NCBI RefSeq assembly: GCF_006345805.1
Contig: NC_043002.1
Coordinates: forward strand, 56,048,001 to 56,112,000
Direction: 5' to 3'
DNA: 64,000 nt
Origin: Octopus sinensis
Lineage: Eukaryota
Every line of letters begins with the position of its first letter. The stretch's first letter is position 1. The translations under genes and the position numbers were made by a program. This document shows positions 1 to 64,000 of this stretch, piece after piece. The notes beneath the pieces are model-generated. The model made no database searches, had not been told where the DNA came from, and was given only the letters and a program-made list of their open reading frames with translations.

Positions 1-124
1 ATTTCTTGCAGAGGTGAACAATAACATACTGAAATCTCTGAAGTGGGTTTGAAGTTAAGTTTCACATATTTATTCATTTGTTTGCTTTTTAATGTCCATT
101 TCTCCATACTTGTATGGGTTAGAT

Positions 125-679
125 CATAGGTTCTCACAGTGGGTGCTACCGTCCCCCCTACCCCCATGGGCATTGAAACAGTCCAGGTGGGCACTGGTGC
201 CTAAGGGTATGGTAGAGCAGAAGGAGGTGTCGGGAGGAAGGCAATGGATTGGGGGAAGTTATGAATTTATTATAATATTATTATAGTATTGTATACAAAT
301 TATAATAATCTTTTCTACTCTAAGCACAAAGCCTGGAATTTTTGGAGATGGGGGGGGGGGCAGTAGATTAGATCAACTGGTATTTAATTTATCGGAACCC
401 AAAAGGATGAATGGTAAAGTTGACCTCGGTGGAATTTGAACTCAGAACGTAAAGACAGACGAAATACCTCTAAGAATTTCGCCTGGAGTGCTAACGTTTC
501 TGCCAGCTCAATGCCTTAATATAAATTATATAATATTATATTAAATATCAAATGATTCATGGTATATATAAATTAGTAAAATATAAAATATTTATTTATG
601 CATAAGAATAGGGGTGGTAGCGCTGGGGTATTATGTGGCCATGAGTAGGGGGGTGGTCCAAGAAGTTTGAGAACCTCTG
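125..679. mobile_element. hAT-type MITE with a nested SINE
   Basis: TIRs CATAGGTTCTCA...TGAGAACCTCTG. Exact 8-bp TSD GGTTAGAT at 117-124 and 680-687. A Meta-domain SINE is inserted at ~305-520. Confidence 0.85.
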
Positions 680-874
680 GGTTAGATGACTACAATGACT
701 TGAAGTGTTGTTTTACAGCCAGATGCCCTACTTGTTACAAAACCTTCTTTTGTCAAGGAAGAGATCCCTTATTTTAACAATGAGCGGACAGAAGTAACAA
801 CGATGACATTCTCGTTCATAGCTTGCAACTTTTAAAGCAAGTGTAAATGTAAAGAAACATACAGCCACAATACA

Positions 875-907
<33 letters not shown>

Positions 908-1148
908 AAACAAAGGAATAAGGACCCTGAATTTGGGTAAGTACCTTATTAGCACTAATCCAGATGGGGAACACATAAAGTTGTTCAAATTAACAATTAC
1001 ACAATACTCCACTTGATAGATGAATCCTGAGCCTGCTTCCTTGGATTTCATACTGGTTTGGGATAAGTCCTCGAACGGAGCTGCATAGGAATGTCTACCC
1101 TGGAAGGATATGGACTGCAACTGAATTAATTAACAGCCCATAAACGCT

Positions 1149-1196
1149 ACCTCAGAGGACATTAGGACACTTATGCAGCAGAAACACGTGTCGGGT
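1149..1196 (+). ncRNA. Degenerate minimal type I hammerhead ribozyme motif (Penelope-like terminal repeat)
   Basis: ACCT-CAGAGGA-[21 nt]-GAAAC-ACGT-GTC-GGGT: stem I ACCT/GGGT, palindromic stem III, GUC cleavage triplet. The CUGANGA core has one substitution and stem II is decayed. Confidence 0.55.
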
Positions 1197-2327
1197 TGGA
1201 ATTTAATGCAAATCTAAGAGTGTAACAAATAAATTTTGAGGATGCATAATTCTCCATCCATGTTGTACATCCATGTGTGTCATCATTATCATTTAACATT
1301 TGTTTTCCATGCTGGCATGGGTTAGATGGTTTGACCAGAGCTGGTAAGGCCAGGGGACATACTGTTGTCTGTTCTGGTATGGTTTCTATGACTGGATGCC
1401 CTTCCTAACACCAGCCACTTTACAGTGTGTACTGGGTGATTTTTATGTGGCACCAGCATTGGAATCCTTTCTGCTGTGGTGCACAGGTCTTCGGTACACC
1501 AAGTTACCGAATATCTCGGTCCTTTGTCACCTGCTTCATAAGGCTCGGTGTCTTGAGGCTGGCCTTCAATAATTCACCCTATGCCCTCCTGGGTCTCCCT
1601 CTTCCACAAGTTCCACCCACTTGAAGTGACTGGCATCTGCTATGCAACTGTCTACTTCCATATGTTTCACATGACTAAACCAGCACAGTCTTCTCTCTTG
1701 CACACTACATCTAGTGCCAGTGGTATGAAAAATGCATCCAGTACACTCGGTAAAATGGTTGGCTGTAGGAAGAGCATCCGGCTGTAAAAATCATTCCAAA
1801 AGTAACACTGGAGTTCAACACAACCGTGTGACTTGCTGGATACTGTCAATCATCCAACCAATACCAGCATGGAAAGTAGGCATTAAATGATGATAAATAA
1901 ATACACACACAACTCTGTTATTACCAAGACAATAACTTAGATTACAGCTATGCAGCCTGAAGACTAAAAGTGGTTTTCTTTTACACTGGAACAAATAAAA
2001 TATAACATCTTTCAGGTATCTTTTTTACAGCAGAGAAGTCAATTGCAAAAAGTTATTTTTGAAAAATAACAAATATAGAAAAAGTAACATATACCATTCC
2101 TAAAATAATTTAAATAAAAATAGAAAGAACTACACTGATATATATAAGAATCTTGCAAACCAGATACAAAAACGAAATACATACATACAAGAGGTGGGGA
2201 CCGAAATCTTTCAAAGGGATGTCAAACATCCAAGTCCATTGGTACAGTAAAATGTATATTGGTTCTGTACTAACGTGGATTATGAATTAAAGATTGTCTA
2301 CACCTACAATTTTTCCTTTCCTTATAC

Positions 2328-2330
<3 letters not shown>

Positions 2331-2409
<79 letters not shown>

Positions 2410-2429
2410 ATATATATAATATATATATA

Positions 2430-2480
<51 letters not shown>

Positions 2481-2502
2481 ATATATTATATATATATATA
2501 TT
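2331..2502. repeat. Long imperfect (TA)n microsatellite (one of many)
   Basis: Directly visible. Other large tracts: (TA/TG) 33790-34136, (CA) 15725-15763 and 46320-46490, (TACA)n 52463-52582. Confidence 0.98.
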
Positions 2503-4948
2503 AAAGATTTTAAATAAATAATAGAAATAAAGAAATTTTTTAGTAAGATAGAATTTTTTTACATCTATTTTACAAGCCAATGAAAAGGAAATAAACGCTG
2601 CCAAAGTGCATCAGCTGTGAGCTAGTTACTTTCCGAAATGTGACAATTTTTAGACGGGTAGGTTGAAGGTTAAAAATATAAAATATACAAAACAAATAGA
2701 GGATAAAGTTTTCAACAAAAATCAAAGAATCAATAAAAGAGGTTGTACTCTATATACAACAAGTCTGCAAAAGAGGAAAAGCATGACACTTTCTAATTAG
2801 CTGACATTAAGCTATAGAAAAAACTACTTGCGTCCTCTTTACCATTATCTCTTCTATTTGAATGCTAATATCTGCCAAAGGGTCAATGGTTTATTTTCTA
2901 TCAACAACAAAGCATCAGTGTTCCTTGACAAAGCATCCTCAACTCATTAATCCTTCAAGTTATAAATAAGAACCATAAAGAGGTATATTTCCTCATATAG
3001 CACAATGCAAACAGAAGTTGGAGTTTGATTAGATACTAGACCAAAATATGGCAAGGGAAACAAAATGGTCCAATGAAACTGCCTGCAAACCAACACAAAC
3101 CCACTACACTATTGATAGTTATTTTTATCATCCATTGAAGAATCAGAGATCAAATCTATTCCCAAAAGATCTCAACTGAGGACACAGTCAGTCCTAGTTG
3201 ACAGACAACTGTCGTTTCTGCTAGTTTAGCATCCAGCACCAAACAATTGCAGATATTCCGTTAACTGGTAGTGCTTATGGCAAATCAAGGCCTGTGTTGT
3301 TAGATTGATAATTCAAACCAAAAAAGGTGGTTAACTGAATAATTTACAAACAAGAAAACAAGGATGAGCTTTACCTAAATACAACACTTTCCAAGCTAAG
3401 GAGGAATGTGTGTGGTCATGTGACCAGCTACAAATAGCAGCCAAATCTCACTCAAATCTCAACTCTACCACTTCTGATTTACACACCTTAGGTTACTAAT
3501 CAGTCTGGTACTAATAATATTCCATACATTGTATAAAGTGGTTGGTGATAGGAAAGGTATCAAGCCATAGAAATCAAAGCAAATAATACTGATAAGACCA
3601 AGTTTTTCTCCCTTTCATACCAACTCACCTGAGAACACCCCTTAGTTTTATGATAAAATCTTCTTGTTTTGAAGTGACTTAAAAGCTTCCATCAAAATTG
3701 CCTGCTAATTTACACTCCAAACGCCAGATTAATAATGAGCTAGTTTACAAAAATTCTTCATTATTTTTACAATTAAATGAAACAAAAGTCATGTGTCTTA
3801 ACAGAGATACATTAATAAAAGTGTTCTGAACAATAGCCCGACTAAGAAATGACTCAGACTGCGGTAATCTTCCAACCCATGCCAGCACAGAAAATGGACA
3901 TAAAACGCTGATGATGATGATGATGATGATAAAATAACTTCCTTTATTTTTTTTTACCATCAATGCACTTGATTTACCTTTCTTTACTTCCTTGTCCAGA
4001 CTGCACAGAAATGCAATCTTTAAAATAACCTTGTTAAGCTTTTATAGTTATAAACTCTATAAATCTATAAGTTTCCTTATCCTTTAAACCTCCAATTTAT
4101 GTAACCAATCAATACATCTGTCTGCAAGATAACGAATTATTACTTTTTTTTTTCATTTTTTTTTTTTTTTGGTGCAGAACAAACAATAAGGAGAGACAGA
4201 GCAATGCTCTGAGATCAAAACCTTTTCCTAATTGATTCCCATTTCTCTGACACTTCAATAATCAAAACTGTTACTAAACTTGGAAATTTGTTTTCACCGA
4301 CAACGAAGCAATGACGCAATATAAGTCAATTTAGACCAAAATATAAACACAGCAACAATAATTCTCTGATAACCAATATTACATAATCTACAATAAAAAT
4401 CAATGTTACATAATCAATATTAATCAAATCTCAAGGATTTCACCTTAATTGTCAATACATTTCAATCATCTTTAATCAACTTTTCTGATCAGCATGGCTG
4501 TTTGGTAAAAAGTTTGTTTCCCAACCACATGGTTTTGGTTTCAGTTCCACTGTGTGCTATCTCAAGCAAGTGTTTTCAACCCTGAGTCATCCAAAACTTT
4601 AAAAGTGGATTTGGTGGACAGAAACGCGAATATATTGAGAGAGAGAGTGAGAGTGTTTGTCTGTGTCTGTATGTATGCATGTATATATTTTGTGTGTGTG
4701 TGTATGTATATGTGTGTACTCATGCCTAGCTATCGTGTGATGATTGTATATGAGCATTACTATCATAGAAGCAGCATTGTCTATTTCCAGTCATCCATGA
4801 AAAACATGTCTAGTCATGGGGAAAATAATACATCGCTTGGAAACAGGTGAGTGTGGTGAACAGGAAAGGCATCAGACCATACGAAATTTACCTCAACAAA
4901 TTCTATCTGATGTAGACATTTAAACAATGATGATGATGATGAGCTGTA

Positions 4949-5155
4949 CAGTAGCCACTTGCCATATCATGGCTTACCTATTGTGTGCACTCAGTACATC
5001 GCAGATTTTTCTGACTAATATTTGTAAATTTATATTGTGGACTCCTCAGTATATCCGGGTTTCTGTGGCCAATAGGCATTTATATCTTTTTAGATTTTAA
5101 TTATTTCTGTGTGAGGTTTTGGAACATAACACCCACGATAGTGGAGGGATTACTA
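4949..5155. mobile_element. Degenerate pogo/Tigger-like MITE
   Basis: TA|CAGTAGCCACTTGCCATATCATGG ... CCACGATAGTGGAGGGATTACTA: imperfect TIRs starting CAGTA after a TA. Confidence 0.5.
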
Positions 5156-5184
5156 CGTGTGTTTGTGTGTGTGTGTGTGTGTGT

Positions 5185-5422
5185 AGTATATTTGCCACAT
5201 AAATGTGGCTAACCCTTAAGGATTGATGCTATTGTAGCTTGTAGCCCCAAGAAGACATCTCCTCCAGCTGGCTATTGACACTCTGTGTCAGCAGCCAGCT
5301 GAAAGAAATGTCTTCCTGGGGCTACAAGCTACAGTAGCATTAATCCTTAAGGGTTAGCCACACTTATGTGGCAAATATACTTCACAATGTCGTGCAGCTA
5401 CGTTTATACCTCACTCAGAGGT
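5185..5422 (-). repeat. Fold-back (palindromic) element, copy 1
   Basis: 5185-5381 is an inverted repeat (AGTATATTTGCCACAT...ATGTGGCAAATATACT) with ~95-bp arms, sitting between (GT)n and (TA)n tracts. Confidence 0.9.
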
Positions 5423-5449
5423 ATATATATATATATATATATATATAGG

Positions 5450-6075
5450 AAAAATAGAAGTTGAAAATGCACTGAGAATAGTTAAAATTGTTTTTTATTT
5501 ATATATTTAGAGATTTAACTGGTTTCACAGTTTACACTGATTTTCAAAAAGGTTGAAACAGAAAGACATAGCTTATGTCACAGCTGTCTTGCTTCTGACA
5601 ACTGTTTGAAGCTTGCCCTATTTTTATAGGGAGTTCATGGCTCAAATTAGTATATGTTTTGAATAGGACTTGATTCACAGAGGATAGTCACATGAACAGT
5701 CTAAGAAATTTTTGTAGATTCCCCTATGTCAACAATCAATGCTCAGAATGTTTTCTGTCAAGTGTTTGGAGAGAATGATTGTGTGCTTCAAGTTTAGAAC
5801 ATTTTGTATATTTCCCTGCTACATCCGTGCAGTTAATGTCACGTGACAGAATATTTTGTGCTTAAAATAAAGGCCAACATGGTTGAGTGAACCTGTTTAG
5901 TTACAATCAAGGCACTCCAAATTTAATCTGCCAGGTGGGAGAGTGGACAGAAGTCATTTGTATGTAATCCAGTGGCTAAAGTTTAGGTTGTTGGCTGTGT
6001 AGTTTCCTCATGATATGTGGCAGAATGAAAATTGTGTGTGAATAGTTATTTGTGTATGTACTCTGTTAAAGTTTG
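5450..6075 (-). mobile_element. Decayed Penelope-like element 3' portion (GIY-YIG remnant plus terminal region)
   Basis: Frameshifted minus-strand peptides (ITYK..., SKHL, LCES..IQ) resemble the C-terminus of the PLE GIY-YIG domain. They are followed by a degenerate hammerhead motif at ~5552-5513. Confidence 0.45.
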
Positions 6076-6152
6076 TTAAGTCTTATACATACATACATAC
6101 ATATATATATATATATACACATTTATATATATATACACACATATACACACAT

Positions 6153-6194
<42 letters not shown>

Positions 6195-6320
6195 CATCAT
6201 CATCGTTTAACATATATATATATATGTATATAAAAGTAAATATGTGAAGTATTATTACTGTTAAAAACAGTAATAATGAGGTGGCTAGCAAGACTTCTAC
6301 CTAAACAGGTATAATATAAA

Positions 6321-6652
6321 ATATTTGAATAAAAGAGGGATAAAGATACCATTTGCTAAAAATCAAGGCAAAAGCTTCAAAAATCCACCAATTCTACGAT
6401 AAATACACATACAAGCAATGTAATGAATATTTTAGAAAATAGGATGAAATTCAGGATGGAATTTGAAGTGAGTTTTAATACATATTAATGCATATTAAAA
6501 CTGCCTTCAAATTCCATCCTGAATGTAGGCCTATTTTCTAAAATATTCATTACATTGCTCGTGTGTGTATTTATCGTAGAATTGGTGGTTTTCTGAAGCT
6601 TTCGCTTTGATTTTTAGCAAGCGGTATCTTTACCCTTCTTTTATTCAAATAT
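6321..6652. repeat. 332-bp palindrome with essentially no spacer
   Basis: Arms of ~165 bp (ATATTTGAATAAAAGA...TCTTTTATTCAAATAT), roughly 85-90% identical by eye, centred near 6486. Confidence 0.92.
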
Positions 6653-8164
6653 GGGCTAAAACATTTTTAAGGATTTAAGGATATATATATTCACAAGCAC
6701 ATACACACACAGAGGCAAGGTGTGGCTGTGTGGTAAAAAAAATTTGCTTCCTAACATGGTTCCATAGCACTTTGGGTAAATGTCTTTTGTAACTTCAGGC
6801 CAACCAAAGCCTTGAGTAGATTTGGGAGATGTTAACTGAAAGAAGCCTGTCAAATATATGTTCAAATATATTTATGAGTGTGCGTGTCTTAATATCTGTG
6901 CCCCCACCACTGCATGACAATTGGTGTTGGTGTGTTTAAGTCACCATAACTTAGCAGTTTGACAACAGAAACTGATAGAATAAGTACCAGGCTTTTAAAA
7001 AAATTAAGTACTGGAGTTGATTCCTTAGACTAAAAATTCTTCAAGGCCACAGTTTAATGACGAAGACAAGATAGATATATCATCATCATAATCACCATCA
7101 TCATCATTTAATGTCCATTGTCCATGCTGGCATGGGTTGGACAGTTTGACCAGGGCTGGCAAGCTTGAAGGCTGCACCAGACTCCAGTCTCATTTGGCAT
7201 GGTTTCTACAGCTGGATGCCCTTCCTAATGCCAACCACTCCAAGAGTGTAATGGGTGCTTTTTCAGTGCCACTGGCACAGTTGCCATTTGTGTGACACCG
7301 GTATCTGCCACGACTGCGATTTTATGGGCCTTCTTCTCAAGCACAACATAATGCCAAAGGTCTCGATCATTGCCTTTGTGAGGCCCTACATTTGGAAGGA
7401 ACTCAGCCATTTTGCATCCGTGAGGCCCAATGCTCAAAAGGAACTCACCTCCATCAGGCCCAATGCTATCCTGAAGAAAAGCACACAGCATGCACTATGA
7501 AGTGGTTGACATTAAAAAGAGCATCCAGTCATAAGAACTGTACTAAAGCATGCGGCCCTGTGGCTCATTGGATCCTGCCAAACCATCCAACCCATGAAAA
7601 CAGCAATGAAAACAGACATTAAAGGATAATGGGAAGAGAGGGAGCTAGAGAGAGAGGTGGGGAGAGTAGTGCAAAGAAAGTGAGGGAAAAAATTCCCAAG
7701 AAGCGAAATAAGAGTATCTTCCATATTTAAGTGAAGGAGAATTAAAGAAACCATCAGAGCTGATGGTGCTAATATGAAATATCAGTTGTAGATAAGCAGG
7801 TGCAGTGTTGAGAAATCAGTGATTTCAGAGACCAAAGAAAGCAAGAATATAAACAGGAATTGATAAAAGAGCCAGACTCATGGCACCAGCAGATTGATTG
7901 AGACACTAAATGTTGATGCGAACATATTAGCTTGTAGTAATGGTAAAAAAGGCCATAAATCTGTAGAAAACACATGTAGGCCGAGCAGTTGGGAGTATAG
8001 TCAACCAAACTAACTCCCAGTACATAACAGGTACCCAGTACTTGTTTCATTATTCTAAGGAAATAGAAAGATGTGATAAATTCCAATTTTGGTGGTATTT
8101 TATCTCAGAACATGACTTAGATTTAGGCCTGTTTTGAGCCCAAGAACTCATTTGGTTGGGGCTT

Positions 8165-8400
8165 CACTCAGTTTCCATGGTGTATAAGTGAACGATTACA
8201 ACATTCCCTCTAAATGGGACACAAGTCCATAGCAGAGTAAACTTCCCAACTATTGCTGGAACTCATTTACAGCTAAGTGAACTAGAGTAACATGAAATGG
8301 AGTGTCTTGCTCAAGAACACAACACACAGCCTGGTCTGGGAATTGGAACCAAGATCTTACAATCATGAATGCAACACCCTAACCACTGGACCACATCTCT
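8165..8400 (-). mobile_element. Older tRNA-SINE with CORE and V-like domain
   Basis: Minus strand GTGGTCCAGTGGTTAGG...GGTTCCAATTCC...GTTCTTGAGCAAGACAC...CTGCTATGGACTTGTGTCCCATTTAGAGGG. Confidence 0.5.
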
Positions 8401-10186
8401 GAATATGGGTGAAGGCAAATACAACAAAGCATTGGATGTTAACATTTTAACATTTCAGCCACACATTTGTGTTGCCCCAGCATGGCCACAACCTTAGGGC
8501 TGAAACACATAACAGAATAACTCCACAGGCCTTGAGTAGACAAAAACAGAAATAAAACAATAAAAAAAAGGAACAACTTTACAGTGGAAGACAGCTGTAA
8601 TTAATTGATTTGATCTAATTACATCCAAAACAAAATTAGCCAACTAATTAGTATGGAGTCAGTTAAGAATAAAGTGCAACTTTTGTCCTGTCACACAGAC
8701 ATGCCGCCTCCTCTCTGTGGCATTTCTACTGCACTGACAGTGTCCTTCACTCCTTAGAACTAAATGACTCTGCACCACCCAACTCATTTCTCTTCCTCTC
8801 ACCTTCACCCATACTGTGTCTTCCCCATGCTAAACCCAGGCCATACACTAAGCACTTTCATCACCAATCCTTCTTCACCAAAGGGTTATATCTCCACAAT
8901 CCCTTACCTGCAATTGTTACAGACGAATACTGATGACATCATTTCCATCAGTCTCAGAGGGGTGATGAAGCCCTGCAAAAGTTATGAATGCAGCCCCTTT
9001 CTCTTAGCTTAACATCATCTGCATTTAACATCCATCTGACTCCTACAAGCATGGGTCAGATGGCTTGACAGCATCTGATGGGTCCGAGGACTGCATCATG
9101 CTGCTGGGTTTTACTTTAGCAGAGTTCCTATGCCAACCATTTTACAGCATGTACTAGACAAGTTTTTTTGTTTTTTCTCATGGCACCAGTACTAGTGAGG
9201 TTGCCATGCTACTTTACAAGACTACAAACTTCAAGGGGGTAACTTCATACTCAGACACAAGGGGTTAAAATAGGGAGAGATAGAGCCACGGAATAACAAG
9301 TTTCTTGCTGTGGAGATGTTACATGGCTTCTTACATTTTAGAAGAAAGAAGTGAAGTGATCAGGGTAGAAATGGAAAGAGATAAAAATAGTGGTGACGAG
9401 ATGTCTAGGTTGACTCAAGTATATTGGCCTAAAACTACAGGACTGTAGAGAATGGCTATAACTGTCTCTTTTTCTTTTCCATTTTTATAGGCTTAGTTGG
9501 AAACTAGCAGGCAGCTCCTAAGACATGTTTCAGGGCCTCCATGAGGCATGAGAGATAGTTCTCTTCAGACAGGGCACAAAACATAAATGCTTGTACTCAA
9601 GGAAAGAGAAACAACCCTTACAAGGGGCTGTTCCTTGTTCCCAATTTCACTTACAAGGATCTAGTTAACCCTAAGTTATCATAAAAGATATTTGATCTAT
9701 AGGCGTAGGTATGGCTGTGTGGTAGGAAGCTTGCTTCCCAACCATATGGTTCTAGGTGAGTCAATTTGATGGACAGAAACTGAAAGAAGCCCATCAAATG
9801 TAAGCGTGCATGTGAGCAAACACATCTGTTTCTCCCACCACCACCACCATGACTTGACAACCAGTGTTGGTGTGTTTACATCCCCATAATTTAGTGACTT
9901 GGCAAAAAGAGGCCAACAGAATCAGTACCAGGCTTTAAAAAAAAAGTAATGGGGTAAATTTATTCAATTGAAAGCTTCTTCAAAGTGGTGTCCCAGCATG
10001 GCCACAAACTAATGACTAAAACAAGTAAAAAATAAGGTTTTGCAAACAAGGACTGAACCTGAGACCCTAGAGTTGGAAAATCTACTTGAAAGCACACAGC
10101 CATAACTGACCACTGGTCCAAATACATCCATGACCTCACTCCTATGACCAACCTCATCCCTCCAACTGGTAATATCAGAAGAATGT

Positions 10187-10400
10187 AAGGCAGCGAGCTG
10201 GCAGAAATGTTAGCACACCAGGCGAAATGCTACAGTATATCGTCTGCCTTTACATTCTGAGTTCAAATTCCACCAAGGTCGACTTTGCCTTTCATCTGTT
10301 CAGGGTCAATAAATTAAGTACCAATTGTATATTAGGTTGATCTAATCGACTGCCCGCTCCCACTCCCCCAAAATTTCAGGCCTTGTACATAGAGTAGAAT
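10187..10400 (+). mobile_element. tRNA-derived SINE with Meta domain (representative copy)
   Basis: AAGGCAGCGAGCTGGCAGAA...GAGTTCAAATTCC (B box) followed by GCCTTTCATC(C)TTTCGGGGTCGATAAATTAAGTACC. Copies at ~305-520-, 10770-10980-, 20590-20775-, 21675-21880-, 37812-38020+, 44260-44475-, 50550-50735+ and 60675-61315- (interrupted). Confidence 0.8.
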
Positions 10401-11239
10401 AGAATATCAGATGACTAAGAAACATGACTCTCAAGAAGTGCAGCTGGTGAAATGGAGAAGGTTTTGGGCAGCGTGAGAAATAGTTAACAACCATTACTTG
10501 TATTATGTTTATATCCATAAATAAATCGCTTTTGTCCATTTTTTACCATGTTTCTGTTGAAATACATACAACACACTTGTTTCAATTCGTTGTTAAAATA
10601 ATAATTTCATAAAATATCTTTGTCCTTACTAATGATTGGAATGTAAATAAACAGGGAATTTTGATGGAAGTTTTAATTTAGATCACTTTGAAATAGAACC
10701 AGGCGTGGTCTCAGGAAAATATCAAAGGAGTTAACTCCCATTAACCTAATCTACTTGGTTCTAAATCTATTCTACTATAGACACAAGGCCTGAAATTTGG
10801 GGGGAAGAGCCTAGTCAATTATGTCAACCTCAGTATGCAACTGGTACTTAATTTATCAACCCCAAAAGGATGAAAGACAAAGTTGACCTCAGCAGAATTT
10901 GAACTTAGAGCATAGTAGCAGACAAAATACCACTGAGCATTTCGACAGCATGCTAACGATTCTGTCAGTTTACCGCCTTAGTTCTAAATTGGTACCATGA
11001 GTAGGTACAGAATTATGTGGATAATAAGAATCAGCCAGAAGAGATGGATTTACTGCACAATTATGAAGCAAAAGAAAAACAATGGGAAAGCAAAAACAAA
11101 ATGTACAAGTGAAACAAAATAATTCTGGAGTAAAGATTGCTTGCCAACATAACATGGCAGTCCTGGTTTAGGACGAATGTTGCTGTAATTTAGCCCCAGG
11201 AAACATCATCTCCAGCTGGCTATATGACATGATCTGTGT

Positions 11240-11466
11240 CATATTTTTGAACAAGGGAATCTAGCACCCCCAGTCAGCTCAAAAGAATATCTGTGTATCA
11301 CGATTTCCAGGTTATTTCCCTTTGTCGGCACAGAATAATTGTTCGGCTAGAGGTGGAGTGGCCAAATTTTTGTTCGAAATATATAGTTTTCAAAGTGACA
11401 ACTAGTCACTGATCTATATTGTTTTGAGTAGAGGGGGGGGGGCTAGATTCCCTTGTTCGAAATATG
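11240..11466. mobile_element. MITE-like inverted-repeat element
   Basis: CATATTTTTGAACAAGGGAATCTAGCACCCCC...CTCAAAAGAATAT versus ATATTGTTTTGAG...GGGGGCTAGATTCCCTTGTTCGAAATATG (imperfect ~50-bp inverted ends). No clear TSD. Confidence 0.65.
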
Positions 11467-13854
11467 GTTCTTAGAATTCAGGTATGAGCAGTTATAAAAA
11501 CCCTGATTTTGGGGAAATTAATCAGTGATCGTTGGTTGTCACTTGACACCACAACACTCACCCTAGTGATTCACGACACTCACTCCTTTGAGATATATTG
11601 GCTATTTTTATGCTATGTCTGTTACTTGAATCCAACAAGGCTTATTTGAATTGTTGTGTAAACTCTGGTAGTTTAGTATGAAAGAATTAGCTAGTATAAA
11701 TTTTATGTCATAACTCTCTACAACAAATTTCTTTAACTTGTAAATGTACAGTAAATATTATATGTACATTAATAAACTGATTTAGTAAATATTTTCTCTT
11801 TCTTCACTTTTTTCAATCTGCTAATGAAATTTATTTCTGCAACCATGAAACTGTTTTTATAGCAGTGATAAGCAACACAAACTTATTTATCTTCAACATA
11901 CATGTATGCTTCAACATGTTCGTTTAAGCGTATTGATATATATATATTTCACTATGGTGTTTATGTAGCTTGAGTTGAGATTTATGGATAGTGATAATAC
12001 TTATAATTACGGGTTTATCAATATAGATTCTAACTCAAGAAATGAAATATATGTATTATCTCTTCCAAGTCAAAACCATATAAATATGATAAAATATCCT
12101 TATAAAAGTGATAAAATAGGTAAATCACCACATTATAGAAGTGGTACCCTATCAGCCATCATAACAATCCACCGTTATACCCTTATGATCCCAACCTGTT
12201 TCAGATTGACAAAATTGATTAACAATTTTACTGCAGAAATCAAACATATCCTCTCAAAATGACATTATTCTTAATTGTGGAAAACCGTTTTATACACCAA
12301 TCTGGCTTTTGTTGAGGAATGTCATGTTTAAAACTATTTTCTCTCAAGATATGTCAAATTTATTAAGGCAATGTGACTTGCAGAAAATAACAATTCTATG
12401 TCTTGGTAGATATTTAACATCATTACTGGAATAACCATAAAATTTCACTTCGCAGTTAAAAGGTTAAAGCAACATTTGTCTTTCACTTATATTTTTGGTA
12501 GCGCACCTGTTTCCGTCTTCATTCCTGATCTCTCTCCGGCTGAGTAACCTTGTACTTCCTCTACAGCAAGACCCCTGTATCTGTCTCATTATAACCTTTT
12601 ATCATCCAACACAAGATCACCCCCTCCAATGCCTCTTGAAAGTTTTTCCTCTCCTCTTGAAAGTTTTTCTTTTTTTTTAATTTTTTTCTGTCTTGCAAGT
12701 ACTTGGTGACCCTACTGGTGCAGGTGCCACTTAAAAGTACCCAATCCACACAGTGTTCAGAAGGGCATCCAGCTGTAAAATCTTTGCCAATCTTGTGCCA
12801 CATAAAAAGCACTGAGTCCACTCTGCTGAGTGGTTGGTGTTAGGAAGGGCATCCAGCTGTAAAAATCCTGCCAAAACAGTCACAGAAGTGTGCATGTGTG
12901 TGTGTGTGTACAAGGGAAGTATGTGAATGTGTGTATCTGTGTATCTTATGTACCTGATTTTGTAGCTTATAATCATATATATTAAATACTACAATTAGCC
13001 GTTATTTTTCATGTCACAGGGACACCTAGTAACATATATATCAACACTTAACCATTTGAGTGACCAAGTCATTAGAGTGTTGGGCAGAATACTTCAGACT
13101 CTCTGTGTTCTGAATTCCAATCCCACCAAGATCAAATTTATCTTTCTTCCCGTTTAAGGTCAAAATAAAAAATCCAGAGGCAGTGGGTTGGTGGGGCTCT
13201 TAGAATATCAGATCAGATACCTTACATATCTCTTCTGGCTCTTTGCATACTGAGTTCAAATCTTACCCCCACTCCACCTATCCCACTAAGGTGAGTGACA
13301 AACTTAACCTGTCTCCCCACCTGATGCATTAGGTATCTTTAGTGGAGTTCACTCTGTTATAAGCATTCAAGACAGGTCTCTGTTTAAGGATATCTTCTGC
13401 TTTTCCTTCAACTAATCTCAGAAACTCTACAAGGGGTCATGGGGACAGCCTTACTTCCTGCCTATCAATGACTGTACATGTTTATTATGACAAAGTGTTC
13501 AGCGCGCATGCGCGCACATACATACACATGCAGATATAGATCAGAGATTGTGAGTAAAGGTTGATGTTTTAACCAGATAATATAAACAAGTGTAGGGGTG
13601 GAGAAAAACTGGAAGCAGACAAAACAAAACAGAATGTACGGGGGGGGGGGGATTATGTAAAGAGCAACAACAACAACAACAAAGTTCATTAAATGTCACA
13701 CACTATACTTTATGAATGAAAGATTAACTGGGATAAAGAAACTGAAAAGGAAAAAAACATGGCTGGAGGTAAATGGAAAAATAAATAAAATCTCAGTAAA
13801 ATTAAATAAAATGATGTTTAAATTTTCTTTTCATTCTCTTTCAATTTCAGAGAA

Positions 13855-14362
13855 CATCATCATCATTTAACGTCTGCTTTCCATGCTGGCATGGGTTGGA
13901 CAGTTTGACTGAAGACTGGCAAGCGAGGAAGCTGTACCAGGCTTCCATCTGATCTGGCAAGATTTCTACAGCTTGATGCCCTTCCTAACACCAACCCCTC
14001 TGACAGTGTGGTGGGTGCTTTTTACATTCCACTGGCACAGGAGCCAGTCAGATGGTGCCAGCATCGAGCACACTCGAATGATGCATTTTATGTGTTACTG
14101 GCACAGGAGCCAGTCCGATGGGACTGACATTGACCACTCTTAGAAGATGGTTTTTTTACGTGCCACTGGCACAGGAGCCAATCAAGCAGTACTGGCATCG
14201 GCCACACTTGGATGGTGCTTTTTATGTGCCAGTCAGGCAGTATGGCATCAACCACGACAATGATTTCACTTGACTCAACAGGTCTTCTCAAGCACAGCAC
14301 ATTGCCCAATGATCAAAGGCTACTCTTAGATGGGTCAGTTAAGCGACACTGGCATCAACCAC
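13855..14362 (-). mobile_element. Representative RTE-tail repeat with ~47-60-bp internal tandem units
   Basis: (CAT)n-TTTAACGTCTGCTTTCCATGCTGGCATGGGTTGGA... plus repeated GCCACTGGCACAGGAGCCAGTC units. Other copies at ~1283-1460, 7080-7400, 23065-23300, 27308-27500, 32630-32810 and 52585-52833. Confidence 0.75.
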
Positions 14363-14759
14363 TTGTTTTTCTCTCTTCCATTAGTTTCTTCTTGGCCCCT
14401 GCAACTATTGGTATATCTCTATCTTTCAGTTGCTCTTGTTAATGTACCCTTGTCATGTTGGTCATCCATTTCCCTGTCCTCTACACCACAAATCTATCCC
14501 TTTGTCTCTCCATTTACTTCTCAAACATATTCATATTCATCTTATCCGCTCCACAATACCGTTCTACTGCAACCATTTGCTCCCCCCCACCTTAACTATC
14601 CATCTATTTCTTTTATAAACCAACGAAGCTGCTAGCATGGCTGTGTGGTAAAAAGTCAGTCCCACTTCATTGTGTCTTTGACGAGTGTCTTGTACCTTAG
14701 TCTTGGTCTAACCAAAGCCTTGTGGGCAGATTTGGTAGATGGAAACTGAAAGAAGCCTA

Positions 14760-15162
14760 GGCGTGGCTGTGTGGTAAAAAGCTTGCTTCTGAAACACATG
14801 GTTCCGGGTTGAATTCCACTGCATGGCATCATGGGCAAGTGTCTTCTACTACAGCCTCGGACTGACCAAAGTCTTGTCAGTGGATTTGGTAGACAGAAAC
14901 TGAAAGAAGCCTGTCCTACGGACGTTAAACAATGATGATGATGACGATGACGTGTATATGTTTGTGTGACTGTGTTTGTCACCACTACCATCACTTGACA
15001 ACCAATGTTGGCATGTTTACGTCCCCGTAACTTAGCAGTTCGGCAAAAGAGACCAATAGAATAAGTACTAGGCTTACAAAGAATGAATCCTGGGGCCGAT
15101 TCATTCGACTAAAGGCAGTGCTCCAGCATGGCCGCAGTCCAATGACTGAAACAAGTAGAAGA
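14760..15162 (+). mobile_element. tRNA-derived CORE-type SINE (most abundant family; representative copy)
   Basis: A box TGGCTGTGTGG, B box GGTTCAGTCC-like, CORE-like TGGCACCTTGGGCAAGTG, an internal microsatellite and a 3' end ...ATGACTGAAACAAGTAAAAG. Dozens of copies, e.g. 6714-7075+, 9700-10030+, 23930-24305-, 25285-25640-, 28510-28895+, 34355-34757-, 44675-45048-, 48727-49115+, 53825-54225-, 54385-54750+, 58070-58475-. Resembles octopus SINEs as I recall them. Confidence 0.88.
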
Positions 15163-15720
15163 ATGTGTGTGTGAGTGTGTATCCCACCCCTCCACTGCTT
15201 GACAACCAGTGTTGGTGTGTTTACATCCCCTACAACACAAGTTTGGCAACAGAGACCAACAGAATGAGTAACAGGCTTAAAAGAATAAGTACGTGAGGGG
15301 GGGGGGGGGCTTCGTTCAACTAAAATACAAGGCAGTGCCCCAGCATGGCCACAGTCTCATGATCGAAGCAATTAAAAGAGATTATATCTATCCAACTCAC
15401 CAATCTATGTCATCTACCTTATGGTTATCCACCGGTCCACCTACCTCACCCACCCATCTACCTACCTACAAAACTATTTCTGTATTTGATCAGTGTTTTT
15501 TATTATTTCTATCAAACCTTATTTCTTTTTTTTTTTATTTTTATATTTATTTTCCTTCTATTCTTTTCGTACTCCAATTTTTTTTAAAGTTTATTCATTT
15601 CTTTATTTCTCTATTGTTTTCTCTTTTCGCTACTCCCCCTCATCCCCTCCTATTGTCAAATCTGTAACACTAATTAACAAGTTCTTGAACTATAAACAGT
15701 GATGATATACAAAGATAAGT

Positions 15721-15768
<48 letters not shown>

Positions 15769-16156
15769 CATGATAGCTAATGGAAAGCAAGGGAGAGTTT
15801 TATTATTTAGGTTGCAAGATTTTCCATTTGATAAAGTGATTTTGGATTCACTGTGTAAAACAAGAACAGATTAGTTAGGTACAATGTACAGACTTTAAAA
15901 ATAAAGAGAAACAAAATCTCATTCCATCAAGCAACAACCGACTTCATTAATAATGCTTTTATAGAGACAACACTTTTAGGATAATGGAAGACCTTTACAA
16001 AAAGAGGACATCTGTTGCAAAGTAATAAAATAAAGAGGAAAATCCTGAATACTACAACATTTCTGTTTAAGCCTCTGTCACAGAAAACAATTTTCAAGTA
16101 AAAGTTTGGCAAGCTGATGCCATGATGTAGTTTCAATCCTGGACAAAAACTATTCA

Positions 16157-17007
16157 CACTTTTAATACCAACCCGGCTGAAACCACCCCTGGCTCTGTAA
16201 TACAAATATCTTGTTTTCAAAAGTTCTGAATTAAAATCTTCCACAAAACCTTAGTCACAATTTATGTTCCTAACACCAGCTTAATGATAACTTAAGTTAT
16301 TTTACTAAATTCTTTGTTGTATTTAAAATTAACTGAAAGAAACACAGAACATCTCAACAGAAATATGGTAACAAAAGGGTTAAAATATATAATAGAGAAA
16401 CAATTCTTAACCCCTTTGATACCAATCCGGCTGAAACCACCTCTGGTTCTGTAGTACAAATGTCTTGTTTTCATAAGTTCTGAATTAAAGTCTTCCACCA
16501 AACCTTAGTCACAATTTATGTTCCTAACACTAGCTGAATGATAACTAAATTATTTTACTAAATTCTTTGTTATATTTAAAATTATTTGAAAGAAACACAG
16601 AGCATCACAGCAGAAATATGGTAACAAAACAGTTAAAGAGTGCACTAGATGCTCTGTATGTGGCATTAGCACTGATGCTTTGTATGTGGCACCAAATAAA
16701 TTGCAAGACAAAAAGTCCTCAGCTAGGAGATGGGGAAGTAGTGAAGGAGGTGTCTTTGTACAGGTTGGGAGATTAACACTTTAGCATATAACCTTTTTGA
16801 TACCAATCCGGCTGAAACTGTCTCTGAGTACAAATGTCTTGTTTTCAAAAGTTCTGAATTAAAATCCTCCACCAAACCTTAGTAACAATTTATGTTCCTA
16901 ACACTAGCTTAATGATAACCTATGTTATTTTACTAAATTCTTTGTTTTATTTAAAATTAATAGAAAGAAATACAGAGCATCTCAACAGAAATATGGTAAC
17001 AAAAGGG
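16157..17007 (+). mobile_element. Three clustered copies of a ~220-bp piggyBac-type MITE (family A): 16157-16379, 16411-16632, 16792-17007
   Basis: TTAA|CCC(C/T)TTTGATACC ... GGTAACAAAAGGG|TTAA termini, and the three bodies align closely. Older copies lie at ~3610-3830, ~10530-10735 and ~17425-17625. Confidence 0.85.
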
Positions 17008-18876
17008 TTAAATTTGTTTGACCCCTTTTTCTCACTATTTTTCTAGTTTCTCTCTTTCCAGCTCTACTCTGACCACTCGCTCCTAAAATGAAAATAACCA
17101 AGTGACCCCTCTACAGCAAGACCCTTGCTCTGCTCTGCAACCTTCACTCATATTTCAATCCCTCATCTGCTAGCATAAAGCCACTCTCCCACTTGAGCTC
17201 CACAGTCCTGCAAGCTGAATAACAACTCAACTAGTTCTAGTGGCACATAAAAAAAAAAAATACCCAGTAAATGCTGTAAAATGGTTGGCACCAGGAAGAG
17301 CATCCAGCCTTAGAAATTATACCAAAACAGACGACTTGAGTATGGTGCGGTCTGCAGACCCATCAGATCCTGAGAAAGTGTCCAATCCGTGCCAGTATAG
17401 AATATAGATGGTAAATGATGATGATTTCTGTTGAAATGCACTGCCTGGTTGCAATTATATTTTCAAAATAAATGAAGAATTTAGAAAAATAACTCATCTC
17501 TGCTGGTGTTTGGAACCAAATTAATGTGAAACTTTGATGGAAGGTTTTCATTAAGATTACTTTAAAACAGGGAGTTTCTATCAGAACCAAGGGCAGTTCC
17601 TGACAGGTTTCTATTAAAAGGGTGGAACTAAATTCTGGTATTCTACAGTGTCTGCTACTGGAATGCAGATTAAAAAGAATTTATAAAAAATAAACTGGAA
17701 TAAACTAAAGGGGGATAAGGGTACAAAGACTCCATTTAAAAGACACCAGTGTACTACTGTTATATACTTTATTGATGCTTAAAAAAAAATTGAGAGACAA
17801 AGTGGGCAGAAGCTAGATTTGAACACAGACCCACAGCTATGCAACTAAAAATGTTTTTTTAGGCTTTTTTGGCCAAACACTCAACCATTTTCACTACCAA
17901 ATAATAGTAATCCTTTCTATTATAGACACAATAATAGTTTCAAATTTTGGGCAATTTCAGGAAAGGAGTCAACTCAATGACATTGACCCCTAGAGGGTCT
18001 CAAATGGTATTTATTTTAACTTCTTTGAAAGGAAATCAGAATGGAAAGAACCACAAGAAATGTTGCTAAGCATTTGGTCCAGTGAGGTAACAATTCTGCC
18101 AACACACTACCTTAATAATAATAATAATAAAAATAATACAACCTTTATTCAGGGACCTTTTGGGTGGGATGGGCTACTTGACCTGAAGAAAATTCTAACT
18201 GGGCCCCACCTGCAAAGTCAGGTACTGTTTATCTTGATATGAGATGACCATGTCGCGCATATATGGTTGTGATGCATGTGCCTGGTGTACCTTTATCAGA
18301 CAGGTTGTCATGATGGGTATATTGGGCTTTGTATATTTATACTCTAGTGTCACTTTGATGACATGTGCTGCGCCCTCAATAGTTCTCAAAGGAGAATAGT
18401 TGATTACATCAACCCTTGACCACAAAGGGTTTACATGAAGGAAAATATTATGGATAGTACAGGACAAAACACAGAGTGTGTGTGTGCGCGCGTGAGAGAG
18501 AGAGAGAAAGAGATAATGAGAAAAATAATTTTAATACAATACAATTTATTTACAAATGCTACTTGAAGTTATTTTTGGTGGTTAACTGTCACACTTGTTG
18601 TAGGGTCAAAGATAACAGTACCCCTTCTCTGCTCCACCTCACACATGCACAAATATGTTCTTCCTGTCACAGACTACTGCTACTAATTATTATTATTATT
18701 ATTATTAGCCGAGAGATATAAGTCTGATTCAAAGCATGACGCATAGGCAGCTGACATACAATATCCTGTACCAGTGCCGAGTCCCAAATTCCAGCCATAC
18801 AGAGGAGGATAAGGTGATAGTTGCCAGACATTGAGTCAGTTTCTCAGTCCATTCCTCAAATGAGAGCCTCTCTCTC

Positions 18877-18915
<39 letters not shown>

Positions 18916-18949
18916 TTAAACATCAGAACATCAAGGTCAACAGATTTAA

Positions 18950-19169
18950 CCCTTTTGCATTCAGATTTCTCTGACAAATGTAATGCTAATTCCTCCACAT
19001 TGTTTTGAATTAATCATACATTATCTCAAAGCCAAGAGATTTTAAAGATGTGACTGTTTATTTTTAGAATAAGATTGTAGGATAGGTGCGAGAGGTTGGA
19101 TCTGGCCAGGTTAAGCATAAAACAGATGGACTACCTGGGCCAAATCTGGTCAGTTTAAAGGCTAAAGAG
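18950..19169 (-). mobile_element. piggyBac-type MITE (family B)
   Basis: TTAA|CCCTTTTGCATT...GCTAAAGAG|TTCA. Related copies at 31003-31359, ~37490-37745, ~47940-48155 and ~49450-49620. Confidence 0.75.
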
Positions 19170-22100
19170 TTCAATTCAAAACATAAAGGTGAGCAAGTGT
19201 TGCTGACCATTCTTTGTGATAGTGCCATTGCAGTCAAGTCTACAGGCTGCAGCTGAGCATACCATTCTTTCTGGAGTGCCCTCCCTCCCTCCCTCCTCCT
19301 GCTTATTCACACCTTTTTATTTTCTTTTTCTTTGTTTTATCGTAATGGAATTGTGACTCAATCTTTATAAATAAAACTAGTTTTTAATTAAAAACAAAAA
19401 CTGATTTAAACACTAATCAGTTCTTGAACAAGTCTTTAATCTATCAAACCCCAAAAACCTGGTTTGATTGTTTTGTTTTGTTTTTTTGGTGGGGTAGGGT
19501 TGTTTTATTTTTTTTTTATTCCTGAAGGGGAGGGCCAATGATTATGGGCTTCTGGCTGTCCAAAACTGCAGAACCAAGATGATCACTCCAGAAGAATATT
19601 GGACAACCAGCAGAGGTCAATATTTTGTGGGCTGCTGCCATCAACACTTGGTTTAGTCATCTCTAGATCCTACGGCCCCTATGAGCAAATGGTCAAGGGA
19701 TTACTGCTATTAACTTTTTTTATCTTTTACTTGTTTCAGTCATTAAGCTGTTGCCATACTGGGGCACTATTTTTAAGAATTTTAGGTGAATGAATCTTTA
19801 TTTTAAACTGGGTACTTATCCACTAGCAAGGATTTGGTCGGCCCAAAGTTATCATAGAAGACACTTGCCCAAGGTGCCACACACAATGAGACTGAACCCA
19901 AAACCATGTGGTTGGGAAGCAAGCTTCTAACCTCATGCCTGCATCTATTTATTGCTATAACCAAAACAGAACAAAGACTTAATGTTGCAGATAGCAATGT
20001 GGTTCGGGAAAGGCTTCCAGTTCTTTAAAGTAATTAAACTAATTAATATTTGTTGGAATAATTGTTAACTTTTAGTGTTATGTGAATCATAACAGTCAAA
20101 TTAGATATATGGATGAATCATCTTGTGGCTAATTACATTAAAAGGCGCCACCACCATCGCCAGATGCCCTTCTACAGCCAGATGCCCTTCCTGTCACCAA
20201 CCTTCACCTGTTTCCAAGCAAGGTGTAATGATTTCCAATGGGTTAATACCTTTTTCACAGAAGACTGGAAACAAGCAACCTCATTCAAAACCTTGTAAGC
20301 AGATTTGATACATGGAAACTGACAAGGTCATCGTTTTCACACTCACATTTCCATGCTTGCATGGGTTAGAATTCATGAAAGCAGGTTTTCAATAACCGGA
20401 TGCCCTTCTTGTTGGCAAACCTTAACCGTTTCCAAGTGAGACAATATTTCCTCATGACCTGATACATTCTTTGCAGAAAACTGAAAATGAACAACACCTG
20501 TTTACAACCATCACGATGTGAAAACAAGGACACATGAGTATGCATGTGCATACTGGGCTTCTTTCAGTTTCTTATTGCTTTACTGCCCACAAGGGGCTAC
20601 ACACAGAGGGGACAAACAAGAACAGACAAATGGTGTGTAACTGGTACTTATTTAATTGACCCCTGAAAGGATGAAAGGCAAAGTTGACCTCAGCGGAATT
20701 TGAACTCAGAACGTAGCAGCAGACAAAATACCGCTAGGCATTTTGCCCAGCATGCTAACGTTTCTGTCAGCTGGTCACCTTTTTTTCTTTTTTTTTTTCT
20801 TTACCAGTATTAAGATATACGATGGAATAAATATGTCCAGCCATGCCAACACAAAATATTGTTTCATGTATTATTACAATGTTAAAATCCTAGAGAAAAT
20901 AAACACAGTTATAAATACGGTTTGACAAAAGTTATGAAAGTGAGGGATATGCTAGGCCAGGGAACAGAAGAAAGAAGACATGCACCCAACACCAGAGCTG
21001 AAGACACCTCCGAGGGGGGGGGGACGCCACGTCAAAACGGTAGAGGAGTAGGGGCCAAAACCGGACGTGGTTCCTCCTGATGATGTCTTGAGCTAACTGG
21101 ATCCTATAAAGGAGCTGTTGTGGTAGCAGACCACAAAACATGGTTGTAATTCCTGGAATGGCAGAAGAAACGGAAGAAACACTAGCATCAGTCGTTCTAC
21201 TCCGTTAGGTTAGTTGTCTATAATCACTGGTTACGAAAGTTAACGAGATTGAACACGTCATCACAACTTGGCATAGAGGACGATGAAGACCTGCGCATAG
21301 TTTCATCGTATTTCCGTAGAATTCTTCGTGTCTCTCCTGGGGTGATGGTCAGATGACCTTTGTGTGGCCAAAGACAAGGAAGAGTGAATAGTGGTTTCAC
21401 TACTGGTTTCTCTTCTGACAAATGGCAAAGGAGCAGACGTTACCCATGATGGAAAATGTGGTTTTTTTTTTTTGTGGTTCATGGATTAGAAAAACAGCTA
21501 TGAAGCTAGCAGTAGATGTAATGGCTTCTTTCAGTTTCTGTCTACCAAATCCACTCAAGTCAGCTCGGTGCTTCTGAAGAAAATATCTAACCAAGATGTC
21601 ACACCATGGGACTGACCCCAAAACCACATGGTTGGGAAGCAAGCTATTCAACCACAAGAAATGCTTAAGAATATATTCTTTTCTACTCTAGGCACAAGAC
21701 CCAAAATTGGGGGTGGGGCAGTCAATTAGATCGACCCAGTATGCAACTGGTACTTAATTTATCGACCTTGAAAAGATGAAAGGCAAAGTCAACATTGGCA
21801 GAATTTGAACTCAGAATGTAAAGAAAGATGAAAAGCTGCTAAGTATTTAACCTAGTGTGCTAACAATTCTGCCAGCTTGCTTTCTCTCTCTCTCTCATAT
21901 ATGTGTGTGTGTGAGTGTGTGTATGTATATATTTTACTTGTTTCACTCATTAGACTGTGGCCATGCTGGGACAAATGAATGAAGACCCCCACCCCAGAAG
22001 CATTCTTTTTAAAAACCTAGTACTTATTCTATCCGTTGCTTTTACCAAACCACTAAGCTATGGGGACGTAAACATACCAACATCGGTTATCAAGTGGTGG

Positions 22101-22949
22101 GCAAGGGGACAAACACACATACACAACAGGTTTCTTTTAGTTTCCATCAACCAAATCCACTGACAAGGGATAGAAGACGTTTGCCCAAGGTGCCACACAG
22201 TGTAACTGAACCTGGAACCATGTAGTTGGGAACCAAGCTTCTTACCCCACAGCCACACCTGTGCCTATATGTAACATTCCACTGAAACAAAAGTACACGA
22301 ATTTTTACTTGTGTGTGTGATTGTGTGTTTGCATGTGTATGTGCACACACACACACACACATACACACACATCAGGTTTCCATCCAAGTCCATTCTAAAA
22401 ACTATGCACCGTGGACCAAACACATCTATTAGGTTCCACACTAATCAAGAATAAAATCAATAAGAACAAAAGACAGCAAGCCCATTGGTCAGCAACCAAA
22501 CTTACCAAAGCCTCAACAGATTAAAAACAACACCAATAACAAAAACAAGCTGCACTAACATTATGTTCCACCTGTTTCCTTTGATGACAACACAATACCA
22601 TCTCCTCTTTTCTATTCACAAAACCTGGCTGCATCCCAACACATTTGCTTAAAACTATCTGCTTGCTGCACAACTGCACATGCAATATTCATTGACTTCA
22701 GATGTTTATGTGCCGTGACCTGCATAACCTGTGCAATAGCTCTACGCCCCAACTTCAACCTGTGCGCGCGCACACACACACACCGCAATTTGGCAATGCC
22801 AAAGAAGCCATGCCAAAGCTGACATTTTGAGGTTGGGGTAGCCCTTGGGCTCACTGGATCCTATCAAACCATCTAACCCAAGCCAGCATGGAAAAACAGA
22901 CATTACATTGTTATACATTTACATACAGAGACATATACACATGTGTGTG

Positions 22950-22992
<43 letters not shown>

Positions 22993-25900
22993 ACATATAT
23001 ATATATACATGCATACACACACAAATATACACAAATGCAAATATATATGTCTCTGTTGTTATTGTTGTTTAACGTCCGCTTTCCATGCTGGCATGGGTTG
23101 GACGGTTTTACTGGGGATTGGCATGCCAGAAAGCTGCACGAGGCTCCAATCTGATCTGGCAAGGTTTTTACAGCTGGATGCCCTTCCTGACACCAACCAC
23201 TCAGAGAGTGTAGCAGGTGCTTTTTACATGCCACCAGTACAGGAGCTAGTCAGGTAGCACTGGCATCGACCACGCTCGAATGGTGCTTTTTACGTGCTAC
23301 CATCACTTACACATATGTACTTATATACGCACACAACCAGAGATTTTTGGACAATCTTTGACTAGATGGGTGGATAGACTGACAAAGAGAGGGATGGAAG
23401 GATGGATTGATTGGATAACAAGAGAGAGAGAGGACATTCAATTAGCTGAATCACATCGGCTCTACAACACCAGGATATGACAATAACATTTCTCACAAAA
23501 CACTTTGGCTCTAATAGTCAACAATAATATAATATAATATCATGTTGTTTCCATTGTAGGCCAAACTTGACAGCAACCTCTACAGAAAGCCACATAGACA
23601 GACATTGACTGTTGTAAGACACTGCTTCTTCACTGGTACCAGCTGAGTCAGAGAAGAACAGTTGACTAATGATTTTCCCACCATGACCACCCACTCACAT
23701 GTTTTCTAGACAATACAACAGGAATTGTGTGTTTAAGAAGTGCCAACGGAAGTGGCCCATCAAATGGAAAGAAACAATAGTCTTTGATTCTCTCCTCTAT
23801 AATGATGGATGATGTGCTGCATGTGTGTGTGTGTGTGTGACGCACGCGCGCGTTTATGCGTGTGAATGTGTGCGTGCATGTGTATGCGTATGTATATATA
23901 TGTATATGTGTATGTGTGTGTGTGTGTGTCTTATCTTTTACTTGTTTCAGTTGCTAGATTGCAGCCATGCTGGAGCATCTTGAATTTTAGTCAAACAATT
24001 GGCTACAGTACTGTTTTATTTTTAAGCCTGATATTTATTCTATCAGTCTCTTTTGCTGAACCGCTAGATTACAGGGACATAAACACACCAACAGTGGTTG
24101 TTGAGTGGTGGTGAAAGACAAAGACACACACATGCACACACAACAGGCTTCTTTCAGTTTCCATCTACCAAATTCACTCGCAAGGCTTTCATCGGCTGTA
24201 TACCATAGTAGAAGACACTTGACGGAGGTGCTACACAGTGGGACTGAACCTGAAACCATGTAGTTGAGAAGCAAGTTTCTTACTACACAGCCATGCCTGC
24301 ACCTACAACTTGAGAGTAATGTGTTTTGAAATTCGGGAATTGGTGAAAAATTCCACAACTAAATCAACAGACAGAGTAACTTGTAGAGAAGCTAACTCAT
24401 CAATCCCCATATGTTTTCCCAAGCTCTGATAAGGAATTTGGGACACTTCTTAACAGAAAAAAGAAACAAGCTCTCAAAAGTTTTTTGCTGAATTATTTAA
24501 CAGATGTTTAACATGACAATTATAACAGAATTTAAAAAGAAAGAAAAAGTCCCACTTTTAACTCATTCCTGCTTTATCAAGCATTGTAAAAAATCACACT
24601 TTTTTTTTCTTTTCTCTTCTCACTCTCCACCCAGAAAATCCATCAGGCCTTCAACATTCTTTACATAACTAACAGTTTTAAAAAATCCTCTTTAGTATGT
24701 TTTTTTTTCTCCTAGTCTTTTTACAGTTATGTTTTTTTTTATTTCTCACATATCTTTTCTTCAGATCTAATTCCTTTCTGACCTCCCTAGCTGCATAATG
24801 TTGTCTTTTTGTTGTTTCTTTAAACAGGAGATAAAGATTATATTTGATAAAAGAGAAAGAGAAGGAGGAAGACAGAGAGAGAGAGAGAGATAGTCGAGAG
24901 ATGAAGAGAAAATAGGTTCACTTCTAAGGTTTAGTGTTGATGTTATAGAAAAGCAAGCCCCAATTAGTTCTGGTCCGATTTAGCATTTTCCAAACACAAA
25001 GGACCACATACAATGCTGAGACAGAGAAATAGAGATAGAGAGAAAGATAGAGATAGACAGACAGAAAGACAGACACACATACACAGAGCAATTCAACAAG
25101 TTTGAATATTTCTGAATATTTATTCTCCCATTCATAGTTCTCATGAATGAATGAATCCACAAAAACAGAACGCCAGTTTGAATGGAAGCTTTACATTTTG
25201 ACATTGAATAACTTCAGCCTTCTGCTTTCTGGGTTTGCTTCTGACGGGCATCATCTTTGCTGAATAAATGCCCAGTTTACTATCTTACTTTGTTTCAGTC
25301 ATTTGACTATGGCCATGCTGGAGCACCGCCTTTTAGTCGAAGAAATCATTCCCAGGATTTATTCTTTGTAAGCCTAGTACTTATTCTATCGCTCTCTTTT
25401 GCTGAACCACTAAGTTTCAGGTACATAAACACATCAACACCAGTTGTCAAGTGATGTTTGAGGGATACATACATACATACATACATATGTACGACAGGTA
25501 CACACACACACACACACACTTATATCCATGACAGGTTTCTTTCAGTTTCCATCTACCAAATCCACTCACAAGGCTTTGGCTGGTCCGAGGCTATAGTAAG
25601 GTGCCACGCAGTAGGACTGAACCTGGAACCATGTGGTTGTGAAGCAATGATAAAAGGCTTAGATTAGAGTTAACAGATTCAACCAAAACCTCATCCATAC
25701 AGATTTGTAACTTTGCAGCAATGTCAAATCCTAAAAACTTTTCGTCCAAACTACCTACACTCATACTTAACGGTATTTTTTCAATATTTTAAAAGATTTT
25801 TATCCTTGTTTCGGTCATTAGACCGTGGCCATGCGGGAGCACCACCTTGAAAACTTTTTAGCCAAATGAAACACCAATACGTTTTTTTTTTTTTTAAGCC

Positions 25901-28900
25901 TGGTATTTATTCTATCAGTGTCTTTTACTGAACTGCTAAGTTACAGGGACATAAACACACCAACACATGTTGTCAAGTGGTGGTGGAGACAAACACACAC
26001 ACGTGTGTGTGTGTGTGCGTGCGTATGTGCATGTGTATACAACAAGCTTCTCTCAATTTCTATCAACCAAATCCATTTACAAGGCTTTGAACAACTTGAG
26101 GCTATAGCGGAAGACACTTGCCCAAGGTGCCATGCAGTGAAACTGAACCCAGAACCTTGTAATTGGGAAGCAGATAATAATAATATGGAGCTATTAGACA
26201 CAGACAGGGCCATGTGATTGAGAATCATGTAATCTGATCCAAGGTCCAATTACACTGCAATGCACCATGGACATCTATAATAGCCCGAGGTCAACCAAAG
26301 CCTTGAGGATAGATTTGATAGACAGACTGATAGAAGACCTTCACGCGTGCATGCATGAGTGCTTGTGATGATGATGATTGTAAATGAGCATCTTCATTGT
26401 TACACAGGAGATGTTGTTTGCTTCCAGAAAATATTGAAGAAATTAAACACATTAAGGCACAACAGAACAGTTCAAATCAAGATATTATAAATTTGTAAGT
26501 TCCCAGACATTATCATTGCTCAGAAATAAAATTTCATTGTTTTATCTTCCACTTTTCACTGCTTGCATAAGTCAGACAAAAATTTGTTGAAGCAGATGTT
26601 TTTCTACAGCTGGATGCCCTTCCTGTCACCAACCATCACCTGTTTTCCAGCAAGGTAATATTTCCCGTAGTCTTTCAAACATGAACAGCACAGTGACTGG
26701 GCATGTTTCCATTGAAGATTGTAAAGGAATATATGATATTCACTAGCAATTTCTGCACAAAGGGGACACTCGCGCGCACACACACACAAATACATCATCA
26801 TCACCATTTAATAACCATTTTCCTGGCATGGGTCAGACAGTTTGACAGAGAGCTGCACCAGGCTCCAATGTCTGTTTTGGCATGGTTTCTACAGCTGGAA
26901 GCCTTCCTTAATGCCAACCACTCCACAGAGTGTACTAGATGCTTTTTCTGTGGTACCAGCACTTTTAACATGGCACCAGCACTAGTATCAACTCTGCTGT
27001 GGCAGATGGGTCTTCCTGCATACATTAAAGGTGCTAAGTATCTCTGTCCTTCGAAACGTGGAGGAAATAAAACAGGGGACAACTGATGAAGGGAATGTTC
27101 TTTATGTTGCCTGTCTCATTTCTCTATTTGTTTCTTTCATTGTTCGAAAAAAAGTTCGTTTTCTATGATTTTGTTTTTTATGTTCTCGTCTCTCATTTTG
27201 TTCACAATTTTTTTTAGGTCCTGTACCCATATATGCTTGTGTATATATATATATATATATATATATGTAGGTACGTACATATATATATGTATATATGCAT
27301 ATATCTATCATCATCATCATCATCATCATCGTTTAACATCCGTTTTCCGCGCTAGCACTGGTTGGATGGTTCAACCGGGGTCTGGGAAGCCAGGGGCAGC
27401 ACCAGGCTCCAGTCTGATCTGGAAGTGTTTCTACGGCTGGATGCCCTTCCTAACACCAACCACTCTGCGAATGTGGTGGGTGCTTTTTACGTGCCACCTG
27501 ATATATAAACATATATGAACACACACACAGTGGGTTTCTTTCATCAGTTTCTCAGCTTCTGTGTATGAAATCCACTTACAAGGATTTCGTTAACCAAGGG
27601 AGATAGAAGACATTTGCCCAGGGTGCTGTACAGTAGGACCAAGCCTGGGACCCTGTGGGTGGTAAGCAAGCTCAGTCATGCCTGCATCTAATTAGAGTAC
27701 AGGAGAGCACTCCTGTTAAAAATATTCTAAATTCATATAATGTCATTATTTTAACATCCACTTTTCTATACTTCCAGGGGACAAATGGAATCTGTTGAGA
27801 CAGGCTTTCTCTGGTTGGGTGCCCTTCCTGTCACTAACCTTAATTTGTTTCCAAGGGAGGTAATATTTCCCCTTGGCCAGACATGTTTTCACAGAATATT
27901 GTAAATGAATGACACTGCTTGTATGACTTGTTTACAATATGTTGTCAGGGCAAGAAGATAGTACCACACACACACAACATTCTTCATTCAGTTTCCATCT
28001 ACTAAATCCACTCACAAGGTTTTGGTCGGCCTGGGGCTATAGTAGAAGGCACTTGCCCAAAATGCTATGCAATAGGACTGAACCTGCTGCAAGTGGTTGA
28101 GAAGGCATAGAACCTTTCCAAATACCACAACAAAGTATATAACAGCTGAAGAAAAGACTATTCAGCTGCTACCATTGAGATTGATGTTATAACAGAAATT
28201 ACATGATAGTTTAATTTAATAAAGACATTGTGTCAAAAACAAAACAAACAAAACAATTCACACCTAATTAAACCAATGTGACAAGATGTCACATTAGAAT
28301 AAATTTAGTTCGATAGTCAACATAACGAACATATATTTAAACAAAGCAATTCTCTGTGTGTGTGGTGGGGGTGTTAGATGGTTACAGACTTAACACAGCC
28401 TTTACTTAGCATTTCATATGCACAAAAGCACTGCAAGTCAAATAAGGACCCATTTTCAAACCAAATAAGGCTAAAACATTGTGTTGAATGCTCTTTTCTT
28501 TTGTTTGTTTGACATGGCTGTGTGGTAAGAAGTTTGCTTCCCAACCACATGGTTCCAAGTTCAGTCCCACTGCATGGCACCTTGGACAAGTGTCTTCTAT
28601 TATAGCCTCAGGCCAACCAAAGCCTTGTGAGTGGATTTGGTAGATGGAAACTGAAAGAAACCTGTCATGGATATATATGTGGGTGTGTATCTGTGTTTGT
28701 CCCAATCATTCACTCCACAACCGGTGTTGCTGTTTTTATGTCCCTGTAACTTAGCAGTTTGCCAAAAGACCAATAGAATATGTACCAGGCTTAAAAAAGA
28801 AAAAGTATTGGGGTTGATACATTCAACTCAAAATTCTTCAAGGCAGTACCCCAGCATGGCCACAGTCTAATGACTGAAACAAGCAAAAGATAAAAGATAT

Positions 28901-28974
28901 ATATATATATAGACCTACCCATGCTAGTATGGAAGGTGGATATTAAACAATGATGATGCTATCATGTGACTGAC

Positions 28975-29612
28975 CATGGAACTGTCAATTCAGGTAGCCA
29001 GTCTCTCAATTGGGTCAACATTTGGCAGACTCTCCTCCTCTCACTCATTTTCTACATTCAGCAGACCTTCATAATGGCATTTCCAAGCCTCTTTCTTTGC
29101 AAAATCATTACATGCAAGTGCACCATCATCTATGCAGACACATTTCTCTCCTATGACATCACAATTTTCTCTCACACACTGTCTTGCAATCTGAAACACT
29201 TCAGTTCTTTGGTCCTCACATCACCGAACATAGGCAAACTTCTTTCCTGCTTCTCCCTTGGCTAGATATACTTGTCACCTAGTATCCCTTCAAGCAATCC
29301 TGTATTGTTCCACCACCATGTTACCCTAGGTCTGGGTGGAACTTTGCACCAGCCACAGATTTGGTCTGTGGCATTCAGTAAGCTATCCCTCAGGAATTCC
29401 CAGTTGCCCTCTATGTTACAAGTCTGGAACGCCTCCTCCCTTTCATTAAATTTTTTAATTAGGATGTCCCTAAATCTCTGACCATACGAAGTGTCCTTAA
29501 GATTCCAAATCCTTCTTTCCCAGACTGGTTTACTTCTTGGCATGCTTTTGGCCTGGAGTTTAAAGTCACTAATGGCTAGTCTTTGCTGGGGAGGGGGGGG
29601 TCCTCTCTTCAA
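28975..29612 (-). mobile_element. RTE-clade LINE fragment (region after the AP endonuclease)
   Basis: QRLAISDF...RRIWNLKD...W..LRDSLL.ATDQICGW...TWWWN is typical of the RTE ORF linker. It decays downstream. Confidence 0.8.
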
Positions 29613-29904
29613 AAGGTAAATAGTCCCTCTACAAGAACCTGCTCACACTTCTCTCATACTTTGGCATCAGAAAATGCATTCTGTCATAGAGACTTTGCCA
29701 AAATAGACACTGGAGCATGATGGACTGTCAAACCATTCAACCCATGCCAGCATGGAACAAAGACATTAAATGATTGTAAATATAAGACAACTCTGTAATA
29801 TTAGAGAAAATTCAACAGATTCATAGTACCAGTACCACCTACAACCATCTTTATAGCATCTCCACAAAAATAAAAATGTTCTGTAATATGATTTCTTATA
29901 GTTC

Positions 29905-30650
29905 TTTCTCACAGTTTTTACACTTAAATCTTCCATTCTAGCATGGGTTGAACAGTTCAACTGGGGTCTGGGAACCCAGGAGACTGCACCAGGCCCCAAT
30001 CTGATCTGGCAGTGTTTCTACAGCTGGATGCCCTTCCTAACACCAACCACTCTGTGAGTGCTTTTTATGTGCCACCAGCACAGGGGCCAGAAGAGTGGGC
30101 ATCAACCACGATCGGATGGTGCCCCCCACGCACCACCGGCATGGAAACCAGTCAAAGCAGTACTGGCATCGGCCACGTTCAGATGGCGCTCTTTGCATAC
30201 TACCAGCATGGTGGTTACAACTATAATTTCCATTTGATTTGATTTTGATACTGATGTTGATGTACTTGACTCAATAGGTCTCCTCAAGCACGGCATGTCA
30301 CCCCATGATCAAAGATACTTTTGAGTGGGCTGGTTATGCTACACTGGTGTAGGTTACAGCTCTGAACTCACTTTATTTGCCAGGTCTTCTCAGTCATAGC
30401 ATATCTCCAGAGGTCTTGGCCTTTCGTCATTGCCTCTGTGAGGCCCAACGTTCAAAAGTCACGCTTCACCACTTCATCCCATGCCTTCCTGGGTCTCCCT
30501 CTACCCTGGATTCCTTCCACTGTTTGGGAGTGGCACTTCTTCACACATCACTCTGCAGTACATGACCATAACCAACGAAAACATCTCTCTTGCACGCCAC
30601 ATCCAATGCTTCTTATGTCTAACTTCAATTTTTCTGAAATCCTAACATGC
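29905..30650 (-). mobile_element. RTE LINE 3' end with UTR/tail
   Basis: Minus-strand VQERCFRWLWS..., GRPRKAWDEVVKRD motif, followed by the common RTE tail repeat. Confidence 0.7.
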
Positions 30651-31002
30651 CATATAAAACATATCACACACACACACAAATATCTGTCTCTCTGGTCACA
30701 TGTGTGTATGCATGCGTTCCTATGAAAGCAAAACCTGAATGTAACCAGTGAGATTCTAATCTGTGCAAGAATGGAATAACAAAATCCCTACCCTTTCACC
30801 AAAAGAAAATAATATATTTAGAGGTTACTGATGCAGAAGTTATAGATTAGCCTATAACAACCATCCTGCATCTCCTGACACAGTGTGAGTTTTTGTGTAC
30901 ACTTGTCTGTGCACGGTTTATAAAATAAACAAGAATTTTAATTTCTTGAAGACTACAAAAAAGACAAACTAAAAAAAACATCATTTGGTGAATGAGGTTT
31001 AA

Positions 31003-31359
31003 CCCTTTAGCATTTATACCAGCCATATTTCATTATTATATCCGGCCCAAATATGCTGTTTTTATGTTCTAACCAACCAGATCCAGCCTATCACGCTTAC
31101 CCTTCAATGCCGTTATTAAATATACAAACACATCATCAACACTTCAAAGCTACAAAATAATGCATGATTAATTAAAAACACTTTGAATGAAAAAGTCCCT
31201 TATTCAGTTTCTTTTTGTATCACCAGCCCTTATCTGTTTCAAAACTAAGAAATATTTCTTCTTGGCCAGGCATGTAAATACCAATGTTGACAAACTGTAG
31301 GGTTTATCTGCTTCAAAGACAACAACTACGATTTGACAGAATAATTTCGATGCTGGGGG
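31003..31359 (+). mobile_element. piggyBac-type MITE (family B) carrying a ~135-bp templated insertion
   Basis: TTAA|CCCTTTAGCATT ... GCTGGGGG|TTAA. The segment ~31196-31333 is absent from the sister copies. Confidence 0.8.
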
Positions 31360-31814
31360 TTAACCAGGATTTTGCTTCATTTATGTGGTTCTTATATTGG
31401 AAACCAGCAAATACAAAATAATAATCCTTTCTACTATAGACTCAAGGCCTCTGAGAGGGGGGAGGGGAGGGGGAGTCGATTTCTTCACACACACACCCCA
31501 CCAGTACTTAACTGGTACCTATTTTGACCCCCAAAAGGATAAAGGGCAAAGTTGACCCCAGCAAAATTTGAACCGAAAGTAAAGCCAAAACAAATGCTAA
31601 TAAGCATTCTCTCCTGTATGTTAATGGTTCTACCCTTGTGGTAAGAAGCTTGCTTCCCAACCACATGTTTCTGGGTTCAGTCCCATTGCGTGGCACCTTG
31701 GGCAAGTGTCTTTTACTATAGCCTCAGGCTGACCAAAGCCTTGTGAGTGGATTTGGTAGATGGAAACTGAAAGAAGCCCATTGTATATATGTGTGTGAGT
31801 GTGTGTGTGCATGT

Positions 31815-32195
31815 GGAGGTGCAATGGCCTAGTGGTTAGGGCAGCAGACTCATGTTCATTGGATCACGGTTTCGATTCCCAGACCGGGCACTGTGAGTGC
31901 TTATTGAACAAAAACACCTAAAGTTCCACAAGGCTCCAGCAGGGGGTGGTAGCGAACCCTGCTGTACTCTTTCACCACAACTTTCTCTCACTCTTTCTTC
32001 CTGTTTCTGTTGTACCTGTAATTCAAAGGGCCAGCCTTGTCACATTCTGTGTCATGCTGAATCTCCCTGAGAACTACATTAAGGGTACATGTGTCTGTGG
32101 AGTGCTCAGCCACTTGCATGCTAATTTCACAAGCAGGCAGTTCTGTTGATTATATCAGCTAGGACCCTCATCGTCGTAAACAACGGAGTGTCACG
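31815..32195 (+). mobile_element. Third tRNA-derived SINE family, nested in the microsatellite of a CORE-type SINE
   Basis: A box TGGCCTAGTGG and B box GGTTTCGATTCC. The host SINE head (31638-31810) resumes its 3' half at ~32215. Confidence 0.7.
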
Positions 32196-33895
32196 ATATA
32201 TGTTGTATGAATGTATGTGTTTGTTCCCCACCATCAGTTGACAACTGATGTTGGTGTGTTTACGTCCCCATAACTTAGCAGTTTGACAAGAGACCAATCA
32301 AATAAGTACTAGGCTTACAAAGAATAAGTGCTGGGATCGATTTCTTCAACTAAAGGTGTTGCTCCAGCATGGCTGCAGTCAAATGACTGAAACAAGTAAA
32401 AGTATAAAAGACCATTAATGATGAGGACCCACTCCCCTCCCCATTCACTTCTATGTTTCAGTGTTTGAAAGAAATCACAAGTAATAAGGATAATTCTAAA
32501 GACTTCCCTTCTCCAATTCCATTAGCAGTCAAAGAATTGGAGTCAATCAAACAAAACCCTACCCACCCCTCTCACCAAATCTGAGATCTTAAACCAAAGA
32601 GAGAGAAATATTACAAATGTTAAATCACACCCCGTGCCAGTGGCATGTAGAAGCACCCGTTACACTCTCAGAGTGGTTGGCATTAGGAAGGGCATCTAGC
32701 CATAGAAAACCATGCCAAATCAGACAGGAGTCTGGTGCAGCCTTCCAGCATTTCAGCCCGGTCAAACCGTCCAACCCATACCAGCATGGACATTAAATGA
32801 TGATGATGGTGGTGGTGATGATGATCATCATCATCATCATCGTAACTGCTAGTTTGACATCACATGATGATTGTAAACCGCCGCCACCATCATCATCATC
32901 ATTATCATCGTGGTTCACCTCCAGTCTTCCGTGAAAAACATGCCTGGCCAAGAAGAAATATTTCTTAGTTTTGAAACAGATAAGGGCTGGTGATACAAAA
33001 AGAAATCCAGCTGTAGAAAGAAAAATCTATTCAAAATATCATCTCACTGCAAACATGAGAAAATAGATGCTTAAAGAATGATGACGATAAAGTGTTTTGC
33101 TTCCTTACAACCCATGAATTTGTAGCCCCATGTCTTGTCAAATCCGACAATTTGTTTTGCTCCAAGAATTTGTTATTTTTACGGTCAGTTTTAGCTAAGC
33201 GAGCAAGCGAGTGAGTGAGACACTTCCTGTTCACATACACACAAGTGTGGTGGGTGTGGTGGGAATGTGGAAGGTTTAAATAGCTGGTCACTTAAGTACT
33301 CACAGTTGTACTAAATTGACCAGCAATATAAACCTAAGCAGCTGTGGCCTAAAAGCATCTAACCACATGATGAAAATACTAACTTATCTATGAACCGAGA
33401 TCAATAGAGATCAATACAATATTACATACAGATAACTAGACACAGTTCAGACACCACCACCTCTGAAAGAAGAGAACTTATCCAGATCCATTTATCCAGG
33501 TTTTCTGGGAACAATGAGGACCTGAAAGTTAAGTGGCTTATGTGCGATAGCAGAAGATGTTTACAAGCCAACACCAACAGCCACTCATTGACTAGTTATG
33601 TAGGATATGTGACACCAACGAGAAAGTTTAAAAGTTCAAGCAAGGCTGCTAATAGTGTACCAAGTCGAGAGTTGTTGACATTCAGCTTCAAATGTTAGTT
33701 TACGTCTGATTTATCCAAATTGCTTTCCAGGAGAGATCCAGTCCACTGTTTACATGCTATCTGTTTAGGAATGCAGGGAAGGGTCTACAAGTGTGTGTCT
33801 ATGTGTATATGTATATGTGTGTGTGTGTGCGTATATATATATATACACTTATATTTATACATGTATGTGTATGTATATATATATTTATATATGTA

Positions 33896-33952
<57 letters not shown>

Positions 33953-34097
33953 GTGTGTATATATACATATCTATATATGTGTGTGTATATATATGTGTGT
34001 GTGTGTGTATACACCTCACTTGGATATTTACCACTTTCAAGGTGCCACTCGCTGTGAAATAGAGCCCAGATTTTATCCACTCCATTCATTAATTCTT

Positions 34098-34100
<3 letters not shown>

Positions 34101-34137
<37 letters not shown>

Positions 34138-35438
34138 CAAATAAGAAAATGGAGAAGCACAATAGTTGGTTCATCAACTTTAGGACATTAACATTTTAAC
34201 TTATTTATTTATTGAAATTATAATTATAATAACATACATACATATAGCATATTATTCTATTATTAATAATTGGGTATTATACCAACAGTATATTGGATAG
34301 ATATTATCCCTTAGTGGGTTGGGCCCACAACACCTAACTTTCTTGGAGTTATATATATATTCTTTTATTTGTTTCAGTCATTTGACTGTGGCCATGCTGG
34401 AACACCATCTTCAGTCGAGCAAATCAACCCCAGGACTTATTCTTTGTAAGCCTGGTACTTGTTCTGTCAGTCCCTTTTGCCGAACCACTAAGTTACGGGG
34501 ACATAAACACACCAGCACCAGTTGTCAAGTGATGGTGGGGTGACAAACACAGACACACACACACACACACATATGTATATATATATATATATATATACAT
34601 ACATATATACGACAGTCTACCAAATCCACTCACAAGGCTTTGGTCAGCCCGAAGCTATAGCAGAAAACACTTGCCTCCAAGGTGCCACGCAGTGGAACTG
34701 AACCCAGAACCATGTGGTTGGTAAGCAAGCTACTTATGACACAGCCACTCCTGCACCTATATAATATATATATATATATATATATAGCAAATAAGAAAAT
34801 GGAGAAGCACAATAGTTGGTTCATCAACTTTAGGACATTAACATTTTAACTTATTTATTTATTGAAATTATAATTATAATAACATACATACATATAGCAT
34901 ATTATTCTATTATTAATAATTGGGTATTATACCAACAGTATATTGGATAGATATTATCCCTTAGTGGGTTGGGCCCACAACACCTAACTTTCTTGGAGTT
35001 ATATATATATTCTTTTATTTGTTTCAGTCATTTGACTGTGGCCATGCTGGAACACCATCTTCAGTCGAGCAAATCAACCCCAGGACTTATTCTTTGTAAG
35101 CCTGGTACTTGTTCTGTCAGTCCCTTTTGCCGAACCACTAAGTTACGGGGACATAAACACACCAGCACCAGTTGTCAAGTGATGGTGGGGTGACAAACAC
35201 AGACACACACACACACACACACACATATGTATATATATATATATATATATACATACATATATACGACAGTCTACCAAATCCACTCACAAGGCTTTGGTCA
35301 GCCCGAAGCTATAGCAGAAAACACTTGCCTCCAAGGTGCCACGCAGTGGAACTGAACCCAGAACCATGTGGTTGGTAAGCAAGCTACTTATGACACAGCC
35401 ACTCCTGCACCTATATATATATATATATATATATATAT
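34101..35438 (+). repeat. ~650-bp tandem duplication, essentially identical copies
   Basis: 34138-34760 repeats at 34788-35412 (identical 74-aa ORFs at 34319 and 34969). The copies differ only in microsatellite length. Breakpoints are in (TA)n. Confidence 0.96.
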
Positions 35439-37020
35439 GCATGCATACACATACACACACACAAGATGAGCTTCTTTCAGTCTCTCTTTACCAAATCCAC
35501 TCACATAGCTTTGGTTGGCCAGAAGCAATACGAGAAGACACTTGGTGCTGTGCAGTGAGACTGAAACCAAAACCATGTGATTGAGAAGCAAACTACACAG
35601 ACATCTGTTTATCAACAACAGACTTGTTGCATTTACCCTCTCTCTCTCTCTCTTTGCGTGCGTGTGTGTGTGAATAGATACACAGGCAGATCACACACAA
35701 TCCCTGAGTAAAACAAAATTCACCAGGGTCGCATTAACCTTTTATTCCCAATCAGAAGTTTATCAACAAGCAGAGACAGTGAGGTCAGCATATTTATGAA
35801 ATACATCGAAATGGAGGCAAACACCACAACCAGTAAATACCAATGTTGACAAACTGTAGGGTTTATCTGCTTCAAAGACAACAACTACGATTAAGTTACA
35901 GGAGGAAAGCAAAAACAAACAAAAACAAATATTCATCCCCACCCCCTAAATGTCCTCATTCATTCATTTTTTTTTTATCCCCCCACCTTTTCAATCTATA
36001 TTTATTTTGTCTTTTTCTCTCGCTTTTATTAATGTTGCTTATGGCCTTGCTATCATAGCAATGTCGACAGTAAAAACAACCGACGCCATCTTAATCTCTA
36101 CGCCACCACCACAATCGTCTTCAAATTCACTTTTCTGTTTCCATATTTAAACTTCCTTTTGAGTTTTCTAGACAACAGGTTCTTTTTAATTCTAGGTGCG
36201 TTATCTTGGAGGTGGGGATCACTCAGTTGTTGAGATGAATCTATACCAAGTCATTCGGGAGTGTTATGCCTCAACCACCAACAATGGTCACTTTATTCCA
36301 GATTTGCATGGGTTAGGCAGAATTTGTAGAGGCAAATTTTCTATGTCCAGATGCTCTTCCTGGTGCCAACCCTCACCTCTTACCAAACAAGGTAATCTTT
36401 CCACATGGCCAGACATATTTTTATGAAAGACTGGAAACAAACAACAAAACTTTATGAAGGTGAGGCTCATTTACAATTATTGTTCTTTGTCAAGACAAGA
36501 ACACACACACAACAGGCTCCTCCCATTTCCTGTCTCCCAAATCCATTCACAAGGCTTTGGCTGATCTAAGACTATAGCAGAAGACACTTGCCTCAGGTTC
36601 CACAAAGTGAGTTTGAACCTGAAACCCCATGATTGCAAAACCAACTATTTAACCACACAACTACACCTGTCCATACCTATCACTTTGAGATTAGATATTT
36701 TCCTCAAAATATTCAACTCAACACCACACACAAAACACTCATCACTACAACAATGCCCCCACTGTTCACGGGGGGGGGGGGATGTACGTTGTTTCATTCT
36801 CTGATCCCTACAAGCAAACAAAATGAGAAGATATTGCCATGAAGTTTCCCATTGAGTCACAGACACAACACAGTTGATGAATGTAGAATACAAACACCAC
36901 CAATCCTTTGGCTCATAACCCAATTCTCTACAGTCTCAGATAACCATTACTCTCAGACACTAATTGCCTTCACTTTAATTCCATTTTTATTTCTACATAT
37001 AATTATCTATGCTGTGTTTA

Positions 37021-37051
<31 letters not shown>

Positions 37052-37624
37052 CAGTTTTGCTTTTTTTTATCTTCTTTGTACGGATTAGCTGGTTCTTCAA
37101 ATTCGGTCAAATGGATGAACTATTTCACTAAAGCACAGCTGGACACACTCACACAGAACCATTTCATCTATTTTTAGTAGCATCAGAGACCGAAATAAAC
37201 CATACTAACCTGTGCACCAGAGGCATTAATGCTGCAAAGTGACATTGGCACTTGCTACATTGACCTCTGCATCAGGAACCTGCATACAGACACACACACA
37301 TACACATACCAATCAATTACTGGCGCACTAGAAACAGATAACACATTACTTAAAACTGAAAAAATTGGTAACAGATTCAATAATATTAAAAGAGTTTTTT
37401 AATGTTTTATATCCATTAACACTTTGTCAGCCAAAACCATTTTGCACCAGAAGTTCTAATTTTGTTATAAATTACTCTTAATCCCTTAATTCTTTAGCAT
37501 TTAAACTATCCATATCCAACCCAAATGTTCTACCTATTTATGTTCAAACTGGCCAGATCCAGCCTCTCGCACTTATCCCACAACGTCATTCTAAAAATAA
37601 ACAACCGCAAAATATCATCACTGA

Positions 37625-37722
37625 GAGTCACCAGTGACTCCCATGGTACATTAAGAATATAGCATGAAGAGTCACCAGTGACTCCCGTGGTATATCAAGA
37701 ATATAGCATGAGGAGTCACTGA
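37625..37722 (+). repeat. 44-bp tandem repeat (2.2 copies) with internal palindrome GAGTCACCAGTGACTC, at the end of a piggyBac-like element
   Basis: Units at 37625-37668 and 37669-37712. The element ends GGCAAAGGG|TTAA at ~37744. Confidence 0.8.
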
Positions 37723-39394
37723 TGCTGCAATGATAGGCAAAGGGTTAATTCATCATCAATAATGATGACAGTGATGACAGCCTTGATAACAACAAGTGAT
37801 AACTGATAATGAAGGTGGCGAACTAGCAGAAATGTCCAGGCGAAATACTTAGCAGTATTTCGTCTGTCTTTATGTTCTGAGTTCAAATTCTGATGAGGTC
37901 GACTTTTCCTTTCATCCTTTCGGAGTCGATAAATTAATTACTAGTTTCATACTGGGGTCGATCTAATCGACTGGCCCTCTCCTCAAAAATTTTGGGGCTT
38001 GTGCCAAGAGTAGAAAAGGATAATAATTTAATAGACAGGCACAAAAATCAGCTTGTTTCACCCCAAAAAAATTCTTTTAAAAACATGGAGTAAAAATATA
38101 AAACAGAAAATATTTGAGACTTTTCCAGATTATCGACCATCTGTCCCGTGTTTTCATTTCCTAATCTATATTGGAGAGATCCGACACAATGAACAAAAGA
38201 ACAATCAATGAAAATATATAAAACGGAGACTATATAAAGATGAGTGAGACATGATACAGAAAAAGGAGAAAACAGTTTAGAAAAAAACACATCTCAGAAG
38301 TTCAACAACCTCCATGGAAACACAGGAGCAATATCTTATGAGTACATTCTGTATAAGGAAGGTAGTAATCCCACCATCATAGGTGAAGTATGGTAGAACA
38401 TTTGGTTTCCAACCACATGGTTCCGGGTTCAGTTCCACTTCATGGCATTTTGGGCAAGTCTCTTCTACAACAGCCTAATCTTCTAACTCTAACCATATGA
38501 GTAGATTTGGTACATGGAAACTAAAAGAAACCTGCTTTTTTTGTTTGTGTGTGTGCCTGTCCCCTGCTACTGCTTGACAACCGGTGTTGGTGTGTTTATG
38601 TCTCCGTAACTTTGAGGTTCAGCAAGAGACCAATAAAATAAGTACCAGGCTTTAAAAACAATGAGAACTAGGGTGATTTCAATTAAAACTCTTCAAGGTG
38701 GTGCCCCAGCATGGCCACAGTCTAATGATAAACAAGTAAATGACAAACACCTCAGCTGAAGTCACTGCCTTCTCTCCTATTGACTTGAAGAGTTTAGTTG
38801 AACAAATCGACCCCAGAACTTATTTTTTTTAAGCCAGTCTCTTCTGTCAAATCACTAAGATACAAGGACATAAATAAACCAATACTGGCTGTCAAGAGGA
38901 TTGAATACACACACACATACAATTGCTTTTATGCACCATGCATCCATATGAGAGGTTCCCTCATGGTAAATAATACAGCATCTGGTGTTCTAACACAACC
39001 TGCACATCATGTTGGATATAAAAATTGCTTTTGTCGCTATTAATTATTTTTTAATAAGCCTGCTGGCTAATTGCAACACATGGTGTCTGAAAACATTCTA
39101 TGTCACTGACAGCGAGATTAAGTCGTTATGTTGCTATGGGACATCTGCCACTGAGAAGCCCAGGGAGGGTGAAATTATGTGATCTACCAGTTCTGGCACC
39201 CATAGCAGACAATTCTCATCTGCCAACAATTTAGCTATAAGTGCTTTTGTGCACCATGCACCCATATGAGAGAAGCTGTCAAGATAAATAACAGCATTCA
39301 GAGTTCTAATAACAGCCACACTAAGCTGAATGTAAAGACTGCTTTTTGAAAATGATACTGCTTCTGTCACTCTGTGTGTGTACATGAGTGTGTG

Positions 39395-39434
<40 letters not shown>

Positions 39435-39747
39435 AGCGTGTGCGGATTAAATGATGATGATGATATACACACATATGCCAGGCTTCCACTGAGTTTCTGC
39501 CTACCAAATTCTCTCATGCAGGGCTGTTGTAGATGCTTGCCCAAAGTGCTGCACTGTGGGACTGAACTTGAAACCACATGGTCATAAGAGAGCTTCTTAA
39601 CCACACAGCCATGCCTGCACCTAAATACATATGAGTCTCAAATAATTCCACTCAAGCCTATTATCTCCTCTGCAAACATGTCAAACACCACCAAACACAC
39701 ACACATACACACTATATATGATGTATTTATATATATATATATATATA

Positions 39748-40735
39748 TCATCATCATCATCATCATCGTTTAACGTCCGCTTTCCGCGCTAGCACGGGTT
39801 GGACGGTTTGACCGGGTCTGGGAAGCCAGGGGCCGCACCAGGCTCCAGTCTGAATCTGGCAGAGTTTCTACGGCTGGATGCCCTTCCTAACGCCAACCAC
39901 TCCGTGAGTGGATTGGGTGCTTTTTACGTGCCACCTGCACAGGGGCCGGAGGGTCCGGCATCGTCACGATCGGTTCGAACATTTTAACGTGTCAGCGGCA
40001 CGGGGGCAACGAGGTCCCGGGTACTTTGGGGATCGGGGGGGATCGGGGTACTTTGGGGATCCGGGGTACTTAGAATGGGTAGGGGGTATGTGGAATTGCT
40101 GCAGAAAGCAGCCCGGGTCTTTGTAGTCACACAGCATTTATCGTCACTGAGTAACGTAATTAGGTAGAGGAAAGAAATACAGATATTCTAGAGTTGAGTT
40201 GGGGAGGGGGGTCCAGTTGAGGCGGGTAATATAGGGGAGCAACCAGTGGGGAAGGTTGGGGTAAAGAGGAACGATGGCAGGAAGGGTTGGTGTAGGTTCT
40301 TAAGAAATAAAAACGTAGGATATTACGAGGCGGGAGGGTACTAAAGGGGATGGTCGGAATGAGGCAGTGTCAGGAGGAAGCGTAAGATCGGTGGGCAGTT
40401 GATGAGCTATGGTGCTAGCAGCTTGTCTTTTCACAGTGAAAGCATATGAGGAGAAGGGGTAGTGGGGGGAGGGGGAGGGAGTAGGGCGTACCCGGTGTAG
40501 ATGGTGAGAACAGGGTATACTGGTATTGGTGGTGGGGGGTGAGAACAGTGTTCACCGGTATTGGTGATGGTGGTGGTGAGAACAGAGTTTACCGGTATTG
40601 GTGGTGGGGGTGAGAACAGTGTTCATCGGTATTGGTGGCGGGGGCGGGCGCACCGCCAATGGCGGAAAGATGGGAAGAGATGGGATTACGGCTTGAGGTA
40701 GCCTAAGGTTAAATTTTGTAGAGAGAGAGATAGGA
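39748..40735 (-). mobile_element. Young, CpG-rich ~1-kb non-autonomous element with an RTE-type tail and internal tandem repeats
   Basis: Intact tail ...CCAACCCGTGCTAGCGCGGAAAAGCGGACGTTAAACGATGATGAT at the 39748 end. G-rich body with ~33-36-bp repeats GGTATTGGTGGTGGGGGTGAGAACAG at ~40500-40640. CpGs retained. Confidence 0.65.
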
Positions 40736-40796
40736 AAGATAAATCAAGTTATGGCGAAGGCTTGAAAGTAGCCTATATATATATATATATATATAT

Positions 40797-40831
<35 letters not shown>

Positions 40832-40840
40832 TAAATATAC

Positions 40841-41040
40841 CTGTGATAATCAGCAACACAATATATTTTGTTTTCAACATCAATTGTAAACGGTACACCA
40901 TCTAAACATTCATTACACTGACAACAGCGGAAACAACCAGGATGGTAAGCTTTACCCATTGCTTGTAAGATCATATCCATGATCAAATGACCACAAACAC
41001 AGCATTTATCAGCAGTTTGTTGAAAACCAGAATAAAGGTA
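40841..41040 (-). CDS. Exon-like segment of an Ajuba/LIMD1/WTIP-family LIM-domain protein (end of LIM1 plus all of LIM2)
   Basis: Translates [66 protein letters not shown](R). It has the LIM Cx2C...Hx2Cx2Cx2C...Cx2D pattern and is nearly identical to WTIP/LIMD1 LIM2 as I recall it. Followed by AG|GTATAT (possible donor at 40840). No AG acceptor at the 5' end. No other exons recognised in the window. Confidence 0.92.
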
Positions 41041-42337
41041 ATATATATATATATATAATTAATTACAACCGTTATTAAGCTAGTTAGCAGTCTGATGTTA
41101 GCAAGCAATTAAATCACTAATTGAATTGGTGCCTATTCAACAGATCCACCCCACCATCACTCCCACCACCTCTACATAGACTTTGGAATGGATAGTTTGA
41201 AGAAGAAGAGCAAATAATGTTCCTTCATTGTATTCTTTTAGGTTTATCACACAAAAACAAAAATGAATTAAAAAGGAAATCTATGGAAAACAAATATTAA
41301 ATAAAAAACTTTTTTTAAACAAATCCTGTTATAAAACAAAAAGACTAATTAAAGGATAAAAAACAACAACTAATTAGCTAAATAAATAATAATCAGTTAT
41401 GTAGTTTGGGGGGTGGGGTTCTGTGTGTTTGCAGACTGGGTGTATGGAGGAGAGCACCATATTGAAAAGATTGACTGGTATTAATTTTAGACAAGAGATA
41501 AAAAACAAAACAATAAAACACAGACATCACACACACACACACACACACACTTCATTATACACACACCCACACTTAATGGTGTAACACACATACACACATG
41601 CTTACACACATTCCCATTATACCTCTTATACCCCCTCCACACACACACACACACACACACACAACTCTCCTGTGTTAAGTAGTTCCTACAACAATCTTTT
41701 CAAAATTAATCTTTGAAAACATTTCACTTTTTTTTTTTTTAACTCTTGCTTTTTCTTGTTTTTCTTTGTATAATTTTTTTTATAATTTACATCCTGTTTC
41801 TCTTCTATTGTCATCATCATCAGCATTATTAGTAGTGAGGTGGTGGTGCTGGTGGCGACAGTGGTGGTGGCGGATGGCGTATTTTCCAACAGTTGTGTGT
41901 GTCACAAACAAGAAATGCTTAAATTGTCAACAATAAAATTCTAAATTGCATGTTATGAACCCAATTATATTTACTTTTTCAACTCAATTCCACTTTTAAC
42001 TCGGTTCTAAACTATTTCTAGAATGGTCCTTCATTGCTTGGCAGTTGTTGCTGCTAAACATTTGTTTTCATATTTATTAATGTTCTGTTGTTGTTCTTTT
42101 TATAAATGGTCAGAAATTGAAAATAGAAACAGTTAAACTTTGATGAAAATAACAAAAGTGCCAGGCATGGGCTGTGTGGTGAAGAGCTTGCTTCCAAACC
42201 ACATGGTTTCACGTTCAATCTCTCTGTGTGGCACCTTGGGCAAGCATCTACTATAACCCAAAGCCAAAAAAGCCTTGTGAACAGATGCATGGTAGACAAA
42301 AGCTGAAAAGAAGCCCATTATGTACACACACATACAT

Positions 42338-43290
42338 GGACCAATAGCCAGACTACTACCTCCCTCTCCAAGGGGTATGTGTTTGCAATTCAGGAACAGG
42401 AAATACCAAACAAGTACCTGATGCACAAATGGGATAGAGATGCAGGAAAAGCCATAAAAAGTGACAACCAATGCAGGCTGAATGAAGTTCACACTGAAGA
42501 TATCACCCACATCATGAACAGTTTTCTGAAAATGCCATCACGATATTATCTACTGATGAGACATGATGTTGTAGCTAAGACATTCTATAATGAAATCTGT
42601 CAGAAGGATAATCCCAAGGACAAAGAAATAAGAACCCACAATATGGTAGAAGCCATTGCCACTCATAATAAAAAAGAATATTGGTGGAATGTCCCAGTGA
42701 AGACTTCAATAAAATGTTAGCACAACATACCTGATATAATGATTTGAGATAGAGAAGAGAAACTGTGCACAGTTGTGGAAATTAGCTGCACAGCGGATAT
42801 TAACATAAAGTTGAAGATTAGTGAAAAAGAGAACACCTATGATGAACTATTGAAAAATCTGCAGTTACTCTATCCAGATTACAAGTTCAGGTTTATACCT
42901 GTAATTATTGGGGCCCTGGGATATGTGACACACAGGCTAAATACCAATCTTGAGAAATTAGGCTTCTCAAAACCAGAAAGGAGAAAGCTAATTCAAAGAC
43001 TACAGATCCAATCCATCACTGGAACTGTAAAAATCTGTAAAACTTTCCAGAAGTTTATCATTTAAATATATATATGAACATGCCTAGATATGTAACTATA
43101 TGTATGAGAATATATACATAAAGTAAAACATACAAATCTGCACGTGCGTGCGCACGCACACACACACACACATACAAACAAAAATACCCTGTTGTTGATG
43201 TTGAAATTCCAATGAAGGAACTTTGGATCTAGGTTAGAAACCGGTTCTTTCTCTATTGGCAAGAAATCTTGAAATAAACTGAATAATGAC
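42338..43290 (+). mobile_element. 5'-truncated RLE-type (R4/Dong-like) non-LTR retrotransposon, pseudogenised
   Basis: One reading frame with two in-frame stops. Contains FAIQEQEI, a decayed zinc knuckle (CRL..EDITHI), RHD, PD..I, VEISC, and K..Y..L...PVIIGALG of the restriction-like endonuclease, ending ICKTFQKFII*. Inserted in the (CA)/(ACAT) tract of a SINE. Confidence 0.88.
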
Positions 43291-45867
43291 AAACATACAT
43301 ACACACATTCACACACACATTATATACATGTATGAAAAATAAGATAAATTTATATGGAAGCTCCTAAACACATTTTACTATCATCTTTTTTTGGACTTTT
43401 TTGAGAATTTTCACAGCCGTCCTGAAAATAGAGTGTAATACTGCAATCCCTTTCAGCTGGAAGATGTGGCCATGCAGGAGCAATTTTAATTATCTCAGTT
43501 TTGTTCCCTTTTCTTTTTCTATTTCTTTCAATTGGTACAACAACACAACTTCCTCTCTCCCTCTCCCTCACACCATCTCTCTCTCTCACTCTCTCTAGTT
43601 TAGTCCTTCCCTATTCAACGCTTCCTTTCTACACATCCCCTTTCCTTTTATTTTCCAATTGTGTGCCTTAGTGTGTCTTAGTCAGAGGGAGGCAGGGGGT
43701 GGGGTCAGTTTACATGACCTCAGCAAGCTACCCCACCCCAACACCCACTAAGATCAATGACCATCAATATACTTCTGTGGTTTGACATCAGCAAGAAAAA
43801 CAAGTCAGAAGGAGGGGTGATGGGTGGGGAGGTGAGGAAAGGTGGTTCCAAAACATTTCCAGTTCTGGAAATGAAGGATTGAGAGAAGTATTTAGTGTGA
43901 GATTTGGGAACAGGGAGGCAAAGATATGAAAAATAGAGGTGGGTGCATAATATGGGCCAAACCTTAATTTTTCTGTCCTCCTTCATTCCTTACCTTTTCT
44001 TTCTCCCCTCCCACTATCATCCTCCCTCTCTTTCTCATTATCAGTCTTTCTTTTTCCTGTTACACTTTTTTTCCCCCTTGCTTTTATTTACATCTCTTCT
44101 TTCTCTTTCTCACCTTTCCTATCAACATTTTCATTAATCAATATTTTCCATACAGCCATCTCTTTTATCTTTGCGGCCATGCTGGGGCACCACCTTGAAC
44201 AGTTTCGTCAAACAAATTGACCCCAGTACTTTTTGTTATTTAAACCAGATATTTATTCTTATTTCTTTATTGCCCACAAGGGGCTAAACATAGAGGGGAC
44301 AAACAAGGACATTAAGTCGATTACATCGACCCCAGTGTGTAACTGGTACTTAATTTATCGACCATGAAAGGCAAAGTCAACCTCGGCGGAATTTGAACTC
44401 AGAATGTAGTGGCAGACGAAATACCACTAAGCATTTCACCCAGCGTGCTAACGATTCTGCCAGCTCGCTGCCTTAGATATTTATTCTATTAGTCTCTTTT
44501 ACTAAACTGTCAAATTATGAAGACAGATAAACCAACACCAGTCGTCAGAAACACACACACACAGATACATATATATGTATATATAATTATGTATGTAGGG
44601 AAGCTCTGGCAGAAAAATTTCTACAGGAAATTTCATACATGTATTCCAGATTCTGGTTTTGTTATACGTGTATATTCTTTTACTCTTTTGTTTCAGTCAT
44701 TTGACTGTGGCCATGCTGGAGCACTGCCTTTACTCCAGCAAACCAGCCCCAGGACTTATTCTTTGTAAGCCTAGTACTTATTCTATTGATCCCTTTTCCA
44801 GAACCGCTAGGTGACGGGGACATAAACACACCAGCATCAGTTGTCAAGCAATTATGAGGGGAGGGGGACAAGCAAACACACACATATATACAACGGGCTT
44901 CTTTCAGTTTCCTTCTACCAAATCCACTCACAAGGCTTTGGTCGACCAAAAGCTATAGTAGAAGACACTTGCCCAAGGTGCCATGTAGTAGGACTAAATC
45001 CAGAACCATGTGGTTGGTAAGCAAGCTACTTACCACACAGCCACTCCTATATATACATGCAACAGGCTTCTTTCAGTTTCTGTCTACGAAATCCACTTAC
45101 AAGGATTTGGTAAGCCCAAGGCTATAGAAGAGGACTGCATAGCCCAAGGTGCTATGCAGTGGGAAAAAACCTGGAACTAAGTGGTTTTGAGAACACAGCC
45201 ATGCCCACGCCTCTCATATATTTGCACCCATCTGATGGCCCATACTTAAATACATTAATATAAATGATGGTCTTTTGTATTCATTTTGAAAAATGAGGCC
45301 TCCAGCTGAACTGAATTATTGTGTCAGGCAAAGAGTTCTGAAATGATGTGCTGTGGCACGTTGGGGTGTCATAAGAATTATCTTGGTGCAGTTCCACAGC
45401 ATGGCACCTTGGTTAAGTATTTTCTACAACAGCTCCGAACTGACCAAAGATTTGTGGGTGGACTTGACAGATGGAAACTGAAAGAAGCCCATCATGTATG
45501 CGTATGTCTCCTTTGTCTTGAGATCACGTGATAGTCGCAAATGAGTGTCACTGTCATACAAGAAGTGTCATTTGTTTCCAGTATTCTGCAAAAACATGTC
45601 TGGCCATTGGGAAGTGTTTACCTTATACTGGAAACAAGTGAGAAAGGGTTGGCAACAGGAAGGGCATCTGCTTGTAAAAAAAACTTGCCTCAATAAACTT
45701 TGTCCAGCTCATGCAAACATGAAAAAGTTAACACTGAGCAAAGACCACCACACACACACACACTTTTATCCTTCTCTTATTTTATTTCTTTGCAGCAAAT
45801 AAGGTTTTCCACTTTTCATTTTTTTTCTACTACCTTTCTTTTTTCATTTTCTCATTTCCAACCTGCA

Positions 45868-45904
<37 letters not shown>

Positions 45905-46317
45905 ACAGACACACACACACACACACACTTTCTTTCCCTTTGAATTTCTCTATTACTTACCTCTGTTCCTTGCTCTTCCACTCTGTGAGTCACAAACCAT
46001 ACACAATACAACATGCAAATATCAAAGAGGCCTATTATTGACAAAACCACAATTCATGCGCATCACAGTGTCTGCATAATAATACAACACTTGTAAAGCT
46101 ATAAACTGTATCACACGCACTACTACAAAGACATACAGCATTAGCATTAAATGCCCTTTCACTTGAAAGGCATATGAACAAAAGGAGGTTGTGGTGTTCA
46201 TGCCTTTCTCAAAAAGCATTTGTGGAATTTGTGAAATAGGTAAGCATGTGAATTGAACCTAGCTGGGCAAACATGCTTCACCAAGAACTTATTTAACCTG
46301 TATCACACAATTATGCA

Positions 46318-46363
<46 letters not shown>

Positions 46364-49300
46364 TACACATGCACACACACACACACACATACATGCATAC
46401 ACATACACATGCATATACACACACATATACACACATACATGCAGCCACGCACACACACACACACACTCATATAAATATATACAAACACACACCATTTAAA
46501 ATTACATTTCACAACCAAGATACAGCTTGAAAAAAGAAAGAAAAGAAAATTTACTTCTTTTTCCAAATTGAAAATATATGCAAAGATTTGAGGTGGTCAT
46601 AAAAACTAAGAGATAAAAGTCTTGTATCGGACAGGAGAACATTTGCATAATAAAAACAAATTAGCATAAAATATGAACAGCTTCAATGACAAGGTCAATA
46701 GGTACAAGAGACAGCCTCCCAACAGATTTACTTGTATTTTCTCACACTAAACACAGCTTCAGTCTTTATTCCATCAATTCTAATTATTTTACCAGACTGT
46801 GTATGTGTGTGTGTATGCATCTTTCGACTTTTCCTACATCACTTTCCAAGATGACCTCAATAAATAAGCTTTTGAAGCCAGATTTATATTAGAGAGAGAG
46901 GCAACATTTTGTTTGGATTGCCTGCAACTTATGGGAAGCTATCTCCTATCATTTATTTGTTTTTTTTGCTTGTTTCATTCATTAGACTGTGGCCATGCTG
47001 CAGCACCACCTTGAAGAATTTTACTCAAACTAATTGACTCCCGGTACTTATTTATTTATAAAGCCTGGCACTTATTCTAACATTCCTCATTGCCAAACTG
47101 CTAAGTTACAGGAACGTAAACACAATGACACCAGTTATCAAGAAGTAGTGGGGAGATAGAGGAACAAACACACACACACATACACATGCTCACACACACA
47201 TATACATGCGATTGGCTTCTACTATAGCCTCGGACCAGCCAAAGCCTTGTGAGTGGATTTGGTAGATGGAAACTGAAAGAAGCTTGTCGTAAGTGTGTGT
47301 CCATGGGAAGTGACTTTGTGCCTGATGAGAGGTTAGAATATAATAGAAGGAGAGAGGTATCTTTCGTACAGAGGGGGTACTTGACTAACCTAGTAGGACA
47401 AGGAAGGAGAAATAGAGTTAGATAGGACAGAAAGAGAGAGAGAAACAGTGTTGGAGATGCATCAGGATCTACCCACAGGTAACAGTGGGGGAGGGGGAAT
47501 ATAAATGGTAGAGAGGGGAGAGGGAAGGGTGTCCCACAGGAGTGTAAAGGGAGATGTTTAGGGATGGGGAAGGAGTGACTGTGGCAAGTGATGGTGAGTG
47601 AAATCAGAGAGGCTGGTAGGGAGGTATGGAGAGCATGTGGACAGGCATGTGAGGGAGAGTGGGAGGAGGGAGGAGGGACCTGCAGGGGGTAGTGATCATG
47701 GGTGGTAAGATGGGTGAGGAGGTGTGCTGCAAGGGAGTTTTGACAGAGGATCAGCAAAACATCTCCAGTGGATTCGAACTCATGAGCCAGTGGATTTGAT
47801 AGATAGAAACTGAAAGAAGCCCGTCATATACGTGTGTGTGTGTGTGTCCGTGAAAGGACAGAGATAGCTATCTTACTACAGAGGGGATACTTGGCTAACC
47901 CAGTAGGACAAGGACAAGCCTCTAAGATGAACAACATTGAACCCCTAAGCATTTAGATTTCTCTGTCAAATGTAACATTTATTTATCCACATTGCTTAGA
48001 ACTAACCATGCCGTTATCTTGTAGCTTTGAAATTTCAATGATGTAATTGTTTAGTTTTGGAATAACATTGTAGAGAAGGTATGAGAAGCCAGATCTGGCC
48101 AGTTTGAACAGAAAACAGATGGCCTGATATGGCCGGTTTCAATGCTAAAAAGTTAAGAGAAACCAAATCAGCCATTTCTTCTAAAAACCAACAAATTTCC
48201 TTCCCTATTTAGATTCCTTAATCCATGCCTCCTTTTGCATTTTTAACCAATTTTCTCTTTATCTATTTATCTCTCTCGGTAGACTCACCACCCCAGGAGA
48301 CTTGCAAAAAATTACTCTTATCCTACACTTTTATCACCAGCAGAGTTTTCTCAATCATATTGCCCCATGATAAAAGATTAAAGAATAAGACGAAAAGGAA
48401 GTAAAAAAAGAAGAAAAAAAACACAGCAAAAAAAAGCCAATGTAGAAATAATATCCAAGTAGAATATCTTAAAATGTACTTAAATGATAAGACAAGATTA
48501 ATTACTAAAAGAAATAAATACATTGATTATACACACACATACACTTTCTCTCCAAACACTTCATCCAGGTGGAATGGTTCAGAGAAATATAGTCTTATGT
48601 ATGGAACTAGTTCTTAAATCTGAAAGTCTGTTTCGCTAATATCAGAGTTTATCAAGTCTAGGTCCCTTAAATGTGAGAATGTCCGCTGGGTATAGGAGAT
48701 ATTTGATGTTAAAAATGTATATCCATAGGTACAGGAGTGGCTGTTTGGTAAGTAGCTTGCTTCCCAACCACTAGGTTCCGGGGCTCAGTCCCACTGCATG
48801 GCACCTTGGGCAAATGTCTTCTACTATAGCCTCGGGTTCACCAAAGCCTTGAGAGTGGATTTGGTAGATGGAAACCGAAAGAAACCCATCATATATAATG
48901 TATATGTTCATGTGTCTGTGTTTGTCTCCCCCACCATCTCGACAACCAATGTTGGTGTGTTTACATCCCCGTAATTTAGTGGTTCGACAAAAGAAATCGA
49001 TAAAATAAGTATTAAGCTTACAATAAATAAGTCCTGGGGTCAATTTGTTCAACTAAAGGCAGTGCTCCAGCATGGCCGCAATCAAATGATTGAAACAAAT
49101 AAAAGAATAAAAGAATAGGCATGGATGTGGCTGTGGGGTAAGAAGCTTGCTTCCTCCCATCCACATCGTCATACGGTTCCTGGTTCAGTCCTACTGCATG
49201 ACACCTTGGGCAGGTGTCCTTTACTATAGCCTCAGGTCAACCAGATCCTTGTGAGTGAACTTGGTAAATGGAAACTAAATAAAACCCACCATATAATGAG

Positions 49301-49963
49301 TGTGTGTGTGTGTGTGTGTGCATGCACCTGCTTGACAACACGCTTGAACCCCACTGTGCTTGCCAACCGGTGCTGGTGTGCTTATGTCTGTAACTTAGTG
49401 CTTTGACAAAAGGAGACTAACAGAATAGGTACCAGGCTTTGATCATTTAACATTCAAACCAACTGAATCCAGCCAAAATATTCTGTTTTATGTTCAACCT
49501 AAAACTAAGCAATCACATCATTAAAATCTCAAAGCTACGAGATATCGCATGAAGAATTGATCAGAATGTGAATAAATAAGTATTACATTTGACAGAATAA
49601 TCTGAATGCTAAGGGGTTTTAAAAAATAAATACTGATACTGGGGTTGATTCATCCAACGAAATTTCTTCAAAGCGCTGCCCCAGGCCTGGCCACAGTCTA
49701 AGGACTCAAACAAGTAAAAGATAAAAGATCTTCAAAGAGCATTTTCTGGTTCCAACAACTTATTTAAATTTCATAAATTATGTCTTTTTAATTCCAATAT
49801 CAAACGGCGCCATCATTTAGCGTCTATTTTCCCTGCTGGCATGGGTTAGACAGTTTGACTGGAAATGGTAAGCCAGAGAGTTGTACCAAGCTCCAGTCTG
49901 GTTTGGCATGGGTTTTATGGCTGGATGCCCCCCTTTCTGACGCCAACCACTCCAAGAGTGAAG

Positions 49964-50333
49964 TGGGCATCTTTTACGAGTCACCGGCATAAGTGCTTTT
50001 ATGAGTTATCAGCAAGGGTGCTTTTACAAGTCACCAGCATGGGTGCTTTTAAGAGTCACCGACACATGGGTGCTTTTACGAGTCACCGGCACACGGGTAC
50101 TTTTTCGAGTCACCAGCACACAAGTGCTTTTACGAGTCACCGGCACGCGGGTGCTTTTACGAGTCACCGGCACACGGGTGCTTTTACATGTCACTGGCAC
50201 ACGGATGCTTTTACGAGTCACCGGCATGGGTGCGTTTACGAGTCACTGGCACACGGGTGCTTTTACGAGTCACCAGCATGGGTGCTTTTATGAGTCACCA
50301 GCATGGGTGCTTTTACGAGTCACCAGCATGGGT
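49964..50333. repeat. Minisatellite, ~14 copies of GGGTGCTTTTACGAGTCACC(G/A)GCA(CA)Y (25/27 bp)
   Basis: Directly visible tandem units. The unit resembles the GGGTGCTTTTTACGTGCCACC motif in the other RTE-tail repeats of this window. Confidence 0.95.
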
Positions 50334-50334
50334 T

Positions 50335-50529
50335 AAATGGGCTGATTCCTGAAAGTACTGCAAGACCAGGCAAACTTGTGGAAAAGGCAGAGCAAGCTCC
50401 TAACTCTTCACCTTGTTCTAAAAATCAGTTTAATATCGATGCCCATCACCCAAATAGGGACCATATCAGATATTAAGCTGATAAGAACAGACACTACCAT
50501 TTGATCTTAGCCAAAAGGCAGCAGCTGTT
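50335..50529 (-). pseudogene. U2: Near full-length U2 snRNA retrocopy/pseudogene
   Basis: Minus strand reads GCCTTTTGGCTAAGATCAAATGGTAGTGTCTGTTCTTATCAGCTTAATATCTGATATG...GATTTTTAGAAC...TAGGAGCTTGCTCTG...CCTGGTCTTGCAGTACTTTCAGG, matching U2 stem I, IIa, Sm site and stems III/IV. The branch-point pairing motif is mutated (GTAGTG instead of GTAGTA) and the first ~10 nt are decayed. Confidence 0.93.
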
Positions 50530-52550
50530 AAATTTTTAATTCCAAAATGGCAGAATGACCAGCACAGACAAAATGCTTAGCATTTCTTCTAGCTTTTTAT
50601 GTTTTGAATTCAAATTCCACTGAGGTCAACTTAACCTTTCACCTTTTCAGGGTCAATAAAATAAAGTACCAACTGAGCACTGGGGTCAATGTAACTGACT
50701 TGTTCTCTCTGCCTAATGTTGGTGCCCTTATACCAAAATGTAAAACTGTTAATTTTTTTTAACCACTTCCACCGTTTTAGCTTAAAAAAAAAAAAAACTT
50801 TCATAAGTTCAAAGTTTCTGTTTTTATTATTTTTCAAAAATTTACAGCTCTTTCAAACATAAATTTTCATGATCATTTACTGTCCTCGTTCCCTGCAGGC
50901 ATGGGCTTCGCAGTCCTTTGGCTTGTCAGCTCCTTTCAAACCATGCCAGCAGGGAACAAGGTCATTAAACAATAACAAACTATTCTTGAAAGATCTCTGT
51001 AATTTTTTTTTTTTTTTTTTTTTTTTTGGTATTTCAAAAGAATTTTAGTTTCCCTCCAAATTTATGCAATAAAATGTCTCTCAACCAATAAGTAAGCTAT
51101 CTCTTTCTCCTTCACCCATGACACACACACAAAAAAAAACATCAGATATCTCACACAAAATAACCTACCTGTGCCCATTATGTTTACTTGAAAATGCTTG
51201 ATATTTTAATTTAAGGTAAAGAAATAAATGACCTTGGTGTAAATTTATGCTTGGCTTTTATATAACCCTTCCCTGTTGTTAGACAAGATTATCGCTGTTC
51301 ACTTGCCAGTCAAGCAACATACAAATGAAACTAGCTTTCAGCACTTTTACTATGCTCTAATTCCTTTCAACACAGGAATGCATACTACCACATTTCATTT
51401 TCTCATTTCCTTTCTATTTATTATTATCATGATGTTAAGTCCTCTAACTGGTGACATTTAAATAACTGCGCAAAAAGTGGTCCTTTCAAAATATCCTGAC
51501 ATTTCTCCTCTTTCATAACAAAAGAACAGCAATTCTAAGCTAGTCAAAGAAAGAGACTAGGGAATTACAACAAATCTAAACTAGTCAATGATACAGACCT
51601 AGAAATTCTATTTTTCAGAGCATTTCTCACATAAACTTATATTTTCTAAGATTTCCCATTTTCTTACTGTTGTGATAAGTTCAGTTGAGAGTGTGAGTGC
51701 TGACTGAGAAAACTTTTTTTATATATGTTGTAATATCCAAGACTACTTTATATGATCTATCTTTTTAGCCCTAATGTAGTATTATGTGATTTGAGGGAGA
51801 TTTGGCTGCTATATCTAACAGCCTCAGGCCATATTAGTAGTAGCTTTTGACAGGTGTTCAGTATTAACTTGTAAGGTAAGCTCATTTCCTCTTTACTTAG
51901 AAGCTTCGATCTCTTGGCAGAAGAATAGAGATAAGTAGACATTCACAACGGCTAATGAGCCAAAAACCAGTCTTTCCATAATGTCCACAGCTTCACACAG
52001 TATTTAGCACATACGCCTCCTCCTTACATTGTGGATTCCATAGGCAGAAACTGAAAGAAACCTGCCGTATAAGTGTGTTCATCCTTCCCCACTAAAAACA
52101 TTCTTTAAAGTGATGCCCCAGCATGGCCACAGTCAAATGACTGAAACAAGTAAAAGCTAAGTCATACAATATGCTTTAGGGTTGGGTTAGGGTTAATAAG
52201 AATTTTAAACAGTTTTAGAGGAGCAAAATTAACCGATGCCCTTTCAGTACAGAAAACAGAGAGCAGTAATGATTGTTATACAAACTATGTGGAAATAGGC
52301 ACAGGAGTGGCTGTGTGATAAGTAGCTTGCTGCACAACCACATGGTTCCGGGTTCAGTCCCACTGTGTGGCACCTTGGCCAAGTGTCTTCTACTACAGCC
52401 TCAGACCCACCAAAGCTTTGTGAGTGGATTTAGTAGACGGAAACTGGAAGAAGCCCATTGTGTACGTACGTACGTACGTACGTACATACATACATACATA
52501 CATACATACATACATACATACATACATACATACATACATACATACATACA

Positions 52551-52583
<33 letters not shown>

Positions 52584-54035
52584 GTGTCGGTGGCACATAA
52601 AAAACACCATCCGAGCATGGCCGTCTGCCAGCCTCGACTGGCACCTGTGTCGGTGGCACATAAAATCACCCACTACACTCTCGGAGTGGTTGGCGTTAGG
52701 AAGGGCATCCAGCTGTAGAAACACTGCCAGATCTGACTGGCCTGGTGCAGCCTTCGGGCTTGCCAGACCCCAGTTGAACCGTCCAACCCATGCTAGCATG
52801 GAAAGCGGACGTTAAATGATGATGATGATGATGATTCCCTCTCTCTCTTTCGGAGAGGCACTGAGCAGCTATACGCACACATACACATACGGCAGTAACT
52901 TCCGCCTACCGAATTCAATCACAAAGCTTCGGTCGACTCGGGGCTATAGTGGAAGACACCTACACAAAGTGCCACGCAGTGGGACTGAACCCGAAACCAT
53001 GTAGCTAGGAAGCAAGCTCCATGTATGTATGTATGTATGTATTTGTGTGTCTGTGTTTGTCCCCACTGCCATAGCTTGACAACCGATGCTGGTATGTTTA
53101 TGTCCCTGTAACTTAGCAGTTCGGCAAAAGAGACCAATAGAATAAGTACTATGCTGGGATTAATTTCTTTGACTAACACCCTTTAAGACAGTGCTCCAGC
53201 ATGGCCGCAGTCAGCATGGCCACAGTCAAATGACAAACAAATAAAAGAATGAAAAAATATGTTGATGGGCTTATAGTCAATAAGTCTCTCTCTCTCTCTC
53301 TGTAGTTATATAAATTCCACACAATCCTGCTTTCACATTTTCTGGACTATTTATAAACACTCACTGAATTGCCATGGGTGACACTCCTTACTTCAAAAGG
53401 ATCGATTCACTATTATGTAATATTCTCAGAATAATTAACCTCCTCATTTCAATTACTGCTACACTTATCATTGTTTTCAACAGCCACTTTTCCATACTTG
53501 CATGGGTTAAATGGAATTTGTTGAAGTGGATTTTCTACAGCTGAAGACCCTTCTTGTTTCCAACCCTCGCCTGTTCTCAAGCAAGGTGATATTTTCCCAT
53601 GGCCAGACATGTTTCCATGGAAGATTGGAAATGAAGGACACTGCTTGTAAGACAGTGATACTCATTTACAACTGTCAAGTGAATTGCTGACAACATATTG
53701 TACACATTAAAAGTTATCAAACCTATATTAGTCAGTGATAAATATAATTTATTTATTTTCCAATTATTGCGGAATTTTATTTAAATCCTCATTCTCTCAT
53801 TAGCAACTTTCTTCATTCTTTTTTCTTTTACTTGTTTTATTGCAGCCATGCTGGAGCACCGCCTTTAGTCGAACAAATCGACCCCAGGACTTATTCTTTG
53901 TAAGCCTAGTACTTATTCTATCAGTCTCTTTTGCCAAACTGCTAAGTTACGGGGACGTAAACACACCAAAATCAGTTGTCAAGCGATAGTGTGCAAACAA
54001 ACACAAACACACAAATACATACATACATATATATA

Positions 54036-54074
<39 letters not shown>

Positions 54075-54242
54075 ACAGGCTTCTTTCACTTTCCGTCTAC
54101 CAAATCCACTCACAAGGCTTTGGTTGGCCCGAGGCTATAGTAGAAGACACTTGCCCAAGGTGCCACAAAGTGAGACTGAACCCAGACCATGTGGTTGGGA
54201 AGCAAGCTTTTTACCCCACAGCCACACACACACACACATACA

Positions 54243-54279
<37 letters not shown>

Positions 54280-57019
54280 ATCTTTTACTTGTCATTGGAC
54301 TGGTCATACTGGGGCACTGTCTTGAAGTGGTTTAATCAAACAAATCAACTCAAATACTTTTTTTTTTTAGATATATTGTGTGTGTGGCTGTATGGTAAGA
54401 AACTTGCTTACCAACCACATGGTTCCGAGTTCACTCCCACTGCATGGCACCTTGAGCGAGTGTCGTCTACTATAGCCTCGGGCCGACCAAAGCCTTGTGA
54501 GTGGATTTGGTAGACGGAAACTGAAAGAAGCCCGCCACATGTGTGTGTGTGTGTGTGTGTGTTCGTCCTCCCACCATCGCTTGGCGATTGATGTTGGTGT
54601 GTTTACGTCCCCGTAATTTAGCGGTTCAGCCAAGGAGCCGATAGAATAGGTACTAGGCTTACAAAAGAATAAGTCCTGGCGTCGATTTGTTTGATTAATT
54701 GTAGTGCTCCAGCATGGGTGCAGTCAAATGACTGAAACAAGTAAACGAAAGATATAAAAAAAAAAAAAGAAGAATACTCATTCTCTTAGTCTTTCTTGCT
54801 GGACGAGCAAGTCACGGGAATGTAAAGAAACCACCACCACTTGTTAAGCGGTAGTGGGGAACACAGACTTTCAGTTTCCATCAACCAAATTCATTCACAA
54901 AGCTTTGGTTGGCGACAGTTAAAGACACTTGACCAAGATGGAGAGAGAGAGAGAGAGAGGGAGAGAGAGAGCATGTATGTGTGCACACGTATTGTGTTGT
55001 ATTTAATTACTTGTCTCAGTGCGTCAACAGCACAAAGTTGTCGACTGATATGCAGCATGTGGTGATGACTCCATTTGTGCGTTAGTTCTACCAAACGGTG
55101 TTAAAAGTGCGAAGTAGAAAAGAGAAGGGGGAAAAAAACGATAAAATTATAGAGAAGCTTCAACACAGAGACAAACTGAGAAGAGGAAAGAAGAGAAAAG
55201 CATGAAGAAAGTGGGGGCAGGTGGGGGTGGAATAGCATGAGTGAAAAAAAAAAAGTTACGAGAATGAGGAAAGAGAAAAGAATACAGAGTGAATAAGCGA
55301 AGACGAAAGAAGAAAACTGTGTCAGATGAGAAGTTAAAAAGATAAAAAAAAAAAAAAAGTCAACTAGTTGCTTATATCTCACATTTCAATTAATTATTTT
55401 AGTTGCAGAATAAACTAAAATAACTGAAGAAGAAAATATAAGATAGAAAAAGAGGGGAAAATATGCTAAAACAAGAATAATACATTAATGTTTGTATAAG
55501 TCAGCCATTGAAAAGGATATGATCTTAGTGTCAGGATGTGGGACAATATTATTATTCTTACAGCAATGTCAGTCAGTCATATGATTGTCACCCTAACACA
55601 CATCAACAGGCCGAGTTTGATGAAGAATTTGCGGCAGATTCTGGTTGCTAACGTGTATTACTCTTTCGAGGAAACTATTACATGCTTCGTGTCAGCCCCT
55701 TAAATTATGCCTTATGATTTAGCTGTGATGGGAGTTATTGCTAATTGTTAATGACTTATGTTTAATATCGGTTTCAAATTTTGGCACAAAGCCAGCAATT
55801 TTGGAAGGAAGGGTTAAGTCGATTAGACTTATCGCTCCTGAAAGTATGAAAGGTAAAGTAAACATAAAAACGTATAAAATGCTTCACAGCATTTTGTCCG
55901 GGATGCTAGCGATTCAGCCACCAGGTCCCCTTCCTTCGATGAAAGTATGCATGCTTCAACAACAGCCCCTAAAATTGTGTGTTATGATATGATATGTCAG
56001 TGCATTGGAATAAGCACCCAGTACACTCTGTGCAGTGGTTAGCACTAGGAAGGACATACAACCATAGCAACCATGCTGAAGCAAACATTGGAACTTGGTG
56101 CAATCCTCTGACTTGCGAGCTCCTGCTGAATCATCTAACCAATGCCAACATGGAAAATGGATATTCAATGGTTATGATTCTCCATGCTCACATGGATCAG
56201 ACAGAATTTATTGAGGCAAGTTTTCTATAATTGGATGCCCATACTACCAACAACCCTCACATGTGTCCAAGAAATGTAAAATTTCCTCATGGAAGACTGG
56301 AAACAAACAACACCACTTGTATGATGGTGATGCTTGTTTACAATCATCGCATGATGTTAAGGAAAGGACACACACACAATAAGCCTTCTTCTGGTTTCTA
56401 CTAAATTCACTCAGGGCTTTGGCCATGTGGACTCTGGGTCAGCGCCTAAGGCACCATGTTGTGGGACTGGATTACACGTTTAGGAAGCAAGCTCAACTAC
56501 CCATCCATGCCTGTCCCAACTGATTAAAAACATTTCAGCTGTTTCCCTCTCATCTTTTGTTTTATTAGCTGTGGAACCTAACACTACATTGTGTCCTTTC
56601 CTATGATGGTGGTATAATATGGTTGCCATTCCCCACCACCGTAGGTTGAGTGACCAGACTGAGAGACTCCCACACTGACCAAGCTGTCAGTCCTCTATGA
56701 TTGATGGTAGACATTAACAGTCCATTAGATCTTTTATACAGACCCCTTGTGTAATACGAGAAGATAGCTAAGACTACACTACAGCCAATGTAGTCTTCTG
56801 TATATTATTTAATGGCCAGCTTCCATGCTGCCATGGGTTGGACAGTTTAACAGGATCCACTGGAGCCATGGACTGCATCATGCTCTATTTTGGCATGAGG
56901 CATATAGTTTCTATAGCTGGATGCCCTTACTAACACCAACCACTTTGAAATAATACATTTCTAAATCTCTTAAAGAAATTTATGCAGTAGCGGCACGATA
57001 AAGCGATAATATGCTACTT

Positions 57020-57058
57020 CAGACTGATGATGAGCAATGACCCTGAAACTAGTCTCTG
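57020..57058 (+). ncRNA. Minimal type I hammerhead ribozyme motif
   Basis: CAGA-CTGATGA-TGAGCAATGACCCT-GAAAC-TA-GTC-TCTG: intact core, stem I CAGA/TCTG, palindromic stem III ACTAGT. Stem II is poorly paired. Confidence 0.6.
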
Positions 57059-57392
57059 GTTGCTGGTTTTGCTGGGTGGAGGTGCTTATCTCCACTTTGA
57101 AAACATGAGGACACAGGAAATGTGTCAAGTCCAACAGGAAACAGTGCTTCCTAGGGCTAAATAACAGTAGCCTTCTTCCCTTTCATGGGACTGTCATATT
57201 AAGTTGACAACATACTATCACTTTACTAGTAAAGTTGTCATGCAGCTTCCAAGACTAACTGCATGGAGACCTCACTAGTGTTGCTGGTATGAAAAAAGTA
57301 CCGTGTGTGTGTGCATTTATGTCATAATAAAAATAATTTTACATTAAAGAATAACTCAATACTTTTGGCTGAATATAAATTTATTATTCTTT

Positions 57393-57493
57393 CACAAAAA
57401 TAGTATTGGCAACGACTTCTAAGTTTCGACCAGCTAAGCCATCCTGGCTTAGCTTGCCAAAACTTTGAAGTCACTATCAATATTGTCCTTGTT
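57393..57493. repeat. ~100-nt imperfect hairpin
   Basis: AGTATTGGCAACGACTTCTAAGTTTCGACCAGCTAAGCCA-TCC-TGGCTTAGCTTGCCAAAACTTTGAAGTCACTATCAATATT. Confidence 0.8.
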
Positions 57494-58260
57494 AAAAATA
57501 TATACCATACCTTGATGCTGTGTAGACTGAGATCCCTGCTGGCTGGTCCCTAATATTTAAAATCAAGGGTTAATATTTATGCAAATTAGTATCCCCAATC
57601 TACTGTAGCTACAGGGTTTCTTGAGTCTATAAACAGATTGGCTAATTGTTTTTTGGGAATTGGTCTCTGATGAGAACCCAATCAATTAAAGCTATTCATT
57701 TTCTCAGAGAAACAGCTAATTAATCCTGTTTATAAAAGGTACTGTATAGACTCCATATAACAATTGCTATTCAGTCAGTAGATTTAAGGCAAAGTCGGCT
57801 GCCATTTCCACCAGTCAGTATGAACAGAGAGAGGATCAGGTGTAATGAAGTAATCCAAGACAGGTTAAAACTACTGAGTTATTCATAAAATCTGATCGGT
57901 GACAGGGGTGGGGGGAAGACTGCCCATAAACTGACTTGTAAAGGTCACCGTTTTCATTGTGCATAAGTAATTAATAACTCTGTTTACTTTGGTAGACAGA
58001 CAGACAGGTGACAGATAGATAGATAGATCGACAGAGATTGATCTCCAATCAATGGGACAGCCTATTCTATTCTTTACTTGTTTCAGTCATTTAACTGCAG
58101 CAATGCTGGAGCACCAGCTTTAGTCGAGCAAATCAACCCCAGGACTTATTCTTTGTAAGCCTAGTACTTGTTCTATTGGTCTCTTTTGCTGAACCACTAA
58201 GTTACAGGGATGTAAACACACCAGCATCAGTTGTCAAGCAATTGTGGGGGGAGGGGGCAA

Positions 58261-58327
<67 letters not shown>

Positions 58328-59065
58328 CAAGGGGCTTCTTTCAGTTTCTGTCTACCAAATCCACTGTCAAGGCTTTGGTCGGCCCGACGCTATAGTAGAA
58401 AACACTTGCCCAAAGTGCCACGCAGTGGGACTAAACCTGGAACCATGTGGTTGGTAAGCAAGCTATTCACCACACATTAACGTGCAAGTGGCTGAGTACT
58501 CCACAGACACACAAACCCTTAACGTAGTTCTCAGAGAGAATCAGTACAACACAGAGTGTGACATGGCTGGCCCTTTGATTTACAGATGTGAAATTAAATG
58601 TTTGGCTCAAAGACACAATGTGCCACCAGGAATTGAACTCACAACCTTACAACCAATGAGCCAACATACCCTAACCACTGGGCCACATGCCTTCACCTGG
58701 GAGCTCTACCATTTCTGGTAATGTTGACACGGTAAAGAGCATCTCACTTCTACACAGAAGATACATCAGTGGTTCTCATCCAGGGTCAACTATAAGATTG
58801 GAGGTGGGGGCCTCACGCTAGCAAAACAGTAAACTGGGGATCCACAGAAGCATTTTAAGTGTCCATGTAAAGTTTTCATTTTAATGTATTTATTGCTAGA
58901 AACGAGTTTCTTTCTCTAAAAATTTACAGAGTTTAACCTGCACAAGTTAATGCTTGAAAAACAAAATAAGAATTTTGAAAAAAAGAATCTCTAAAACTAG
59001 TTTTTAAACATTGAATGGCTAAGGGGGTCCACCAGAAAAAATGATAATGAAAAGGGTCTGTAGAT

Positions 59066-59871
59066 CAGTGCTCCACAACCAGTGGCAAACTGGTGTGCCG
59101 CAAGACAATGCCAGGTGTGCTGCAGCGGAACCTGAATATAATTTTTTTCCCTGTACTTTGTTATATTTTTAGTTCAGGTGTGCTGCCGAATTTTTAAAAG
59201 AATATACAGTGGGGGGAAATAAATATTGTCGAGAAGAATGGGAAAAAATTCCTAAAGAAACATGCGAGTCATTAAGAACTAGAAGAAGAGATTGGTTGAA
59301 GTAGAACTGAATAATGGTTATGCTATGAAGTATTAAATCAGAATTATCAGTTATTTATGTTCTGTATGAATACTTTTTGCACCTCTAAATGTTTATAAGC
59401 AATAATAAATCTCAGAGCGAGTTATAAATAGTAGCTACAACGCATTGTGACGTATATTTGCCATTTAAATATGGTTAACCCCTAAGGGTGGATGCTACTG
59501 TAGTTTGTAGCCCCAGGAGGACACCTCCTGGGTGTCTATGGCCAGCTGGAGGAGGTGTCCTCCTGGGGCTACAAACTACAGTAGCATCCACCCTTAGGGC
59601 TTAGCCATATTTAAATGGCAAATATACGTCACTAAATATTTATAATTGTATATAAATTCATTAGTTACTATAATTTTGCATATTCTTAGTTTATGCATGT
59701 GTATGCAAATATAGTATTGGTATATCCCATTTATGTTCATTAGAAATTAAATAAATAAAGAATTTTGGCATGTACGAATATTTATTTCCTCCCACTGTAA
59801 GTGTACTGCAAGTGTACACTTTTGAAAAGAATATAAGTGTACTGCAAGTGAAAAAAGGTTGCAGAGTATTG
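59066..59871. mobile_element. hAT/Charlie-like non-autonomous element nested inside the previous one
   Basis: TIRs CAGTGCTCCACAACC...GGTTGCAGAGTATTG. 8-bp TSD CTGTAGAT/CCGTAGAT (one CpG transition). Internal GGTGTGCCGC-like motifs. Confidence 0.75.
59409..59632 (+). repeat. Fold-back (palindromic) element, copy 2
   Basis: 59447-59632 is a near-perfect inverted repeat (GTGACGTATATTTGCC...GGCAAATATACGTCAC). It is homologous to 5185-5422, including a ~38-bp one-sided extension. Confidence 0.9.
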
Positions 59872-60776
59872 CCGTAGATTGAAAAGAAAAGGGGGATTGA
59901 GAGCCACTGAGATACATCAACTAAAGGCTTGTTATGACGGTTCATCCTTATCACTAATACAAAATAATAACACCAGCCACTAGCAGCAGGTCTTGTGATA
60001 TTTTGTAACTGTGTTTTGTGGGATCTTCACATGCTATTATCTTCTAGCAGAATAGAAGCCTGGTTTGAGAGAGAGAAAGAAAGGTTGGGGTTGTGAAGAA
60101 GATGCAGCTGTAACAAAGTGGTACTCCTACTTGACAGAAACTGATAGCATGATATGTCAAGTGATATAGAAATAAAAATAACTCATTCAGATGGAGTCAG
60201 ACTTTGGTATGAGCCATAGATTCGTGACCAATTATTATCATAAGACTTGAGAACAGCATACACACATACACATAATATTATCTCAAAACACTCCTTATTT
60301 ACAACAAAATTTGGCACTAGGCAAGGCCCAAGGTTCTTTTGGGTTTTTTTTTTTTTTCCTAAAGTAAAGGAAAACAGAATGATGCTCTTCCACCAGAATG
60401 TTATCTGGTGTGAGAGGTTAGGGTTAGCTTCAACTCTTGTTTTGATTATACAACTTGAGACATTCCCCACATTCAGTGATGGTTAGCTAAGAAATAATTG
60501 GGGGGAGTGCCTAGTTGATTACATGGGCCTCAGTGGTCGACCCCAAAAGGATGAAGGGCAAAGTCTATTATAGTAGGATCTGAACTCAGAACATAAAGAC
60601 AGACAAAATACCAGTACGATTTTGCCTGGACGTGATTCTGCCAGCTCACTACTTTAATAATAATAATAATAATAATAATCCTTTCTGCTATAGACACAAG
60701 GCTTGAAATTTTGGGGGAAGGAACTAATTGATCACATCAAACCCCAGAACTCAACTGGTACTTAATTTATTGACCA

Positions 60777-61200
60777 CCGTGTGCTTTGGTCATCCATCTG
60801 AACATCGATCGCTGACACTTTCGGCCGATCTGTCCAGGTTAGGCGTCCCTACACTCACACACTATCAATGTTGTTGCTGTTCCCACTGCCTCGCGCACGG
60901 TTGAACGCACCCATCCATATCTAAGAATTGGGTTTATTACAGGTACGACCTGGCTTCTCTGTGACGCTAGTGATGATGATGATGCTAGTGATGATGATGA
61001 TGATGATGCTTCCATGCTTTCTGAGATTCGCCAACACTACACCTGATTTTCTCCCCTCCAGACACACACAAGCATGTATCTGACTCATACATTGTTCGCT
61101 TTCCAGACATTTGTACATTACTGCATATACTCTATACGCACTTTCTGACAAGTTGTGGTGCACCTGAGCACTGTATACAATAATTTCATTATTATTATTA
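60777..61200 (+). mobile_element. LINE-like 3' fragment with an (ATT)n tail interrupting a Meta-domain SINE
   Basis: Ends GCACTGTATACAATAATTTCATTATTATTATTA. SINE sequence resumes on both sides. Clade not determinable. Confidence 0.5.
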
Positions 61201-61342
61201 TGATGAAAAGGATGAAAGTTGACATCAGCAAAATTTGAACTCAGATTGGAGTGACAGGCGAAATACAGCTAAGCATTTTGTCCAGTGAGCTAACAATTCT
61301 GCCAGCTCACTGCCTTAATACTAATGATAATAATAATAATAA

Positions 61343-61598
61343 GTGTGGTAGTGGTACCAATAATTGTTGGAGCTCTGGGAACAGTGAGTAAAAATCTCAA
61401 GTACATGGAACAAATAGGGGCTGCAATAAGGGTGGAGCACTTGCAGAAAACAGCACTACTTGGAACCGCTCAAATACTCCAGAAGGTGCTCGAAAAATAA
61501 GAGGTGTTACATTAGTTCACTGGTAGTGAACAGCTGACACTGTAGTACATCTCCAGAGTTAGAAGCTGTGCAAAGGCAATGATAATAATAATAATAAC
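61343..61598 (+). mobile_element. 3' fragment of a Dong/R4 retrotransposon inserted in (TAA)n
   Basis: Encodes VVVVPIIVGALGTVSKNL/KYMEQIG...LQKTALLGTAQILQKVLEK* (stop 61498-61500). TAA repeats on both sides match the known Dong target. Confidence 0.85.
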
Positions 61599-62519
61599 CT
61601 GACAACTTCCTGTGTTTTTGTTTTTGTTGTTATTTATTTTATTTTTATTGAAAATATATTAAGTCTTAGAACTGGGAAATTTGATCTGGTAATCAAGAAA
61701 ATCTAAAGTAAAAGGAAGTTATAGATCGCTGCTATTAGATATACATACACTTATTTTACATAGGCACTAACACGAAAACATGCGCCAACATATCCTCAAA
61801 ATACACACATTGATACCTAGTAATACCTATTCATACAGACACATACACACACTCATGCGCACCCACGCACACACACATAAATGCTAGTCAACTAAGAGAT
61901 CTAAGATGAGGTAGATGAAACAAATTATAGCCTGCTACCATCTTATCTCACCCTCCCTCATCCATCAATAACCGAACTTGCTAGCCACTTTTTCACTTGA
62001 ATTGGCACAGCTAGTTATGGAGAAGAGAAACACACAGACACACAGACAGACTGTGTGTTGTATTAGTAGGTTATACTAATTAGGACACTTCCAGCACCCC
62101 ACCACCACCACCATTACTATCAATCTTGGCTACCATCATTATACATACCACTATCATTTCAATACGCCTTCTATTAACATCAATTTATTTCCAACTACCT
62201 TAACTTATCAACAATGTTAAATATCACTCTATGTACTCTGTGTATGTGTGTGTGCATACATACTTTCAAACATAAATAAATACAATATATACATTCATTA
62301 GATACACATCTATATCTAAGCCTAATAAGATTACCTATGAAGAAAAACCAAACAATACCAAAGTAAGTGATCCCCACAAACCCTGAACCCACAAACATTT
62401 TCTACCTTACAAGACTACGGGACAACCCAGAATAACAAGATTAAAATAAAAGAAATTTACAAAACAAGCGTAATGTATGTACATTCCCATCATCAGCTGC
62501 CCATACAGTTATCATTATG

Positions 62520-63075
62520 GTTTCGACACCTAGGCAGTGCCATTCAATCCAGGAGTGGTGTCCACAGCAGTAAAAATTTTAAAGTTGCCTGGGGAATCCA
62601 CCAGCTTATTACTAAAAGTAACAACAGAAGAGTAAAGAAATAGTGATTATTTATAGCTAAGTAACTTGCAGAGGCAAGTGGTACCGTTTGAAAGCTCCAC
62701 ATACTGGACACTAGCAGGCTTATGGAGTCATCAGGAGAGAATGCATGCCATTGAAGGGCCTTTCTCCCAATGGCATTATTGTGCACCAACTACCCCACAC
62801 CTCACTGAGGAGGCCCCGCTTGTTAGATCAACTGGTTTCTAGACTTCACTCAATATTCTTCTAGCCATCACTCATTGTCTCTTTTTAACCAAATCCAGTG
62901 GCTTGCCTTCTTCAATGTAGTCTGGATATCACTCATTGATAGTATTTGCTTTCAGAGTTAAGACTACCAACAACAACCATCACATCACACTGTTTCCAAT
63001 GAATCCTCAACATCCAACATTGATTGGATAATGCCTCTCTGCTTTCCAGCTTGCGTCTTTTCACATTTCTCAAGG
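62520..63075 (-). mobile_element. Decayed RTE-like LINE 3' fragment (second subfamily)
   Basis: Minus-strand KLESREA..QCWMLRIHWK motif resembles the RTE/BovB post-RT region. Heavily mutated. Confidence 0.45.
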
Positions 63076-63530
63076 AATATAGGTGCAGGTGTAGTGTATA
63101 GGCAAGTGTGGCTATATGGTTAAGGAGCTGGCTTCTCAACTATGTGGTTTTGGGTTCAATTCCACTGTACAGCACATTGAACAAATGTTGTCTGTTATTT
63201 ACCTGAGACAACCAAAGATTCAAGTGGATTTCATAGACAGAAACTGAAAGAAGCCTATTGTGTGCGTGTGTGTGCGCACGTGTATACGCACTCTTGTCTT
63301 TGATATTATGTCAGGTGATTATTTTAAATTAATATCATCATACATGGAGTGGCTGCATGGTAAGAAGTTTGCTTCCCAACCACATGGTTCCTGGTTCAGC
63401 CCCACTGTGTGACACCTTGTGCAAGTGTCTTCTACTATATCCTTGGGCCAATCAAAGCCTTGTGAGTGGATTTGGGAGACGGAAACTGAAAGAAGCCCAT
63501 CGTGTATATATATATATATATATATATATA

Positions 63531-64000
63531 TGCTCCGCTGGGTGTGTGATGTCAGTGTGCATATAAAACAGAGTGTAAGTGCCCTGAGAGAAAAGTTGGA
63601 CATGAGAAGCATCAAATGCGGTATGCAAGAGAGATGTCTGTGCTGGTATGGTCATGTGTTGCATATAGATGAGGACGGCTGTGTGAAAAAGTGTCACACC
63701 CTAGCAATAGAGGGAACTTGTGAAAGAGGTAAACCCAGGAAGAAATGGGATAAGGTGCTGAAGCATGACCTTCAAATGTTGGGCCTCACCAAGGCGATGA
63801 CAAGTGACCAACCAAGACCTTTGGAGATATGCTGTGTTTGAGAAGACCTGGCAAGCCGAGTGAGACCGTAACTGTGGCCTACGCCAGTGCAGCATAACCA
63901 GGCCATTTAAAAGTACCCTTCCATCATCAGGCAATAAACTGCACTTGCAAAGACCTGTTGAATCAAGTGAAGTCATTGTCGTGGCCGATACCAATACCAC
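63531..64000 (+). mobile_element. RTE-clade LINE 3' end (ORF C-terminus plus 3' UTR), running off the window
   Basis: MLRWVCDVS...LREKL....I...MQER.L.WYGHV...RGKPRKKW..VLKHDL is the RTE C-terminal signature. Confidence 0.85.

Follow-up and report, generated by a model that had tools for sequence, protein, structure and literature searches.

Chimeras of U6 snRNA with L2, RTEX and SINE sequences are known from platypus and lizard, together with doubtful RTE cases in opossum (PMC4476161). In the available portions of that study the partners are L2 and Mon-1 in platypus, L1, L2, RTEX-2 and AnolisSINE2 in Anolis and RTE_Mdo in opossum (Doucet et al. 2015, PMC4476161), and its conclusion is that stringent LINEs form chimeras only. 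Excerpts of other studies show that L1 chimeras, including those with 5' transductions, have been catalogued (PMC11838501), that the R2 reverse transcriptase (RT) requires non-templated addition for template jumping in vitro (PMC8857657), and that SINEU elements are distinguished from sums of chimeras (PMC4494074). The choice between template jumping and prior RNA ligation as the origin of snRNA/LINE chimeras is settled only for human U6/L1.

For an octopus, the classes 'U' and 'U-L1' are listed without description in a repeat annotation (PMC13282606). Within the text available, the words snRNA and chimer- are absent from that paper and its supplement and from PMC11203168, and snRNA is absent from PMC9115989. 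Here we analysed a window, the whole stretch of 64,000 nucleotides from Octopus sinensis (contig C6, 56,048,001-56,112,000), that carries a U2 snRNA copy joined to an RTE-type LINE end. The original prediction, made from the letters alone, supposed that such a chimera had not been described for RTE in molluscs. The supposition holds in so far as we found no report of U2-RTE chimeras or of mollusc snRNA chimeras, in a search whose coverage stopped short of subscription journals and Repbase reports; it is too broad in that U6 snRNA-RTE chimeras are in print for lizard (PMC4476161, from the part of the text available).

The window element and its parent LINE

As originally predicted, a near full-length U2 runs into about 14 repeat units and then into an RTE-type tail, all three sharing the minus strand, and a single direct repeat identical at 15 of 16 positions brackets the whole unit. 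An snRNA therefore stands 5' of, and co-oriented with, a 5'-truncated LINE 3' end, with one target-site duplication around both. The Rfam model RF00004 matches at 50332-50531 with 111.9 bits over model positions 1-192; between positions 12 and 189 it shares 87% identity with gene-like copies, the first ~11 nt of the copy have been altered, and it does not belong to the 31 copies whose upstream flank is gene-like. The minisatellite scan returned 13.7 copies of period 27 at 49971-50328, with a spacing of 25/27. The 16-mer of the duplication has no further match at up to one mismatch on either strand of 1.86 Mb of sampled loci, a count that leaves out 12 loci covering the window copy and the second copy described below. 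The predicted decayed (GAT)n end was right as to its ~1.5 intact units (49811-49818), and beyond them it is barely recognisable, the next 10 bases fitting poorly. On folding, the tail end of the window element was no better than shuffled sequences (z -0.23).

Features of the window element (positions within the 64,000-nucleotide window)
Feature	Position	Strand	Basis
5' copy of target-site duplication	50533..50548	.	direct-repeat family D9 and rarity test
U2 snRNA retrocopy to U2 position 189, without downstream gene flank	50337..50529	-	Rfam and alignment to gene copies
Linker of 3-4 nt between U2 3' end and first repeat unit, likely non-templated	50333..50336	-	sequence reading; similar short linkers in other chimeras
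Minisatellite, 14 units of 25/27 bp, belonging to the 3' UTR of the parent RTE-type LINE subfamily	49971..50332	-	
RTE-type LINE 3' tail of ~160 bp with about 1.5 GAT units at its end	49811..49970	-	
10 bases separating tail from duplication; decayed repeat or unrelated filler	49801..49810	-	sequence reading
3' copy of target-site duplication	49785..49800	.	
5' flank, carried in pieces in the second copy (L102, contig C4)	50937..51433	-	none found elsewhere in the genome

The U2/minisatellite junction is bridged by contigs of two other organism labels, contig X7 of organism C (49851-50440, 4 differences) and contig X3 of organism B (50150-50423, 0 differences), which indicates that the junction is real, common to close relatives and not an assembly artefact. 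One further contig, from a run guessed to be RNA but perhaps DNA, spans 50405-50626. An empty orthologous site was not seen among the 15 joints listed out of 161 in the runs of organisms B and C, where the filled junction is present. A U2-targeting insertion of the Utopia type was discarded, the window U2 being uninterrupted and without gene flanks. Taken alone, the window element is a dead retrocopy of some age that gives no hint of a function.

The element shares the minus strand with a LIM-domain exon 8.7 kb further 3', at 40747-41058. A Pfam search (best 150 of 206 candidates scored) found no upstream LIM exon, and neither did tblastn and motif scans covering 314 kb, 250 kb of them beyond the window; a LIM-gene intron is only a putative setting for the window element.

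The window tail resembles about 20 other places within the window, and a first look at the LINE tail gave 7,082 candidates in the 2.72-Gb genome. Relatives of the tail that lack U2 carry 0-20 minisatellite units (28 scorable of 29), and C-terminal remnants of the LINE ORF lie 75-530 nt upstream of the tail in 11 of the 28 closer copies. The minisatellite is thus ordinary 3' UTR of U2-free LINE copies and does not mark the switch. The earlier suggestion that it may record slippage of the RT is therefore not supported; the unit number also differs between the window (14) and the second copy (5).

In five longer natural copies (L300-L304), a related tail (71-78%) comes after Exo_endo_phos, RVT_1 and PHD frames. 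The RVT_1 matches have E values of 2e-24 to 3e-32, and the Exo_endo_phos match (E 1e-4) is below the Pfam cut-off. The endonuclease and RT frames of L300 and L302 are interrupted by stops and frameshifts. Ends in (GAT)n are visible in L300, L302 and L304, with no poly(A), and the ~0.8-0.9 kb shared upstream in this set contains no sense frame of at least 150 aa that could correspond to an ORF1. Among 78 homologues, 6 are named 'craniofacial development protein', a label which we take to mark RTE-type endonucleases. By this predicted architecture (APE endonuclease and RT, no ORF1, tandem-repeat 3' end) the parent LINE is provisionally assigned as an abundant RTE-type element.

Recurrent snRNA chimeras and the position of their junctions

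The U2 3'-end pattern has 111 matches genome-wide. The 100 of these that were listed, plus loci from other searches, gave 96 distinct 3' ends after identical gene copies were merged. Setting aside as gene-like the 31 copies with gene-like upstream flank and two others (L081 and L129) left 63 dispersed copies. A sense retroelement starts within 45 nt of U2 in 39 of the 63, and an antisense one in none; removal by eye of L038, L087 and L094 left 36 chimeras, comprising 8 RTE ends, 16 CR1-type tails of ~55 nt and 12 SINE heads. The 8 U2+RTE loci have 7 different junctions, the variable outcome that the original prediction had associated with recurrent chimeras.

The U6 pattern has 336 matches genome-wide, and all 52 non-array copies on contigs C1 and C2 were taken for the census. 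Partners are in sense orientation in 45 of the 52 and antisense in 1, the 45 being composed of 24 SINE heads, 19 CR1-type tails and 2 RTE 3' UTRs; the partner library was cut from the same loci, and two U6 calls (L221 and L257) are self-matches only. Position controls showed a partner in 4/65 and 6/65 cases for U2 and in 4/52 and 4/52 for U6. For U1, no retroelement partner was seen by eye in 5 dispersed copies taken from 12 lower-scoring matches listed. A young LINE that has an RVT_1 frame, and that by its motifs presumably belongs to the CR1 group, carries one variant of the short CR1-type tail as its 3' UTR. These data reveal that snRNA-retroelement fusions recur across the genome with both U2 and U6 and with partners of three or more kinds (RTE tails, CR1-type tails and whole tRNA-type SINEs), almost exclusively in sense orientation and at varying junctions.

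Duplications of at least 11 nt surround 12 of 44 other chimeras, against 9% in shuffled pairs, and are mostly simple repeats; complex, non-microsatellite duplications occur in 4 of the 44, against 3.7% in shuffled pairs. The scan reached 400 nt downstream, and the window's own repeat is beyond that range. Since the duplications of these chimeras are mostly short or microsatellite, their co-integration rests on orientation and adjacency. The 16-mer duplication of the window is unusual for this set.

These counts also bear on a history of two insertions, in which the 16-bp duplication came from an RTE fragment, U2 entering afterwards at its 5' border with a 7-bp duplication of its own. An exact 7-mer does flank U2 alone, just inside the 5' duplication and right after the U2 3' end, where it takes in the two final bases of U2, a feature also of tailless retrocopies. 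However, many of the 44 chimeras have one-mismatch inner matches of 7-8 nt (9 nt is reached in 1 of them), which places the inner duplication within chance; the 7-mer is imperfect in the second copy, and two separate events leave unexplained why sense partners outnumber antisense ones by 39 to 0. We regard this history as improbable. The original proposal of one RTE-type integration event that switched onto U2 RNA gains support from the one long outer repeat and from a parent LINE with APE endonuclease and RT.

The partners mostly begin at the 5' end of a SINE or just before the terminal stem-loop of a LINE, after short linkers. In 27 chimeras U2 or U6 abuts one SINE family at its 5' end or close to it. 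All 35 junctions with CR1-type tails are located 7-25 nt from the stem motif, and 84 of 97 CR1-type tails free of U2 and U6 run on into the upstream body. The young LINE starts at the stem-proximal site in 6 of 6 chimeras and in 8 of 30 free copies (p=0.0015), indicating that this site is a natural break point favoured by chimeras. Intermediate junctions were seen only twice, in L160 and L162, both outside the census. Folding predicted two hairpins in the CR1-type tail (z -2.6); the tail of L035 folded no better than shuffles (z -0.96). Among RTE ends, junctions ~50 nt from the end were found in 5 of 7 U2 chimeras; of 69 free tails taken from 314 kb of contiguous DNA, 6 were this short (p=0.0005). 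With a second sample of free tails and U6 included, the short class amounted to 5/9 versus 11/49, which is not significant (p=0.097). The window junction is one of the longer exceptions, as it falls in the minisatellite and not at the stem-loop. Since most partners start at such template ends after short linkers, end-to-end template jumping appears to be favoured.

RNA ligation of the RtcB type, by which U2 would have been joined to broken RTE RNA before the fusion was retrotransposed in one step, would yield the identical anatomy, and a cleavage that leaves a 5'-OH could account for the fixed break in front of the stem-loop. U2 normally ends in a 3'-OH, and Pol III SINE RNAs begin with a triphosphate. 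RtcB ligation has been demonstrated for human U6/L1, in a study whose available text states that RtcB needs a 2',3'-cyclic phosphate and a 5'-OH and is blocked by a 5'-triphosphate (PMC6789731). Going by the end chemistry generally held for these RNAs, such requirements suit U6 but not U2 or intact SINE RNA. Nevertheless, 36 of the 63 dispersed U2 copies are chimeric, 27 chimeras use the SINE 5' end, and extra bases are frequent at U2 junctions, all of which argues against ligation, and we consider it an unlikely origin of the window element. The genome supplies many natural events (336 U6 and 111 U2 3'-end matches) with substrates, U2 3' ends and intact SINE 5' ends, that should not suit RtcB; the clustering of junctions at two template ends makes the question directly testable and points to a probable break immediately upstream of the LINE terminal stem-loop.

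A second copy on contig C4

A genome-wide search with the U2/minisatellite junction pattern, allowing up to 3 mismatches, gave two exact matches, the window and L102 (contig C4, 100.846 Mb). The other 59 matches all have 3 mismatches and, on a reading that did not cover U2 in each, most look like the RTE tail. A search with the junction DNA (best 40 of 183 candidates scored) also returned only the window and L102. The two loci share ~500 bp of single-copy 5' flank that is absent elsewhere in the genome. Their U2 parts have 9 changes in common relative to the genes, 4 of them present in no other copy, and their tails share one change lacking in 41 other tails; each copy has 10-18 private changes per part. 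This combination of shared and private changes indicates a duplication soon after insertion. The window copy is likely to be the source of L102, both halves of the target-site duplication being present in the window.

An amplified U2-headed SINE family moved by RTE, the other possibility raised in the original prediction, is hard to reconcile with these data. A second locus does have the identical junction and the same altered U2 5' end, and Table 1 of an octopus repeat annotation contains small automatic SINE classes 'U' and 'U-L1' (PMC13282606, seen in part). However, the junction has only its two exact matches, and L102 shares the 5' flank with the window: neither many copies with a uniform head-tail junction nor copies at unrelated sites with their own duplications, as in SINEU, were found. 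The other six U2+RTE loci each have a different junction, and the tail is common to thousands of LINE copies, which is Kojima's sign of independent chimeras (PMC4494074, in the portion available). By the distinction drawn there the window case is on the chimera side, and membership in a SINE family is largely refuted and very improbable.

As to how L102 arose, we incline towards a re-mobilisation with 5' transduction, in which a later transcript of the window copy took in the upstream flank and was recopied through the RTE tail to C4. The competing account, a DNA-level duplication or repair of ~1 kb with no renewed retrotransposition, comes close to even chances and concerns L102 only. It is supported by the several deletions of L102 relative to the window, by the fact that no duplication is visible around the C4 unit, and by the LIM scans, in which no upstream exon that would place the window element in a transcribed intron appeared in 250 kb beyond the window. 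Against it, homology between the two loci stops precisely at the (GAT)n tail, the longer of the two tails being that of L102, and comparison of the window 3' flank with the next 19 kb of C4 gave a score of 25, within the background of 22-27, that is, no homology; the element is also on the same strand as the LIM exon. A long segmental duplication was rejected: two seemingly collinear matches ~10 kb upstream look like pieces of one interspersed repeat, contiguous on C4 and split in the window, and there is no 3' flank homology.

Mechanism and comparison with known systems

We consider the window element to be a one-off chimeric retrocopy, probably made when an RTE-type RT copied the end of its own RNA and then jumped onto U2 snRNA. 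Target-primed reverse transcription would start at the tail repeats in the nicked target, and the RT would copy the last ~520 bases of its own RNA. It may then run off the 5' end of the template, be it a true SINE RNA 5' end or a LINE RNA ending just before the terminal stem-loop, possibly adding a few untemplated bases. Continuation on the 3' end of an snRNA, here U2, would leave one 16-bp duplication. Among the points against this account, no empty site was seen, most other chimeras lack a long non-microsatellite duplication, an exact 7-mer flanks U2 alone, the RTE contrast lost significance in the second sample of free tails, and the window element has its junction in the minisatellite and a tail end that folds no better than shuffles.

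A broader reading is that RTE and CR1-group RTs routinely run off discrete RNA ends (a SINE 5' end or a protected stem-loop fragment of ~55-65 nt from the LINE tail) and jump onto U2 or U6, producing hundreds of snRNA-headed chimeras, and that the window element was re-mobilised via its RTE tail together with the 5' flank. As a whole this reading is tentative, with the balance somewhat against it. If it is true, the window element would represent the stalled beginnings of an snRNA-headed SINE in an invertebrate. Chimeras of this sort are raw material for small-RNA-headed SINEs, and most never amplify. The window element is a genuine U2-RTE chimera, probably from a single event, that belongs to a known kind and is not a new SINE; new to present knowledge are the scale of the phenomenon, U2 as a partner, junctions that cluster at two ends and a possible daughter copy.

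The comparisons that follow draw on the accessible parts of the papers cited. The closest likeness is with the vertebrate U6 chimeras, where the snRNA likewise precedes a short LINE end or a SINE in the same orientation, with short duplications (PMC4476161). In platypus chimeras dominate the U6 copies to a similar degree (40/47, against 45/52 here). That screen covered U6, whereas U2 is a frequent partner here and the host is an invertebrate; in the same comparison, human snRNA copies with repeats number 30/256, against 36/63 for our dispersed U2. Many snRNA parts here, unlike those of the vertebrate chimeras, are near full length, and the junctions cluster at two template ends (PMC4476161). 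Human U6/L1 chimeras likewise combine a full-length snRNA with a 5'-truncated LINE in sense orientation within one duplication, but they have an L1 poly(A) and RtcB ligation for U6, whereas here RTE- and CR1-type tails are joined to both U2 and U6 with linkers at the junctions (PMC6789731, PMC11838501).

Small-RNA heads are shared with crocodilian SINEU, to whose 5' ends U1 and U2 were repeatedly added by template jump (PMC4494074), and with platypus snoRTE/PlatSINE1, the snoRTE tail being RTE-derived (PMC7245038); SINEU and snoRTE are amplified uniform families, in contrast to the window junction, which exists as two copies sharing a flank. Utopia also places U2 sequence next to a non-LTR element, but it inserts at a specific site in U2 genes, while the window U2 is whole, lacks gene flanks and is 5' of a LINE 3' end (PMC4640811). 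Finally, end-to-end jumping by the R2 RT, which yields continuous cDNA across separate templates with non-templated bases, corresponds to the mechanism proposed here; it was observed in vitro with the R2 enzyme, whereas the jumping proposed for RTE and CR1 RTs is read from genomic sequence (PMC8857657).

Extended transcripts in snRNA retrocopies

Analysis of the snRNA copies indicates that 3'-extended precursors were also retrocopied, since about 25-30 nt of the gene flank is retained and the copies share an end point. In several of these precursor-type copies the end point falls within (TTA)n/(TAA)n tracts, and they were possibly primed by a microsatellite-targeting LINE. In the chimeras, in which an snRNA copy runs into a co-oriented retroelement, the joined U2 position ranges from about 187 to 205, from which we conclude that U2 took part in its mature as well as in its extended form.

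The 5' U2 fragment of L080 ends exactly at position 38, where it is fused to unrelated sequence, and a second U2 piece lies about 350 bp downstream; the fragment may represent a tailless retrocopy, or else a remnant left by a U2-targeting element. At L253 a U6 copy continues directly into the 5' part of another U6, a possible U6-U6 jump, and L186 and L187 form a tandem pair of one U6+SINE chimera spaced 326 bp apart.

We also observed a young LINE (L311-L340) with a 3' UTR of about 75 nt; many copies of this LINE lie within (TA)n. Its 33-nt tail motif has 1,254 exact copies, and one LINE copy, L331, retains an open RT frame of 491 codons.

Surroundings of the window element

An inverted pair of RTE-tail-like ends sits just upstream of the window element, the 5' duplication of which is touched by a SINE. 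The window also holds a LIM-domain exon, presumably Ajuba/WTIP-like; the remaining exons of this gene were not located, and no upstream exon was found by a Pfam search of the best 150 of 206 candidates or by tblastn and motif scans over 314 kb.

Features of the window and of the genome (C, contig and L, single locus of genome G000)
Feature	Position or loci	Strand	Remarks
U2 unit, ~1.7 kb	L020, L021, L014, L025, L022, L016; about 290-2010	U2 orientation	
U2 unit, partial	L006, L008, L009, L010, L012, L017, L024		
Precursor-type U2 retrocopies	L079, L084, L103, L109, L112, L113, L114, L117, L087		
Precursor-type U1 retrocopies	L283, L287		
Hairpin at U2 gene 3' end	L005:1677-1695		7 bp; directly beyond Rfam stem; folding z -2.5
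5' U2 fragment	L080:508-545		
U6 followed by U6	L253, C1:188.87 Mb		
U6+SINE pair	L186/L187, C6:53.578 Mb		
RTE-tail-like inverted pair	window 50876-50969		36-nt spacer; 29-nt arms, 86% complementary
SINE	window, about 50549-50745	opposite to element	
LIM-domain exon	window 40747-41058	-	Pfam PF00412, E 4e-10
U2 tandem gene cluster	C3:19.697-19.737 Mb		
U6 tandem gene cluster	C1:141.92-141.96 Mb		
U1 tandem gene cluster	C15:28.98-29.18 Mb		

U2 genes within a dispersed unit

Outside the retrocopies, a complete U2 gene with both its upstream and downstream flanks is carried within a unit of about 1.7 kb, which is shared at 92-94% identity among five further loci at separate sites on C1, C5, C6 and C1269. 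The ends of the unit are sharp and common to its copies; at its start lies a repeat that has a subterminal palindrome, and a second copy of that repeat usually follows the unit. It looks as if U2 genes were captured and dispersed by a Helitron-type element, the type that we take this unit to resemble.
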